From the NCBI GenBank assembly GCA_027002405.1, contig JALWZT010000233.1, positions 1 to 49,249 of the forward strand: DNA of 49,249 nucleotides, given 5' to 3'. The notes under the pieces were generated by a model. It was not told where the DNA came from, did not search any database, and saw only the letters and a list, made by a program, of their open reading frames with translations. Positions within the stretch are counted from its first letter, which is position 1, and every line of letters starts with the position of its first letter. Made by a program: the position numbers and the translations under genes. Origin of the DNA: Anaerolineae bacterium (GTDB taxonomy: Bacteria > Chloroflexota > Anaerolineae > J102). Positions 1 through 49,249 of the stretch are shown piece after piece.

Positions 1-123
1 CTTTCTGCGGGGGGTGAACGCTATCCTTGTAAAATTGTTGAAGGGGCAGGATATTTCTCTCACACGCTTTGCGCCAGGTCCGCGGCTCTCAGCGGTCCCT
101 CCATAAAAGTCTACCCTTGTGAG

Positions 124-419
124 CCCCCTGCCCCTCCCCCGCTTGCGGGGGAGGGGTGATCGTCCGGATCGGAGGGGCTATGTAAGACTCATCCCCTCCT
201 GCAGAAGCGGTCGAGAGGAGGTATCCTCATCGTACCAATAGTAAACCAACAGGTTCACTTCATCGCCGGGCGGGCGTGGTGGCCCCAGACTCGGAGGTCT
301 GCGCAGACCCTCCAAGGTCTCATGCTCATCTGCCACTTGCCACTTGCCACTTGCCACTTGCAAACCTGCAACCTGTGTCCTATTTTCGTCGTGATGCGGT
401 GAGCTATTGCTCATGGCGC
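124..419 (-). mobile_element. Composite repeat cluster: truncated GAGGCTGTT/GAACCTGTT MITE, palindromic modules, TGCCACT heptamers and cassette A-end
   Basis: 124-330 matches 28680-28890. (CTTGCCA)n at about 330-365. The reverse A-end at 382-419 is followed by CTGTTCCG and overlaps the alr stop codon. Confidence 0.8.
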
Positions 420-1550
420 CTGTTCCGACACATACACTCGGGGCAACCGGGGAAGGAGGCTGGTGGTGACTTCGTAATGAATGGTTTGGGCCCAGGCCGC
501 GACCTCCTCCGCCCGAATGCGTTCATCCCCTTGCTGCCCAAGCAGGACCGATTGGTCCCCTTCCTGGGCGTCGGGGATATGGGTCACATCCACCATGATG
601 TTATCCATGCACACCCGGCCGATGATGGGGGCCCGTTGGCCTCGCACGAGGACTTCCCCCCGGTTGGAAAGCAGCCGGTGGATGCCATCGCCATAGCCGA
701 TAGGAAGCAGGGCCACCCGGGTGGGCCGGGAGGCGATAAAGGTCCGACCGTAGCTGACACTGGCGCCGGGGGGCAAAACCCGTATCCGCCCGATGTGGCT
801 CAACACGGTCAAAGCCGGGCGCAGGGGGACCGTTTGGTTCACTTCCGGGGAAGGATAGAGCCCATAGATGGCAATGCCGGGCCGGGCGGCATCCAGGTAG
901 GTTTCGGGCAGGTCCAGGATCGCCGCGCTGTTGGCAACATGGAGCAAGGGGATCTGAAAACGATCCCGGGCCATGGCCGCCGTTTCCTGGAACAGGGCGA
1001 ACTGCTGGTGGGTAAAGGTTTTATCCGCCTCATCCGCGGTGGCGAAATGGGTCCATAGGCCTTCGATGTGCAGATGGGGATAATGGGTCAGGCCCTCTAA
1101 GAAGGGCAGGAGTTCATCAGGCAGTTGACCGAAACGGCCCATCCCGGTATCGATTTTGACATGGATGGGCAGGGTTTTGCCCAGGTCTCGGGCATGGTCG
1201 TTCAGGGCCCGGGCAAAGCCGTGGTCGTTCACGGTCACGGTCAGGTCATAGGCGGCCGCGAGCTCCGCTTCGGGGGGCAGGTGATAGCCCATGACCAGGA
1301 TGGGGGCCGTGATCCCTGCCTGGCGCAGGGCCACGCCCTCGTGAATACGAGCGACCGCGAGGCGGGACGCGCCCGCGGCCAGGGCTGTGCGGGCCACAGG
1401 CACCGCGCCATGGCCGTAAGCGTTGGCCTTGACCACCGCCCATAGGGCCACCTTCGGGCCCAGGCGGACTTTGAGCGCGGCCACGTTGTGCGCGATGGCA
1501 TCCAGGTCCACAATGGCCAGGTTCGTAGGGGTGGGGTCGGGAAGAGGCAT
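411..1550 (-). CDS. alr: Alanine racemase
   Basis: 379 aa; AVVKANAYGHG PLP-lysine motif, KIDTGMGR, GYGDG, GRVCMD. Confidence 0.97.
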   Translation of the reverse strand: MPLPDPTPTNLAIVDLDAIAHNVAALKVRLGPKVALWAVVKANAYGHGAVPVARTALAAGASRLAVARIHEGVALRQAGITAPILVMGYHLPPEAELAAAYDLTVTVNDHGFARALNDHARDLGKTLPIHVKIDTGMGRFGQLPDELLPFLEGLTHYPHLHIEGLWTHFATADEADKTFTHQQFALFQETAAMARDRFQIPLLHVANSAAILDLPETYLDAARPGIAIYGLYPSPEVNQTVPLRPALTVLSHIGRIRVLPPGASVSYGRTFIASRPTRVALLPIGYGDGIHRLLSNRGEVLVRGQRAPIIGRVCMDNIMVDVTHIPDAQEGDQSVLLGQQGDERIRAEEVAAWAQTIHYEVTTSLLPRLPRVYVSEQAP

Positions 1551-1556
1551 GGGTGG

Positions 1557-1689
1557 GTATCAGTTAGTTATCAGTAATCAGTGATCAGTAATCAGTAATC
1601 AGTCGCCATGAGCGATGGCTCACCACATAACGATGAAAATGGGAACGCAGATTTGTGCAGATGCGACGCAGATTGACGCAGATAATCTT
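1557..1689 (+). repeat. TCAGTRA heptamer array, then cassette A-end and CGCAGAT repeats
   Basis: Tandem cagtaat/cagtgat, then CAG|TCGCCATGAGCGATGGCTCACCACATAACGATGAAAAT starting at 1603. Confidence 0.8.
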
Positions 1690-1897
1690 GGCATAGTTCA
1701 TTTTTGACTACAAGGAACTTGACGAATGCTGCCAGGTCTTTCGTTGCAAGATAGTCGATATTTGGTATTGGATATTGGGTATTTGCATCGTACTGAAACA
1801 AGGAATATCCAATATCCAGTATCCAATATCCAGTATCCAATATCGATACTCTCGCAGCCGATTTGCCAAGCTACAAAGCGTCCATGTGAACCATGCC
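1690..1897. mobile_element. MITE-like element, GGCRTRGTTCA terminal inverted repeats (copy 1)
   Basis: Ends GGCATAGTTCA ... TGAACCATGCC; internal inverted GGATATT/AATATCC heptamer arrays; second copy at 26868-27049; overlaps the holA 3' end. Confidence 0.75.
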
Positions 1898-2890
1898 TAC
1901 ACGAGCGAGATCAACGACCAGCATATCCAAAGCCAGGTTGGCCTCCAGGCGCCCGGTTTTGATGGCCACGTCGGTTTCCAGCAGGCGATCATAGATGCGC
2001 TGCAATTGCTCCATGGTGTAGCCCCGGGCCTGGCGCATGGCCTTTTCGGTGGGATAAGGATGGAGTTTGAGGGCGGACGCGATCTCATCCCGGCGCATGC
2101 CTTGCCCCATGTAGTCCTTGACCTGCAACAGGATGCGATATTGGCGCACAATCATGGTGAGGAGGTAGAGGGGATGGGCGCCCTGGCGCCGCATTTGGGC
2201 CAAGAGCCGAAAGGCAACGGCCGTACGCCGAGACCCCAACGCATCGACCATGTCGAAGATGCTGGCTTCTTTGGCATAGGGGCAAAGAAGTTGCACATCG
2301 GCCTGGGTGATGGGGCGCTCTCCCGCGTAGAGAGCCAGTTTTTCCAGTTCGCTATCGATAAGGCGCAGGTTGGGGCCGATGAAGGTGGCCAGCGATTCGG
2401 CCACACCCCGGCCCAGACGGATGCCCTTGGCCCGGGCATGCTGGGTAACCCACCGGGCCAGTTCCCCTTTGCGGAGCTGGGGGGTTTGAAAGAGATGAAC
2501 CTGGCCCCGGCCTTCCATTTTTTGCACGGCCTTAAGCACAGGATTACGGGCGTTGATCTTTTTGCTTTCCCACAGGACCAGGGTGGTGGTTTCGGGCAGG
2601 GTAGGCAGGAACTCGGCCAACCAGCGCAAGAAAGCTTTGGCCGCCTGGCTGGGCTTTCCCTCGGGCCCCTTGCTTTTTTCCAAATGGGTGAGCAGGTCGC
2701 GCACAATCACCAAACGGAAGTCGCCCAGAAAAGGGGGCACATCGACATGATGCTGGAGGATTTCTCGAGTCAGGGTACGGCCCTCCAGCACGGTGGTATT
2801 CATTTCAGCCAGTTCGCCCAGGGCGGCTTTCAGCCCGGCGATATGCTGGCTTTTGCCAAACTCTTCGTCGCCATGAAGGAGGATGATCAT
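1871..2890 (-). CDS. holA: DNA polymerase III delta subunit
   Basis: Starts MIILLHGDEEF (ATG overlaps the upstream TGA); PFLGDFRLVIV, SELEKLALY, IFDMVDA, DVAIKTG are typical of HolA. Confidence 0.92.
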   Translation of the reverse strand: MIILLHGDEEFGKSQHIAGLKAALGELAEMNTTVLEGRTLTREILQHHVDVPPFLGDFRLVIVRDLLTHLEKSKGPEGKPSQAAKAFLRWLAEFLPTLPETTTLVLWESKKINARNPVLKAVQKMEGRGQVHLFQTPQLRKGELARWVTQHARAKGIRLGRGVAESLATFIGPNLRLIDSELEKLALYAGERPITQADVQLLCPYAKEASIFDMVDALGSRRTAVAFRLLAQMRRQGAHPLYLLTMIVRQYRILLQVKDYMGQGMRRDEIASALKLHPYPTEKAMRQARGYTMEQLQRIYDRLLETDVAIKTGRLEANLALDMLVVDLARVGMVHMDAL

Positions 2891-3378
2891 GTTTCGTAGT
2901 GAAGGCGCACCCAGTGATAGACATGTTTGCCTAACTGTTTGCGTTCGATGGCCGCGACCTGAACCGGGGGCAGATGGGCATCGGTGGTCACTCGGGCCTG
3001 GAGCCGCACCCCCACCAGTTGCCCCAAAAGCACCCCGATGAGCGCGCCCAGCACGCCGGCCGGGGCCTGCTCTATCCATCCCCGCCGGCGCATGCTGGTG
3101 ATGCCAAAAATCGTGCCTCCTGCGGCCAGGGTGGCCGAAGCCAACATGTTGGTGCCACAATTGGGATGAAGGGCCAGATGCCGTTCGCCCGCGCGCAGCC
3201 GTTGGATCGCCTCATTCACAGCCTGGCGCACCGTGTCGGTGGGGATGTCGCCGTAGATATAAAAGCCGCGGCTATTGGACCGCCCGGCCATGCTGGTGAA
3301 CGGGGTCATGCGGCTGAGGATATGAATGGTGGCATGCTCGATGGCGTGATTCCAGCGGGTGAAGGTGAAAAAACGCAT
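2887..3378 (-). CDS. Conserved membrane-associated hypothetical protein (DUF6391-like)
   Basis: NHAIEHATIHIL, GRSNSRGF and HPNCGTN motifs followed by two hydrophobic helices; translationally coupled to holA. Confidence 0.75.
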   Translation of the reverse strand: MRFFTFTRWNHAIEHATIHILSRMTPFTSMAGRSNSRGFYIYGDIPTDTVRQAVNEAIQRLRAGERHLALHPNCGTNMLASATLAAGGTIFGITSMRRRGWIEQAPAGVLGALIGVLLGQLVGVRLQARVTTDAHLPPVQVAAIERKQLGKHVYHWVRLHYET

Positions 3379-3389
3379 AGGTTTTCCTA

Positions 3390-4031
3390 TTATATCATCT
3401 CATAAAGGGGGACCAAGGCCAGCAGGATGGGGAGCAAGCGTTCGGCCGCGCTGCTCCCCCAGGCCAGCACTTTTTCTTTGGGAGCCTGGGTGTAGAGGAT
3501 CAGGTTGATGGGCTGGTCTTGAGGCAGGGAGGAGAGGTGAATGGGGATATCGTTGAGGATGGAGGCTCTGGGCAGGGTACAGGCTTCCAGCCAGGTGAGT
3601 TGGTCTTGCTCGAAACGCCAGCAGCCGCCCAAGACGCCCCCTTCATCGGAGCCGGCATCGGTAAGGGTAAGGGGATAAAGGCTGAGGAGGTAAACCAGGA
3701 TGGCCAAAGCCGCGGGATCATGTTCCAAACGGGTGCAAAAGCGTTGCCAGTGTTCCCCGGGCCCAGGCACATGAAGCCCCCAGCGCAGGCCCTGGGGGGA
3801 GGCAGCCACGAAAAGATGGGCCTGATCCCGGCGAGGTGGGTAACGATAGGCCCCACGGCGGGCGATGTGCATGCAGTTGCTTCCGGGAACACCCCACGTT
3901 TCATAATGTCGGCCGTAAATCTGGCGAAGGCCCTTGCGTAATTCGCCCCCCAGGGCGCGACGATGCCGCCAGTAGACACCTCGTGTATGGGTGCGAAAAT
4001 CACTTTCCTGAAAACCAGCAAACGCGGGCAT
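3390..4031 (-). CDS. Hypothetical protein
   Basis: 213 aa ORF, co-oriented, ending 11 bp before the next gene; no family recognised. Confidence 0.65.
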   Translation of the reverse strand: MPAFAGFQESDFRTHTRGVYWRHRRALGGELRKGLRQIYGRHYETWGVPGSNCMHIARRGAYRYPPRRDQAHLFVAASPQGLRWGLHVPGPGEHWQRFCTRLEHDPAALAILVYLLSLYPLTLTDAGSDEGGVLGGCWRFEQDQLTWLEACTLPRASILNDIPIHLSSLPQDQPINLILYTQAPKEKVLAWGSSAAERLLPILLALVPLYEMI

Positions 4032-4278
4032 GATGCTTCCGGGGAGCGAAAAAGGCCGACGAATTCAGTGTAGCACAAGATGAAGATGGGGGCAATTGAT
4101 TGATGCCACTCGAGTCCATGAATCCTTCAGAACTTGCCCCTGGTGCAGGAAGGTGCTAGCATACGCGTGAGCCAAACGTCCCCGACAGACGCCCGCAAAG
4201 CGCCACGTACGGCAAGCTCGCCGACACCGAGAAAAATGGGGACGCAGATTCCCACTGATTACTGATTACTATAATTCT

Positions 4279-5487
4279 ATGAGCAACGACGCTTTACCCC
4301 CTCAAGCCCTGGCAGATATCCGGGTCCTGGATCTTTCTCGCATCCTGGCCGGGCCTTATGCCACCATGATGCTGGCAGACCTGGGCGCGGAGGTGATCAA
4401 GATCGAGCAGCCCCAGGTGGGGGACGGCACCCGGGCCTGGGGGCCTCCGTGGGTGGGCCCCTTCAGCGCTTATTATCTTAGCATCAATCGCAATAAGCGG
4501 AGTGTCACTGTTAATCTCAAAACCGAAGAAGGGCGGGCGATCATCAAACAATTGGCGGCCCGGTCCGATATTTTGGTGGAGAATTTCAAAGTGGGGACCA
4601 TGCAGCGTTTGGGGCTGGATTACGACACGTTGTCCGCGCTGAATCCAGGGCTCATTTACTGTTCCATCAGCGGTTATGGGCAAACAGGCCCTTACAAAGA
4701 CCGGCCCGGGTATGATTTCATGATCCAGGCTCATGGCGGCATCATGTCCATCACCGGCCCGGTGGAAGGCCCTCCCACCAAAGTGGGCGTGGCCATTGTG
4801 GATGTCACCGCGGGGCTCTATGCCGTGGGGGCCATCCTGGCTGCGCTCCATCATCGCGAGCGCACGGGGCAGGGGCAATACATCGATGTGGCCCTGTTGG
4901 ACGCGCAGGTAGGATGGTTGGTGAACGTGGCCCAGAATTATTTCGCCACGGGCGAAAAGCCCAAACGCTACGGCAATGCCCATCCCAACATCGTGCCCTA
5001 CGAAACCTTCGAGACCGCGGATGGGTTTCTGGCTCTGGCTGTGGGCGCGGATAGTCAATTCCAACGTCTGTGCCAGGTCATCGAAAGGCCCGATCTCTGG
5101 GAGGATGAACGATTCCGCACCAACGCGGGCCGGGTCACCCATCGCCACATCTTGATCCCCGAACTGCAAAAGGTGTTCCGCACTCGCACCACCCAGGCCT
5201 GGATGGACGCGCTATTGGCTGCCAAAATCCCGGCCAGCCCCATCAACGACATCCCCGCGGTGTTCGCAGACCCCCAGGTGCAGCACCGGCGCATGGCCCA
5301 GACCGTCCACCATCCTCAGGTGGGGGACATCACGCTGCTGGGGCCGGTGCCGAAACTTTCTGCCACCCCTGCCACCATTCGCACCCCTCCCCCTGCATTG
5401 GGGGAACACACCGACGCGGTTTTGCAAGAGCTGCTGGGCCTGGATGAAGACACCCTGGCCCGTTTGCATGAACAAGGTGTGATTTAG
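4279..5487 (+). CDS. CoA-transferase family III (CaiB/BaiF)
   Basis: RVLDLSRILAGPYATMMLADLGAEVIKIE, NRNKRS, ENFK, GYD motifs; C-terminal PPALGEHT. Confidence 0.95.
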   Translation: MSNDALPPQALADIRVLDLSRILAGPYATMMLADLGAEVIKIEQPQVGDGTRAWGPPWVGPFSAYYLSINRNKRSVTVNLKTEEGRAIIKQLAARSDILVENFKVGTMQRLGLDYDTLSALNPGLIYCSISGYGQTGPYKDRPGYDFMIQAHGGIMSITGPVEGPPTKVGVAIVDVTAGLYAVGAILAALHHRERTGQGQYIDVALLDAQVGWLVNVAQNYFATGEKPKRYGNAHPNIVPYETFETADGFLALAVGADSQFQRLCQVIERPDLWEDERFRTNAGRVTHRHILIPELQKVFRTRTTQAWMDALLAAKIPASPINDIPAVFADPQVQHRRMAQTVHHPQVGDITLLGPVPKLSATPATIRTPPPALGEHTDAVLQELLGLDEDTLARLHEQGVI

Positions 5488-5695
5488 TAACCGTCTAAAA
5501 ATGTGTTTCCGTTTTTGTGCTCATCGACTGAAGTCGAACACTTAAGGCCTACGGCCAATGGACGGCCTCCGCCGTCCAAAACGGCGACAAAAGGGGTCGC
5601 CGAAGGGCGACCCTTGGCGCGAAGCGCCTCCATAGGCACGAGTTTACTCGGCAAGTGTTGCGGCAAAAAAGGGACGTTATTTCTGGACGCTCACT
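5486..5695. mobile_element. MITE-like palindromic element related to 12011-12200
   Basis: Imperfect terminal inverted repeats AGTAACCGTCTAAAAAT / ATTTCTGGACGCTCACT; core CGACTGAAGTCG-ACACTTAAGGCCTA-GGACGGCCTCCGCCGTCC is the reverse complement of the 12110-12170 region. Confidence 0.7.
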
Positions 5696-5728
5696 TAACC
5701 ACTCACCAAACATAAAGGAGTGATAATC

Positions 5729-6937
5729 ATGGATTTCGAACTTACGGCTGAACACAAAATGATCCGGGATATGGTTTATGACTTTGCCCGGAAAGAAGTG
5801 CTCCCTATCATCAAAGACTACGACGCCCGGCATGAATACCCCATGGAACTGGTCCCCAAGATGGGGGAGATGGGGTTCATGGGGGTTTGTCTGCCGGTCA
5901 AGTATGGTGGCGCGGGCATGGATTACATCTCCCTGGGGCTGGTGGCCGAAGGCCTGGAATGGGCGGATTCCTCTGTGCGGGAGACCGTGGCCGTGCATCT
6001 GGCCCTGCATGCCATGCCCATTTTCCAATGGGGCACCGAGGAACAAAAGGAACGCTGGCTGCCCGACCTGGCCACGGGCCGCAAGCTGGCCTGCTTTGGC
6101 CTCACCGAACCCGGCGCGGGGTCGGATGTGGCGGGCATGAGCAGCCGGGCTCGCCGGGAAGGGGATGTTTACATCCTCAATGGCGAGAAGATGTGGATCA
6201 CCCTGGCCGATGTGGCCGATCGCTTCCTGGTCTTTGCCAAGACCGATCCCGAAAAGAAGCATCGCGGCATCAGCGCGTTCGTGCTGGAACGGGGGATGAA
6301 AGGCCTGACCACCGGCACCATCGAGGGCAAGTTGGGGGTTTGGGCCAGCAATACCGGTTGGATCAGCATGCAGGATGTGGAGGTGCCCGTGGAGAACCGC
6401 TTGGGCGAGGAAGGCGAAGGGTTTAAAATTGCCATGAGCGCCATCGATATGGCCCGTTACATGGTGGCCGCGGGCTCTGTGGGCTTGATGAAGGCTGCCA
6501 TGCAGGAGGCCATCGAATACGCTCTCCAGCGGAAGACCTTTGGCCGCCCCATTGCCGAATACCAATTGATCCAACAACTGATCGCCCAAATGCAACAACG
6601 CATCGATATTGGCGAATTGCTGGTCTACAAAGTCGGCTGGCTGAAGAACAAAGGGGTACGGAACACCCGAGAAACCAGCATGGCCAAATGGTACTGCACC
6701 GAGGCGGCCTTCCAGACCGCGAACGACGCGCTGCAAATTCATGGCGCGTATGGTTATTCCGATGAATACAACCCGGCCCGCTACCTGCGCAACAGCCGCG
6801 GGGCCATCATCTACGAAGGCACATCCCAGATTCATCAATTGATCCAGGCTGGCTATGCCCTGGGATGGCGCAAGGATAAGCCTCTGCGCAAAGAACTACC
6901 TCCCTATGACCCAGACCTCTGGATGGCTGAGGAATGA
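5729..6937 (+). CDS. Acyl-CoA dehydrogenase
   Basis: [42 protein letters not shown]; RBS AAGGAG upstream. Confidence 0.96.
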
Positions 6938-7782
6938 ACATCTTGGAACTGGCAAGGATCCTTTCTCATGTGGAAGCCCTGGTGCGCGAGGCCGGGGCCA
7001 TCGTGCGCCAGTATCACGACCAACCTGATCAGATCGACTGGAAAGGCGAAGATGACCCTGTCACCGCCGCGGACCGGGCCGTGAATGAATTTCTGGTGGC
7101 GGAGCTGCAAACGGCGTATCTTGATTTTGGTATCCTGGCCGAAGAAAGCCGGGATGACCTGCGCCGCCTGGAAAAGGAAGCGGTTTGGTGTGTGGACCCC
7201 CTGGACGGCACCAAAGAGTTCATTGCCCGCAATGGGGAATTCAGCATCATGGTCGGGCTGGCCATCCGGGAGGTGGCTGTGCTGGGTGTCGTCTATCAGC
7301 CCGTGATAGACCTCATGTATAGCGGCATCCGTGACGAAGGGGCGTGGCTCACCACGCCCCAGGGCCGCCGCGAGCTTCATGTCAGCGATATCGATACCTT
7401 CAGCCAACTGCGCCTGGTGGTCAGTCGCTCCCATCGCAATCCCATCCTGGATGAGATTAAACAAGGCCTGGGCATCCAACAGGAACGGATTTCCGGGTCG
7501 GTGGGGCTCAAATGCGGGCTCATCGCCCGGGCCGACGCGGACCTCTACATCCATCCCGCGCCGGGCTTGAAAGAATGGGACACCTGCGCGCCCGAAGCCA
7601 TCCTCTTCGGCGCCGGAGGCAGGGTCACGGATTGCTGGGGCCGTCCTTTCCTCTACAACCAGGCCGATGTCCATCGTCATTTCGGATTGGTGGCTTCCAA
7701 CGACACCCGGCATGCCGAGATCATCGCCCGGATCACCCCTGTGCTCGAAGCCCACGGCTTTACCTTCGACAAGGCCTGGTAA
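6934..7782 (+). CDS. cysQ: 3'(2'),5'-bisphosphate nucleotidase CysQ (inositol monophosphatase family)
   Basis: [35 protein letters not shown]. Confidence 0.85.
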
Positions 7783-7809
7783 AAGAACCGCTGTCACGCG
7801 CATCCGCCC

Positions 7810-8670
7810 ATGCCCGAGACCCCCAAATCCTCGCTGCTTTCCCTGGAGCCCAAACGGCCGTTGCCTTCCGCACCGGAAGAGCCGCAGCCGATCTTTTTGC
7901 GCGAGCTCCCCAAGCATGACGAACGCTTTCGCTACACCCTGGCCCACATCCTTCTGCCCGTTGATCTGCTGGTGAAATTCGACATCGATCCCATCACCCT
8001 GCGTAATCGAGAAGGCAAGGTGATGGTCCACACCGCGTATTCCCAGGATGGGATGGTGTGGGCCTTACGGCTGCTCAATGACATGGATCCCCGGGACCCC
8101 CTGATGGAGATCGAGCTGGCGGACACACCTTTCAACCGCATTGCTGTGAATTGGGTGGCTATGAACGATCCTCGGGCCCCTCGTTTCGACATCGACCGCA
8201 TGCCCGATGGCACTTCGACCCTACGAGGCACAGCCCGGCGCAACATCCCGGCCGAAATCGCAGCCATGCGAGCCGGATTGGCGCCGGGCCAGGTGCGCCG
8301 GGGCTTGGGCCATCTGGAGCGTCTCCTGGGCGATCTGGAGCAGGTCTTCGCGGCCATGCACCATTATGAGTTCGATGTCGAGCCTCTTTTCTACCACGCG
8401 GCCATCCTGTTTGAGCGGTTCGGTTTCCGCTATGCCCGCGGGGAAGGGTTTATGCGGCGCATCCACGAAGGATTTCAACCGGGCGGGGATCTGTGGGCCC
8501 GTTTGGACCGTAGCACGCCCTTTCGCGCGCCGGAGCAAGCCCATACCATCCGCGGGCGCTCGTGGGCTATCCATGATGGTATCCTGGATGAACCCTGGGA
8601 TGGCGTCAAGATGTACAAACGCCTGGGGGTGCATGGAGGGATCGATACCGCGCCCGGGGTGCCGTGGTGA
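7810..8670 (+). CDS. Conserved hypothetical protein
   Basis: 286 aa; motifs GLAPGQVRRGL, EPLFYHAAILFERFGF, RGRSWAIHDGIL; lies in the operon between two IMPase-family genes. Confidence 0.8.
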   Translation: MPETPKSSLLSLEPKRPLPSAPEEPQPIFLRELPKHDERFRYTLAHILLPVDLLVKFDIDPITLRNREGKVMVHTAYSQDGMVWALRLLNDMDPRDPLMEIELADTPFNRIAVNWVAMNDPRAPRFDIDRMPDGTSTLRGTARRNIPAEIAAMRAGLAPGQVRRGLGHLERLLGDLEQVFAAMHHYEFDVEPLFYHAAILFERFGFRYARGEGFMRRIHEGFQPGGDLWARLDRSTPFRAPEQAHTIRGRSWAIHDGILDEPWDGVKMYKRLGVHGGIDTAPGVPW

Positions 8671-8696
8671 GCACCGTCCATCTTTGACCCCAACTA

Positions 8697-8849
8697 TGGA
8701 TTTCCTGAAAAAACCTTAACCACGGAAACACAGAGAGCACGGAGAGGGAAAAAGACAAGGTTTGGAGAGGATTTTCTCCGTGAACCCCCTTTATTTTTCT
8801 CTGTGTCCTCCGTGTCTCCGTGTTGAAATACCTTTTTGCAGTACATCCA
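8697..8849 (+). mobile_element. 153-bp MITE (TGGAT...ATCCA family) with 4-bp target duplication ACTA
   Basis: Ends TGGATTTCCTGAAAAAA / TTTTTGCAGTACATCCA; ACTA at 8693-8696 and 8850-8853; internal inverted 9-mer arrays; other copies at 12342-12494 and 21709-21859. Confidence 0.85.
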
Positions 8850-8852
8850 ACT

Positions 8853-9710
8853 ATGCCTATGGATTTACCAATCCCTACCTCATTTCCTTTCTATCAGGAA
8901 CTGATCACCGCCATTGAACTGGCCCGACAGGCGGGGGATTTGCTTCTGCGCATCCATCGTACCGGGCCGCGTCAGGTGCGGACCAAACGCACCGCGGTGG
9001 ATATGGTCACGGAAGCGGATACAGCCAGCCAGGCCCTCATTCTAGAAACCCTCATCGCCCGCTTCCCCGGACACAGCATTTTGGCCGAAGAAGAAGGGGG
9101 GGAGCGCACCGGCCAGGGGCAGGGCTTGTGGTTGGTTGATCCCCTGGACGGCACCACCAATTTCGCCAGCCGCTTCCCCGTCTTCGGGGTTTCCATCGCT
9201 CTATGGGTGGATGAAACCCCGGTATTGGGGGTGATCCAGGATGTGGTTCGGGAACGCACCTACTGGGGAGCTCGAGGGCATGGGGCCTGGCTGGGGACCC
9301 CCGCCCACCTGGCTGATCTCCCCCTGCGGGTCTCATCCACCCGGGAATTGAACCAAAGCCTTATCGCCACCGGGTTTCCCTATGCCCGGGCCACCCTGCG
9401 GGATAACAATCTGGCCGAATTCAACTATCTCATGCCCCGGGTGCGCGGGGTGCGACGGGCCGGGGCTGCTGCCTTGGACCTGGCCTGGGTGGCTGATGCC
9501 CGGCTGGATGGCTATTGGGAAGCGCATCTGTCGCCCTGGGATTGGGGCGCGGGGGTTTTGCTCATCCAGGAGGCCGAGGGCGTGGTCACCGATTATCAGG
9601 GGAATCCCTGGCGTTTGGGCCGGGATCAAATGGTCGCGGGCAATCCCTATGTGCACGAAAAGCTTTTGCAAGCAGTGCAAAAAGCCCGCCAGCAAGCCGG
9701 ATTGCCATAA
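8853..9710 (+). CDS. suhB: Inositol monophosphatase (SuhB family)
   Basis: DMVTEAD, WLVDPLDGTTNF, ATGFPY, RRAGAAALDL, PWDWGAG; start could also be 8859. Confidence 0.88.
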   Translation: MPMDLPIPTSFPFYQELITAIELARQAGDLLLRIHRTGPRQVRTKRTAVDMVTEADTASQALILETLIARFPGHSILAEEEGGERTGQGQGLWLVDPLDGTTNFASRFPVFGVSIALWVDETPVLGVIQDVVRERTYWGARGHGAWLGTPAHLADLPLRVSSTRELNQSLIATGFPYARATLRDNNLAEFNYLMPRVRGVRRAGAAALDLAWVADARLDGYWEAHLSPWDWGAGVLLIQEAEGVVTDYQGNPWRLGRDQMVAGNPYVHEKLLQAVQKARQQAGLP

Positions 9711-9714
9711 CAAT

Positions 9715-10670
9715 CGCCACGCGCGGCGGCTCGCCAATACCGAGGAAAATGGGGACGCTGATGCACGCAGATGCAACGCAGACTTCGCAGATGTTCGTCA
9801 TGCTGAGCGACCGGAGGGAGCGAAAGCCTACCCTGAGGAATCGAAGGGCATCTAGCGAGCGAAGCGAGCGATAATGTGGATTTTGCGCTTCGCTAGAACC
9901 TGTTATGAACTTATCGCCAGTTTCACGCGATTTTGTGGATGGCGGGCGTTTCAATTCGCCACGGATGACGCTGATGCGACGGATCGACACGGATTTTTGG
10001 GGAAAAAGCATGGTATCTGTTTGAAAAATCCGCGAAAATCTGCTTTATCCGCGTTATCCGCGGCCAATTCCAACCTCCGATGCGGCGATCCTGAGCTTTG
10101 AGGGAAGCAAGGTGCATAACAGCCTCTAGATTCCTCGGTCGCTTTGCTCCCTCGGAATGACGTTTCGTTGTCGCCTTTTTCGTGGCCCTATTTTTTGGCG
10201 TTGTCTGGCCGACCGAAGTGGCGTCTGCCACGCCCGCCCGCCCGGCGATGAAGTCGCCGGGCTATAAAACGGCGCCGGATGAATCCGGCTAGCCCCGCAA
10301 CTGATTACTGATGACTGATCACTGATTACTCGTGCTCGCGCCTAACTTCGGCCTAACAATCCTCAATCCTAATCCTGATCCTATTTACGGAACAGTCACC
10401 ATGAGCGATAGCTCACCACATAACGATGAAAATAGGGACGCAGATGTTCGTCATGCTGAGCGATCGAAGGGAGCGAAGCATCTAGCGAGCGAAGCGAGCG
10501 CCATGCCGTGGTTTTTGCGCTTCGCTAGATTCCTCGGTCGCTTCGCTCCCTCGGAATGACGTCGCGAGGCTCTATTTACGGAACAGATACGAAGCCCTGC
10601 GGGCTGGTCACGGGAGTGCTACTGAACACTGATGACTGATGACTGATTACTGATTACTGAATCACTGACT
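9715..10670 (+). mobile_element. Tandem cassette array (about 9715-10395 and 10396-10586) with nested MITE
   Basis: A-end variant at 9715; T-end CTATTTACGGAACAG at 10381-10395 and 10572-10586; unit 10396-10586 is near-identical to 24719-24909 and 42671-42861. Confidence 0.85.
9897..10125. mobile_element. MITE inserted at a duplicated CTAG inside a palindromic module
   Basis: CTAG at 9893-9896 and 10126-10129; ends AACCTGTTATG / CATAACAGCCT; the uninterrupted host GCTTCGCTAGATTCCTCGG is visible at 10519-10537. Confidence 0.85.
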
Positions 10671-10779
10671 CCGTTCCTTCGTGGCAGAACATTTTGCAGG
10701 ATAGCTGTATCGTTACGTACAATGGGGTATATGCTTATTCGTCTCTCCACGCGAAGCTCACGCTCATGAGGTATAAACC

Positions 10780-11895
10780 ATGCGCCGGCGTCTGATCCTA
10801 TTCTTGCTCCTGATCCTCCTTTCCTCCCTGGCATGGTCGGGCTTGGCCCTGGCCCAGAATCAACCCGTGGTACGGGCGGTCTTGTTCTATTCCCCCACCT
10901 GTCCCCATTGTCATAAAGTGCTGCAAAACGATCTCCCCCCTCTGGTCCAAAAGTATGGGGATCAACTTCAGATCCTGCTTATCGATGTGACAACGCAAGG
11001 GGGCCGGGAGTTGTACCTGGCCGCGGCCCAGGCCCTTCCCATCCCCGAAGAAAAACGGGGCGTGCCCGCGCTGGTCGTGGGCGATCAGCTCCTGGTGGGG
11101 GATGTGGAGATCCCGGAAAAATTCCCAGGTCTGATTGAACAAGGCCTGGCCGCAGGCGGGGTCGATTGGCCCGATATCCCCGGACTGGATCGGGTGATCC
11201 AGCAATTGGAGGCTCAAAAGCAGGCCACGCCCTCAGCCACCTCCCAGGCGCCGCAAACCCCTGCCCCTACCCCCGAATCGGCCAGCTTGAACCAGGTGAA
11301 TGTGAAAAGCGTTAGCGAGATGTCTGTGGCAGAACGCCTGGCCCTGGACCCCGTGGGCAGTGCGATAGCCATCTTCACCCTGGTGGTCATGGTGGGCATG
11401 TTGGCCTGGGCTTTGATTTACTGGGCTCGCAGCAACCTGACCCTGACCTGGGGCCCTCGCTGGCTCAATGGGATTATCCCTCTGCTTAGCCTGGCGGGCG
11501 CGGGCATTGCTTTTTATCTCGCGTTTGTGGAAACCACAGGGACTCGGGCCGTGTGTGGCCCGGTGGGGGATTGCAACGCGGTGCAACAAAGTGACTACGC
11601 GGTCCTGTTTGGCATCTTGCCCGTGGGCGTTCTTGGTTTCATCGGCTACCTGGTGATTTTGGGATTGTGGGCATGGCAGTATGCTGGCCCTCCAGCCAGG
11701 ACCGAGAAAACGGCCTGGATGTTGCCCGCGATCGTCTATTTTGGCACGGTATTCAGCACCTACCTGACTTTCTTGGAACCCTTTGTCATTGGTGCGGTCT
11801 GTATGTGGTGCATCACGTCCGCCTGGATCATGACCCTGTTGCTTTTCCTCACCTTCCGCTGGCGCATCCCCCCGCGGCGGGCCAGGGCATCCTAG
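10780..11895 (+). CDS. Thioredoxin domain-VKOR (vitamin K epoxide reductase family) fusion membrane protein
   Basis: Signal peptide; FYSPTCPHC thioredoxin motif; Pro/Thr linker; membrane domain with CGPVGDC loop cysteines and CMWC active site. Confidence 0.9.
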   Translation: MRRRLILFLLLILLSSLAWSGLALAQNQPVVRAVLFYSPTCPHCHKVLQNDLPPLVQKYGDQLQILLIDVTTQGGRELYLAAAQALPIPEEKRGVPALVVGDQLLVGDVEIPEKFPGLIEQGLAAGGVDWPDIPGLDRVIQQLEAQKQATPSATSQAPQTPAPTPESASLNQVNVKSVSEMSVAERLALDPVGSAIAIFTLVVMVGMLAWALIYWARSNLTLTWGPRWLNGIIPLLSLAGAGIAFYLAFVETTGTRAVCGPVGDCNAVQQSDYAVLFGILPVGVLGFIGYLVILGLWAWQYAGPPARTEKTAWMLPAIVYFGTVFSTYLTFLEPFVIGAVCMWCITSAWIMTLLLFLTFRWRIPPRRARAS

Positions 11896-11898
11896 AAG

Positions 11899-12525
11899 CT
11901 GTTATGAAGATAGAGGTCTCATGCAAAGGCGCCGAGGGCGCAAAGAGAGTCATTAGTGTTCAGTGTTCAGTGTTCAGTAATCAGTGTTGGATGTCCTGAA
12001 AAAACTCATTTGGGTGCGTCCTAAATGAGTTGGCGCCAGCCTCCTATCCGAGTGAACTCGGACTCTTTTAGGCGCTTCGCGCCGACGGTCGACCTCCGTC
12101 GACCGGATGACTGGACGGCGAAGGCCGTCCATTGGCCATAGGCCTTAAGTGTCCGACTTCAGTCGGTGAGTACAGCCTCAACCGAAATAGGACGCCCCCA
12201 ACTCATTTCACCGCAGAGTGCGCTGAGAGCGCAGAGAAAATCCTGAGGTTTCGCGGAGAAAATACCTCTGAATCCAGTCTTTTAACTCTGCGTCCTCTGC
12301 GTTCTCCGCGGTGAGTAACCTTTTTGCAGTGGAACCAAGATTGGATTTCCTGAAAAAACCTTAACCACGGAGACACAGAGAGCACGGAGAAGAAAAAAGA
12401 TAGAATTTGGAGAGGATTTTCTCCGTGAACCCCTTTATTTTTTCTCTGTGTCCTCCGTGTCTCCGTGTTGAAAAACCTTTTTGCAGTAGATCCATCGTTA
12501 TGTGATGAGCCATCGCTCATGGCGA
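11899..12525 (-). mobile_element. Cassette unit (reverse) containing two TGGAT-family MITEs and a nested MITE
   Basis: Starts CTGTTATGAAGATAG, ends ...GAGCCATCGCTCATGGCGA|CTG; MITEs at 11988-12337 and 12342-12494. Confidence 0.8.
12011..12200. mobile_element. 190-bp MITE with 7-bp target duplication ACTCATT
   Basis: Terminal inverted repeats TGGGTGCGTCCTA / TAGGACGCCCCCA; ACTCATT at 12004-12010 and 12201-12207. Confidence 0.85.
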
Positions 12526-13268
12526 CTGTTTTGGTTATCATCCCCGCGTACAACGAAGCGGAAAACCTGCCCCGGGTGATTCCCGCGCTGCGTCGCGCGC
12601 TGCCCCAGGCCGATATCCTGGTGGTGGACGATCATTCCTCCGACGCCACCGCGCAGGTAGCCCGCAGTCTGGGCGCCCGGGTGGTACGCCTGCCCAATAA
12701 TCTGGGATATGGCGGCGCGGTCCAGACCGGGTTTCGTTACGGGGCCCAGCAGGGCTATCGGTACGCGGTGATGATGGATGCCGACGGCCAGCACGATCCC
12801 AACGATGCACCGCGATTGCTGGCTCCGGTCATGGCCGGGGCATGTGATGTGGCGTTGGGCTCGCGCTTTCGGGGGAAAATGACATATCAGACTTCCTGGG
12901 TGCGTCGGTTGGGCATGCGCGCGTTTGCCTTCATCACCAGCAGCCTCATGGACCAGGAGATCACCGATGCCACATCGGGCTTTCAGGCCCTCAATCGGGA
13001 TGTGATGGTCTTTTTTGCCGAGGAAAATTATCCCAGCGATTTTCCAGATGCCGATACCCTCATCATGTTGCACTTCGCGGGCTTCCGGGTCCAGGAAGTG
13101 CCGGTGGTCATGCACGAACGCCTGGCAGGGGAATCCATGCACGGCCATGTGCTGAAAAACATGTATTACATCCTGAAAATGTTTCTTTCCATTTTCATGG
13201 TTTACTTGCGCTATCGTACCCAGGCGGGGACTTTACGTCCCCGGCCCGCGAGAGAGGTTGAGGCATGA
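12519..13268 (+). CDS. Glycosyltransferase family 2 (DPM-synthase-like)
   Basis: VIIPAYNE, VVDDHSSD, NLGYGGA, MDADGQH, DATSGF. Confidence 0.93.
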   Translation: MATVLVIIPAYNEAENLPRVIPALRRALPQADILVVDDHSSDATAQVARSLGARVVRLPNNLGYGGAVQTGFRYGAQQGYRYAVMMDADGQHDPNDAPRLLAPVMAGACDVALGSRFRGKMTYQTSWVRRLGMRAFAFITSSLMDQEITDATSGFQALNRDVMVFFAEENYPSDFPDADTLIMLHFAGFRVQEVPVVMHERLAGESMHGHVLKNMYYILKMFLSIFMVYLRYRTQAGTLRPRPAREVEA

Positions 13269-14098
13269 TCCCCGCCGCGTTATCCGTTGATCTGGAATCG
13301 TACTGGCACGCGGAATTATTGCGTTCCAGGGTGGATCGTGGCATGATGGCTGACCGGGTGGAAGAAGCCACCCGGCCCTTGTTGGACTTGCTGGCCCAAT
13401 ATCAGGCCCGTGCCACTTTTTTTGTGGTGGGCGAAGTGATGGAGGCCCATCCTCAGCTTATCCAGGATATCGTGGCCGCGGGCCATGAATTGGCATGCCA
13501 CGGGTATACCCACCGCCCCTTGTGGGAGCTTGATGAGGCCACTTTCGAAGCCGAGATTCGGCGTTTTCGTGATCTGGCAGCCCGGATTGTCCCCCAAACC
13601 CCTATCTGGGGATTCCGCGCGCCGACCTTCAGCCTTTCTCCGGCCACGGCTTGGGCTTTGGATGTTTTGGCCCGTTATGGATATCATTATGATTCCAGCG
13701 TGTTTCCCATGAAAACCCCGCTCTACGGAGTGCCTCGTGCCCCGCGGCGGCCTTATCGTCCTGGCCCGGACCTGGTCACCGAAGCTCCGGATGGCCGGTT
13801 GTGGGAATGGCCCATGACCGTGTGGTCTGTAGGGCCTGTGACCCTGCCGGTCTGTGGGGGGTTCTATCTGCGGGCTTTGCCCATGCCCCTGATCCTGCAC
13901 GGGTTGACGCGTGCGGCCGGGCGCGGGCCTGTGGTCATCTATCTCCATCCTTGGGAGCTCGACCCCGGCACCCCGCGGGTGCCTTTGCCCCCTCGCGACC
14001 GATTCATCACCTACTATCATTTGGGTGATGCCATGCGTCGCCGGGTGGAACGCCTGCTCCAGCATTTCGACTTCCTTCCCATGAGGGAAAGGCTGTAG
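13265..14098 (+). CDS. Polysaccharide deacetylase family protein (DUF3473-type C-terminus)
   Basis: SVDLESY, ATFFVVG, HELACHGYTH, GFRAPTFS, YDSSVFP, GGFYLR, YLHPWE. Confidence 0.92.
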   Translation: MIPAALSVDLESYWHAELLRSRVDRGMMADRVEEATRPLLDLLAQYQARATFFVVGEVMEAHPQLIQDIVAAGHELACHGYTHRPLWELDEATFEAEIRRFRDLAARIVPQTPIWGFRAPTFSLSPATAWALDVLARYGYHYDSSVFPMKTPLYGVPRAPRRPYRPGPDLVTEAPDGRLWEWPMTVWSVGPVTLPVCGGFYLRALPMPLILHGLTRAAGRGPVVIYLHPWELDPGTPRVPLPPRDRFITYYHLGDAMRRRVERLLQHFDFLPMRERL

Positions 14099-14099
14099 G

Positions 14100-14565
14100 C
14101 AACGCAGATTGACGCAGATGTTCGTCATGCTGAGCGACCGGAGGGAGCGAAGCATCTAGCGAGCGAAGCGAGCGTCATGCCGTGGTTTTTTGCGCTTCGC
14201 TAGATTCCTCGGTCGCTTCGCTCCCTCGGAATGACGTTTCGATGTCGCCTTTTTCGTGGCCCTATTTTTTGGCGTTGTCTGGCCGACCGAAGTGGCGTCT
14301 GCCACGCCCGCCCGCCCGGCGATGAAGTCGCCGGGCTATAGAACGGCGCCGGATAATTCCGGCTAGGCACGCAGCGCTGTTTCTTCTGCTCGGAGCTAAA
14401 CCTCCGAGCTACGGATACGAAGCCCTGCGGGCTGGCCACGGGAGTGCTACTGAACACTGAACACTGAACACTAATTACTGATGACTGATCACTGATTACT
14501 CCTGCTCGCGCCTCACCTCGGCCTGACAATCCTCAATCCTAATCCTGATCCTATTTACGGGACAC
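14100..14565 (+). repeat. Composite palindromic module cluster ending in a T-end just upstream of ribF
   Basis: Same modules as 9790-10395 and 28390-28600; ends AATCCT hexamers then CTATTTACGGGACAC. Confidence 0.85.
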
Positions 14566-14567
14566 CT

Positions 14568-15917
14568 ATGCAAGTCTTCGAATCGATTACCGCTGCGCAG
14601 CTCAAAGGCCCGACGCATCTCACCATCGGCAGTTTTGATGGCATGCATCGCGGCCATCAGGCTTTGATCGCGACCATGCAGGCCGCGGCTCGGGCCCAGG
14701 GGGCTGCGTGCGGGTTGCTCACCTTTCACCCTCACCCCCGCGCGGTGCTATACCCCGATCGTCCCGTGGCCAGCATCAGCTCCCTGGCCGAACGGCTCAA
14801 GCTCTATGCTCGGGCGGGGCTCGATTTCACCATTGTACATCCCTTTACCCGACAGACGGCTCAAACCGAGCCGGAAGCGTTCATGGATTTGCTCAAGGAG
14901 CATCTGGCCCTGACGGATTTGTGGGTGGGTCCCGATTTTGCCTTGGGGCGCAACCGGCGGGGCGATGTGCCTTTCCTCCAGGCTTATGGTGCAAAAATCG
15001 GTGTGCACGTGCATGTGGTGGATGAGTTCCGCTGGGAGGGGATCGCGGTGCGTTCTTCTCACATCCGGCAAACCCTGACCTTGGGGAATGTGATGTGGGC
15101 CAATGTGTGGTTGGGGCGCTTTTTCACCATCTCGGGCGTGGTGGTGTATGGGGACCAGCGGGGGCGCACGTTGGGATTCCCCACGGCCAATATCGCGGCT
15201 TCCCATAATCGAGTCCACCCGGCCGATGGGGTGTACGCGGCCTGGGCCGATGTGGAAGGACGACGCTTCCCCGCGGTGGTGAATATCGGGGTGCGCCCCA
15301 CAGTCAACGGGCGTCAGCGTACCATCGAAGCCCACATCATTGATTTTGACGAAGATATCTATGGCCGCTGCTTGCAACTCGCGTTTGTGACCCGCCTGCG
15401 GGATGAGATCCGCTTTCCTAACCTGGAAGCGCTGAAAGCGCAAATTGGCCGAGATAAAGACCTGGCCGCGTGGTTGCTGGCCCAGGACCCCCAGCTCCCC
15501 GATTATGAGCGCTATCGGGAATGGGCCTATACCGCGGATTGGGGGGTGGATGTTTTTGGTGATTCACCGGAGGCCCTGTTCCTCCACGCAGCCATTGCCA
15601 TGTTCGGGCTTCAGGCCGCTTATGATGTCCAGGGCCCCACATTGCAACAGGCCATCGAAGTGGAAGGCGCAGACCGGGAGGATTTGTTGGTCAGTTGGTT
15701 GAGCGAGTTGCTTTGGCAGCAGGAAACCCATGGCCTCATGATGCAGTATGGGGTCATTCGGGAATTGACCGAAACCCGGTTGCGGGCCTTGGTTTTTGGG
15801 CGAGCCGGTCCCAGTGATCTGGCTCATATCAAGGCTGTCACGTACCATGATTTACATATCGAACCTCCCACTGCCAGCCGGGCGTTGTGGCACGCCCGCG
15901 TCCTTTTTGATACCTGA
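14568..15917 (+). CDS. ribF: Bifunctional riboflavin kinase/FAD synthetase with a fused C-terminal archease domain
   Basis: GSFDGMHRGH, GRTLGFPTAN, NIGVRPT, IEAHII; residues about 316-449 carry YTADWG...EDLLVSWLSELL...IKAVTYH...VLFDT (archease signature). Confidence 0.9.
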   Translation: MQVFESITAAQLKGPTHLTIGSFDGMHRGHQALIATMQAAARAQGAACGLLTFHPHPRAVLYPDRPVASISSLAERLKLYARAGLDFTIVHPFTRQTAQTEPEAFMDLLKEHLALTDLWVGPDFALGRNRRGDVPFLQAYGAKIGVHVHVVDEFRWEGIAVRSSHIRQTLTLGNVMWANVWLGRFFTISGVVVYGDQRGRTLGFPTANIAASHNRVHPADGVYAAWADVEGRRFPAVVNIGVRPTVNGRQRTIEAHIIDFDEDIYGRCLQLAFVTRLRDEIRFPNLEALKAQIGRDKDLAAWLLAQDPQLPDYERYREWAYTADWGVDVFGDSPEALFLHAAIAMFGLQAAYDVQGPTLQQAIEVEGADREDLLVSWLSELLWQQETHGLMMQYGVIRELTETRLRALVFGRAGPSDLAHIKAVTYHDLHIEPPTASRALWHARVLFDT

Positions 15918-15920
15918 ACC

Positions 15921-16667
15921 ATGCCTGTTCTTGTTCCAGGGCTGACCGGCACCCTCATCAACACCACCACAGTCATTTTAGGCAGCCTCATCGGCATCTT
16001 TGTGGGGCATCGCCTGAGCGAACACACGCAAAACACGGTCCTCCACGGCCTGGGGCTGGTCACCTTGGTGGTGGCCATCAGCAATGCCATCACCACCCAA
16101 AACATCCTCATCCCCCTGTTTGCAGTGGTTCTGGGAGCCATGCTGGGGGAATGGATGCAGTTGGAGGAGCGATTGGACCGTTTGGGGCACTGGATGGAGC
16201 GGACCTTTGGTCAACGCCTGGGGGAAAAGGATGAAAATCGTCTGGTCCAGGCTTTTGTCACGGCCAGCCTGGTTTATTGTGTGGGGCCTCTCACCATTTT
16301 GGGGGCTGTGCAAGATGGTCTGGTGAATAATTACCAGTTTCTTTTGTTGAAAGCTGTGTTGGATGGGTTTGCATCCATTGCCTTTGCCGCCAGTTTAGGG
16401 CCTGGGGTTATTCTTTCGGCCATCACGGTTTTCGTATTTCAGGGAGGATTGGCCCTGACAGCCATGGTATTTAGCGGTGCCCTGGGAGGAATCACCGCGG
16501 ATCATCCTGCGGTGATCGAGATGACAGCCACGGGCGGCATTGTGCTGTTGGCGATAGGGCTGATTCTTTTGGAGATAAAACGATTACGCGCGGCGAATTT
16601 TCTCCCCGCCATTTTCTTGGCCCCTGTGCTGGTGGTTCTGTTACAATGGTTGGGAATCTCATTTTAA
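15921..16667 (+). CDS. DUF554 family membrane protein
   Basis: GTLINT, FVTASLVYCVGPLTILG, KAVLDGFASIAFA, ANFLPA; multiple TM helices. Confidence 0.88.
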   Translation: MPVLVPGLTGTLINTTTVILGSLIGIFVGHRLSEHTQNTVLHGLGLVTLVVAISNAITTQNILIPLFAVVLGAMLGEWMQLEERLDRLGHWMERTFGQRLGEKDENRLVQAFVTASLVYCVGPLTILGAVQDGLVNNYQFLLLKAVLDGFASIAFAASLGPGVILSAITVFVFQGGLALTAMVFSGALGGITADHPAVIEMTATGGIVLLAIGLILLEIKRLRAANFLPAIFLAPVLVVLLQWLGISF

Positions 16668-16680
16668 GCAAGGAGTCCCT

Positions 16681-17052
16681 ATGTTTACCCTGGCTTTACG
16701 GAAACGCTTCATTGCCTACCATCCTGCCCGTCGACCGGATGCCGAGCACCCAATCCAGTCTCATCTTTTTGTGTTGGAAGTGATGCTGGAGGCGGAGGCG
16801 CTGGACGAGGCGGGCCAGGTGTTTGACCTGGATGTGTTGGACTCGGAGATCGCGGATATCCTGAAGGCGTATGCCAATAAAGATCTGCACCAGACCCCGG
16901 TATTTGCCCAGCGCCCCTTTACGTTGGAAGCTTTTGCTCAGGTCCTGGGGGATGCGCTGAACGAAAGTCTGTATGCCCCGCATCTCACCGCACTCAGTGT
17001 GCGCTTGTGGTGTGACGAGCGCGCCTGGGCCTTGTACGATATCGAACGATGA
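16681..17052 (+). CDS. 6-pyruvoyl-tetrahydropterin synthase (QueD)-like T-fold protein, divergent
   Basis: 123 aa; MFTLALRKRFIAYH...SHLFVLEV...VFDL...TLEAFA...VRLW pattern; RBS AAGGAG. Confidence 0.6.
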   Translation: MFTLALRKRFIAYHPARRPDAEHPIQSHLFVLEVMLEAEALDEAGQVFDLDVLDSEIADILKAYANKDLHQTPVFAQRPFTLEAFAQVLGDALNESLYAPHLTALSVRLWCDERAWALYDIER

Positions 17053-17142
17053 GCATGGTTACTTTTTATCGAATTTGACGTGCGGCCCCGTCAACGTCGC
17101 GTCATCTTACAATTTATTGGAGAACCCTGAAAATCCCTGCCC

Positions 17143-17430
17143 TTACGACCCCTTTTTCCTGGACGCGTATTCCTCCAGGTTCATGATCACGAACAGCCGG
17201 TATTCGACACTTTCAGGAAGCTGAGGGGGAGTGTTGCGCAATTGGTGCACCAGATAGAGGGTTTTATTCAAGGTATCGAAAACAACGCGACAATTCTCGC
17301 ATACCGCGAGGTGGGCTTCCAGCTCCGAACAGAGTTCGGGGGATAATTCCCCATCGATATAATCGTTGAGATGAATCAACACTTCCTGACAGGTGTCCAG
17401 GGAGGCATGGGGGTTATGAGGGTTCATCAT
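17143..17430 (-). CDS. Zinc-finger (zf-HC2) anti-sigma factor
   Basis: C..V...L.DYIDGEL...EAHLAVCENC (HxxxCxxC); directly downstream of the ECF sigma gene. Confidence 0.88.
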   Translation of the reverse strand: MMNPHNPHASLDTCQEVLIHLNDYIDGELSPELCSELEAHLAVCENCRVVFDTLNKTLYLVHQLRNTPPQLPESVEYRLFVIMNLEEYASRKKGS

Positions 17431-17460
17431 AATCGACAGGAGGAAGCGTTGCTCGGTGTT

Positions 17461-18060
17461 TCAGGTAAAATAGGGGGCAAGTATCTCACGCAAGCGTAAG
17501 CGGGCCCGATGGAGGCGGACTTTCGTGGCCGAAATACTGATGCCCAGCATGTTGGCGGTTTCTTCGGTGCTATAACCTTCGACCTCGCGCAGGATGAAAA
17601 CCGTGCGTAGTGTTTCGGGCAGGGACGCGATGGCTTTTTCCAGGACATCGCGGATCTCGCTATTCATCGCGTGGTCGTCAGGGGCCAGGGTGGCATCACG
17701 CACTTCGCGATAGACATCATCGCCTCCTTGGATCTCGATGGGGTCGTCCAGCGAGAGTTCGCGATGTTTATGCTTGCGCAGATGCATCAGTGCGGCGTTG
17801 GTGGCGATGCGATGCAACCACGTGTTTAATGCGCTGCGTTCTTCAAATCGGTGGATGTTTTTGCATGCGCTGATAAAGGTTTCTTGCAAGACCTCTTCCG
17901 CATCGTTGGGGTCATTCAACATGCGGATGGCAATGGCATACACGCGTGGCGCGAATTTTTTGATCATGCACGCGCATGCTTCGGGATCGCCGCGTTTAAG
18001 GCCTTGGATAAGGGCGGCCTCATCCGGGTAGATGTCAAGATCAATTTTGATTCCAGTCAT
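17461..18060 (-). CDS. ECF sigma-70 family RNA polymerase sigma factor
   Basis: DAEEVLQETF, TWLHRIATN (region 2); LREVEGYSTEETA...KVRLHRAR (region 4). Confidence 0.93.
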   Translation of the reverse strand: MTGIKIDLDIYPDEAALIQGLKRGDPEACACMIKKFAPRVYAIAIRMLNDPNDAEEVLQETFISACKNIHRFEERSALNTWLHRIATNAALMHLRKHKHRELSLDDPIEIQGGDDVYREVRDATLAPDDHAMNSEIRDVLEKAIASLPETLRTVFILREVEGYSTEETANMLGISISATKVRLHRARLRLREILAPYFT

Positions 18061-18246
18061 TGGATGCAATGGGAGGGGAAGCCGTTACGATGCTTTAGGG
18101 TAGAATCTCATCATACCCTAAACCCTGGTAAAAAGAAAAGTTCCAGGTGGGTATTCAATCTCGGCCAGCGCCGGGAAAGAGTATGCTGCCCCCTCAACAA
18201 GGGTGTTGATCTTCTGTTTTTGATTGTGTACAATAAACGTAGAAGG

Positions 18247-18401
18247 GTAACTATACACGTACCCTCTCATAGCAAGGCAAAAACCACTAAGGACACGAAG
18301 GACACGAAGGCACAAAGGGAAAAATAAAAAATTTTCTTCGTGTCTTTGTGACTTTGTGCCTTCGTGGTAAAGACGTCTTGCAGAAGGAGCTGTATAGTTA
18401 C
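18247..18401 (+). mobile_element. 155-bp MITE with perfect 11-bp TIR GTAACTATACA and about 8-bp target duplication (copy 1)
   Basis: GTAACTATACA ... TGTATAGTTAC; flanks GTAGAAGG / GTAGAAGA (7 of 8 match); inverted CACGAAGGA 9-mer arrays inside. Confidence 0.88.
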
Positions 18402-18456
18402 GTAGAAGAAAGGATTTTCATCGCCCGCTGTTATCCGTTTCTGTAGGAGAACCCCC

Positions 18457-18792
18457 ATGGACGTCATCAAAGTATCGGGTCGCTCTCGTTCCACTGCCGT
18501 GGCAGGGGCCATCGCGGGCGTTATTCGCGATGTGGGCTACGCTGAGGTGCAGGCCATTGGTGCCAGCGCGGTCAATCAGGCCATTAAAGCCACGGCCATC
18601 GCGCGCGGCTATTTGGAGGAGGATGGCATTGATATCGTCTGCCTTCCCCTCTTCGTGGAGGTGGATATCCAAGGGCTGGTGCGTACCGCGGTGAAATTGA
18701 CCATATGGCGGGTGAGGCACGAAGAGATTCACCCGCGCGTGCGCGAACAATTGACCCAGGCCGCAGAGCAAACCCTGGATGATATCACCTGA
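18457..18792 (+). CDS. spoVS: Stage V sporulation protein S family
   Basis: MDVIKVS...AVAGAIAG...QAIGASAVNQAIKATAIARG; RBS AGGAG. Confidence 0.92.
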   Translation: MDVIKVSGRSRSTAVAGAIAGVIRDVGYAEVQAIGASAVNQAIKATAIARGYLEEDGIDIVCLPLFVEVDIQGLVRTAVKLTIWRVRHEEIHPRVREQLTQAAEQTLDDIT

Positions 18793-18827
18793 GAAAGCCG
18801 AGGCCCCGTGAGGCTAGCCGGGTTCAT

Positions 18828-18978
18828 TGAGCGATGGCTCACCACATAACGATGAAAATGGAACGCAGATTTGCGCAGATGCTTCGCAACGCAGATTGAC
18901 GCAGATGATTTTTATTTTGATTTTATCTGCGTGAATCAGCGTTTTATCAGCGTTTATCTGCGTTCTCTATTTTCGGGA
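18828..18978 (+). mobile_element. Single cassette unit with CGCAGAT palindromic cargo, overlapping the glgD-like 3' end
   Basis: A-end TGAGCGATGGCTCACCACATAACGATGAAAAT; inverted CGCAGAT/ATCTGCG arrays; T-end variant CTATTTTCGGGACGG. Confidence 0.75.
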
Positions 18979-20257
18979 CGGGCCATTGGACATTCTCTCC
19001 TCCTGGAACTTCCAGATTGGGGAAGTCCAAAAAAGCCTCCTCCGTCACCCTCACGCCCACGACCACGTTACGTCCCAGCCGGGCCCCTTCGGGGATGCGG
19101 CTCCGTTGTCCGACCAGGGTGATGCCGGTATTGAGGATATCGGGCATATTGGAATTGGGTTGGTTGTTTTCCCCCACGCCCACCTGGGCGCGCGGGCCTA
19201 TCACCACCTGTTCATCCAGAATAGCCCGGTCTACCATGGCCCCGGCCTTGATCACCGCATTGTGCATCACAATGCTATCTCGCACCACCGCGCCCTCTTC
19301 AATGATCACGCCGGGACCGATCATGGAACGTTCCACCTCTCCCCAAATCCGGGCCCCATCACTGAGCAAATTGTTCTGGGCCCGAGCCTCGGGGCTGAAC
19401 CATACGGGCGGGTATTGTTCGGACCGGGTGTGGATGGTCCAACGGCGGTCGTTGAGCTCCAGCGCGGGGATGTGGGATAGCAAAGCCATGTTCGCTTCGT
19501 AATAAGCGGGAACGGTGCCTACATTGGCCCAATACCCTTCGAATTCATAGGCATATACTCGGGCTTTTTTGATTAGATCGGAAATAACCTCTTTACCCAG
19601 ATCGTTAGCTTCCTTTTTATTTTCTGTCAGCCAGGCTCTGAGGACCTCGGCCCGGAAGACATAAATCCCCATGCTGGCCAGGGTCGCCCGTGTACGCCGG
19701 GGTTTTTCTTCAAAACGAAGGATACGGTTATCCACATCCAGAGTCACCATCCCAAAACGGGATGTCTGGTGAGGCGCAACCGGGCGCACTGCAATGGTCA
19801 CATCGGCCCGGCTACGGCGATGAAAATCCAACATGGGTTGATAATTCATTTTGTAAACGTGATCCCCCGAGAGCACCAAAACCTCATCCACCCCGTCCTC
19901 TTCCACCACATCCAGGTTCAAACGCAAGGCATCCGCGGACCCTTTCTCCCACAATCCTTCCCCTGGCCGTGTCTGGTAAGGCTGGAGAAGGCGTAGCCCC
20001 CGGGTGGATCGATCCAAATCCCAGGGTTTGCCCGAACGAATATGTTCGTTCAGCGGCCGGGGCATGTACTGGGTGAGGACCGCCACATTGTAGATGTTGG
20101 AATTCACGCAATTGGATAGGGGGAAATCGATGACGCGATACTTGCCGGCAAAAGGCACGGCCGAGGCAGGACGCCGCGCGGTGAGCACGGCCAGGCCCGG
20201 CCCGGCACCACCGGCCAAAATCATCGCCATGACGTTGGATTCTGAGCTATCGGTCAT
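18947..20257 (-). CDS. Glucose-1-phosphate adenylyltransferase-like subunit (GlgD-like)
   Basis: GlgC-like sequence ([25 protein letters not shown]), but the GxGxRL and KPxV motifs read GAGPGL and ASAV. Confidence 0.88.
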
Positions 20258-21614
20258 GGGTCACCTGCTCCTTTTCATCAGAGGGCGAGGGGTTGGTGGC
20301 ATCACCTCTTTCTGCCTGAGCATGAAGGGTGGCGGCGGGCAATTCCACTCGGCCTGGATGCACCGATGCGCCGGAAGGGATCTCGGTATGACCTTTGAAG
20401 TCAGAAAGGTCCACCCCGGCATCGATGAGCACGTTACGCCCCACCCGCAGGTTGGAGGGGAGGTAAGCCCCCTTGCCCACCACGGTGATGCCGGTGTGGA
20501 GTTTGTCGGGCATCTCCACATTGGGGGTATTCAGGTCTTCCCCCATGCCCAGGCGCACACCCGCGCTGATAACCACATTTTTATCCACCACCACCTTATC
20601 CAGCACCGCGCCCGGGCCAATGTAGGTGTCGTTCATCACGACTGAATCCCGCACCACCGCGCCGGATGACACGAAAACGCCAGGAGAAAGCACCGAATGA
20701 GACACTTCGCCCTGGATGATGCAGCCGTTGCTCACCAAAGCATGCTGCACCTTGCCCAAAACACCGGTTTTGACGGGCGGGCGTTCCTGGCTACGCGTCC
20801 GAATTTGCAGATGGGTATCCCACAAATTCAGGGGATGCTCGGGATCGCACAATTCCAGAGATGTCTTCCAGTACGCGTCGATGGTGCCCACGTCCACCCA
20901 ATAGCCATCGAATCGAAAGGCGAAAACCCTTTCCTGGGCGTCGATCATGGCGGGGATCACGTGTTTACCAAAATCTAGATCCGGATGCTCAGGGTGGAGT
21001 TTATGGAGCCAGGTTTCCAGGGTATCGGTATTGAAAACATAAATCCCCATGCTGGCCAGGGTGCCTTTGGGTTCCTTGGGTTTTTCATAAAAGGCGGTGA
21101 TGCGCCCGTCGTCCGCGGTCGTCATAATGCCGAAACGATGAGCTTCTTCGGGCGCGACAGACCTGACCCCAATGGTCAGGGTGGCTCCCTGGGCCTGATG
21201 ATACGCGATCATGTCCCGATAATCCATCTTGTAAATATGGTCCCCCGAAAGGATCAGCACCCCATCCGCGTCCCGGTTTTCCAAGAAATCCAGGTTATGA
21301 TACACCGCGTCCGCGGTGCCCGCATACCAGGTTTGTCCCTCCCGGGCCTGGTAAGGTTGCAGCAGGCGAATGCCTCCCTGGATGCGGTCCAGGTCCCAGG
21401 GTTTGCCAATGCCAATGTGTTCATTCAGGGAATGGGGCCGATATTGGGTCAGGACCGCGATGTCATAGATTTGTGAATTGACGCAATTGGAAATGGTGAA
21501 ATCAATGATGCGATATTTCCCGGCAAAGGGAACAGAGGGCTTGGCCCGGTGGGCGGAAAGCACGGTCAATCGCGAGCCTTCGCCGCCCGCCAGGATCATG
21601 GCCACCACGCGCAT
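20247..21614 (-). CDS. glgC: Glucose-1-phosphate adenylyltransferase
   Basis: [54 protein letters not shown]. Confidence 0.95.
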
Positions 21615-21708
21615 GATGAAGCTCCCGGATAGAAAACGAGGATTGGAATGATGGCTACTATACACATGGTAGCAAAGATAACGCCATCGGGCAAGGATGG
21701 GTTATCTC

Positions 21709-21859
21709 TGGATGCACTGCCAGAAAGGTTTTTCAACACGGAGACACGGAGGACACAGAGAAAAGTAAGGGGGTTCACGGAGAAAATCCTCTCCAAATCT
21801 TATCTTTTTCTTCTCCGTGCTCTCTGTGTCTCCGTGGTTAAGTTTTTTCAGGAAATCCA
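21709..21859 (-). mobile_element. 151-bp MITE (TGGAT family) with 4-bp target duplication TCTC
   Basis: Reverse complement of 8697-8849; TCTC at 21705-21708 and 21860-21863. Confidence 0.85.
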
Positions 21860-21870
21860 TCTCCGCGCGA

Positions 21871-22170
21871 CTAGCCGCCCCCGCGCATGAGCATCAGGCC
21901 CAAGGGTTCCATGAGCCTGGTGAGTGCGGCCTCATCACGTCCCCGAATATCCAGCCAACCCCGGCCGATCCGCAACGAGCCCAACCGCACAGGCTCATCC
22001 GGCCGCATGAATGCTTCCCAATCCGGGCCTTGGACCCGATGTTCGGGCTCCACTACCTTCCCTCCCAATTTCACCAAATAAGATGTCACCAGCCATAACG
22101 GAGCGCTGCGCAGCTCGATATGAACCCAAGGCACGCCCTGGTCATCCCATGTGATCTGCCATGGGATCAC
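21871..22170 (-). CDS. Small conserved protein (DUF1952-like) coupled to a MoaD-family gene
   Basis: PLWLVTSYLVKLGG...VRLGSL...MRGGG; overlaps the stop of the MoaD-like gene. Confidence 0.65.
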   Translation of the reverse strand: MIPWQITWDDQGVPWVHIELRSAPLWLVTSYLVKLGGKVVEPEHRVQGPDWEAFMRPDEPVRLGSLRIGRGWLDIRGRDEAALTRLMEPLGLMLMRGGG

Positions 22171-22442
22171 GAACCCCCCCCCACAGGTGGGAAGATGCGT
22201 AAATCCGCGTCTTCCGGGATGACCATATCCAATCCCCCTGCATAGCGCACCTCGCGACCATTCAGGAAGATGTGAATCCGAGGTGAGATCTCGCCATCTT
22301 GCAAAAGCTCCTCCCGGAGCGCGGGATAACGGGCCAGGAGTTCGTCCAACACCGTGCGCACGGTGTCCCCAGGCCCGGCGTTCACTTCGACACTGGAACC
22401 GCCCACCAGGGGGCGTAGGGTGGCATAGAGTTTGACGTCCAT
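22167..22442 (-). CDS. MoaD/ThiS family ubiquitin-like sulfur carrier
   Basis: VKLYATLR, IFLNGREV, IFPPVGGGS. Confidence 0.9.
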   Translation of the reverse strand: MDVKLYATLRPLVGGSSVEVNAGPGDTVRTVLDELLARYPALREELLQDGEISPRIHIFLNGREVRYAGGLDMVIPEDADLRIFPPVGGGS

Positions 22443-22444
22443 AG

Positions 22445-23095
22445 AGTGTATTCCGAAAATAGGATCAGGATTAGGATTAGGATTGAGGATTGTTAGGCCG
22501 AGGTTAGGCGCGAGCTGGAGTAATCAGTGAGCAGTCATCAGTCATCAGTGTTCAGTAGCACTCCCGTGGCCAGCCCGCAGGGCTTCGTATCTGTAGCTCG
22601 GAGTCAAAGACCTTGAAGGTCTGGGAGACGCTTCAAGGTCTGGAGCTGGCGTTGGCCCCGCGGGTGGTGGTGCGAGGGCCAGCCGCCTGCACCAGGGGAT
22701 GATTCCCCGGCCAGAAACAGCGCGCCTGGGGGGCTAGCCGGATTCATCCGGCGCTGTTTTATAGCCCGGCGACTTCATCGCCGGGCGGGCGTCAAAGACC
22801 TTGAAGGTCTGGGAGACGCTTCAAGGTCTGGAGCTGGCGTTGGCCCCGCGGGTGGTGGTGCGAGGGCCAGCCGCCTGCACCAGGGGATAATTCCCCGGCC
22901 AGAAACAGCGCGCCTGGGGGGCTAGCCGGATTCATCCGGCGCCGTTTTATAGCCCGGCGACTTCATCGCCGGGCGGGCGGGCGTGGCAGACGCCACTTCA
23001 GTCGGCTAGACAACGCCAAAAAATAGGGCCACGAAAAAGGCGACGACGAACATCTGCGGAAATCTGCGAAGCATCCGCGCAAATCTGCGTTCCCT
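22445..23095 (-). repeat. Composite repeat cluster with an internal 188-bp tandem duplication
   Basis: T-end variant plus AGGATT hexamers and TCAGT heptamers; 22603-22790 is repeated at 22791-22978. Confidence 0.88.
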
Positions 23096-23253
23096 AAGCG
23101 ATTGTATCATAAAATCTGGAAATCGGCATTCACCTCTGGCCCGGGGTTTGTCTTTCCCGAAAATGTTGTGGCACACTTGGCATGGATCAATCGATCACAA
23201 TGGCGTGACATGGATGCACCATCCTGGGAGCGCTTATTTTTCTGGAGGATTTT

Positions 23254-24699
23254 ATGACGCCCATTCGCTTTGGCACCGACGGCTGGCGAGCCGTCATCAG
23301 TGATGAGTTCACTTTTCAGAATGTACGGTTGGTCAGTCAAGCTATCGCGGACCTGTTCCGTCGGGATCATCCCGACCAGGACTTGCTTTTCGTCGTGGGA
23401 TACGACACCCGGTTTCTTTCAGATCGCTATGCCCAAACGGTGGCCGAGGTCCTCGCGGGCAATGGCATTCGCGTGCTGTTGACCCAATCCTTCGCGGCCA
23501 CGCCCGCGGTTTCTTATGCCATCGTGCATCATCGCGCCACCGCGGGGGTCATGATCACGGCCAGTCATAACCCGCCCCGATACAACGGTTTGAAGTTGAA
23601 GGCCGGGTATGGGGGCTCGGCCTCGCCCGAACTGAGCCGCCAGGTGGAAGCCCGGTTGGTGGCCAACGAACAGGCCCGGCGCCCGGTTCAACAGCTTTCC
23701 CTGGAAGAAGGCCTTCGCCGCGGGCTTATCGCACGGTTTGATCCTTACCCTCCCTATGCCCGCCATGTGGCCCAATTGGTCGACCTGGAAGCCATCGCCC
23801 GTTCGGGTATGAGATTGGCCATCGATGCCATGTACGGCGCGGGGATAGGGTATACCAATCGCATCCTGCAGGAGGCGGGCGTCGAGCCCATCCTGCTCCA
23901 TCATGAACTCAATCCTGGATTCGGCGGCCTGCACCCAGAACCCATCGCCCGGCATTTGCAGGATCTAAGCGAGACCATGCGGCGTACCGACGCCATGCTG
24001 GGCCTGGCCACCGATGGCGACGCGGACCGCATCGGCGCCATGGACGCGGCCGGTGTCTTCCTGACACCTCATGCTATCCTCACCCTGGCCCTCGATTACC
24101 TTCTCCAAAAAGGCCTGCGGGGTAAAGTGGTAAAAACCGTGAGCACCACCCAGATGCTCAATCGTCTGGCCCAAGAACATCGGTTGGAGGTCATCGAAAC
24201 CCCGGTGGGATTCAATTACATCTCCGAGCTGATGTTGCAAGGGGATGTGCTCATCGGCGGAGAGGAATCGGGCGGGATGTCCATCCAGGGGCATATCCCC
24301 GAAGGGGATGGCGTGCTCATGGGGTTGCTTTTGGCGGAGTTGGTGGCCAAACAAGGTGGCGACGCCCGCGCCCTTATGAACCGCATCATGGACCGCATCG
24401 GGCATTTCGCTTATGCCAGACACGATTACGCGACCAAGCCCTTTGCCAAAGCCGCGTTGGTGAAAGCCCTGACCGATGATGCGCCTTCCCATCTCAATGG
24501 CGCGACGGTGGTAAGATTAGAGACCCGTGACGGCGTCAAATATGTGTTGGATGATGACAGTTGGTTGCTCATCCGCCCTTCGGGCACGGAACCGGTGCTT
24601 CGGGTGTATGCCGAAGCACGGGACCAGGACGCGGTGCAGCATTTGCTGGAAGAAGGCGCCCGCCTGGCCCAGACCGCGTTGGCCCGAGGGATCGCCTAA
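23254..24699 (+). CDS. Phosphoglucomutase/phosphomannomutase family protein
   Basis: FGTDGWR, TASHNP, DGDADR, GGEESGG, RPSGTEP; RBS GGAGG. Confidence 0.96.
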   Translation: MTPIRFGTDGWRAVISDEFTFQNVRLVSQAIADLFRRDHPDQDLLFVVGYDTRFLSDRYAQTVAEVLAGNGIRVLLTQSFAATPAVSYAIVHHRATAGVMITASHNPPRYNGLKLKAGYGGSASPELSRQVEARLVANEQARRPVQQLSLEEGLRRGLIARFDPYPPYARHVAQLVDLEAIARSGMRLAIDAMYGAGIGYTNRILQEAGVEPILLHHELNPGFGGLHPEPIARHLQDLSETMRRTDAMLGLATDGDADRIGAMDAAGVFLTPHAILTLALDYLLQKGLRGKVVKTVSTTQMLNRLAQEHRLEVIETPVGFNYISELMLQGDVLIGGEESGGMSIQGHIPEGDGVLMGLLLAELVAKQGGDARALMNRIMDRIGHFAYARHDYATKPFAKAALVKALTDDAPSHLNGATVVRLETRDGVKYVLDDDSWLLIRPSGTEPVLRVYAEARDQDAVQHLLEEGARLAQTALARGIA

Positions 24700-24703
24700 G
24701 ATA

Positions 24704-25102
24704 CTATTTACGGAACAGTCACCATGAGCAATCGCTCACCACATAACGACGAAAATGGGGACGCAGATGTTCGTCATGCTGAGCGACCGAAGGGAGCGAA
24801 GCATCTAGCGAGCGAAGCGAGCGCCATGCCGTGTTTTTTGCGCTTCGCTAGATTCCTCGGTCGCTTCGCTCCCTCGGAATGACGTCGCGAGGCTCTATTT
24901 TCGGAACAGGCACCACGAGCGATGGCTCGCCGATACGGACGAAAATCGCTTGCGCCGACCAACGTCGACCAAAGTAGACCAACATGGACGATGGAGCTTC
25001 TTGGTCTATGTTCGTCCTATGGTCTATGTTGGTCTGATCGCTCATCAAGGTCTATGCGACCGACCTTGGACTTCGGACATTGGACCCTTTTCTTCGGAAC
25101 AG
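24704..25102 (+). mobile_element. Tandem cassette array (24719-24909 and 24910-25102)
   Basis: Three GGAACAG junctions ending at 24718, 24909 and 25102; each unit starts with an A-end; the two units carry different palindromic cargo. Confidence 0.85.
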
Positions 25103-25114
25103 GAGGCATCACCT

Positions 25115-26449
25115 ATGAAACTCATCGTCATTGGCGGCGTGGCCGCGGGCATGAGCGCGGCGGCTCGCGCCAAACGTCGGAATAAAGACCTCAAAATCAC
25201 GGTTTATGAAAAGTCGGGTTATGTCAGCTATGGAGCCTGCGGACTCCCCTACTTCATCAAAGGGGATATCCCCAAGGCCGAAAATCTGATAGTACGTACG
25301 CCCGAACAGTTCGCCAAACAAGGGATCGATGCCCGGATTCATCATGAAGTCGTGGATATCGATGTCAACGCGCATCGGGTGACCGTCAAGAATCTGGAAA
25401 CCGGGGAAACCTTCCAGGATGATTGGGATGAATTGCTCATCACCACGGGCGCGGTGGCTGTCCGCCCCCCTATCCCGGGATTGGACCTGCCCGGCATCTT
25501 TACCCTGCGCACCGTAGAGGATGGGATTGCCATCCGGGAATGGATCGAAAAGAAGCACCCCTGGCAGGCCGTGGTGGTCGGGGGCGGCTACATCGGGCTG
25601 GAAATGGCCGAAGCCCTGGCTGCCAATGGCATGTATGTGGAGGTGGTGGAGATGCTGCCCCAGGTATTGCCCAATATGGATGCGGACATGGCGGAATTGG
25701 TCCAGGTGGAGTTGCAACGCCAGGGAGTGACGCTGCATCTGAACAGCCTGGTGCGGGCTTTTAAGGGGGGTGATCGGGTGCAGCAGGTGATCGCCGGCGA
25801 TAAGATCCTGGAAGCGGACCTGGTTCTGTTCAGCGTGGGCGCCCGGGCCAACATCCCTCTGGCCCAGAAAGCGGGCGTGGCCATTGGGGAAACCGGCGCC
25901 ATTGCCGTGGACGACCATCAGCGCACCAATGTCCCCCATGTGTGGGCCGCGGGGGATGTGGCCGAGGCCTGGCATCGCGTGTTGAACAAACCAGCTTATA
26001 TCCCCCTGGGCACCACGGCCAATAAGCAAGGCCGCATCGCGGGCACCAACATCGCGGGTGGGGATGAGGCTTTCCCGGGCATTGTGGGCACCGCGGTGGT
26101 GAAAGTGTTTGATCTGGAGGTTGCTCGCACCGGCTTAAGCGAGCGCGAGGCCAAAGAAGCGGGCTTCAACGCCACCAGCATCACCATCAAAGCCCCTGCT
26201 CGGGCCCATTACATGCCCACCCATCCCCCCATCCATGTCAAACTGGTGTTCGAAAAAGGCACCAAGAAACTGTTGGGCGGCCAAATGGTGGGGAAAGAGG
26301 GCGTATCCAAGCGCATCGATGTCATTGCCGCGGCCCTTTATGATGGCTGGACCGTTTATGACCTCAAGAGCCTGGATTTGAGCTATGCGCCCCCCTTCGC
26401 GCCCGTTTGGGACCCCATCCTGATTGCCGCGAACGTGGCCAGTAAATAG
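25115..26449 (+). CDS. CoA-disulfide reductase / NADH oxidase family flavoprotein
   Basis: IGGVAAGMSAA, SYGACGLPY (redox Cys), GGGYIGLE, AAGD, YAPPF; RBS AGGAGG. Confidence 0.93.
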   Translation: MKLIVIGGVAAGMSAAARAKRRNKDLKITVYEKSGYVSYGACGLPYFIKGDIPKAENLIVRTPEQFAKQGIDARIHHEVVDIDVNAHRVTVKNLETGETFQDDWDELLITTGAVAVRPPIPGLDLPGIFTLRTVEDGIAIREWIEKKHPWQAVVVGGGYIGLEMAEALAANGMYVEVVEMLPQVLPNMDADMAELVQVELQRQGVTLHLNSLVRAFKGGDRVQQVIAGDKILEADLVLFSVGARANIPLAQKAGVAIGETGAIAVDDHQRTNVPHVWAAGDVAEAWHRVLNKPAYIPLGTTANKQGRIAGTNIAGGDEAFPGIVGTAVVKVFDLEVARTGLSEREAKEAGFNATSITIKAPARAHYMPTHPPIHVKLVFEKGTKKLLGGQMVGKEGVSKRIDVIAAALYDGWTVYDLKSLDLSYAPPFAPVWDPILIAANVASK

Positions 26450-26489
26450 TCCTCGTGGCGTTTAACGCCCGCCCCGCGAAGAAAATAAT

Positions 26490-27085
26490 CCGTGTTCAGT
26501 ATCGGAGCTAAATCTCCGAGCTACCTCTGCGAAGCCCTGCGGGCTGGCCATGGGAGCCCCGAAGGGGCTTTGTACGCGTAGCCCGAGGGTTCCAGACCTT
26601 GAAGGGTCTCCCAGACCTTCAAGGTCTTTGACGCCCGCCCGGCGATGAAGTCGCCGGGCACCAGAATCGCGCCGGATGAATCCAGCCAGCTCCGCAGGGG
26701 CGCTGTTTCTAACTTTATCTTCCTTTATCCTCCGACGCTCATCATGAGCGATGGCTCACCACATCACAACAAAAACGGGAACACTGATGACATAGATGCT
26801 TCGCGACGCCGATTTCCACAGATGGCTTTTATGTTCATCTATTAAACACTGGCTCCACTGCAAAAATGGGCGTGGTTCATTTTTGACTACAAGGAACCTG
26901 ACAAATGCTGACAGGTCTTTCGTAGCAAGATAGTCGATATTTGGTATTGGATATTGGGTATTTGAATCGTCCTGAAACAGGGAATATCCAATATCCATGC
27001 TTTCACAGTCAATTTGTCAAGCTACAAAGCGCCCAAGTGAACCACGCCCTCAATCCTAATCCTAATCCTAATCCTGATCCTATTA
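26490..27085. repeat. Composite repeat cluster including GGCGTGGTTCA MITE copy 2 (26868-27049)
   Basis: Modules shared with other clusters (GCCCGGCGATGAAGTCGCCGGGC, AGACCTTGAAGG, A-end at about 26742, AATCCT hexamers); TIR GGGCGTGGTTCA / TGAACCACGCCC. Confidence 0.82.
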
Positions 27086-27087
27086 AC

Positions 27088-28383
27088 CTAGCCAGATTCG
27101 CCATCCGGCGAGGTCTTAGCCGACCGAAGTAACCGCTGGGCCAGGGCTTCGAGATAGGCTTTTTGCGTGTGCTGGCGGTACATGGTGGGGCCACGACAGA
27201 CGAAACAGAGGGCTTCTTCATCCCCCGGCCGTAGTCGGGTCAGGGTGCCGCATCGCTGGCAAGGGACTAGATAATCCGCCAGCAGAAGCTCACGTTCGGG
27301 AGCCAGCAACGCGGCCAGGGATACCGATGAGGATAGGGTCAGGGCATTTTCGGGGCAGACGGCCACGCAGATGTTGCAATCCAAACAGAGTTGGGGATGA
27401 AAGGTGAGGTTGAAAACCAGACCTTCCTCTATCTCCCCCCACAGGTAGTTGAGCGCGCCCGTGGGACAGAACCGGGCGCAAAGCTGACACCCTGAGCATG
27501 TAGCCGGGTCGAGAATGAGATCGCTCCAGGGGAGGGCGTCTGCATCGAGCAGGAAGGTGGGTTGGGGATGCCCCCGATTTTCGAGAGAAGCCAGATGCCT
27601 GTTGAGTTTGCGCAGGGAAGGGGGCACGTGGTAGGGCAGGCGTTGATCCACAGGCGCGCCCGGATCCAACATGGGGCGTACTTCGGCCCGGACGCTGGCT
27701 TCGTCCAGACGGGCCCGGGCCATCTTGCCCAGGCTGCGGAAGAACCCCCGCCGATCCACCGCGGGGGCCGCGCCATCCAGCACAGGCTTCACCACCACAT
27801 CGGTTTCATCTTCCGGCACCTGGCTGGCCAGATGGATGGCCGGAGGGAGATCAAAACCGGCCAGAAGCTGGTTGACCGCCTGGGCATGGGCGTGGATATC
27901 GGCCTGGGCCTGCCCCAGAGGGCAGGTTGCGCAAGGCGTATCCTCCAGCCACACCATCCGCTGACCATCCCGGCTCAGTTGCAAGAGCGCTTCCACCGAA
28001 AAGGCAGCCAGGCAGCGTTGATGGCGAATAACGTAGGCGGCCCTGGCTGGCGTTTGCTGGGGCTGGGGATGCTGAGGACAGGCCAGGGCCAGGGCTTCGG
28101 CATCGGGGAGTTCATCCTGGATGCTCAGCAGCGCGGTTTCGGGCGAGGAAGCCTGCCCCCAGGCATCGGTGGGGCAGGCCGGGATGCATACCCCACACCC
28201 CACACAGGCTTCCTCATCCAGCATGGGCAAGGGCCGGGGGTCCGGAGCCAATTGGATGGCCTGGGCCGGACAATGATCCACACAAAGTTGGCATCCGGCC
28301 TGACGATGCCGGGCATTGAGGCATTGCTGGGGCTGGACCCGCGGTGGAGCAAGATGAAAGGCGAGGGACATGGGGGTGTGCAT
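27088..28383 (-). CDS. Multi-[4Fe-4S] ferredoxin-type protein
   Basis: CQLCVDHCP, CVGCGVCIPACP, CSGCQLCARFCP, CLDCNICVAVCP and a C-terminal CxxC...CxxC. Confidence 0.9.
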   Translation of the reverse strand: MHTPMSLAFHLAPPRVQPQQCLNARHRQAGCQLCVDHCPAQAIQLAPDPRPLPMLDEEACVGCGVCIPACPTDAWGQASSPETALLSIQDELPDAEALALACPQHPQPQQTPARAAYVIRHQRCLAAFSVEALLQLSRDGQRMVWLEDTPCATCPLGQAQADIHAHAQAVNQLLAGFDLPPAIHLASQVPEDETDVVVKPVLDGAAPAVDRRGFFRSLGKMARARLDEASVRAEVRPMLDPGAPVDQRLPYHVPPSLRKLNRHLASLENRGHPQPTFLLDADALPWSDLILDPATCSGCQLCARFCPTGALNYLWGEIEEGLVFNLTFHPQLCLDCNICVAVCPENALTLSSSVSLAALLAPERELLLADYLVPCQRCGTLTRLRPGDEEALCFVCRGPTMYRQHTQKAYLEALAQRLLRSAKTSPDGESG

Positions 28384-28387
28384 GAAG

Positions 28388-29220
28388 GTAAATAGGATCA
28401 GGATTAGGATTGAGGATTGTTAGGCCGAGGTTAGGCGCGAGCAGGAGTAATCAGTGATCAGCGAGTGTTCAGTGTTCAGTAGCACTCCCGTGGCCAGCCC
28501 GCAGGGCTTCGCATTCGTAGCACGGCGGTTTAGCTCCGAGCAGAAGAAACAGCGCTGCATGCCTAGCCGGAATTATCCGGCGCCGTTCTGGTGCCCAGCG
28601 ACTTCATGAGGCTGTTGGCAAACCTCAAGCGGGTTGCCGGGCAATCCGGCAAAGGCGGTGATCCGGCCGTTCGGCCCCCACCCCTGCCCCTCCCCCGCAA
28701 GCGGGGGAGGGGTGATCGCCCGGAACGGAGGGGCTGCGTAAGACTCATCCCCCTGCAGAAACGGTCGGGAGGGGGTATCCTCAACGTACATCAGTAAGCC
28801 AACAGGTTCACTTCATCGCCGGGCGGGCGTGGTGGCCCCAGACCTCGGAGGTCTGCGCAGACCCTCCGAGATCTCATGCTCACCTGCCACTTGCGCCCCA
28901 TTTTTCGTCGTTATGCGGTGAGCTCTCGCTCATGGTGACTGTTCCGTAAATAGAGCCTCGCGACGTCATTCCGAGGGAGCGAAGCGACCGAGGAATCTAG
29001 CGAAGCGCAAAAACCACGGCATAGCGCTCGCTTCGTTCGCTAGATGCCCTTCGATTCCTCAGGGCAGGCTTTCGCTCCCTCCGGTCGCTCAGCATGACGA
29101 ACATCTGCGCAAATCAGCGCTGCGAAGCATCGGCGCAATCTGCGTTCTCTCTACCTGCCACCTGCCACCTGCCACTTGCGACTTGCCACTTGCAAACCTG
29201 CAAACTGCGTTCCTATTTTC
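28388..29220 (-). mobile_element. Reverse tandem cassette array (junction at 28939) with nested MITE
   Basis: ...GCTCATGGTGA|CTGTTCCGTAAATAG junction; modules match 10396-10586 and 14340-14560. Confidence 0.85.
28608..28809. mobile_element. 202-bp MITE with 7-bp target duplication ACTTCAT
   Basis: Ends GAGGCTGTTGGC / GCCAACAGGTTC; ACTTCAT at 28601-28607 and 28810-28816; interrupts the palindrome GCCCGGCGACTTCATCGCCGGGC. Confidence 0.85.
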
Positions 29221-29221
29221 C

Positions 29222-30646
29222 TCAATTGGTTGGACGCCAGCGCGGATTCTCTAGAACGGCCCGGGCCAGGGCCCGAGCCCGGTCGGCCGCGTCGCCCACA
29301 TAATGGCTGGCATCCAGCAAGGTCAGGATGCGGTCAGCGGGCAACAATGAGGTGAGGGTTGGGTCCGTCGCCAGACGCTGGGCCAGGGGATTGGGCTCCC
29401 CCCGTTGCAGCGCGGCCCAGGCTGCCAGGCTGTGTTCTCGAATGACCTCATGCAGGACCTGCCGATCTCCCCCGGCTTTGACCCCTTCCATCAGCACCCG
29501 TTCGGTGGCCGCAAAGATGCCATAAGTTTGTAAATGCCGATGGATGGCCTCTTGGTTGACTTGCAGTTCTGTGACGATCCGTTGGGCCGAGCGCAGCAAC
29601 TCATCCACGGCCAGGAACGCGTTGGGGATGATGACGCGGCGGTTGGCGGAATCGTCCAGGGTGCGTTCCAGCAGGTTGTGGGCCGCATTATGCCAGGCCA
29701 CGGCCGGCAAGGTGGCCACGTAGCGGGCCAGGCTGTCTATTTTTTCCGCGGTGATGGGGTTGCGTTTGAAGGGCATGGCCGAGGACCCCACCTGCCGGGC
29801 CGCGAAGGGTTCGGCCAGTTCGCCAAAGAGGGGGGATTGCAAAATGCGGAGGTCAAAGGCGAAGCGGTAAAGGCTTTGGGCTAGACCGGCCAACGCGTTC
29901 AGAAGTTGCCAATCCTGTTTGCGAGGGTATGTCTGGGTGGTAATGGGGAAAGCCTCCAAATCCAGATCGGCCAGGGCCAAACGCTCCAGCTCGGCCGCGG
30001 TCATGGATTTCCCCTCCAATAACTGGGTGAAGGAGGCCGATGTCCCCACCGCGCCCTTGAAGCCCTTGCCCCTGAGCTGCCTCCGCATCCGATGCAAGAC
30101 CTCCCCGTCCATCTCCAGGTCTTGCAGGGTTTGGGCCAGGCGATAGCCCAAAGTGGTGGGTTCGGCAGGCTGAAGGTGGGTGTAGCCCATGACCGGGGTT
30201 TCGGCAAAGCGGTCAACCAGGCGGGCCAGCGCGGTGATGAGTTCGGCCAGGGAGGCGAGGATGAGGTCCAGGGCCTGGCGCTGGCGCAAGACCTCGGCAT
30301 TGTCCTTGATATCCATGCTGGTGGCACCGAGATGCAGGATCGAGCCACCCACCGGGCATTGTGCCGCGAAAACATGGATTTCGGCCATCACATCGTGGTG
30401 GAGCGTGCGTTCCAAAGCCAGGGCCCGCTCCAAATCCACGTCATCCATATGGGCTTCCAGGTCTGCCAGTTGGTCGGGGGTGACCAGGCCCGCCGCGGCC
30501 TGGGCCCGGGCCAGAGCCATCCACACTCGCCGCCATAAACGTCGTCGCTGGTGTTCAGAAAACACGCGGCGCATGGCTTCTCGGCCATAGCGCCACGTGA
30601 AGGGGGATTGATACCAGGTATGATTCTCTGTATCAAACTTTGGCAT
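29222..30646 (-). CDS. purB: Adenylosuccinate lyase
   Basis: HHDVMA, LHLGATS, GYTHLQPAEPTT, GSSAMPFKRNP, ERTLDDSA. Confidence 0.96.
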   Translation of the reverse strand: MPKFDTENHTWYQSPFTWRYGREAMRRVFSEHQRRRLWRRVWMALARAQAAAGLVTPDQLADLEAHMDDVDLERALALERTLHHDVMAEIHVFAAQCPVGGSILHLGATSMDIKDNAEVLRQRQALDLILASLAELITALARLVDRFAETPVMGYTHLQPAEPTTLGYRLAQTLQDLEMDGEVLHRMRRQLRGKGFKGAVGTSASFTQLLEGKSMTAAELERLALADLDLEAFPITTQTYPRKQDWQLLNALAGLAQSLYRFAFDLRILQSPLFGELAEPFAARQVGSSAMPFKRNPITAEKIDSLARYVATLPAVAWHNAAHNLLERTLDDSANRRVIIPNAFLAVDELLRSAQRIVTELQVNQEAIHRHLQTYGIFAATERVLMEGVKAGGDRQVLHEVIREHSLAAWAALQRGEPNPLAQRLATDPTLTSLLPADRILTLLDASHYVGDAADRARALARAVLENPRWRPTN

Positions 30647-30694
30647 GGTCCCAAAGGGAGGGGGCAGGGGGATTGTTACCCATGTCTAGGCTTT

Positions 30695-31507
30695 CTACCC
30701 CACCACGTCTTCGCCGCCATCCACAAAGATCACACTGCCCGAAATCCACGACACCTCGGGGACAGCCAGTGCGGCGATGGTATTGGCTACATCTTCGGGC
30801 GTGGTCAAACGGCCGCCGGGATTACGGCGCTTGGTGAGCTCGATCATGGCCTCATGGCCCGGGATCTGGCGCAGCGCGGGGGTATCGGTCACCCCAGCCT
30901 GAATGCAGTTTACCAGCACCCCGTATTTCCCCAATTCCATGGCCAATTGCCGGGTGTGGGATTCCAGCGCAGCCTTGGCCGCGGAGACCGCGCCATAGCC
31001 GGGCACGACACGATGGGAACCTTCCGAAGTCATGGAAAAGATGCGGCTGCCCCGGCCCAGCAGGCCCTCTCGCCATAGGGCCTGGGTCCAATAGACCAGG
31101 GAGTGGGCCATGACTTCCAGGGTCATGTTCATGGAGGCGGGGTCGATGGCATCTTTGGGGTCCTCGGCAATGAAGGGCTTAAGGGTGCCGAAGGCCAGGG
31201 AATGCATCATCAGCCAGATGGTGGATTCGCCCGATTCGGCCAGGGCCTCTTTCATTTTCTTGATGGCTCGGGCCCGTTTGCGTTCGTTGGTGGCGTTCAT
31301 GTTGAAGAAGATGGCCTTCGCGCCATTGGCCTCGATGTCGCTGATGACCTCCCGCACGCGAGGCATGGTTTGTTTCATATCCAGATGGACGCCGAAGATA
31401 TTCATGCCTTTTTGGGAGAGTTTGCGGGCCGTGGCCGCGCCAAAGCCGCTGGACGAGCCCAGGATCAAAGCCCATTTGCCTTTCAGTGGGGATTCGCAGT
31501 TGCTCAT
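30695..31507 (-). CDS. SDR oxidoreductase, FabL-like enoyl-ACP reductase
   Basis: LILGSSSGFG, YGAVSAAKAALES, GVTDTPAL, VDGG. Confidence 0.85.
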   Translation of the reverse strand: MSNCESPLKGKWALILGSSSGFGAATARKLSQKGMNIFGVHLDMKQTMPRVREVISDIEANGAKAIFFNMNATNERKRARAIKKMKEALAESGESTIWLMMHSLAFGTLKPFIAEDPKDAIDPASMNMTLEVMAHSLVYWTQALWREGLLGRGSRIFSMTSEGSHRVVPGYGAVSAAKAALESHTRQLAMELGKYGVLVNCIQAGVTDTPALRQIPGHEAMIELTKRRNPGGRLTTPEDVANTIAALAVPEVSWISGSVIFVDGGEDVVG

Positions 31508-31601
31508 AATGTCTTGTTTTCCTCCGAGAATGAAATAAGTGAGGGTATTCTAAACGTAAAACCCACGGGCAGCCAAAACGTCGCGTGGGGCGTCGGGCTA
31601 T

Positions 31602-32795
31602 CTACACGGCTCTGAGGGTATCGAGGGCTTCCAGGACGCGCGCGACCGGGATTTCGCGTACGCAACCATGGGCCGGGAGGTCGGGCCAGTCGAATGTGCC
31701 GCAAGGGGCACAGGCCCAATGGCTGAGAATAGGGATGTGCCGGGTTGGGTCTCCCCAAGGCCCGAAGAGGATGGGGTCCGAAGGGCCGTAAAGATGGATG
31801 GTGGCCGTGCCTACGGCCACCGCGAGGTGCAAAGGGCCGCTGTCGGGCCCCAGGACCCAGGTGGCTTGGGCCAGGAGCGCGGCCAGGGTGGCAAAGCGGG
31901 TACGGCCTCCCAAGTCCACCACCCTTGGGCCCCCTGCGGTCGCGACCTGTTGGGTGAGCGCACGTTCCTGGGGCCCGCCCGTCACGACCACCCGGGCCCC
32001 TTGTTGCACCAGATGCCGGGCGACCGCTCCCCATTTGGCGGGCTCCCATAACTTGATGGCCGCGCCGGAGCCAGGGTGGATCACGGCCAGGGGACGAGGA
32101 CCAAGGTCGGGGAAGAGCTGGCTCAGGAGTTGGCGAGCCTCGGCCGTGGCCGCGGGGGACAGGGCAAATTGCAAGGGATGGGCTTGCGGGTCGGGGTGCA
32201 GGGTGTCGCCTGTCAGCGCGGCCATGAGACGCATGTTGGAGACCACCGCGTGTTCTCGGGCAAGGGGGAACGCGTGGGTGAGCCAGCCCCGGGCCTGGGG
32301 GTCCTGAAAACCCACCCGCCAGGGGATTCCCGCCAACCGGGCGAGCATGGCCCCCCACCAGTGGTCAGGACGGGCAATCACCGCCACATGAAAAGCATGT
32401 TCACGCAAAATACGGGCCATGGTGCCCAGAAGGCGCCATCGTTGCACACCCCGCGCGCGCGGGCCCCGTTCAAAGCCGGGGAAGGGCAACTCCAACAGGG
32501 CATCATAGGTCCCGGCCAGGCCGGGCAACGCAGGGCGGGCCCATGGCCCTATGGCCAAGGTGATGTGGGCATGGGGGAGGCGGTTTCGTAGCCAGCGCAG
32601 AGCTGGCCCCAGAAAGAGGAGATCCCCCAAATGGTCGGGTCGTAGGACCAAAATCCGGGCATGGACCAGGGAGGCAGGCGGATGCCCTCCCTGGCCCCGA
32701 TACAAAAAGGCCATGCCGCGCAAAAGCGCCGCCCGAACTCGGGCTTTGCCCGAAGGCGGCGCATGGGGATGAGGGTATGCGGGCACGGAGGACAT
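31602..32795 (-). CDS. Glycosyltransferase family 9 (heptosyltransferase-like)
   Basis: RPDHLGDLL, IHPGSG...KLW, GPDSGPLHLAVAVG, LYGPSDP. Confidence 0.92.
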   Translation of the reverse strand: MSSVPAYPHPHAPPSGKARVRAALLRGMAFLYRGQGGHPPASLVHARILVLRPDHLGDLLFLGPALRWLRNRLPHAHITLAIGPWARPALPGLAGTYDALLELPFPGFERGPRARGVQRWRLLGTMARILREHAFHVAVIARPDHWWGAMLARLAGIPWRVGFQDPQARGWLTHAFPLAREHAVVSNMRLMAALTGDTLHPDPQAHPLQFALSPAATAEARQLLSQLFPDLGPRPLAVIHPGSGAAIKLWEPAKWGAVARHLVQQGARVVVTGGPQERALTQQVATAGGPRVVDLGGRTRFATLAALLAQATWVLGPDSGPLHLAVAVGTATIHLYGPSDPILFGPWGDPTRHIPILSHWACAPCGTFDWPDLPAHGCVREIPVARVLEALDTLRAV

Positions 32796-32802
32796 AATGA
32801 AT

Positions 32803-34050
32803 TTAATAGCGCAACAACGCGCCGATGTTGCCATGGTTTTTGAGAATGGCCTGGTTTTCCTTCTCCCGCACCACCTCTACATGGCCTCCCAGATCCAGGG
32901 TTTGTCCTGCCAGCAGCGAGACCACGTCCGGCACTTCTTTGAGCCGGTCACTGCCGCAATAGATGCAGACCGGGGGCGGAGCTTCGGCCAGGTCCGCGAT
33001 GAGCCCTTGACAGCGACCGCATTGCCATCCTTTATGGATGAAGTCGGGCGGGAAGAAGAGGGTGTCGATGCGACCTTGCTGCCCGACCAGGGTCGTATCC
33101 GCCAGGCCTGCCACAGCGCGGCCATGACTGCGAGCAAGTTCCCCCACAAAGGCTTCCAACGCCTCCCTTTCCTCTTGTACCTCGGCCTGGTGCACCAGGG
33201 GCGCGACCTTATCTCGCACATCGTTGTAAGTCACATGCATGGACATGTTGACCGTGCCCAGGAATTTCCCCTTCAAGGATTTAGGCAGCATGCCCGCGAT
33301 CTCCTGCGGGACCTCGTCCGGTCCGGCCAGAACCAGCCATTTCCATCGGGCCTTTCGGTCAATGACTTCGGTGAACTCGATCACATGGCGGAAATGCTGT
33401 CGATAGTGTTCTTCCTGCCATTGTTCATGATTGTGCGCGCCCCATCCCAGGGCCTTGGTCTTGGCCGGGGTTTCATCTACCTCCGAGATGGTATATTCGG
33501 CCGCTTCACCCATGTAGTAGACAAAGAAACGGGCCCGGCGTCTATCCACTAAAACCACCCCTGTCGGCTCATGTTCATCCAATTGGATGAGCAAAGGGGT
33601 CAGGACAGGCAAGGGGCCCCATGCCAGGAAGTCCGTAGGCGCTTCGGGCAGATGATAGATCAGGAATTTTTCGTATTTGACTTCGCGGTCCCGTTTGGGA
33701 GAAAACTTGTAAGGCGCGGCAAAGATGACCAGACCTCGCCCCATAGGGGCACGGCTGAGATTGTGCTCGATGAGTTTGCCAAGATGGGTGGTCACGGCAT
33801 CAAAGAGCAGAAGCTCGTTGCGATCCGTCAAGGTCTCGCGTTGTCGGGCTACGAGGTTTTTGTAACGCAGCAACATGGGCTCTACCTGCAGCCGTTCGGG
33901 CCGGGTATCCAGGTAGAGGGTGATCATGCCCTGTTCGGATTGGAAATTTTTCAGTCCTGTGATATCTTCAGCGGTGATGAAGTCATAGCCGCGTTCGTCA
34001 TCGCCGATCAGGTCCAATATCAGTTCGTCAGCTTGGATTTTTTGGATCAT
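32803..34050 (-). CDS. Bacterial archaeo-eukaryotic release factor-like (baeRF/eRF1-like) protein
   Basis: ITLYLD, VVLVDRRRARFF, LVLAGP, AVAGLADT, Zn-ribbon CGRC...CIYC, C-terminal GNIGALLRY; RBS AAGGAG. Confidence 0.85.
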   Translation of the reverse strand: MIQKIQADELILDLIGDDERGYDFITAEDITGLKNFQSEQGMITLYLDTRPERLQVEPMLLRYKNLVARQRETLTDRNELLLFDAVTTHLGKLIEHNLSRAPMGRGLVIFAAPYKFSPKRDREVKYEKFLIYHLPEAPTDFLAWGPLPVLTPLLIQLDEHEPTGVVLVDRRRARFFVYYMGEAAEYTISEVDETPAKTKALGWGAHNHEQWQEEHYRQHFRHVIEFTEVIDRKARWKWLVLAGPDEVPQEIAGMLPKSLKGKFLGTVNMSMHVTYNDVRDKVAPLVHQAEVQEEREALEAFVGELARSHGRAVAGLADTTLVGQQGRIDTLFFPPDFIHKGWQCGRCQGLIADLAEAPPPVCIYCGSDRLKEVPDVVSLLAGQTLDLGGHVEVVREKENQAILKNHGNIGALLRY

Positions 34051-34186
34051 AAGTCTCTCCTTGCGTACAGGTGGATGGATTGTCATCAAAGTGTATGTAT
34101 TCTACCCTTTTTTACTCGTGATGGCTAAGAAACACGTTAGAAGAAGGCCAGCAAAGTATTAGAAAGGCGCCGTTCATTTTTGAACC

Positions 34187-35368
34187 ATGAAACCCGCAAC
34201 CATCCTCTATCCTCACAGCTCGGATGAGCTTTACGGTTCGGATGTGGTGCTGCTGAACTTGGTCCGACGGTTGGACCGCGCGCGTTTCCGGCCCATGGTG
34301 CTTTTGCCCACGGATATCCCCTATCAGGGGGCGCTGAGCCAGGCTCTGGATGAGGCAGGGATCGCGCATCGGGCATTGGCCATGCCCGTGTTGCGCCGGC
34401 GTTATTTTTCCGCGCGAGGCATGCCTCGATTCATCCGCGATCTATGGCGTGGCCGGCAGGGAATCCCCGCGCTGGCGCGGCAGGAGGGGGTGGCGCTGAT
34501 CCACAGCAATACCAGCGCGGTATGGGGCGGAGCCCTGGCCGCGTCGCGATTGGGGATCCCCCACATCTGGCATGTGCACGAACTGGTGACAGACCCCCTT
34601 TTGGTGCGTAAGCTTATCGCCTGGATGGTGAATCGATACAGCGATCGGGTCGTGGCCATCAGTCGGGCTGTGGCCGAGCACTTGTTGAAGGACGCGCCCG
34701 GCCTGGAAGGACGGATCACCGTGATCTATGATGCGGTGGATACCGAACGGTTTGCCCCCACGGTTTCGGGCCAAGCTTTGCGGCAGGCCTGGGGCGTGGG
34801 GCCAGAAGAGGTGCTGGTGGGGGTGGTGGGCCGCATCTCGGCCTGGAAGGGACAGGATTTCTTCTTGCGGGCCTTTGCCCAGGCCGTGCGGGTGGAGCCC
34901 CGCTTGCGGGCGGTGATCGTAGGGGATGTGCCCCCGGGCGAAGACTGGCGGCGGGATGCGCTCCAGCAACTGGCCCGGGAATTGGGTGTGGCCCAACGGG
35001 TGTTGTGGCCCGGGTATCATCCGGATGCCCCGCGGGTGATGGCTGCGCTGGATATCCTTGCCCTGCCTTCCATCAAGCCCGAACCTTTTGGCATGGTGGT
35101 CATCGAGGCCATGGCCACGGGCAAACCGGTGATCGCCACCGATCATGGAGGTCCTATGGAATCGGTGGTTCATGGCCAGACCGGGTTGCTGGTTTCCCCC
35201 ACAGCCCCGGAGGAGATGGCGCAGGCCCTGATCCGCCTGGCCCGAGACCCCCTGTTGCGTCGCACCTGGGGCGCGCAAGGTCGGGCCCGGGCCCAGACCC
35301 TCTTCAGCTTCGACGCCCATGTGAACGCGTTTCAGGCGTTGTATGCGTCTGCTATGAAAATAGAATGA
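34187..35368 (+). CDS. Glycosyltransferase family 4
   Basis: WHVHE, VGRISAWKG, EPFGMVVIEAMA. Confidence 0.93.
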   Translation: MKPATILYPHSSDELYGSDVVLLNLVRRLDRARFRPMVLLPTDIPYQGALSQALDEAGIAHRALAMPVLRRRYFSARGMPRFIRDLWRGRQGIPALARQEGVALIHSNTSAVWGGALAASRLGIPHIWHVHELVTDPLLVRKLIAWMVNRYSDRVVAISRAVAEHLLKDAPGLEGRITVIYDAVDTERFAPTVSGQALRQAWGVGPEEVLVGVVGRISAWKGQDFFLRAFAQAVRVEPRLRAVIVGDVPPGEDWRRDALQQLARELGVAQRVLWPGYHPDAPRVMAALDILALPSIKPEPFGMVVIEAMATGKPVIATDHGGPMESVVHGQTGLLVSPTAPEEMAQALIRLARDPLLRRTWGAQGRARAQTLFSFDAHVNAFQALYASAMKIE

Positions 35369-35864
35369 TCGCTGGTTACTGAGGAATCGCCAGGCCGACG
35401 TTGGGCGAGTCGGCAAAGGTTCGTATTGCGTATTCCGTATTCCGTCCAGTCGTTACGCAATACGCAATACGGAATACGAGTCACGCCGCCCTGGCCGCGA
35501 GGCATTTTCGTCGGTATCGGCGCGGGGTGGCCCGCCGTCGGACTGCTTTGTAAATAGGATTCGGATCAGGATTAGGATTGAGGATTGTCAGGCCGAGGTT
35601 AGGCGCGAGCAGGAGTAATCAGTGATCAGTTATCAGTAATCAGTGTTCAGTAGAACCTTGCAACGTCATTCCGAGGGAGCGAAGCGACCGAGGAATCTAG
35701 CGAAGCGCAAAAAACCACGGCATGGCGCTCGCTTCGCTTGCTAGATGCTTCGCTCCCTTCGGTCGCTCAGCATGACGAATATCTGCGAAAATCTGCGTTG
35801 CGAAGCATCGGCGCAAATCTGCGTTCCCTTTTCCTCGGTATCGGCGAATCGTCGTTCGTGGCGC
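35349..35864 (-). mobile_element. Reverse tandem cassette array (35349-35542 and 35543-35864)
   Basis: CTGCTATGAAAATAG and CTGCTTTGTAAATAG starts; reverse A-ends; CTG at 35865; first unit is a near-identical inverted copy of 37267-37460. Confidence 0.85.
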
Positions 35865-35974
35865 CTGCACGTTTTTTCAGGAAAGCCGGGCAGGTATGGT
35901 AATCTTGGGGGCTGATAGGAATGCGTTCTCTCTTCCATGCTTCTTAATTCTTTTCTGAGGTCCTCACACTTTCT

Positions 35975-36937
35975 ATGAATCCTACGACCCTTCAACATCC
36001 TTCTTCCGAACAACGGGTTGATCGCACCTGGAAACATTATCTGGGGCTGGTTGCCCGGGGGTTTGCCATGGGCTCGGCCGATGTGGTGCCCGGTGTTTCG
36101 GGCGGCACCATGGCGTTTATCCTGGGCATTTACGCCGAGCTGATCTTCAGCATCCGGGCCATTGGCCGCCGAGAATTTTGGGATGCCCTGCTGCATCTTC
36201 GCTTGAAGGAGGCCCTTTGGGCCATCAATCTCCCCTTCTTGCTGGCCCTGGGCTCGGGCATTATTCTGGCGTTTTTGTCCTTAGCTAAGGGCCTGGAATG
36301 GATGCTGGAAAATAAGCCCGTCTACATTTGGAGTTTCTTTTTTGGGTTGGTCCTGGCTTCTATCATCACGGTAGCCCGACGAATCAAACAATGGACCGTC
36401 ATCCTCCTGACGGCTCTGATCCTGGCCGCGGTGGGTGCGTATCTTTTGGTAGGGGCTGTGCCAGCTCAGACGCCCGATACTTTCCTCTACGTGTTTTTTA
36501 GCGGCGCCCTGGCCAGCACGGCCATGATCCTCCCCGGGATCTCGGGGGCCTTCATCCTGGTGCTTTTGGGCAAGTACCAGTTTGCCCTGAGCGCTGTCAA
36601 TCAGCGGGACGTGCTCAGCCTGTTGGTGTTGGCCGCGGGCGCGGGCGTGGGCCTGGTCACCTTTGCCCAGGTGCTGGGATGGCTTTTCCGCAAACATCAC
36701 GATCTGACCGTGGCCATTCTGACCGGCTTCATGTTAGGAAGTTTGCGCAAGCTGTGGCCATGGAAGGTGGTCGTAGAGACCATGACCGATAGCCATGGCC
36801 GGGAAATCCCTGTGGTTTTGCACAATGTGCTCCCTCCGGGCCTGACTGCGGAGGTGGGCATCGCCATCATCCTGGCTGCCATCGGTTTCGCCGCGGTCTT
36901 GCTGCTAGACCACATGGCGGTCACCATTGGTGACTGA
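35975..36937 (+). CDS. DUF368 family membrane protein
   Basis: GFAMGSADVVPGVSGGTMAFILGIY, AMILPGISGAFILVLLG, GSLRKLWPW. Confidence 0.92.
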   Translation: MNPTTLQHPSSEQRVDRTWKHYLGLVARGFAMGSADVVPGVSGGTMAFILGIYAELIFSIRAIGRREFWDALLHLRLKEALWAINLPFLLALGSGIILAFLSLAKGLEWMLENKPVYIWSFFFGLVLASIITVARRIKQWTVILLTALILAAVGAYLLVGAVPAQTPDTFLYVFFSGALASTAMILPGISGAFILVLLGKYQFALSAVNQRDVLSLLVLAAGAGVGLVTFAQVLGWLFRKHHDLTVAILTGFMLGSLRKLWPWKVVVETMTDSHGREIPVVLHNVLPPGLTAEVGIAIILAAIGFAAVLLLDHMAVTIGD

Positions 36938-36941
36938 ACTG

Positions 36942-37460
36942 TCGCCATGAGCGAGAGCTCACCCCATAACGACGAAAATGGGAACGCAGATTTTCGCAGA
37001 TGCGGCGCAGATTTCCACTGATTACTGATAACTGATCACTGATTACTCTATCTTCAAAGCAGTCGCCACGAACGGCAGTTCGCCAATACCGAAGAAAACA
37101 TCTCGCGGCCAAGTTGGCGCGGGAAGCCGAGCCCGGGATGCGTAATGCGTGATGCGTAAGGCTCTCACGTTTTACGTTTCACGCATCACGCCCGTTGTCG
37201 CCTCGCCCAACGTGGGCCTGGCGATCCGCAATCCTAATCCTGATCCGAATCCTATTTACAAAGCAGTCCAACGGCGGACCAGCCCGCGCCGATACCGACG
37301 AAAATGCCTCGCGGCCAGGGCGGCGTGACTCGTATTCCGTATTGCGTATTGCGTAACGACTGGACGGAATACGGAATACGCAATACGAACCTTTGCCGCC
37401 TCGCCCAACGTCGGCCTGGCGACTCCTCAGCAACCAGCGATCATTCTATTTTCATAGCAG
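36942..37460 (+). mobile_element. Three-unit tandem cassette array (36942-37062, 37063-37266, 37267-37460)
   Basis: Each unit starts with an A-end variant and ends CTATCTTCAAAGCAG, CTATTTACAAAGCAG or CTATTTTCATAGCAG; each carries different heptamer cargo. Confidence 0.87.
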
Positions 37461-37470
37461 GAGGCGCCCC

Positions 37471-38235
37471 ATGCATGCATCCACCAAAACAGTACTGGTG
37501 ACCGGAGGTGCCAGTGGCATTGGGCTGGCTATTGCCACCCGATTTGCCCGGGAAGGTTATTCCCTGGTCATTGGTGACATCAATCAACGTGATGGCGAAC
37601 GGGTCGCCCGGGACCTGCACGCGATCTTTGTGCATGGGGACTTGGCCCAACGAGCGGCATGCCGCCGCTTGGTCGATGTGGCTGTCGAAACTTATGGTCA
37701 TGTGGATATTTTGGTTAACGTAGCTGGTTTTCAGCATATTGATCCCATTGATGTGTTTCCCGAAGATGTTTGGGACAAGATGCTGGCCGTGATGCTCACC
37801 GCGCCTTTTCTCCTGACTCGTTATGTCTGGCCAGGGATGCGGGCTCGCGGTTGGGGACGCATTGTCAATATCGCGTCCATTCATGGCCTGGTGGCTTCGC
37901 CCTACAAGAGCGGGTATATTTCCGCCAAACATGGCCTCATTGGCCTCACACGCACCGCCGCGTTGGAAGGGGGGCCTTTTGGAATCACGGTAAACGCCAT
38001 TGCCCCAGCCTATGTGCGCACACCTTTGGTGGAACGCCAGATTGCCGATCAAGCGCGCACCCGGGGGCTTTCTGAAGAAGAAGTCATCGAAAAAGTGATG
38101 CTGGAACCCGCAGCCATCAAGCGTTTGATCGAACCGGAAGAGGTCGCGGCCATGGTGTGGTATCTCTGCTCGGAAGAGGCCCGCAATATCACCGGGTCTG
38201 TTTTCACGTTGGATGCCGGCTGGACCGCGCGATAA
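37471..38235 (+). CDS. 3-hydroxybutyrate dehydrogenase (SDR)
   Basis: [40 protein letters not shown]. Confidence 0.9.
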
Positions 38236-38271
38236 CGACTCTCACCTCCTTCTGGATAGTCAAAAATACCC

Positions 38272-38425
38272 GTAACTATACACGTACCCTCTCATAGCAA
38301 GGCAAAAACCACGAAGGACACGAAGGACACCAAGGTACAAAGGGAAAGATAAACATTTTCTTCGTGTCTTTGTGGCTTTGTGCCTTCGTGGTAAAAACGT
38401 CTTGCAGAAGGAGCTGTATAGTTAC
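38272..38425 (+). mobile_element. 154-bp MITE with TIR GTAACTATACA and 8-bp target duplication AAATACCC (copy 2)
   Basis: AAATACCC at 38264-38271 and 38426-38433; near-identical to 18247-18401. Confidence 0.9.
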
Positions 38426-38471
38426 AAATACCCCATGCTTTTACCCGACAAAGGTAGGAACGGAGGCTATC

Positions 38472-39413
38472 GTGGAATATCGAAACATGGGCCGTACAGG
38501 CCTGAAGCTTAGTGAAATCTCCTTGGGTGGATGGCTTACCTTTGGTAACGCGGTCGAAGATGATGTCGCCTTTCGCATCCTCGATGTCGCCATCGATCAC
38601 GGTGTGAATTTTATCGACCTGGCCGATATTTACGCCCGAGGCAACGCAGAACGCGTGGTGGGACGCTGGCTAAAAGGGAAAAAACGCAGCGATCTGGTGA
38701 TTTCCAGCAAGGTCTATTGGCCCATGAGCGACAATATCAATGACCGGGGGCTCAGTCGTAAGCATATTATGGAATCGGTGGAGGGGAGTTTGCGCCGTCT
38801 GGGGACCGATTATCTGGATATCTATTTCTGCCATCGGTACGATGAAGAAACACCCCTGGAAGAGGTGGTGCGGGCCATGACCGACCTGGTCAGCCAGGGA
38901 AAAATCCTCTATTGGGGGACCAGTGTGTGGGAAGCGGACCGCATTGAAGATGCCGTGGCTATCGCTCGAGAATGGTTGGGGTATCAGCCTTTTGTGGAGC
39001 AGCCCCGCTACAACATGCTGGACCGCCACATCGAGGATGCCATCATGCCCATGTGCGCGGAAAAGGGCCTGGGCATCGTAGTATGGAGCCCTTTGGCCCA
39101 GGGTGTGCTCACCACGAAATATCTAGACGGCATCCCCAAGCGCGCCCGGGTCCACTATTCGCAATGGATCAAGCAGGACCTGACGCCCAAAAACCTGGAA
39201 CGGGTGCGGAAGCTCACAGCCCTGGCCGGAGACCTGGGGCTCACCATGGCGCAACTGGCTCTGGCCTGGATTCTGCGTCGGCCGGCGATCTCCAGCGTGA
39301 TCACCGGAGCCAGCCGGCCGGAACAGATAGAGGAAAATGTTCAGGCCAGCGGCGTCAGCCTCCCTCAAGAGGCTCTGGATGAGATTGAGAGGATTCTGGG
39401 GGAGCGCTCGTGA
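38472..39413 (+). CDS. Aldo/keto reductase (Kv-beta-like family)
   Basis: [44 protein letters not shown]; GTG start after GGAGG. Confidence 0.93.
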
Positions 39414-39762
39414 GGCTTCGGTAGAAACAGGTCATGGCGCCCGTGTGGCAGGCCGGGCCATGGGGACGCACCAGGACCAGCAAGGCGTCCCCATCACAAT
39501 CCAGATGGATGGAGACCACATCCTGGTAATGGCCGCTGGTTTCGCCTTTGTGCCACAGGCGCTGGCGGCTCCGGCTCCAGAAAACGGTTTGGCCTAACTG
39601 AAGGGTGCGGGCCAGGGCTTCCTGATTCATATAGGCCAGGGTCAGGACCTGGCCCGTATCCACATCCTGCACGATCGCGGGGATGAGAGGGGATTTGTTG
39701 AAATCAACATCTTCGACGCGGGCGATACCGGTCACCCAGCGGGTGGGATCAAAGGCTGGCAT
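39355..39762 (-). CDS. hisI: Phosphoribosyl-AMP cyclohydrolase
   Basis: [40 protein letters not shown]. Confidence 0.95.
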
Positions 39763-39893
39763 GGGGATAACCTATGACAGGGGAGCGTGTGGGGGGTGGT
39801 GTTTTTGCCAAATGACATGCTTTTGGGTACGATTAACCAGTTTGAACGTTGTCATTATCGTTATCTCTCGCCAAAAGGACAACTTCCGGGATC

Positions 39894-42380
39894 ATGTTTT
39901 TCAAAAGCTATATTCCTGAACAAGAACGCGTCGAGGCCAATCGTAAGCTGCCCAAACTGTTGGTAGAAGGCCTGCTGTTGGGTGGCACGGGCCTGGGCGT
40001 CTTTGCCTTGATTTTTGAGATCGCGGCGGATGCCTTCAGTGTTGCGGCCTATCAGACCCTGTTGGCTATCCATGGTGCAGCGGGGTATCATATGATCGCG
40101 ATCTGGGCGTTCGTGGTGCTTTCGGTGCTGCTCTATTTTGGCATCGTGCCCGCGTACAAAGCGGGGAGCTATTTGCGGCCCAATGCCGGGGGCAGTGGTC
40201 CCATGGTGGAGGCCATCGGCCCTGGCTGGCTACGATGGCTTTCCTGGGTGGGGACCAGCCTCTTCTTTGTGGACGCGGTGCTCACCATCATTATCAGCTC
40301 CATCTCGGCCGCGGATGTGACCATGTTGGTCATGCCCGAGCTGGCACCGTATCGGATTCTGTTGGCGGAGTTTTTCGCCTTTTTCATTATGGTGGTGCTG
40401 GTGCTGATGGGGCCCAAGCGGGCCGTTCCCCTTTTCCTGATCGGTGGCGGGGCCTTTACCCTTTTCACTTTGGGTGCCCTCACCCTGGTGGGGGTCGAAG
40501 CGTTGATTCATCCCGAATGGGCCTTTCTTACCGATGGCATTATCCGGCGTCTTCAGGCCGCCAATGTGGTGGAGCATGTGGTGCGCGCCCAGCAGGATAT
40601 GGTCGCGCTGGGAACGGTCATCATCTTGCAACTCTTTTTCCGGTCCATGTCCAGCGCCATGCTGGGTTTTTCGGGTTACGAGGTGATCCCGGCCAGCGGT
40701 AAACATGCGGCCCGCCCCAAATGGAAAGTCATCAGTGTGGCTCTGACGCTGGCCGCCCTTTTCCTCATTGGTACGGGGGTGGCCCAACTTTACGCGGCCA
40801 ATCGCTGGCAGATCCCTGCCACCGAAGGTTACAGTACCCTTCTCATCGAATATGAGATTGTGGCGACCCAGGCCATGAGCCCAGGGGTGGACCCCACACA
40901 GATTCAGGTCACCAAGGCCGATGAACTGGCGGCCGAGGCCATCTATGCCGAAGAGGCCCTGGCCAACCCCTTTGAAGGGATTTTGGGAGGGAGAATCCGT
41001 CCGCCCCAGCCTCCGCCCCCGGATCACGAACAATTCATCAAAGATGTTTCCTATGACATCGCGGTCTCCCGGGCCATCACCCAGACCCTGGCCGGGAGCG
41101 TGGGCGCCACGTTCCTTTTTGTGGCGGGGACTTTGATGGCCATCATCCTGCTCTTGGCCCAGGGGGGCGGTTATGTAGGCGGCGCGGCCGTGGCTGCCAA
41201 TGCCGCGCGGCTGGGCCGTCTGCCGGGCTTTTTGCTGGATGACCGCATCGGCATCGCGATCATCTGGGGGGTCTCTGCCGTCCTCATTCCCATCATCAAG
41301 CAAGTGGTCGTGGTAGAAAGCTACTATGCCTTCGGCTTTGTCAGCGCGTTTATCATCACCAGTACCGCGGTATTTTTTGTGCGGAATGATGTGCTGGAAA
41401 AGAAAGGCATCCGGCCCGGTTCGGCCGAGGCCCGCACCCTGCGCTTTGCCGGGGCCCGAGGGATGTTTGCCAGCTACCTGATGGGCGCGGTCTTGGTGGT
41501 GGAAAAGACCCACGCCCTCTATGCAGTGGCACTCGCGGGCGCGGCGATCACCGTGTTCCAAATCCTGGTGGCCAATGGAGGATTTAAGAAACAGGATGTG
41601 CGCAAACTCATCGATGTGATTGTTTCTCAGACGGATCGCTTCAAACCCCATTCAGGCATCGAACGGGCTATCGAACAGGCACGCCAGCGAGGCATTGCCG
41701 ACGCCCTGGAAGACCTCCATCATGAAGGGCGTCTGGTCAAATTCAATGTGGACTTTTGGCGGGTGCAAAGGCTGGTGGCTTATCTCTATAACCTGGATCC
41801 GAAGGTTTTCGATAAAGGGGAACATGAGGACGAACGGATTGAGGAACCCAATCTCATCCTGGCCGAAGCGTATGAACGAGCTTATGCCCAAAAGGAACAG
41901 ATTCTAAAACGGATCGAACGATACTCCCACTTTGGGATTTTCATGTTCATCCATAATTACCATGTCAACTGGATCGCTCCCGAAACGGGCCGCTCCGCGG
42001 AAACGGTCCAGCAGGCCATGATTCACATCCTCTTCCCCCTGACCCCGCCCGAAGAAATCTGGGCCGAATATCAGGCTTTTAAGCCGGTTCGCCAGCCCGA
42101 GGAGATATGGCAATTCAGCCGACAACGCTATTTATGGGCAAAGGATCAATGGCCCAACCTGTCGGACCGCATTACCACCATCTGGACCTTGCAGGATTTT
42201 GGTCTTTTGCCTAAGGATATTTCTTTTGATATGGTGGTTACCGTGGCCAATGGGAAAGAATTTCGGCGGATTCATGTGCATGCCACCGCTCCTAGAGGAG
42301 AACAAAGGACCATGGTGGAAAGGGATGAGGCCTCGCCCTCGGGAGAAGAAGATCTCCCATTCTCAGAGGAGTCGTCATGA
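39894..42380 (+). CDS. APC-superfamily-like multi-pass membrane protein with a large soluble C-terminal domain
   Basis: About 12 hydrophobic segments; SLFFVDAVLTIIISSIS, GFSGYEVI and YAFGFV resemble amino-acid permease motifs; about 270-aa hydrophilic tail. Confidence 0.7.
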   Translation: MFFKSYIPEQERVEANRKLPKLLVEGLLLGGTGLGVFALIFEIAADAFSVAAYQTLLAIHGAAGYHMIAIWAFVVLSVLLYFGIVPAYKAGSYLRPNAGGSGPMVEAIGPGWLRWLSWVGTSLFFVDAVLTIIISSISAADVTMLVMPELAPYRILLAEFFAFFIMVVLVLMGPKRAVPLFLIGGGAFTLFTLGALTLVGVEALIHPEWAFLTDGIIRRLQAANVVEHVVRAQQDMVALGTVIILQLFFRSMSSAMLGFSGYEVIPASGKHAARPKWKVISVALTLAALFLIGTGVAQLYAANRWQIPATEGYSTLLIEYEIVATQAMSPGVDPTQIQVTKADELAAEAIYAEEALANPFEGILGGRIRPPQPPPPDHEQFIKDVSYDIAVSRAITQTLAGSVGATFLFVAGTLMAIILLLAQGGGYVGGAAVAANAARLGRLPGFLLDDRIGIAIIWGVSAVLIPIIKQVVVVESYYAFGFVSAFIITSTAVFFVRNDVLEKKGIRPGSAEARTLRFAGARGMFASYLMGAVLVVEKTHALYAVALAGAAITVFQILVANGGFKKQDVRKLIDVIVSQTDRFKPHSGIERAIEQARQRGIADALEDLHHEGRLVKFNVDFWRVQRLVAYLYNLDPKVFDKGEHEDERIEEPNLILAEAYERAYAQKEQILKRIERYSHFGIFMFIHNYHVNWIAPETGRSAETVQQAMIHILFPLTPPEEIWAEYQAFKPVRQPEEIWQFSRQRYLWAKDQWPNLSDRITTIWTLQDFGLLPKDISFDMVVTVANGKEFRRIHVHATAPRGEQRTMVERDEASPSGEEDLPFSEESS

Positions 42381-42861
42381 GCGATGGCTCACCGCATAAC
42401 GATGAAAATAGGACGCAGGTTGCAGGTTTGCAAGTGGCAAGTGGCTGGTGGTCACGGTGTGCGTCTCAGACATTTGGCGTGGTTTAGCCGAGCGAAGTGG
42501 CGTCCACCACGCCCGCCCGGCGATGAAGTCGCCGGGCTATAAAACGGCGCCGGATGAATCCGGCTAGCCCCGCAACTGATTACTGATGACTGATCACTGA
42601 TGACTCGTGCTCGCGCCTGACCTCGGCCTAACAATCCTCAATCCTAATCCTGATCCTATTTACGGAACAGTCACCATGAGCGAGAGCTCACCACATAACG
42701 ATGAAAATAGGGACGCAGATGTTCGTCATGCTGAGCGACCGAAGGGAGCGAAGCATCTAGCGAGCGAAGCGAGCGCCATGCCGTGGTTTTTGCGCTTCGC
42801 TAGATTCCTCGGTCGCTTCGCTCCCTCGGAATGACGTCGCGAGGCTCTATTTACGGAACAG
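42372..42861 (+). mobile_element. Tandem cassette array (42372-42670 and 42671-42861)
   Basis: A-end overlaps the upstream stop codon; CTATTTACGGAACAG ends at 42670 and 42861. Confidence 0.87.
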
Positions 42862-42871
42862 ACCGATTTCC

Positions 42872-44152
42872 ATGACTTCCCAGCAAGCGCATGATGTCGT
42901 GGGATGGCTGAAGACCCCCGAAGCCACCCTGGATCAATGCATCAAATGCAATATCTGTGTCAGCTACTGCCCGGTAGCCCAGGTCACCGATCTTTTCCCG
43001 GGCCCTAAGTATGCTGGACCTCAGGCCCAACGTTTTCGCGCGGATGGACAACCTTCCCCTGATTGGTCGGTGGACTATTGTTCGGGATGTCGGGTCTGTA
43101 ACGAGGTGTGCCCGAATGATGTCTCCATCATGGAGATGAACGCACGGGCCCGCGCGGCCCTGGTGGAAGAGCAGGGTATGCCTCTGCGCAACCGACTTCT
43201 GGGCCGCAACGAGCTTTTGGGGAAAATCGGCAGCCACGCGCCCCGCCTGGCCAATCTCGCCCTCCACAATCCCCTCAGTCGCCAGGCCGCGGATTGGTTT
43301 TTTGGCATTGCCAAAGAAGCCCCCCTGCCCCGCTGGAGCGAAACGGGCACGTTTCTGGATTGGTGGCAAGCTTATGCTCCTTATCGATTGCGCTCAGAAA
43401 AGAAGGTGGTGTACTTTTATGGCTGTGCCACCCAGCATTACGAGCCTTTCATTGGCATGGCCGCGGTGGCCGTGCTGGAGCACATGGGCTATGAGGTCCT
43501 GATCCCTCCCCAAAATTGCTGCGGCCTGCCCATGCTCAGCAACGGGGAATTCAAAGCAGCCGGCAAACTCTATGACCAAAACGTGGACAAGCTGGGACCC
43601 TATGCCCAACAGGGATACGACATCGTAGGAACCAGCACCAGTTGTACCCTGACGCTAAAAGAAGAAGCCCCTCATTTGCTGGACCGTAGGGACCCCCAGG
43701 CCCAAACGCTCTCTCATGCGGTGTGGGATATTTTCGAATGGATACGAGAGCATGAGGAGGAGCTCCCCAGGGATTTCGTGCCCATGGAAGGGGTGATTCC
43801 TTATCATCAACCCTGTCAATATCGAGCGCATCGGGTGGGAAGGCCCGCGGCCGACGTGCTGGCGATGATCCCCGGGGTAGAGGTACACGAAAGCCATGCC
43901 CGCTGCTGTGGCATCGCGGGGACGTATGGCTATAAAAAAGAAAAATACGACATTGCCATGGCGGTAGGCCAGGAATTATTTACCTTCATCCTGGAAGAGG
44001 AGGCGCATCATCACACTTCCTTCAATGCCTGCGATTCTGAAACCTGCCGTTGGCAGATCGAACACGGCTCCGGACAAGCCAGCCGACATCCTATCGAGGT
44101 CCTGGCCGCGGCCTATGGGCTTTATGATCTGGAGGCCAGGGTGTTGGTGTGA
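42872..44152 (+). CDS. glpC: Anaerobic glycerol-3-phosphate dehydrogenase subunit C
   Basis: CIKCNICVSYCP, FPGPK, CSGCRVCNEVCP, two CCG domains, CCGIAGTYGYKKE. Confidence 0.88.
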   Translation: MTSQQAHDVVGWLKTPEATLDQCIKCNICVSYCPVAQVTDLFPGPKYAGPQAQRFRADGQPSPDWSVDYCSGCRVCNEVCPNDVSIMEMNARARAALVEEQGMPLRNRLLGRNELLGKIGSHAPRLANLALHNPLSRQAADWFFGIAKEAPLPRWSETGTFLDWWQAYAPYRLRSEKKVVYFYGCATQHYEPFIGMAAVAVLEHMGYEVLIPPQNCCGLPMLSNGEFKAAGKLYDQNVDKLGPYAQQGYDIVGTSTSCTLTLKEEAPHLLDRRDPQAQTLSHAVWDIFEWIREHEEELPRDFVPMEGVIPYHQPCQYRAHRVGRPAADVLAMIPGVEVHESHARCCGIAGTYGYKKEKYDIAMAVGQELFTFILEEEAHHHTSFNACDSETCRWQIEHGSGQASRHPIEVLAAAYGLYDLEARVLV

Positions 44153-44167
44153 ACTGGGGTAAAGTAA

Positions 44168-45457
44168 TCAGTGTTCAGTTATCAGTGACACCGCGAACAT
44201 CTGCTCTCGCTCGGGTCCCACAGACACGTACGCGATGGGGGTGCCGGCCAGTTCGCTGATGCGTTGCAAGTAAGCCTGCGCGGCCGCAGGGAGGTCCTCC
44301 CACCTACGGACATGGCGGGTATCGGTCATCCAGCCGGGCATGGTTTCGTAGATGGGGTCTACCTGATAAAGCGCGGGGGTATCGGGCATACGGTCCGAAA
44401 TCACCTGGCCCGAAGGCAAACGGTACCCCACACAGATTTTCAATTCGGGGAAGGTATCCAGCACATCCAGCTTGGTCACCGCCAGGCCGGTCATACCGTT
44501 GAGCCAGGCCGCGTAACGGATGGCCACACCATCGAACCAACCGCAACGCCGGGGCCGGCCTGTGGTGGCGCCATATTCCCCGCCCTGTTCTCGTAATCGC
44601 TCCCCCAGCTCGTCATGAAGTTCGGTGGGAAAGGGCCCGGCCCCCACCGCGGTGCTGTAGGCTTTCACCACGCCGATCACCCGAGTGACCGAGCCCGCGG
44701 GCAGGCCCGCGCCCACAGGCGCGTAGGCCGCGGTAGGGTTGCTGCTGGTCACAAAAGGATAGATCCCCCAATCCAGGTCCCGCATGACCCCCAACTGTCC
44801 TTCCAGCAGGATCGACGCCCCCTGGGCCAGGGCCTGGCGCAGCATGGGCGTGGTATCGATGATGCGGTCGGCCAAAGCCTCGCGAAAAGTCATAAGCTGC
44901 TCGTACAAGACCTGGCCATCCACCGGCTCGCCCCCAAAAAGCTGCAACTTGCGATTCACCGTGCGCAATGCATGGTCCAGCCGCGCCTCCAACCAGTCGG
45001 GATAAAGCAGGTCGCCCATACGCAATCCCGAGCGCGCGGCCTTATCGGCATAAGCCGGGCCAATGCCCCGTTTGGTGGTCCCGATGCTATCCCGGCCTCG
45101 GACTTGTTCTTCCAACGCGTCCAGCCGGCGATGATAGGGCATCACCATCTGCGCCCGGGCACTGATCCACAGGCGGTCCAAACTGACGCCCGCGGCCTGC
45201 AATTGGGCCATCTCGTCCAGCAAAGCCGCGGGGTTCACCACGCAGCCTGTGCCAATGATGTTGTGGGTGGATGGATTGAAGATGCCGCTGGGAATAAGGT
45301 GCAAGGCATGCTTGCCGAATCGATTGATCACGGTATGACCGGCGTTATCCCCGCCCTGAAAACGGATGACCACATCCGCTTTTTGAGCCAGATAATCGAT
45401 CACACGGCCTTTTCCTTCATCGCCCCATTGGGCGCCGACAATGGCGGTAACGGACAT
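44168..45457 (-). CDS. purA: Adenylosuccinate synthetase
   Basis: [49 protein letters not shown]. Confidence 0.97.
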
Positions 45458-45484
45458 AAGGGGAAACCTCGGGAATGGTATAAT

Positions 45485-45605
45485 GTGCCGGAAATAGGAT
45501 TAGGATTAGGATTGAGGATTGTCAGGCCCGCGGTGAGCAGTAAGCAGTGTTCAGTGTTCAGTGTTCAGTGTTCAGTAATGTGTGGTGAGCCATCGCTCAT
45601 GGCGA
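45485..45605 (-). mobile_element. Short cassette unit (reverse) with hexamer and heptamer cargo
   Basis: CCGGAAATAGG, AGGATT hexamers, CAGTGTT heptamers, then GTGAGCCATCGCTCATGGCGA|CTG. Confidence 0.75.
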
Positions 45606-45654
45606 CTGCGTCACCGGCGTTCCATTTTAACATACCTTATTCCCTGCAAGGATA

Positions 45655-46104
45655 ATGACTTCCATCCCTTCTGTCCTGTATCGCTTCTTGCTGGCCCACA
45701 ACACCCTCACCCTGGCCACCGTGGATGAATCAGGGCGGCCCCATGCCGCGGCCCTTTTCTACGCGGTGGCCGAAGACCTGCGTCTGGTCTTTTTCTCCCA
45801 TCCCCACACCCAGCACGCCCGCCACATCGGCCAGGGGGCCTGGGTGGCGCTGACCATCCAGGATGATGGGCAATCCTGGCAGGCCATCACTGGGGTGCAG
45901 ATCCATGGCTTTGCCCGGCCCGGCGGCCCCGATGCCAGGGGCCTCTACCTGGCTCGCTTCCCTTTCATTGCTCGGGCCGAGGTGCTGACTCAAGCCGTGA
46001 CGCGGGCCCGGGTCTACGAAATCCTCCCCACCTGGGCCCGGCTGATCGACAACCGCCTGGGGTTTGGACATAAGCAGGAATGGCGCTTTCAGATCACCTT
46101 GTAA
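45655..46104 (+). CDS. Pyridoxamine 5'-phosphate oxidase-like FMN-binding protein (YhbP-like)
   Basis: TLTLAT...PHAAALFY...TQHARHI...GVQIHG...LIDNRLGFGHK. Confidence 0.88.
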   Translation: MTSIPSVLYRFLLAHNTLTLATVDESGRPHAAALFYAVAEDLRLVFFSHPHTQHARHIGQGAWVALTIQDDGQSWQAITGVQIHGFARPGGPDARGLYLARFPFIARAEVLTQAVTRARVYEILPTWARLIDNRLGFGHKQEWRFQITL

Positions 46105-48983
46105 TGAGAGCCCTCTTCGGTTTTTTCCACCAAAATGCGCACGGGGAATTGATCCTTGAGCTCCTCGATGTGGGTAATCACCAGGATCAGGGCGAATTCA
46201 TCCTGAATCATGCGCAAGGCCCCCACCAGGTTCTCCCGGCCCTGGACGTCCTGGGTGCCGAATCCTTCATCGATGAAGAGGGTTTGCAGCGAGGCGCCGG
46301 CGCGGCGGGCCAGCAGCCGACTCAACGCCACCCGCAAGGCCAGGTCCACCCGAAAAGCTTCCCCTCCAGAGAAAAGCTCGTAGGGTCTGGAGCCCAGCTC
46401 GTCCGAAATAATGATATCCAAAACCTCTTGCATACCCCCGGACTTCTTTTGGCGTCGGGTTTCCAGGCGCACGTTCATGCTGTGGTTGCTCAGGCGATGC
46501 AATAGCCGATTGGCCTCCCCCTCCAGCTCGGGCAAGACATCCTCGATAAGCATGGCCTGAAGGCCCTTTTTGCCGAACGCACTTTCCAGCATGGTGTAGC
46601 GATGAAGCTGAGCCCGAAGCTGAGCCGTTTCTTTTTTCAGAGCCTGGTATTGTTTGCGCACGCCGGAAAGGGCATGGAGGCGCTGTCGGGCCGCGCCCAG
46701 GTGTTCGCGAGCCTGCTCCCAGACGCGATGGGCTTCCTCCGCGGCCTGGTGGGCTTCTTCCCAGGCCCGTTGAGCCTGAGGCAATCCTTGCAAAGCCTGC
46801 TTCAATTGGGCCAATTCGGCCTGTTCTTCCTGCAAGGCCGCTTCTTCATCCTGCCACCGGGCCTGAATCCGGGCCAGCGCGGCTTCTTCCTGGGGTAATC
46901 GTTTTTCCGCGTCCTGCACTCGTCGCCATTGTTCCGCTGCGTCCTGCAACGCGGCCTTTTGGGTCCGGGCCCGATCATGGGCCTGGGGATCATAAGCTAA
47001 TGCGGCCAATTGGGCCTGCAATGCCTCGATTTGCGTTTGCAATGCCGGTTCTGGCCCTTCTTGCAAACGACGTTGCAGCGCGGCCACCTCTTTTTCCCAT
47101 TGGGGCAGGGCCTGGGCCAGGCGTTGCGCTTCGGCCCATTGGTGTTCCAACTGGGCCAAATAACGTCGGCGAGCAGGCAGATCCCGCAAAAGCGGCTCGG
47201 TCGCGCGGCGGGCTTGCTCCAATTGGGCTTGCTCTTGCGCCAGTGCGTCCAAAACCCCTTGCAGGGCCTCCATCTGCGCGGCCAGGGGGACCTCTGCTTG
47301 CTCATATTCCTGCAAACGGGATTCCAGTTGTGCGAGCTGGCGTTGGAGGCCGGGGAGGCGTTTCAAGTCGAACTGGGCGTGCTCGTGGGCCTTGCGCAGG
47401 TTTTTTTCTTCCTTTTGCAAAGCTTTCAGACGATCGTTACCTTCCGCGTAGGCCTGCTGCAACGCCTCCAATTGCTGATCATATTCCCGAAGCACATGAG
47501 CCCGTCCATCTTCCCCCAAGGGACGGTGACACACCGGGCAACTCTCGGTTTCCCCTTCTTCCAGCAGGGCGCGGCGGGACCGGAGCTCTGCCATTTCCTT
47601 CTTCAGTCGGGCGAGGTCTTGCTTTTGTTGTTGAATCCAGGCTTTGAGCTCTGCCAGGCGCCGCACACGCGCTTCATCCTCCTGTTTGAGCGCCTCCAGC
47701 TCCGCCACCTTGGGGAGCAATGCCTCCCGTTTGGCTTCCAATTGGGGGAGCGCGTCCAGTTGTTTTTGCAGGCGGGTTTGGGCTTGTTTTTTTTCTGCGT
47801 ACGCGGCGCGCAGCGCGGCCAGCCGCTGCAGCCTTTGTTGCTGTTCCTGTTCCAGTTGGGTGAGTCGCTCCACCTCCTGGCGCAGGGCCTCAAGCTGTTC
47901 GGCCAGCGATGTCAATGCCTCCTGGGCTTCTCGGGCCTGGGTAAACTGTTGCATGGCCAGGACCAGCTTCTTTTCCAGGTCCGCCCGGGCCCGGGCCACA
48001 GCCCGTTCCAATTGTTGGAGCTTTTGTTCCAAAGGACGCCGCTCAGCCAAAATCTGATTCCAGCGAGCCTCCTGAGCCTGGACTTCTAAAAAGGTCTGGT
48101 ATTGTTGGGCCAGGGTCTCCTTTTGGGCCAATTGCGCGCGTAACTCTTCCACAATCTGTGCGAGCCGCTGGCGTTCCATCTCGGTGCGTTGATGATCCTT
48201 TTGCAGACGCTCCAAACGCGCGGTCAGTTTCTGATAGGTGTCTTTTTGATGTTCCAGAGCCTGCAATGCCATCCGGGCTTCGGATTCCTGGCGTCGGCGC
48301 TCGCTGGCTTGCAGGCGGGCCTGGGTTTCTCGAACCTGGGCCCGTTTCACTTCCTCTTCATACGCGGCTTCCTGCTCCAACTCCTCTTCCATCTCTTGCA
48401 AACGTCCGGCCAGATGGTCCACCTCCCGCTGCACAGCCTTGGCCAGATCTCGGGCCCGGCGGGCATACTGCTCGTATTGGGCCAGATTGAGCACTCGCCC
48501 CAGGATTTCCTTGCGTTTGGCTGGCGTGGCCCGGCTGAACGCGTCCGCTTCGCCCTGTTTCAGAAACGCGGTATGGATAAAGGTGTCATAATCCATGCGC
48601 AACAGGGCTTCGATCCGCCGTTGGGTGGCTCGTAGGCTGGGCTCTGTCAAAGATTGCCAGCGTTCGCCTTCCTCGTCCCAGATGGAGAACTCCAGGGAGG
48701 TTTTCCCAGAACGGCGGTGATACTTGCGCGTCACCCCATACCGCTGCCCAGCCAGCAGAAATTCAAAGAGGACCTGCATGGAGTCGGCACCCAGAAACAC
48801 AAGCTCATCATTTCGGGCCCGGGCCCGACCCCACAACGCCCAGGTCATCGCGTCCAAAAGTGCGGATTTCCCATGGCCGTTCGCGCCGATCAGCGCGGCC
48901 AGATGCATGTTCGAAAAATCCAACGGCTGAGAAGGACGCCGGTAACTGAGAAAGTTTTGCAGGCTGAGTTTATAGGGTATCAT
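46089..48983 (-). CDS. sbcC: SbcC/Rad50-type SMC ATPase
   Basis: Walker A GANGHGKS, Q-loop LKQGE, long coiled coil, Zn-hook CPVC, signature FSGGE, Walker B LFIDEGFG. Confidence 0.92.
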   Translation of the reverse strand: MIPYKLSLQNFLSYRRPSQPLDFSNMHLAALIGANGHGKSALLDAMTWALWGRARARNDELVFLGADSMQVLFEFLLAGQRYGVTRKYHRRSGKTSLEFSIWDEEGERWQSLTEPSLRATQRRIEALLRMDYDTFIHTAFLKQGEADAFSRATPAKRKEILGRVLNLAQYEQYARRARDLAKAVQREVDHLAGRLQEMEEELEQEAAYEEEVKRAQVRETQARLQASERRRQESEARMALQALEHQKDTYQKLTARLERLQKDHQRTEMERQRLAQIVEELRAQLAQKETLAQQYQTFLEVQAQEARWNQILAERRPLEQKLQQLERAVARARADLEKKLVLAMQQFTQAREAQEALTSLAEQLEALRQEVERLTQLEQEQQQRLQRLAALRAAYAEKKQAQTRLQKQLDALPQLEAKREALLPKVAELEALKQEDEARVRRLAELKAWIQQQKQDLARLKKEMAELRSRRALLEEGETESCPVCHRPLGEDGRAHVLREYDQQLEALQQAYAEGNDRLKALQKEEKNLRKAHEHAQFDLKRLPGLQRQLAQLESRLQEYEQAEVPLAAQMEALQGVLDALAQEQAQLEQARRATEPLLRDLPARRRYLAQLEHQWAEAQRLAQALPQWEKEVAALQRRLQEGPEPALQTQIEALQAQLAALAYDPQAHDRARTQKAALQDAAEQWRRVQDAEKRLPQEEAALARIQARWQDEEAALQEEQAELAQLKQALQGLPQAQRAWEEAHQAAEEAHRVWEQAREHLGAARQRLHALSGVRKQYQALKKETAQLRAQLHRYTMLESAFGKKGLQAMLIEDVLPELEGEANRLLHRLSNHSMNVRLETRRQKKSGGMQEVLDIIISDELGSRPYELFSGGEAFRVDLALRVALSRLLARRAGASLQTLFIDEGFGTQDVQGRENLVGALRMIQDEFALILVITHIEELKDQFPVRILVEKTEEGSHYKVI

Positions 48984-48989
48984 GGGAAG

Positions 48990-49249
48990 TCACCATGAGC
49001 GATAGCTCACTGTATCACGACGAAAATAGAACGCAAGTGGCAGGTGGCAAGTGCGCATGAGACCTCGGAGGTCTGCGCAGACCCTCCGAGGTCTGGGGCC
49101 ACCACGCCCGCCCGGCGATGAAGTGAACTTGTTGGCAAACCTCAAGCCGGTTGCCGGGCAATCCGGCAGGGGCGGTGATCCGGCCGTTCGGCCCCCACCC
49201 CCTGCCCCTCCCCCGCTTGCGGGGGAGGGGTGATCGCCCGGAACGGAGG
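48990..49249 (+). mobile_element. Cassette A-end, palindromic modules and start of a GAAC/GAGG MITE (truncated by the window edge)
   Basis: TCACCATGAGCGATAGCTCAC at 48990; ATGAAGT|GAACTTGTTGGCAAAC at 49125; the body matches 28620-28730. Confidence 0.82.

Follow-up and report, generated by a model that had tools for sequence, protein, structure and literature searches.

Head-to-tail arrays of polar non-coding units in an Anaerolineae genome, a candidate non-autonomous mobile element that targets its own 3′ end

Integron cassettes lie in one orientation and are joined at a short core, and their recombination site is split between the two ends of the integrated cassette. Their attC sites are imperfect palindromes with a variable center, and integration leaves no duplication. 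Elements of the IS91, ISCR, and Helitron type have two different ends and insert without duplication, a short specific sequence adjoining one of the ends. A hairpin lies near one end, and skipped termination tends to produce tandem copies. BOX elements of Streptococcus pneumoniae are modular and non-coding. Their end modules, A and C, are fixed, the modules between them vary in number, and the ends are partly complementary; head-to-tail junctions that are exact and self-targeted are not known to us from any account of BOX. The palindrome-associated elements of Haloquadratum known as PATEs derive from IS200/IS605. The part of their description available to us presents them as lacking terminal inverted repeats and target duplication, as requiring a 4-6 bp oligonucleotide on their 5′ side, and as ending in a conserved 3′ terminal oligonucleotide (PMC3119063).

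The window examined here is a stretch of 49,249 nt from an Anaerolineae bacterium (contig JALWZT010000233.1). An earlier note on this DNA proposed that asymmetric non-coding cassettes are joined in it head to tail at a CAG core and are mobilized in trans. That interpretation as a whole is partly supported by the analysis below.

Anatomy, polarity, and junctions of the units

Each unit starts with an A-end, made up of a 5-bp hairpin and a AYANCGANGAAAA box, and finishes with a different T-end, CTATTTNCNNARCAG. In the A-end, TC stands directly after the cut site, followed by the hairpin with its 4-nt loop and then by the box, (A/G)NATAMCGANGAAAAY. The cargo between the two ends is variable and consists mostly of palindromes and 7-nt and 6-nt tandem repeats; it differs between adjoining units, as the earlier note had claimed. 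Comparison of the termini, TCRCC...hairpin against ...CTATTTNCNNARCAG, reveals no complementarity, that is, no terminal inverted repeats. The proposal that the ends are not inverted repeats of each other is therefore borne out, but in one A-end type CCTATTT from a T-end is able to base-pair with AAATAGG in the A-end that follows it. Within the window, the A-end motif CRCCAYGAGCGNNNGCTCRCC has 15 matches at up to two mismatches, compared with 0.04 expected from 100 shuffles.

The A-end hairpin is conserved as a structure, with compensatory changes. Five main stem sequences occupy the same position (TGAGC, 157; GCGGG, 100; CGAAC, 75; CGAGC, 69; CGCGC, 33), and a stem of at least 5 bp is present at 538 of 1080 box matches, as compared to 101 of 1080 once the sequences are shuffled. 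Among 54 distinct copies taken from several genomes, pairing holds in 91% of cells, three of the five pairs have changed on both sides, and 0 of 500 shuffles equal the observed level of covariation. A search of the roughly 35 nt before the T-end found no conserved hairpin or palindrome; 6- and 7-nt tandem repeats stand there.

Three units joined head to tail (121, 204, and 194 bp) occupy positions 36942-37460 on the forward strand. Unit 1 (36942..37062, cargo family 2) begins 4 nt past the stop codon of the upstream gene, an ordinary host gene for a VCA0040-like, undecaprenyl phosphate translocase-like protein (35975..36937, +). Its hairpin, TGAGC/GCTCA with loop GAGA, lies at 36948-36961 and its box at 36966-36978; CGCAGAT-type and (ACTGATN)n 7-nt repeats lead to the T-end CTATCTTCAAAGCAG at 37048-37062. 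Unit 2 (37063..37266, family 0) has the hairpin CGAAC/GTTCG at 37069-37082, a box at 37086-37098, and a T-end at 37252-37266. Its cargo consists of an imperfect palindrome, roughly 130 nt long and with 7-nt arms of the form CGTNNNN, and an (AATCCT)n tail. Unit 3 (37267..37460) also belongs to family 0, as palindrome variant c, and its A-end carries a different hairpin sequence, TCCAACGGCGGACCAGCCCGCGCC, with the box at 37292-37304, a heptamer palindrome at about 37326-37393, and a T-end at 37446-37460. The ATG of the downstream gene, an ordinary short-chain dehydrogenase (37471..38235, +), lies 10 nt past the final CAG of unit 3.

Further units are spread through the window on both strands. 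A two-unit array at 9713..10586 (+, 683 and 191 bp) begins 2-4 nt past the stop of the gene at 8820-9710. At 24704..24945 (+), a T-end stands directly past the gene at 23254-24699 and is followed by a 191-bp unit (24719-24909) and a lone A-end (24910-24945). On the reverse strand, the array at 35349..35864 comprises a unit of 322 bp (35864 to 35543) and one of 194 bp (35542 to 35349) and is antisense to both adjoining genes. The array at 42372..42861 (+, about 299 and 191 bp) has GAG as its 5′ flank, and its first A-end lies within the 3′ end of the gene at 39849-42380, giving that gene its last two codons and TGA stop. Single units include a 160-bp copy with degenerate ends (18822..18981, +) and a short copy at 45483..45605 (-), just upstream of the start of the gene at 44168-45457, with an A-end at 45584-45604 and a degenerate T-end at 45483-45497. 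A long unit at 11899..12525 (-) has its A-end at 12504-12524 and its T-end at 11899-11913; separately, this unit holds a copy of an unrelated repeat family, R, near 12.0-12.1 kb.

All of the junctions named in the earlier note are present, at 10395, 24718, 24909, 37062, 37266, and 42670 on the forward strand and at 28939 and 35543 on the reverse strand, with the A-end 1 nt on. Where six units of 191-194 bp had been counted in the window, the unit caller finds five. The A-end/T-end units themselves are present as described, and they belong to a genome-wide family. The assembly is a fragmented MAG of 4.32 Mb in 363 contigs, 98.6% complete, and a box-based count gives 862 complete units in it, which cover 224,364 bases, or 5.2% of the assembly. 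The A-end hairpin motif matches 545 times at up to two mismatches, and the T-end has 781 exact matches and 1026 with up to one mismatch. Much of the A-end shortfall arises because hairpin variants escape the A-end motif. The distance from A-end to T-end peaks at 180-219 bp (250 of 474).

Polarity was counted at 413 A-ends, each at least 720 nt from contig ends, with a T-end sought up to 700 nt away. The downstream T-end is on the same strand in 286 cases and inverted in 3, so the strict A-to-T polarity that the earlier note had set up for checking holds. A same-strand T-end lies upstream of 177 of these A-ends, and in 167 of the 177 the gap is exactly 1 nt. The units form 619 dispersed arrays (423 single, 156 double, 34 triple, 5 quadruple, and 1 quintuple). 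One combination of two units is present about 30 times, its copies being 87-95% identical. Family 0, the most abundant cargo family with 368 copies, has a median identity to its consensus of 0.87 (212 copies); much of the expansion is therefore not recent.

Flanks, genomic context, and distribution

The 5′ flanks resemble the end of a unit. In those without an upstream CTATTT (n = 224-228), C, A, and G occur at positions -3 to -1 with frequencies of.74,.82, and.89, preceded by a weaker C-R-R-A-R at -8 to -4. The flank is thus a likeness of the last 8 nt of the T-end, also where it is coding sequence. CAG stands before the unit in 16 of 44 coding flanks, and several TAG|G and GAG|G cases occur. 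The 3′ flanks have background composition (n = 496). The earlier observation that outer flanks are often CAG stands for the 5′ flank, where CAG is preferred in coding DNA as well, but not for the first unit of 36942-37460, which has CTG.

The CAG found on both sides of most units is not a duplicated target. In arrays with a non-CAG 5′ triplet (n = 84), the unit's own last triplet is identical to it in 1 and is CAG in 66. Because a non-CAG triplet recurs at the unit end in only that one case, there is no target-site duplication. Across the 8 nt upstream, flank and own T-end match at 390 of 960 positions, compared with 356 ± 12 by chance.

The type of A-end is linked to the sequence in front of it. 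A1-type A-ends stand behind CGGAACAG-type T-ends (41:0) and A2-type A-ends behind CAAAGCAG/CATAGCAG-type T-ends (187:12), and flanks other than T-ends lean to the same pairing. Within units, the end pairings are A1-GG in 130, A1-AW in 35, A2-GG in 82, and A2-AW in 461. The coupling across the T|A junction is thus tighter than the coupling between the two ends of one unit (130:35 and 461:82).

Units are intergenic and show no bias with respect to gene orientation (122 same/same versus 118 anti/anti). They adjoin or enter gene 3′ ends, and stop codons are supplied by units. Unit orientation compared with contig GC skew gives a Spearman rho of -0.18 (p 0.15), the skew being a weak proxy that does not track gene strand. 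A unit lies within 300 nt of 77 of the 726 contig ends.

The motif is patchy: of 401 genomes sampled from the class, 20 have it. Genomes of four families hold many copies, with 233 in the window's genome and 35, 25, and 15 in three others. Within the window's genus, it was found in 5 of 11 other genomes and not found in 6. The same A/T architecture also occurs in other MAG and metagenome contigs, and the carriers are best read as several lineages called Anaerolineae in record titles. The orthologous intergenic spacer in two genomes of the same genus has no unit. Relatives are about 76% identical (genes about 73-79%) and their intergenic DNA is unalignable, and for that reason no empty site could be aligned. 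Joining of flanks within the genome gave 350 pairs; those examined were T|A junctions of adjoining units, which are uninformative as empty sites. Four sequencing runs yielded contigs only, broken at arrays and hence uninformative on single-unit polymorphism or circle junctions.

The earlier note had considered that a known Rfam family might explain the arrangement. Rfam gives 0 matches in the whole window; in 36800-37600, the sole match is mir-2574, whose 27 bits fall short of the cut-off of 90. The units have no match in a plasmid collection and 0 matches in viral contigs. A literature search on Anaerolineae repeats gave nothing relevant among the matches listed.

Proposed mechanism and its alternatives

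On balance, and with modest confidence, we read the units as a non-autonomous, strictly polar mobile element that is mobilized in trans, inserts 3′ of CAG, and targets itself. Insertion would take place directly 3′ of a short target, at best CRRARCAG and minimally NAG, without duplication, and the 3′ end of the element would be a perfect copy of that target. Since the 3′ end would copy the target, every resident unit would offer a new site, and head-to-tail arrays would grow with the junction ...CAG|TC-hairpin. The enzyme, presumably encoded elsewhere, would act in trans on single-stranded DNA. We infer that the copies arose by transposition. The intergenic placement without orientation bias, the entry into 3′ ends of genes, the unit-free orthologous spacer, and the patchy distribution are typical behavior for mobile DNA. 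Among 243 junction pairs, the downstream place is taken by the most abundant family in 170 and the upstream place in 109, which fits the earlier suggestion that a new unit integrates at the T-end of a resident one.

By its anatomy, the family is closest to IS200/IS605-type (Y1 HUH) or IS91-type (rolling-circle HUH) transposition. Within the general reading given above, the enzyme is by this analogy probably of the HUH type, with a single-strand mechanism. The only HUH genes found in this genome are two Y1_Tnp (RAYT-like) genes on one contig, flanked by hairpins of the R repeat family. A single A-T unit is near them; it lies downstream of the second gene and starts at a RAYT-flanking hairpin. 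Across the genus, the presence of Y1_Tnp does not track the motif, and an A-box was found at 0 of 9 Y1_Tnp loci in five other genomes with A-end pattern matches, all fragmented MAGs. A TnpB domain was not found in this assembly. The IS91 Y2 domain, PF04986, gave no match, but control genomes also gave none, which makes that search uninformative. The earlier note had suggested looking for long units with a recombinase or transposase; the long A-to-T intervals of this assembly hold no recurring ORF and yield no autonomous copy. Lone A-ends in low-copy genomes and metagenome contigs (95 loci) likewise have no recurring ORF. Their neighbors are host genes, including PMT_2/PA14/NHL, GEVED, and pRiA4b-ORF3-like proteins and one ORF without a family.

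The tight T|A coupling is accounted for equally well by recombination at the junction site. This bears on an alternative that we regard as unlikely, namely, that the units are circular cassettes moved by conservative site-specific recombination. The site would be the joined T-end and A-end (about 53 nt), the crossover would fall at CAG|TC, and the target would be a T-end-like sequence. Possible enzymes are a tyrosine or serine recombinase, an integron-like enzyme working on single strands that have folded, and an enzyme of the IS110 type that uses a guide RNA. The junction is the most tightly coupled entity in the data, arrays open with one half of the joined site (A) and close with the other (T), and the lack of duplication also agrees with such exchange. 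A1-type junctions fold, the CCTATTT/AAATAGG stem enclosing the cut site and hairpin (z about -2), but the enclosing stem is missing from the commoner A2 type. The assembly has 11 Phage_integrase-domain and 4 Resolvase-domain matches; however, no A-box was found at 10 tyrosine/serine recombinase loci, and the T-end pattern (at most two mismatches) occurs at two of them, twice and once. When integrase loci are taken separately, an A-end is found in 0 of 6, and two T-end-like matches both fall in one locus. The IS110 domain, PF01548, was not found in this assembly. The attC boxes RYYYAAC...GTTRRRY are absent from unit boundaries, and GTTG...CAAC sequences seen on inspection in family-0 palindromes are internal and in the order opposite to attC boxes. 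The dispersal of the arrays over 619 places, with no single platform, also speaks against this alternative, and the tolerance of GG or non-CAG targets is a poor fit to core-identity recombinases.

The same coupling suggests an element that itself encodes where it inserts. A more speculative form of this idea, which we hold to be quite unlikely, is an undescribed mobile system whose cassettes have their target specified by the left end. A recombinase or nuclease would read the hairpin and box, perhaps via DNA-DNA or RNA-DNA pairing, so that the A-end type would decide behind which 7-8-nt sequence a cassette lands, A1 behind GGAACAG and A2 behind AAAGCAG or ATAGCAG, and the palindromic cargo would be exchangeable. 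If true, it would amount to a programmable, self-extending cassette array outside integrons, IS200/IS605, and IS110.

Repeats maintained by the host, of the REP/BIME or BOX kind, could also be intergenic, placed at gene ends, and rich in hairpins, as the units are. They would serve as terminators, mRNA stabilizers, or protein-binding sites and would spread mainly by duplication, unequal crossing-over, and gene conversion, perhaps aided by a RAYT, rather than through transposition of their own. The modular make-up resembles that of BIME and BOX, the recurrent two-unit combination and the fairly diverged copies would be accommodated, and the RAYT-like genes, with the unit that starts at their flanking hairpin, are present. 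We nevertheless find this explanation decidedly improbable. Units replace stop codons and enter coding 3′ ends. A role at the transcript level predicts an orientation bias, and none exists relative to genes. Recombination does not yield boundaries as sharp and one-sided as these, with a 5′ flank in unique DNA that resembles the target. The units are patchily distributed among families of the class, their motif was not found in more than half of the other genus genomes, and the inverted pairs of REPINs and BIMEs are lacking here.

A structured small RNA gene family, or copying through an RNA intermediate by a reverse transcriptase, is very improbable. The hairpin with its compensatory changes would suit either, as would the long cargo stem-loops, which on inspection include some G-T pairs on the unit strand. 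The excess of T-ends over A-ends (1026 versus 545 at the thresholds used) could reflect 5′ truncation, but the deficit stems largely from missed hairpin variants, and the 862 complete units were counted from the box. No Rfam family reaches threshold, and on inspection units have no poly-A or other 3′ priming signature. The one reverse transcriptase in the assembly belongs to a group II intron that merely sits inserted in the cargo of a unit. Ordinary MITEs, in which a DDE transposase would duplicate a 3-bp CAG target and so leave CAG on both sides, retain hardly any probability and can be regarded as refuted already by the single triplet match in 84; terminal inverted repeats are absent and conservation is confined to the 5′ flank, in line with the earlier note, which set the units apart from DDE MITEs.

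A CRISPR array was also considered and rejected. In place of unique spacers of about 30-40 nt there are intervals of 60-650 nt that are themselves repeated hundreds of times, and the genome's real CRISPR repeats are unrelated; an origin of the A-end from a CRISPR repeat is likewise rejected.

Under the favored reading of a trans-mobilized, self-targeting element, a tail that recreates the target would be a simple rule by which non-coding cassettes could accumulate in order and in one direction, with no need of an integron platform. If the enzyme is found, a poorly studied phylum would have supplied a further system for DNA insertion, compact and sequence-specific. Should the chemistry prove to be that of ordinary IS200/IS605 elements, the family would remain useful as a marker and as a warning to those who call genes in these MAGs. 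Units rewrite the 3′ ends of genes through the stop codons they supply, and with 5% of the assembly in units and units near contig ends, they probably shape the assembly and annotation of these vent Anaerolineae.

Comparison with known systems

The likeness to BOX elements is one of modular construction, whereas the sequences are unrelated. Units are like integron cassettes in their single orientation, short core, split site, palindromes, and lack of duplication. They are unlike them in having no attC boxes at the CAG|TC boundary, dispersed arrays, no adjoining integrase, and no carried genes. IS110/bridge-RNA elements would have a DEDD transposase and ends flanking a short shared core. The units do have a short core at both ends; no PF01548 match was found in this assembly, 98.6% complete but in 363 contigs, and no RNA family matched. 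Two unlike ends, a target on one side only, and insertion without duplication are IS91-like; IS91 elements are further expected to have a Y2 transposase, distinct ori and ter ends, and a target tetranucleotide beside the ori end. However, the hairpin of IS91, ISCR, and Helitron elements is at the terminating 3′ end, whereas that of the units is at the 5′ end, beside the target.

In common with REP, BIME, and REPIN-RAYT systems, as far as the parts of those reports available to us describe them (PMC2817692, PMC3116915, PMC3337134, PMC3733652), the family comprises hundreds of intergenic hairpin repeats per genome in mosaic arrangement, and the genome has a Y1 HUH (RAYT-like) gene. In the same partial accounts, REPs in BIMEs and REPINs are alternating or inverted, whereas units are strictly head to tail. 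On inspection, the units also lack the GTAG or CGTC tag that REPs have at the hairpin foot. RAYT genes are expected beside the repeats they serve, and the RAYT-like genes here are flanked by the R family.

The earlier description of an undescribed system is too strong, for the anatomy is close to that of the IS200/IS605-derived PATEs, though one defining feature is missing. IS200/IS605 elements and PATEs have palindromes near both ends, whereas the units have a conserved palindrome at the 5′ end only. Just 6 nt separate this palindrome from the cut; of the two distances in PATEs, the one at the 5′ end is the longer. An IS200/IS605 parent with unit ends was not found in this genome or at the 9 Y1_Tnp loci of five others. 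A 3′ end that copies the target and head-to-tail arrays are features of the units that were not seen in that part of the PATE description (PMC3119063). The features shared with PATEs are taken from the same portion of the source. PATEs and units are too short to code, reach high copy number, have heterogeneous cores, and are frequently invaded by other small repeats; both lack terminal inverted repeats and duplication and integrate beside a short specific 5′-side oligonucleotide, and in both a palindrome lies near one terminus and the oligonucleotide at the 3′ terminus is conserved.

Anatomy of the units and their hairpin

The three-unit array (36942-37460, 519 bases, + strand) consists of head-to-tail units of 121, 204, and 194 bp. 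The array lies in the spacer between a VCA0040-like gene (35975-36937, +), whose stop codon borders it upstream, and a short-chain dehydrogenase gene (37471-38235, +), which starts downstream of it. Each unit starts with an A-end, comprising TC, a small hairpin with a 5-bp stem and a 4-nt loop, and a conserved box, ATAACGACGAAAA or ATACCGANGAAAA. The cargo in this array contains tandem repeats of 7 nt and 6 nt, with a long imperfect palindrome in units 2 and 3, and the unit terminates in a T-end, CTATNTTCAAAGCAG, CTATTTACAAAGCAG, or CTATTTTCATAGCAG. Throughout the units, the 7-nt repeats of the cargo are ACTGATN, CGCAGAT, and CGTNNNN, and the 6-nt repeat is AATCCT (e.g., 37017-37047, 37230-37254, and 37331-37387). 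The main family's palindrome occurs in three variants distinguished by 7-nt arms (CGTGATG, CGTCAAG, and CGTATTC types), each of which retains self-complementarity; the 7-nt period is kept across these compensatory variants.

The A-end hairpin motif has 15 matches in the window versus 0.04 expected, and all of the T-end/A-end junctions named in an earlier sequence-only note are present. A near-duplicate pair at 22600-22975 is a 188-bp tandem duplication with copies 98% identical, adjoining a degenerate minus-strand T-end at 22448-22462.

The hairpin is conserved in structure: five stem sequences, each with its own complement, are found at constant spacing 5' of the box (TGAGC 157, GCGGG 100, CGAAC 75, CGAGC 69, and CGCGC 33). 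Perfect stems of at least 5 bp accompany 538 of 1080 box matches, as compared to 101 of 1080 when shuffled. When 55 A-ends from the window and other genomes were aligned, 91% of cells were paired and both sides had changed in three of the five pairs (22 cells), a level of covariation reached by none of 500 shuffles.

Polarity, boundaries, and target

Polarity was counted for the 413 A-ends away from contig ends by scanning 700 nt downstream. A T-end is found on the same strand in 286 cases and inverted in 3, bearing out the A-to-T polarity that the earlier note had claimed. An upstream T-end is present in 177 of the 413 and stops exactly 1 nt before the motif in 167 of these 177; the junction is therefore CAG followed directly by the TC-hairpin. 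On the 3' side of an array's final CAG, composition is that of background (n = 496). At the first A-end of an array, 5' flanks that lack a preceding CTATTT (n = 224-228) favor C (.74), A (.82), and G (.89) at -3 to -1, with a weaker C-R-R-A-R at -8 to -4, and this preference corresponds to the last eight bases of the T-end. It is kept in coding-sequence 5' flanks, where CAG occurs in 16 of 44, alongside cases of TAG or GAG abutting G. The exact 1-nt gap and the CAG-preferring 5' flank uphold the CAG boundaries that the same note had set as a test.

The left end is coupled to the sequence upstream of it. A-ends are of type A1, ACATAACGAYGAAAA, or A2, GATACSGANGAAAA, and T-ends are GG-type, CGGAACAG, or AW-type, CAAAGCAG/CATAGCAG. 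Within a unit, A1 is combined with GG-type 130 times and with AW-type 35 times, and A2 with GG-type 82 times and with AW-type 461 times. Across a junction, from upstream T-end to downstream A-end, the corresponding counts are 41 and 0 for A1 and 12 and 187 for A2. Flanks that are not T-ends show the same A-type leaning. Either the left end dictates the sequence behind which it inserts, or the functional unit is the joined T-end/A-end site. The latter, recombination at the joined junction site, is a serious alternative, and the coupling between A-end type and upstream T-end type is the chief ground for keeping it.

The 84 arrays with a non-CAG left triplet show which CAG belongs to the element. 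The unit's last triplet is identical to the left one in 1 of 84 and is CAG in 66 of 84; thus, the right CAG is the element's and the left CAG is the target's. The two CAGs are no target duplication, and a DDE-type MITE is ruled out. Over the five bases before CAG, the left flank agrees with the T-end of the same unit at 390 of 960 positions (chance, 356 ± 12). These boundaries fit insertion beside a short recognized sequence without target duplication.

Insertion behind resident T-ends would also be expected to produce the downstream excess of the commonest family, which in 243 junction pairs is the downstream partner 170 times and the upstream partner 109 times. The two-unit combination at 37063-37460 recurs about 30 times with 87-95% identity, and such composites may also move or duplicate whole.

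Abundance, neighboring genes, and distribution

The window's assembly (4.32 Mb, 363 contigs, 58.5% G+C, estimated completeness 98.6%) contains 545 hairpin motifs and 781 exact T-ends, or 1026 with one mismatch. With the A-end defined by its box, 862 complete units form 619 arrays, of which 423 hold one unit, 156 two, 34 three, 5 four, and 1 five; the units together cover 224,364 bases, or 5.2% of the assembly. Unit lengths show a sharp peak at 180-219 bp, which takes in 250 of 474, and the shortest complete units are 93-101 bp. The largest cargo family comprises 368 copies of ~200 bp (median identity to consensus 0.87, 212 copies), and the next two comprise 102 and 35. Units of 552-595 bp (e.g., on contig C58) contain a REP-like double hairpin whose loop has taken up another small element, possibly a duplicating MITE, with ATGAAGT on either side of it.

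Units show no preferred orientation relative to neighboring genes (122 same/same versus 118 anti/anti). The A-end lies within 20 nt of the stop of a co-oriented upstream gene in 92 of the 281 arrays having such a gene, and an opposite-strand ORF terminates within the T-end in 82 arrays. The gene at 39849-42380 (+) enters an A-end at 42372, preceded by GAGGAG, and its final two codons and TGA stop are supplied by the element. Host ORFs frequently terminate inside elements (42372-42380, 35349-35368, and genome-wide), at the TGA of the A-end (CATGAGC) or the TAA and TAG of the T-end reverse complement; the insertions therefore replaced native gene ends.

The sequencing runs containing the window are labeled hydrothermal vent metagenomes. 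The motif occurs in 5 of 11 other genomes of the genus, with the window's assembly far the richest (225 matches versus at most 31), and in 20 of 401 genomes sampled across the class. In that class survey, genomes of four families carry many copies (233 in the window's assembly; 35, 25, and 15 in G287, G174, and G022). Other motif-carrying genomes are labeled Anaerolineae or Chloroflexota MAGs, and in other MAG and metagenome contigs a T-end-like CAG is likewise followed by the TC-hairpin-box, with a T-end lying 100-290 nt farther downstream. No units were found in the orthologous spacer of two same-genus genomes, which is unique sequence. The patchy distribution and near-identical end motifs suggest horizontal spread. 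Downstream of the 35975-36937 orthologue in another genome of the genus (G001, contig C25, locus L046), the region is occupied by a RAYT-like gene and that gene's own flanking repeats rather than by A-T units.

Candidate enzymes and known systems

No recurring ORF was found inside a unit in the window's assembly, and where A-ends stand alone, in low-copy genomes or in metagenome contigs, their neighbors are ordinary genes. Two RAYT-like Y1_Tnp genes, each encoding 145 aa, lie in tandem in the assembly (contig C199:860-2500, loci L001/L002), and a repeat family, R, flanks them. R is a chain of small hairpins unrelated to A-T units, with 36 copies by an 18-nt hairpin probe and ~100 by a 24-nt probe; a window copy lies at ~12.0-12.1 kb, minus strand. 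Only a single A-T unit has its start there, at the final R hairpin on the downstream side of the second gene. R and these genes look like a separate REP/RAYT-type system. Y1_Tnp presence across the genus does not parallel motif presence, and the A-box is absent from all nine Y1_Tnp loci in five other genomes with A-end pattern matches. TnpB and IS110 domains were not detected in the assembly, and the A-end is absent from 10 fetched tyrosine/serine recombinase loci. The sole reverse transcriptase was rejected as the enzyme, being part of a group II intron that landed in a minus-strand unit (contig C19, ~203-2050, L047; 5' GTGCG, domains V-VI). That intron encodes a 388-aa reverse transcriptase/maturase with an HNH region, and its host site is 7-nt-repeat cargo. 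Two genuine CRISPR arrays (C152:1-1870 and C353, ~9800-10400) have repeats of 37 and 36 nt unrelated to the A-end; one inter-repeat stretch of the latter holds a palindrome fragment of the largest cargo family.

The observation of polar units with exact junctions is confirmed. The earlier note's reading of them as mobile cassettes is reasonable and holds up against the refuting conditions it set on polarity, on CAG boundaries, and on catalogued RNA families, as no Rfam family matches the units; mobility and an enzyme are what we infer. Plasmid and viral comparisons gave no match to the units. Integron cassettes have a different site consensus and one platform, unlike the units, and IS91 and Helitron elements have their hairpin at the opposite end. 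REP/BIME/REPIN elements, by the abstracts of PMC2817692 and PMC3116915, differ in orientation. Of the kinds described so far, the PATE comes closest. In the excerpted text of PMC3119063, PATEs originate from IS200/IS605 elements, are without terminal inverted repeats or target duplication, and rely on a 4-6 bp oligonucleotide at the 5' side; palindromes lie near their termini, and the oligonucleotide at the 3' terminus is conserved. The units match the end and target features listed there except for the right-end palindrome. It is unlikely that they represent something more novel than a PATE-like variant. They are best read as a PATE-like element, probably HUH-mobilized, whose 3' end additionally copies the target, which would account for the arrays.
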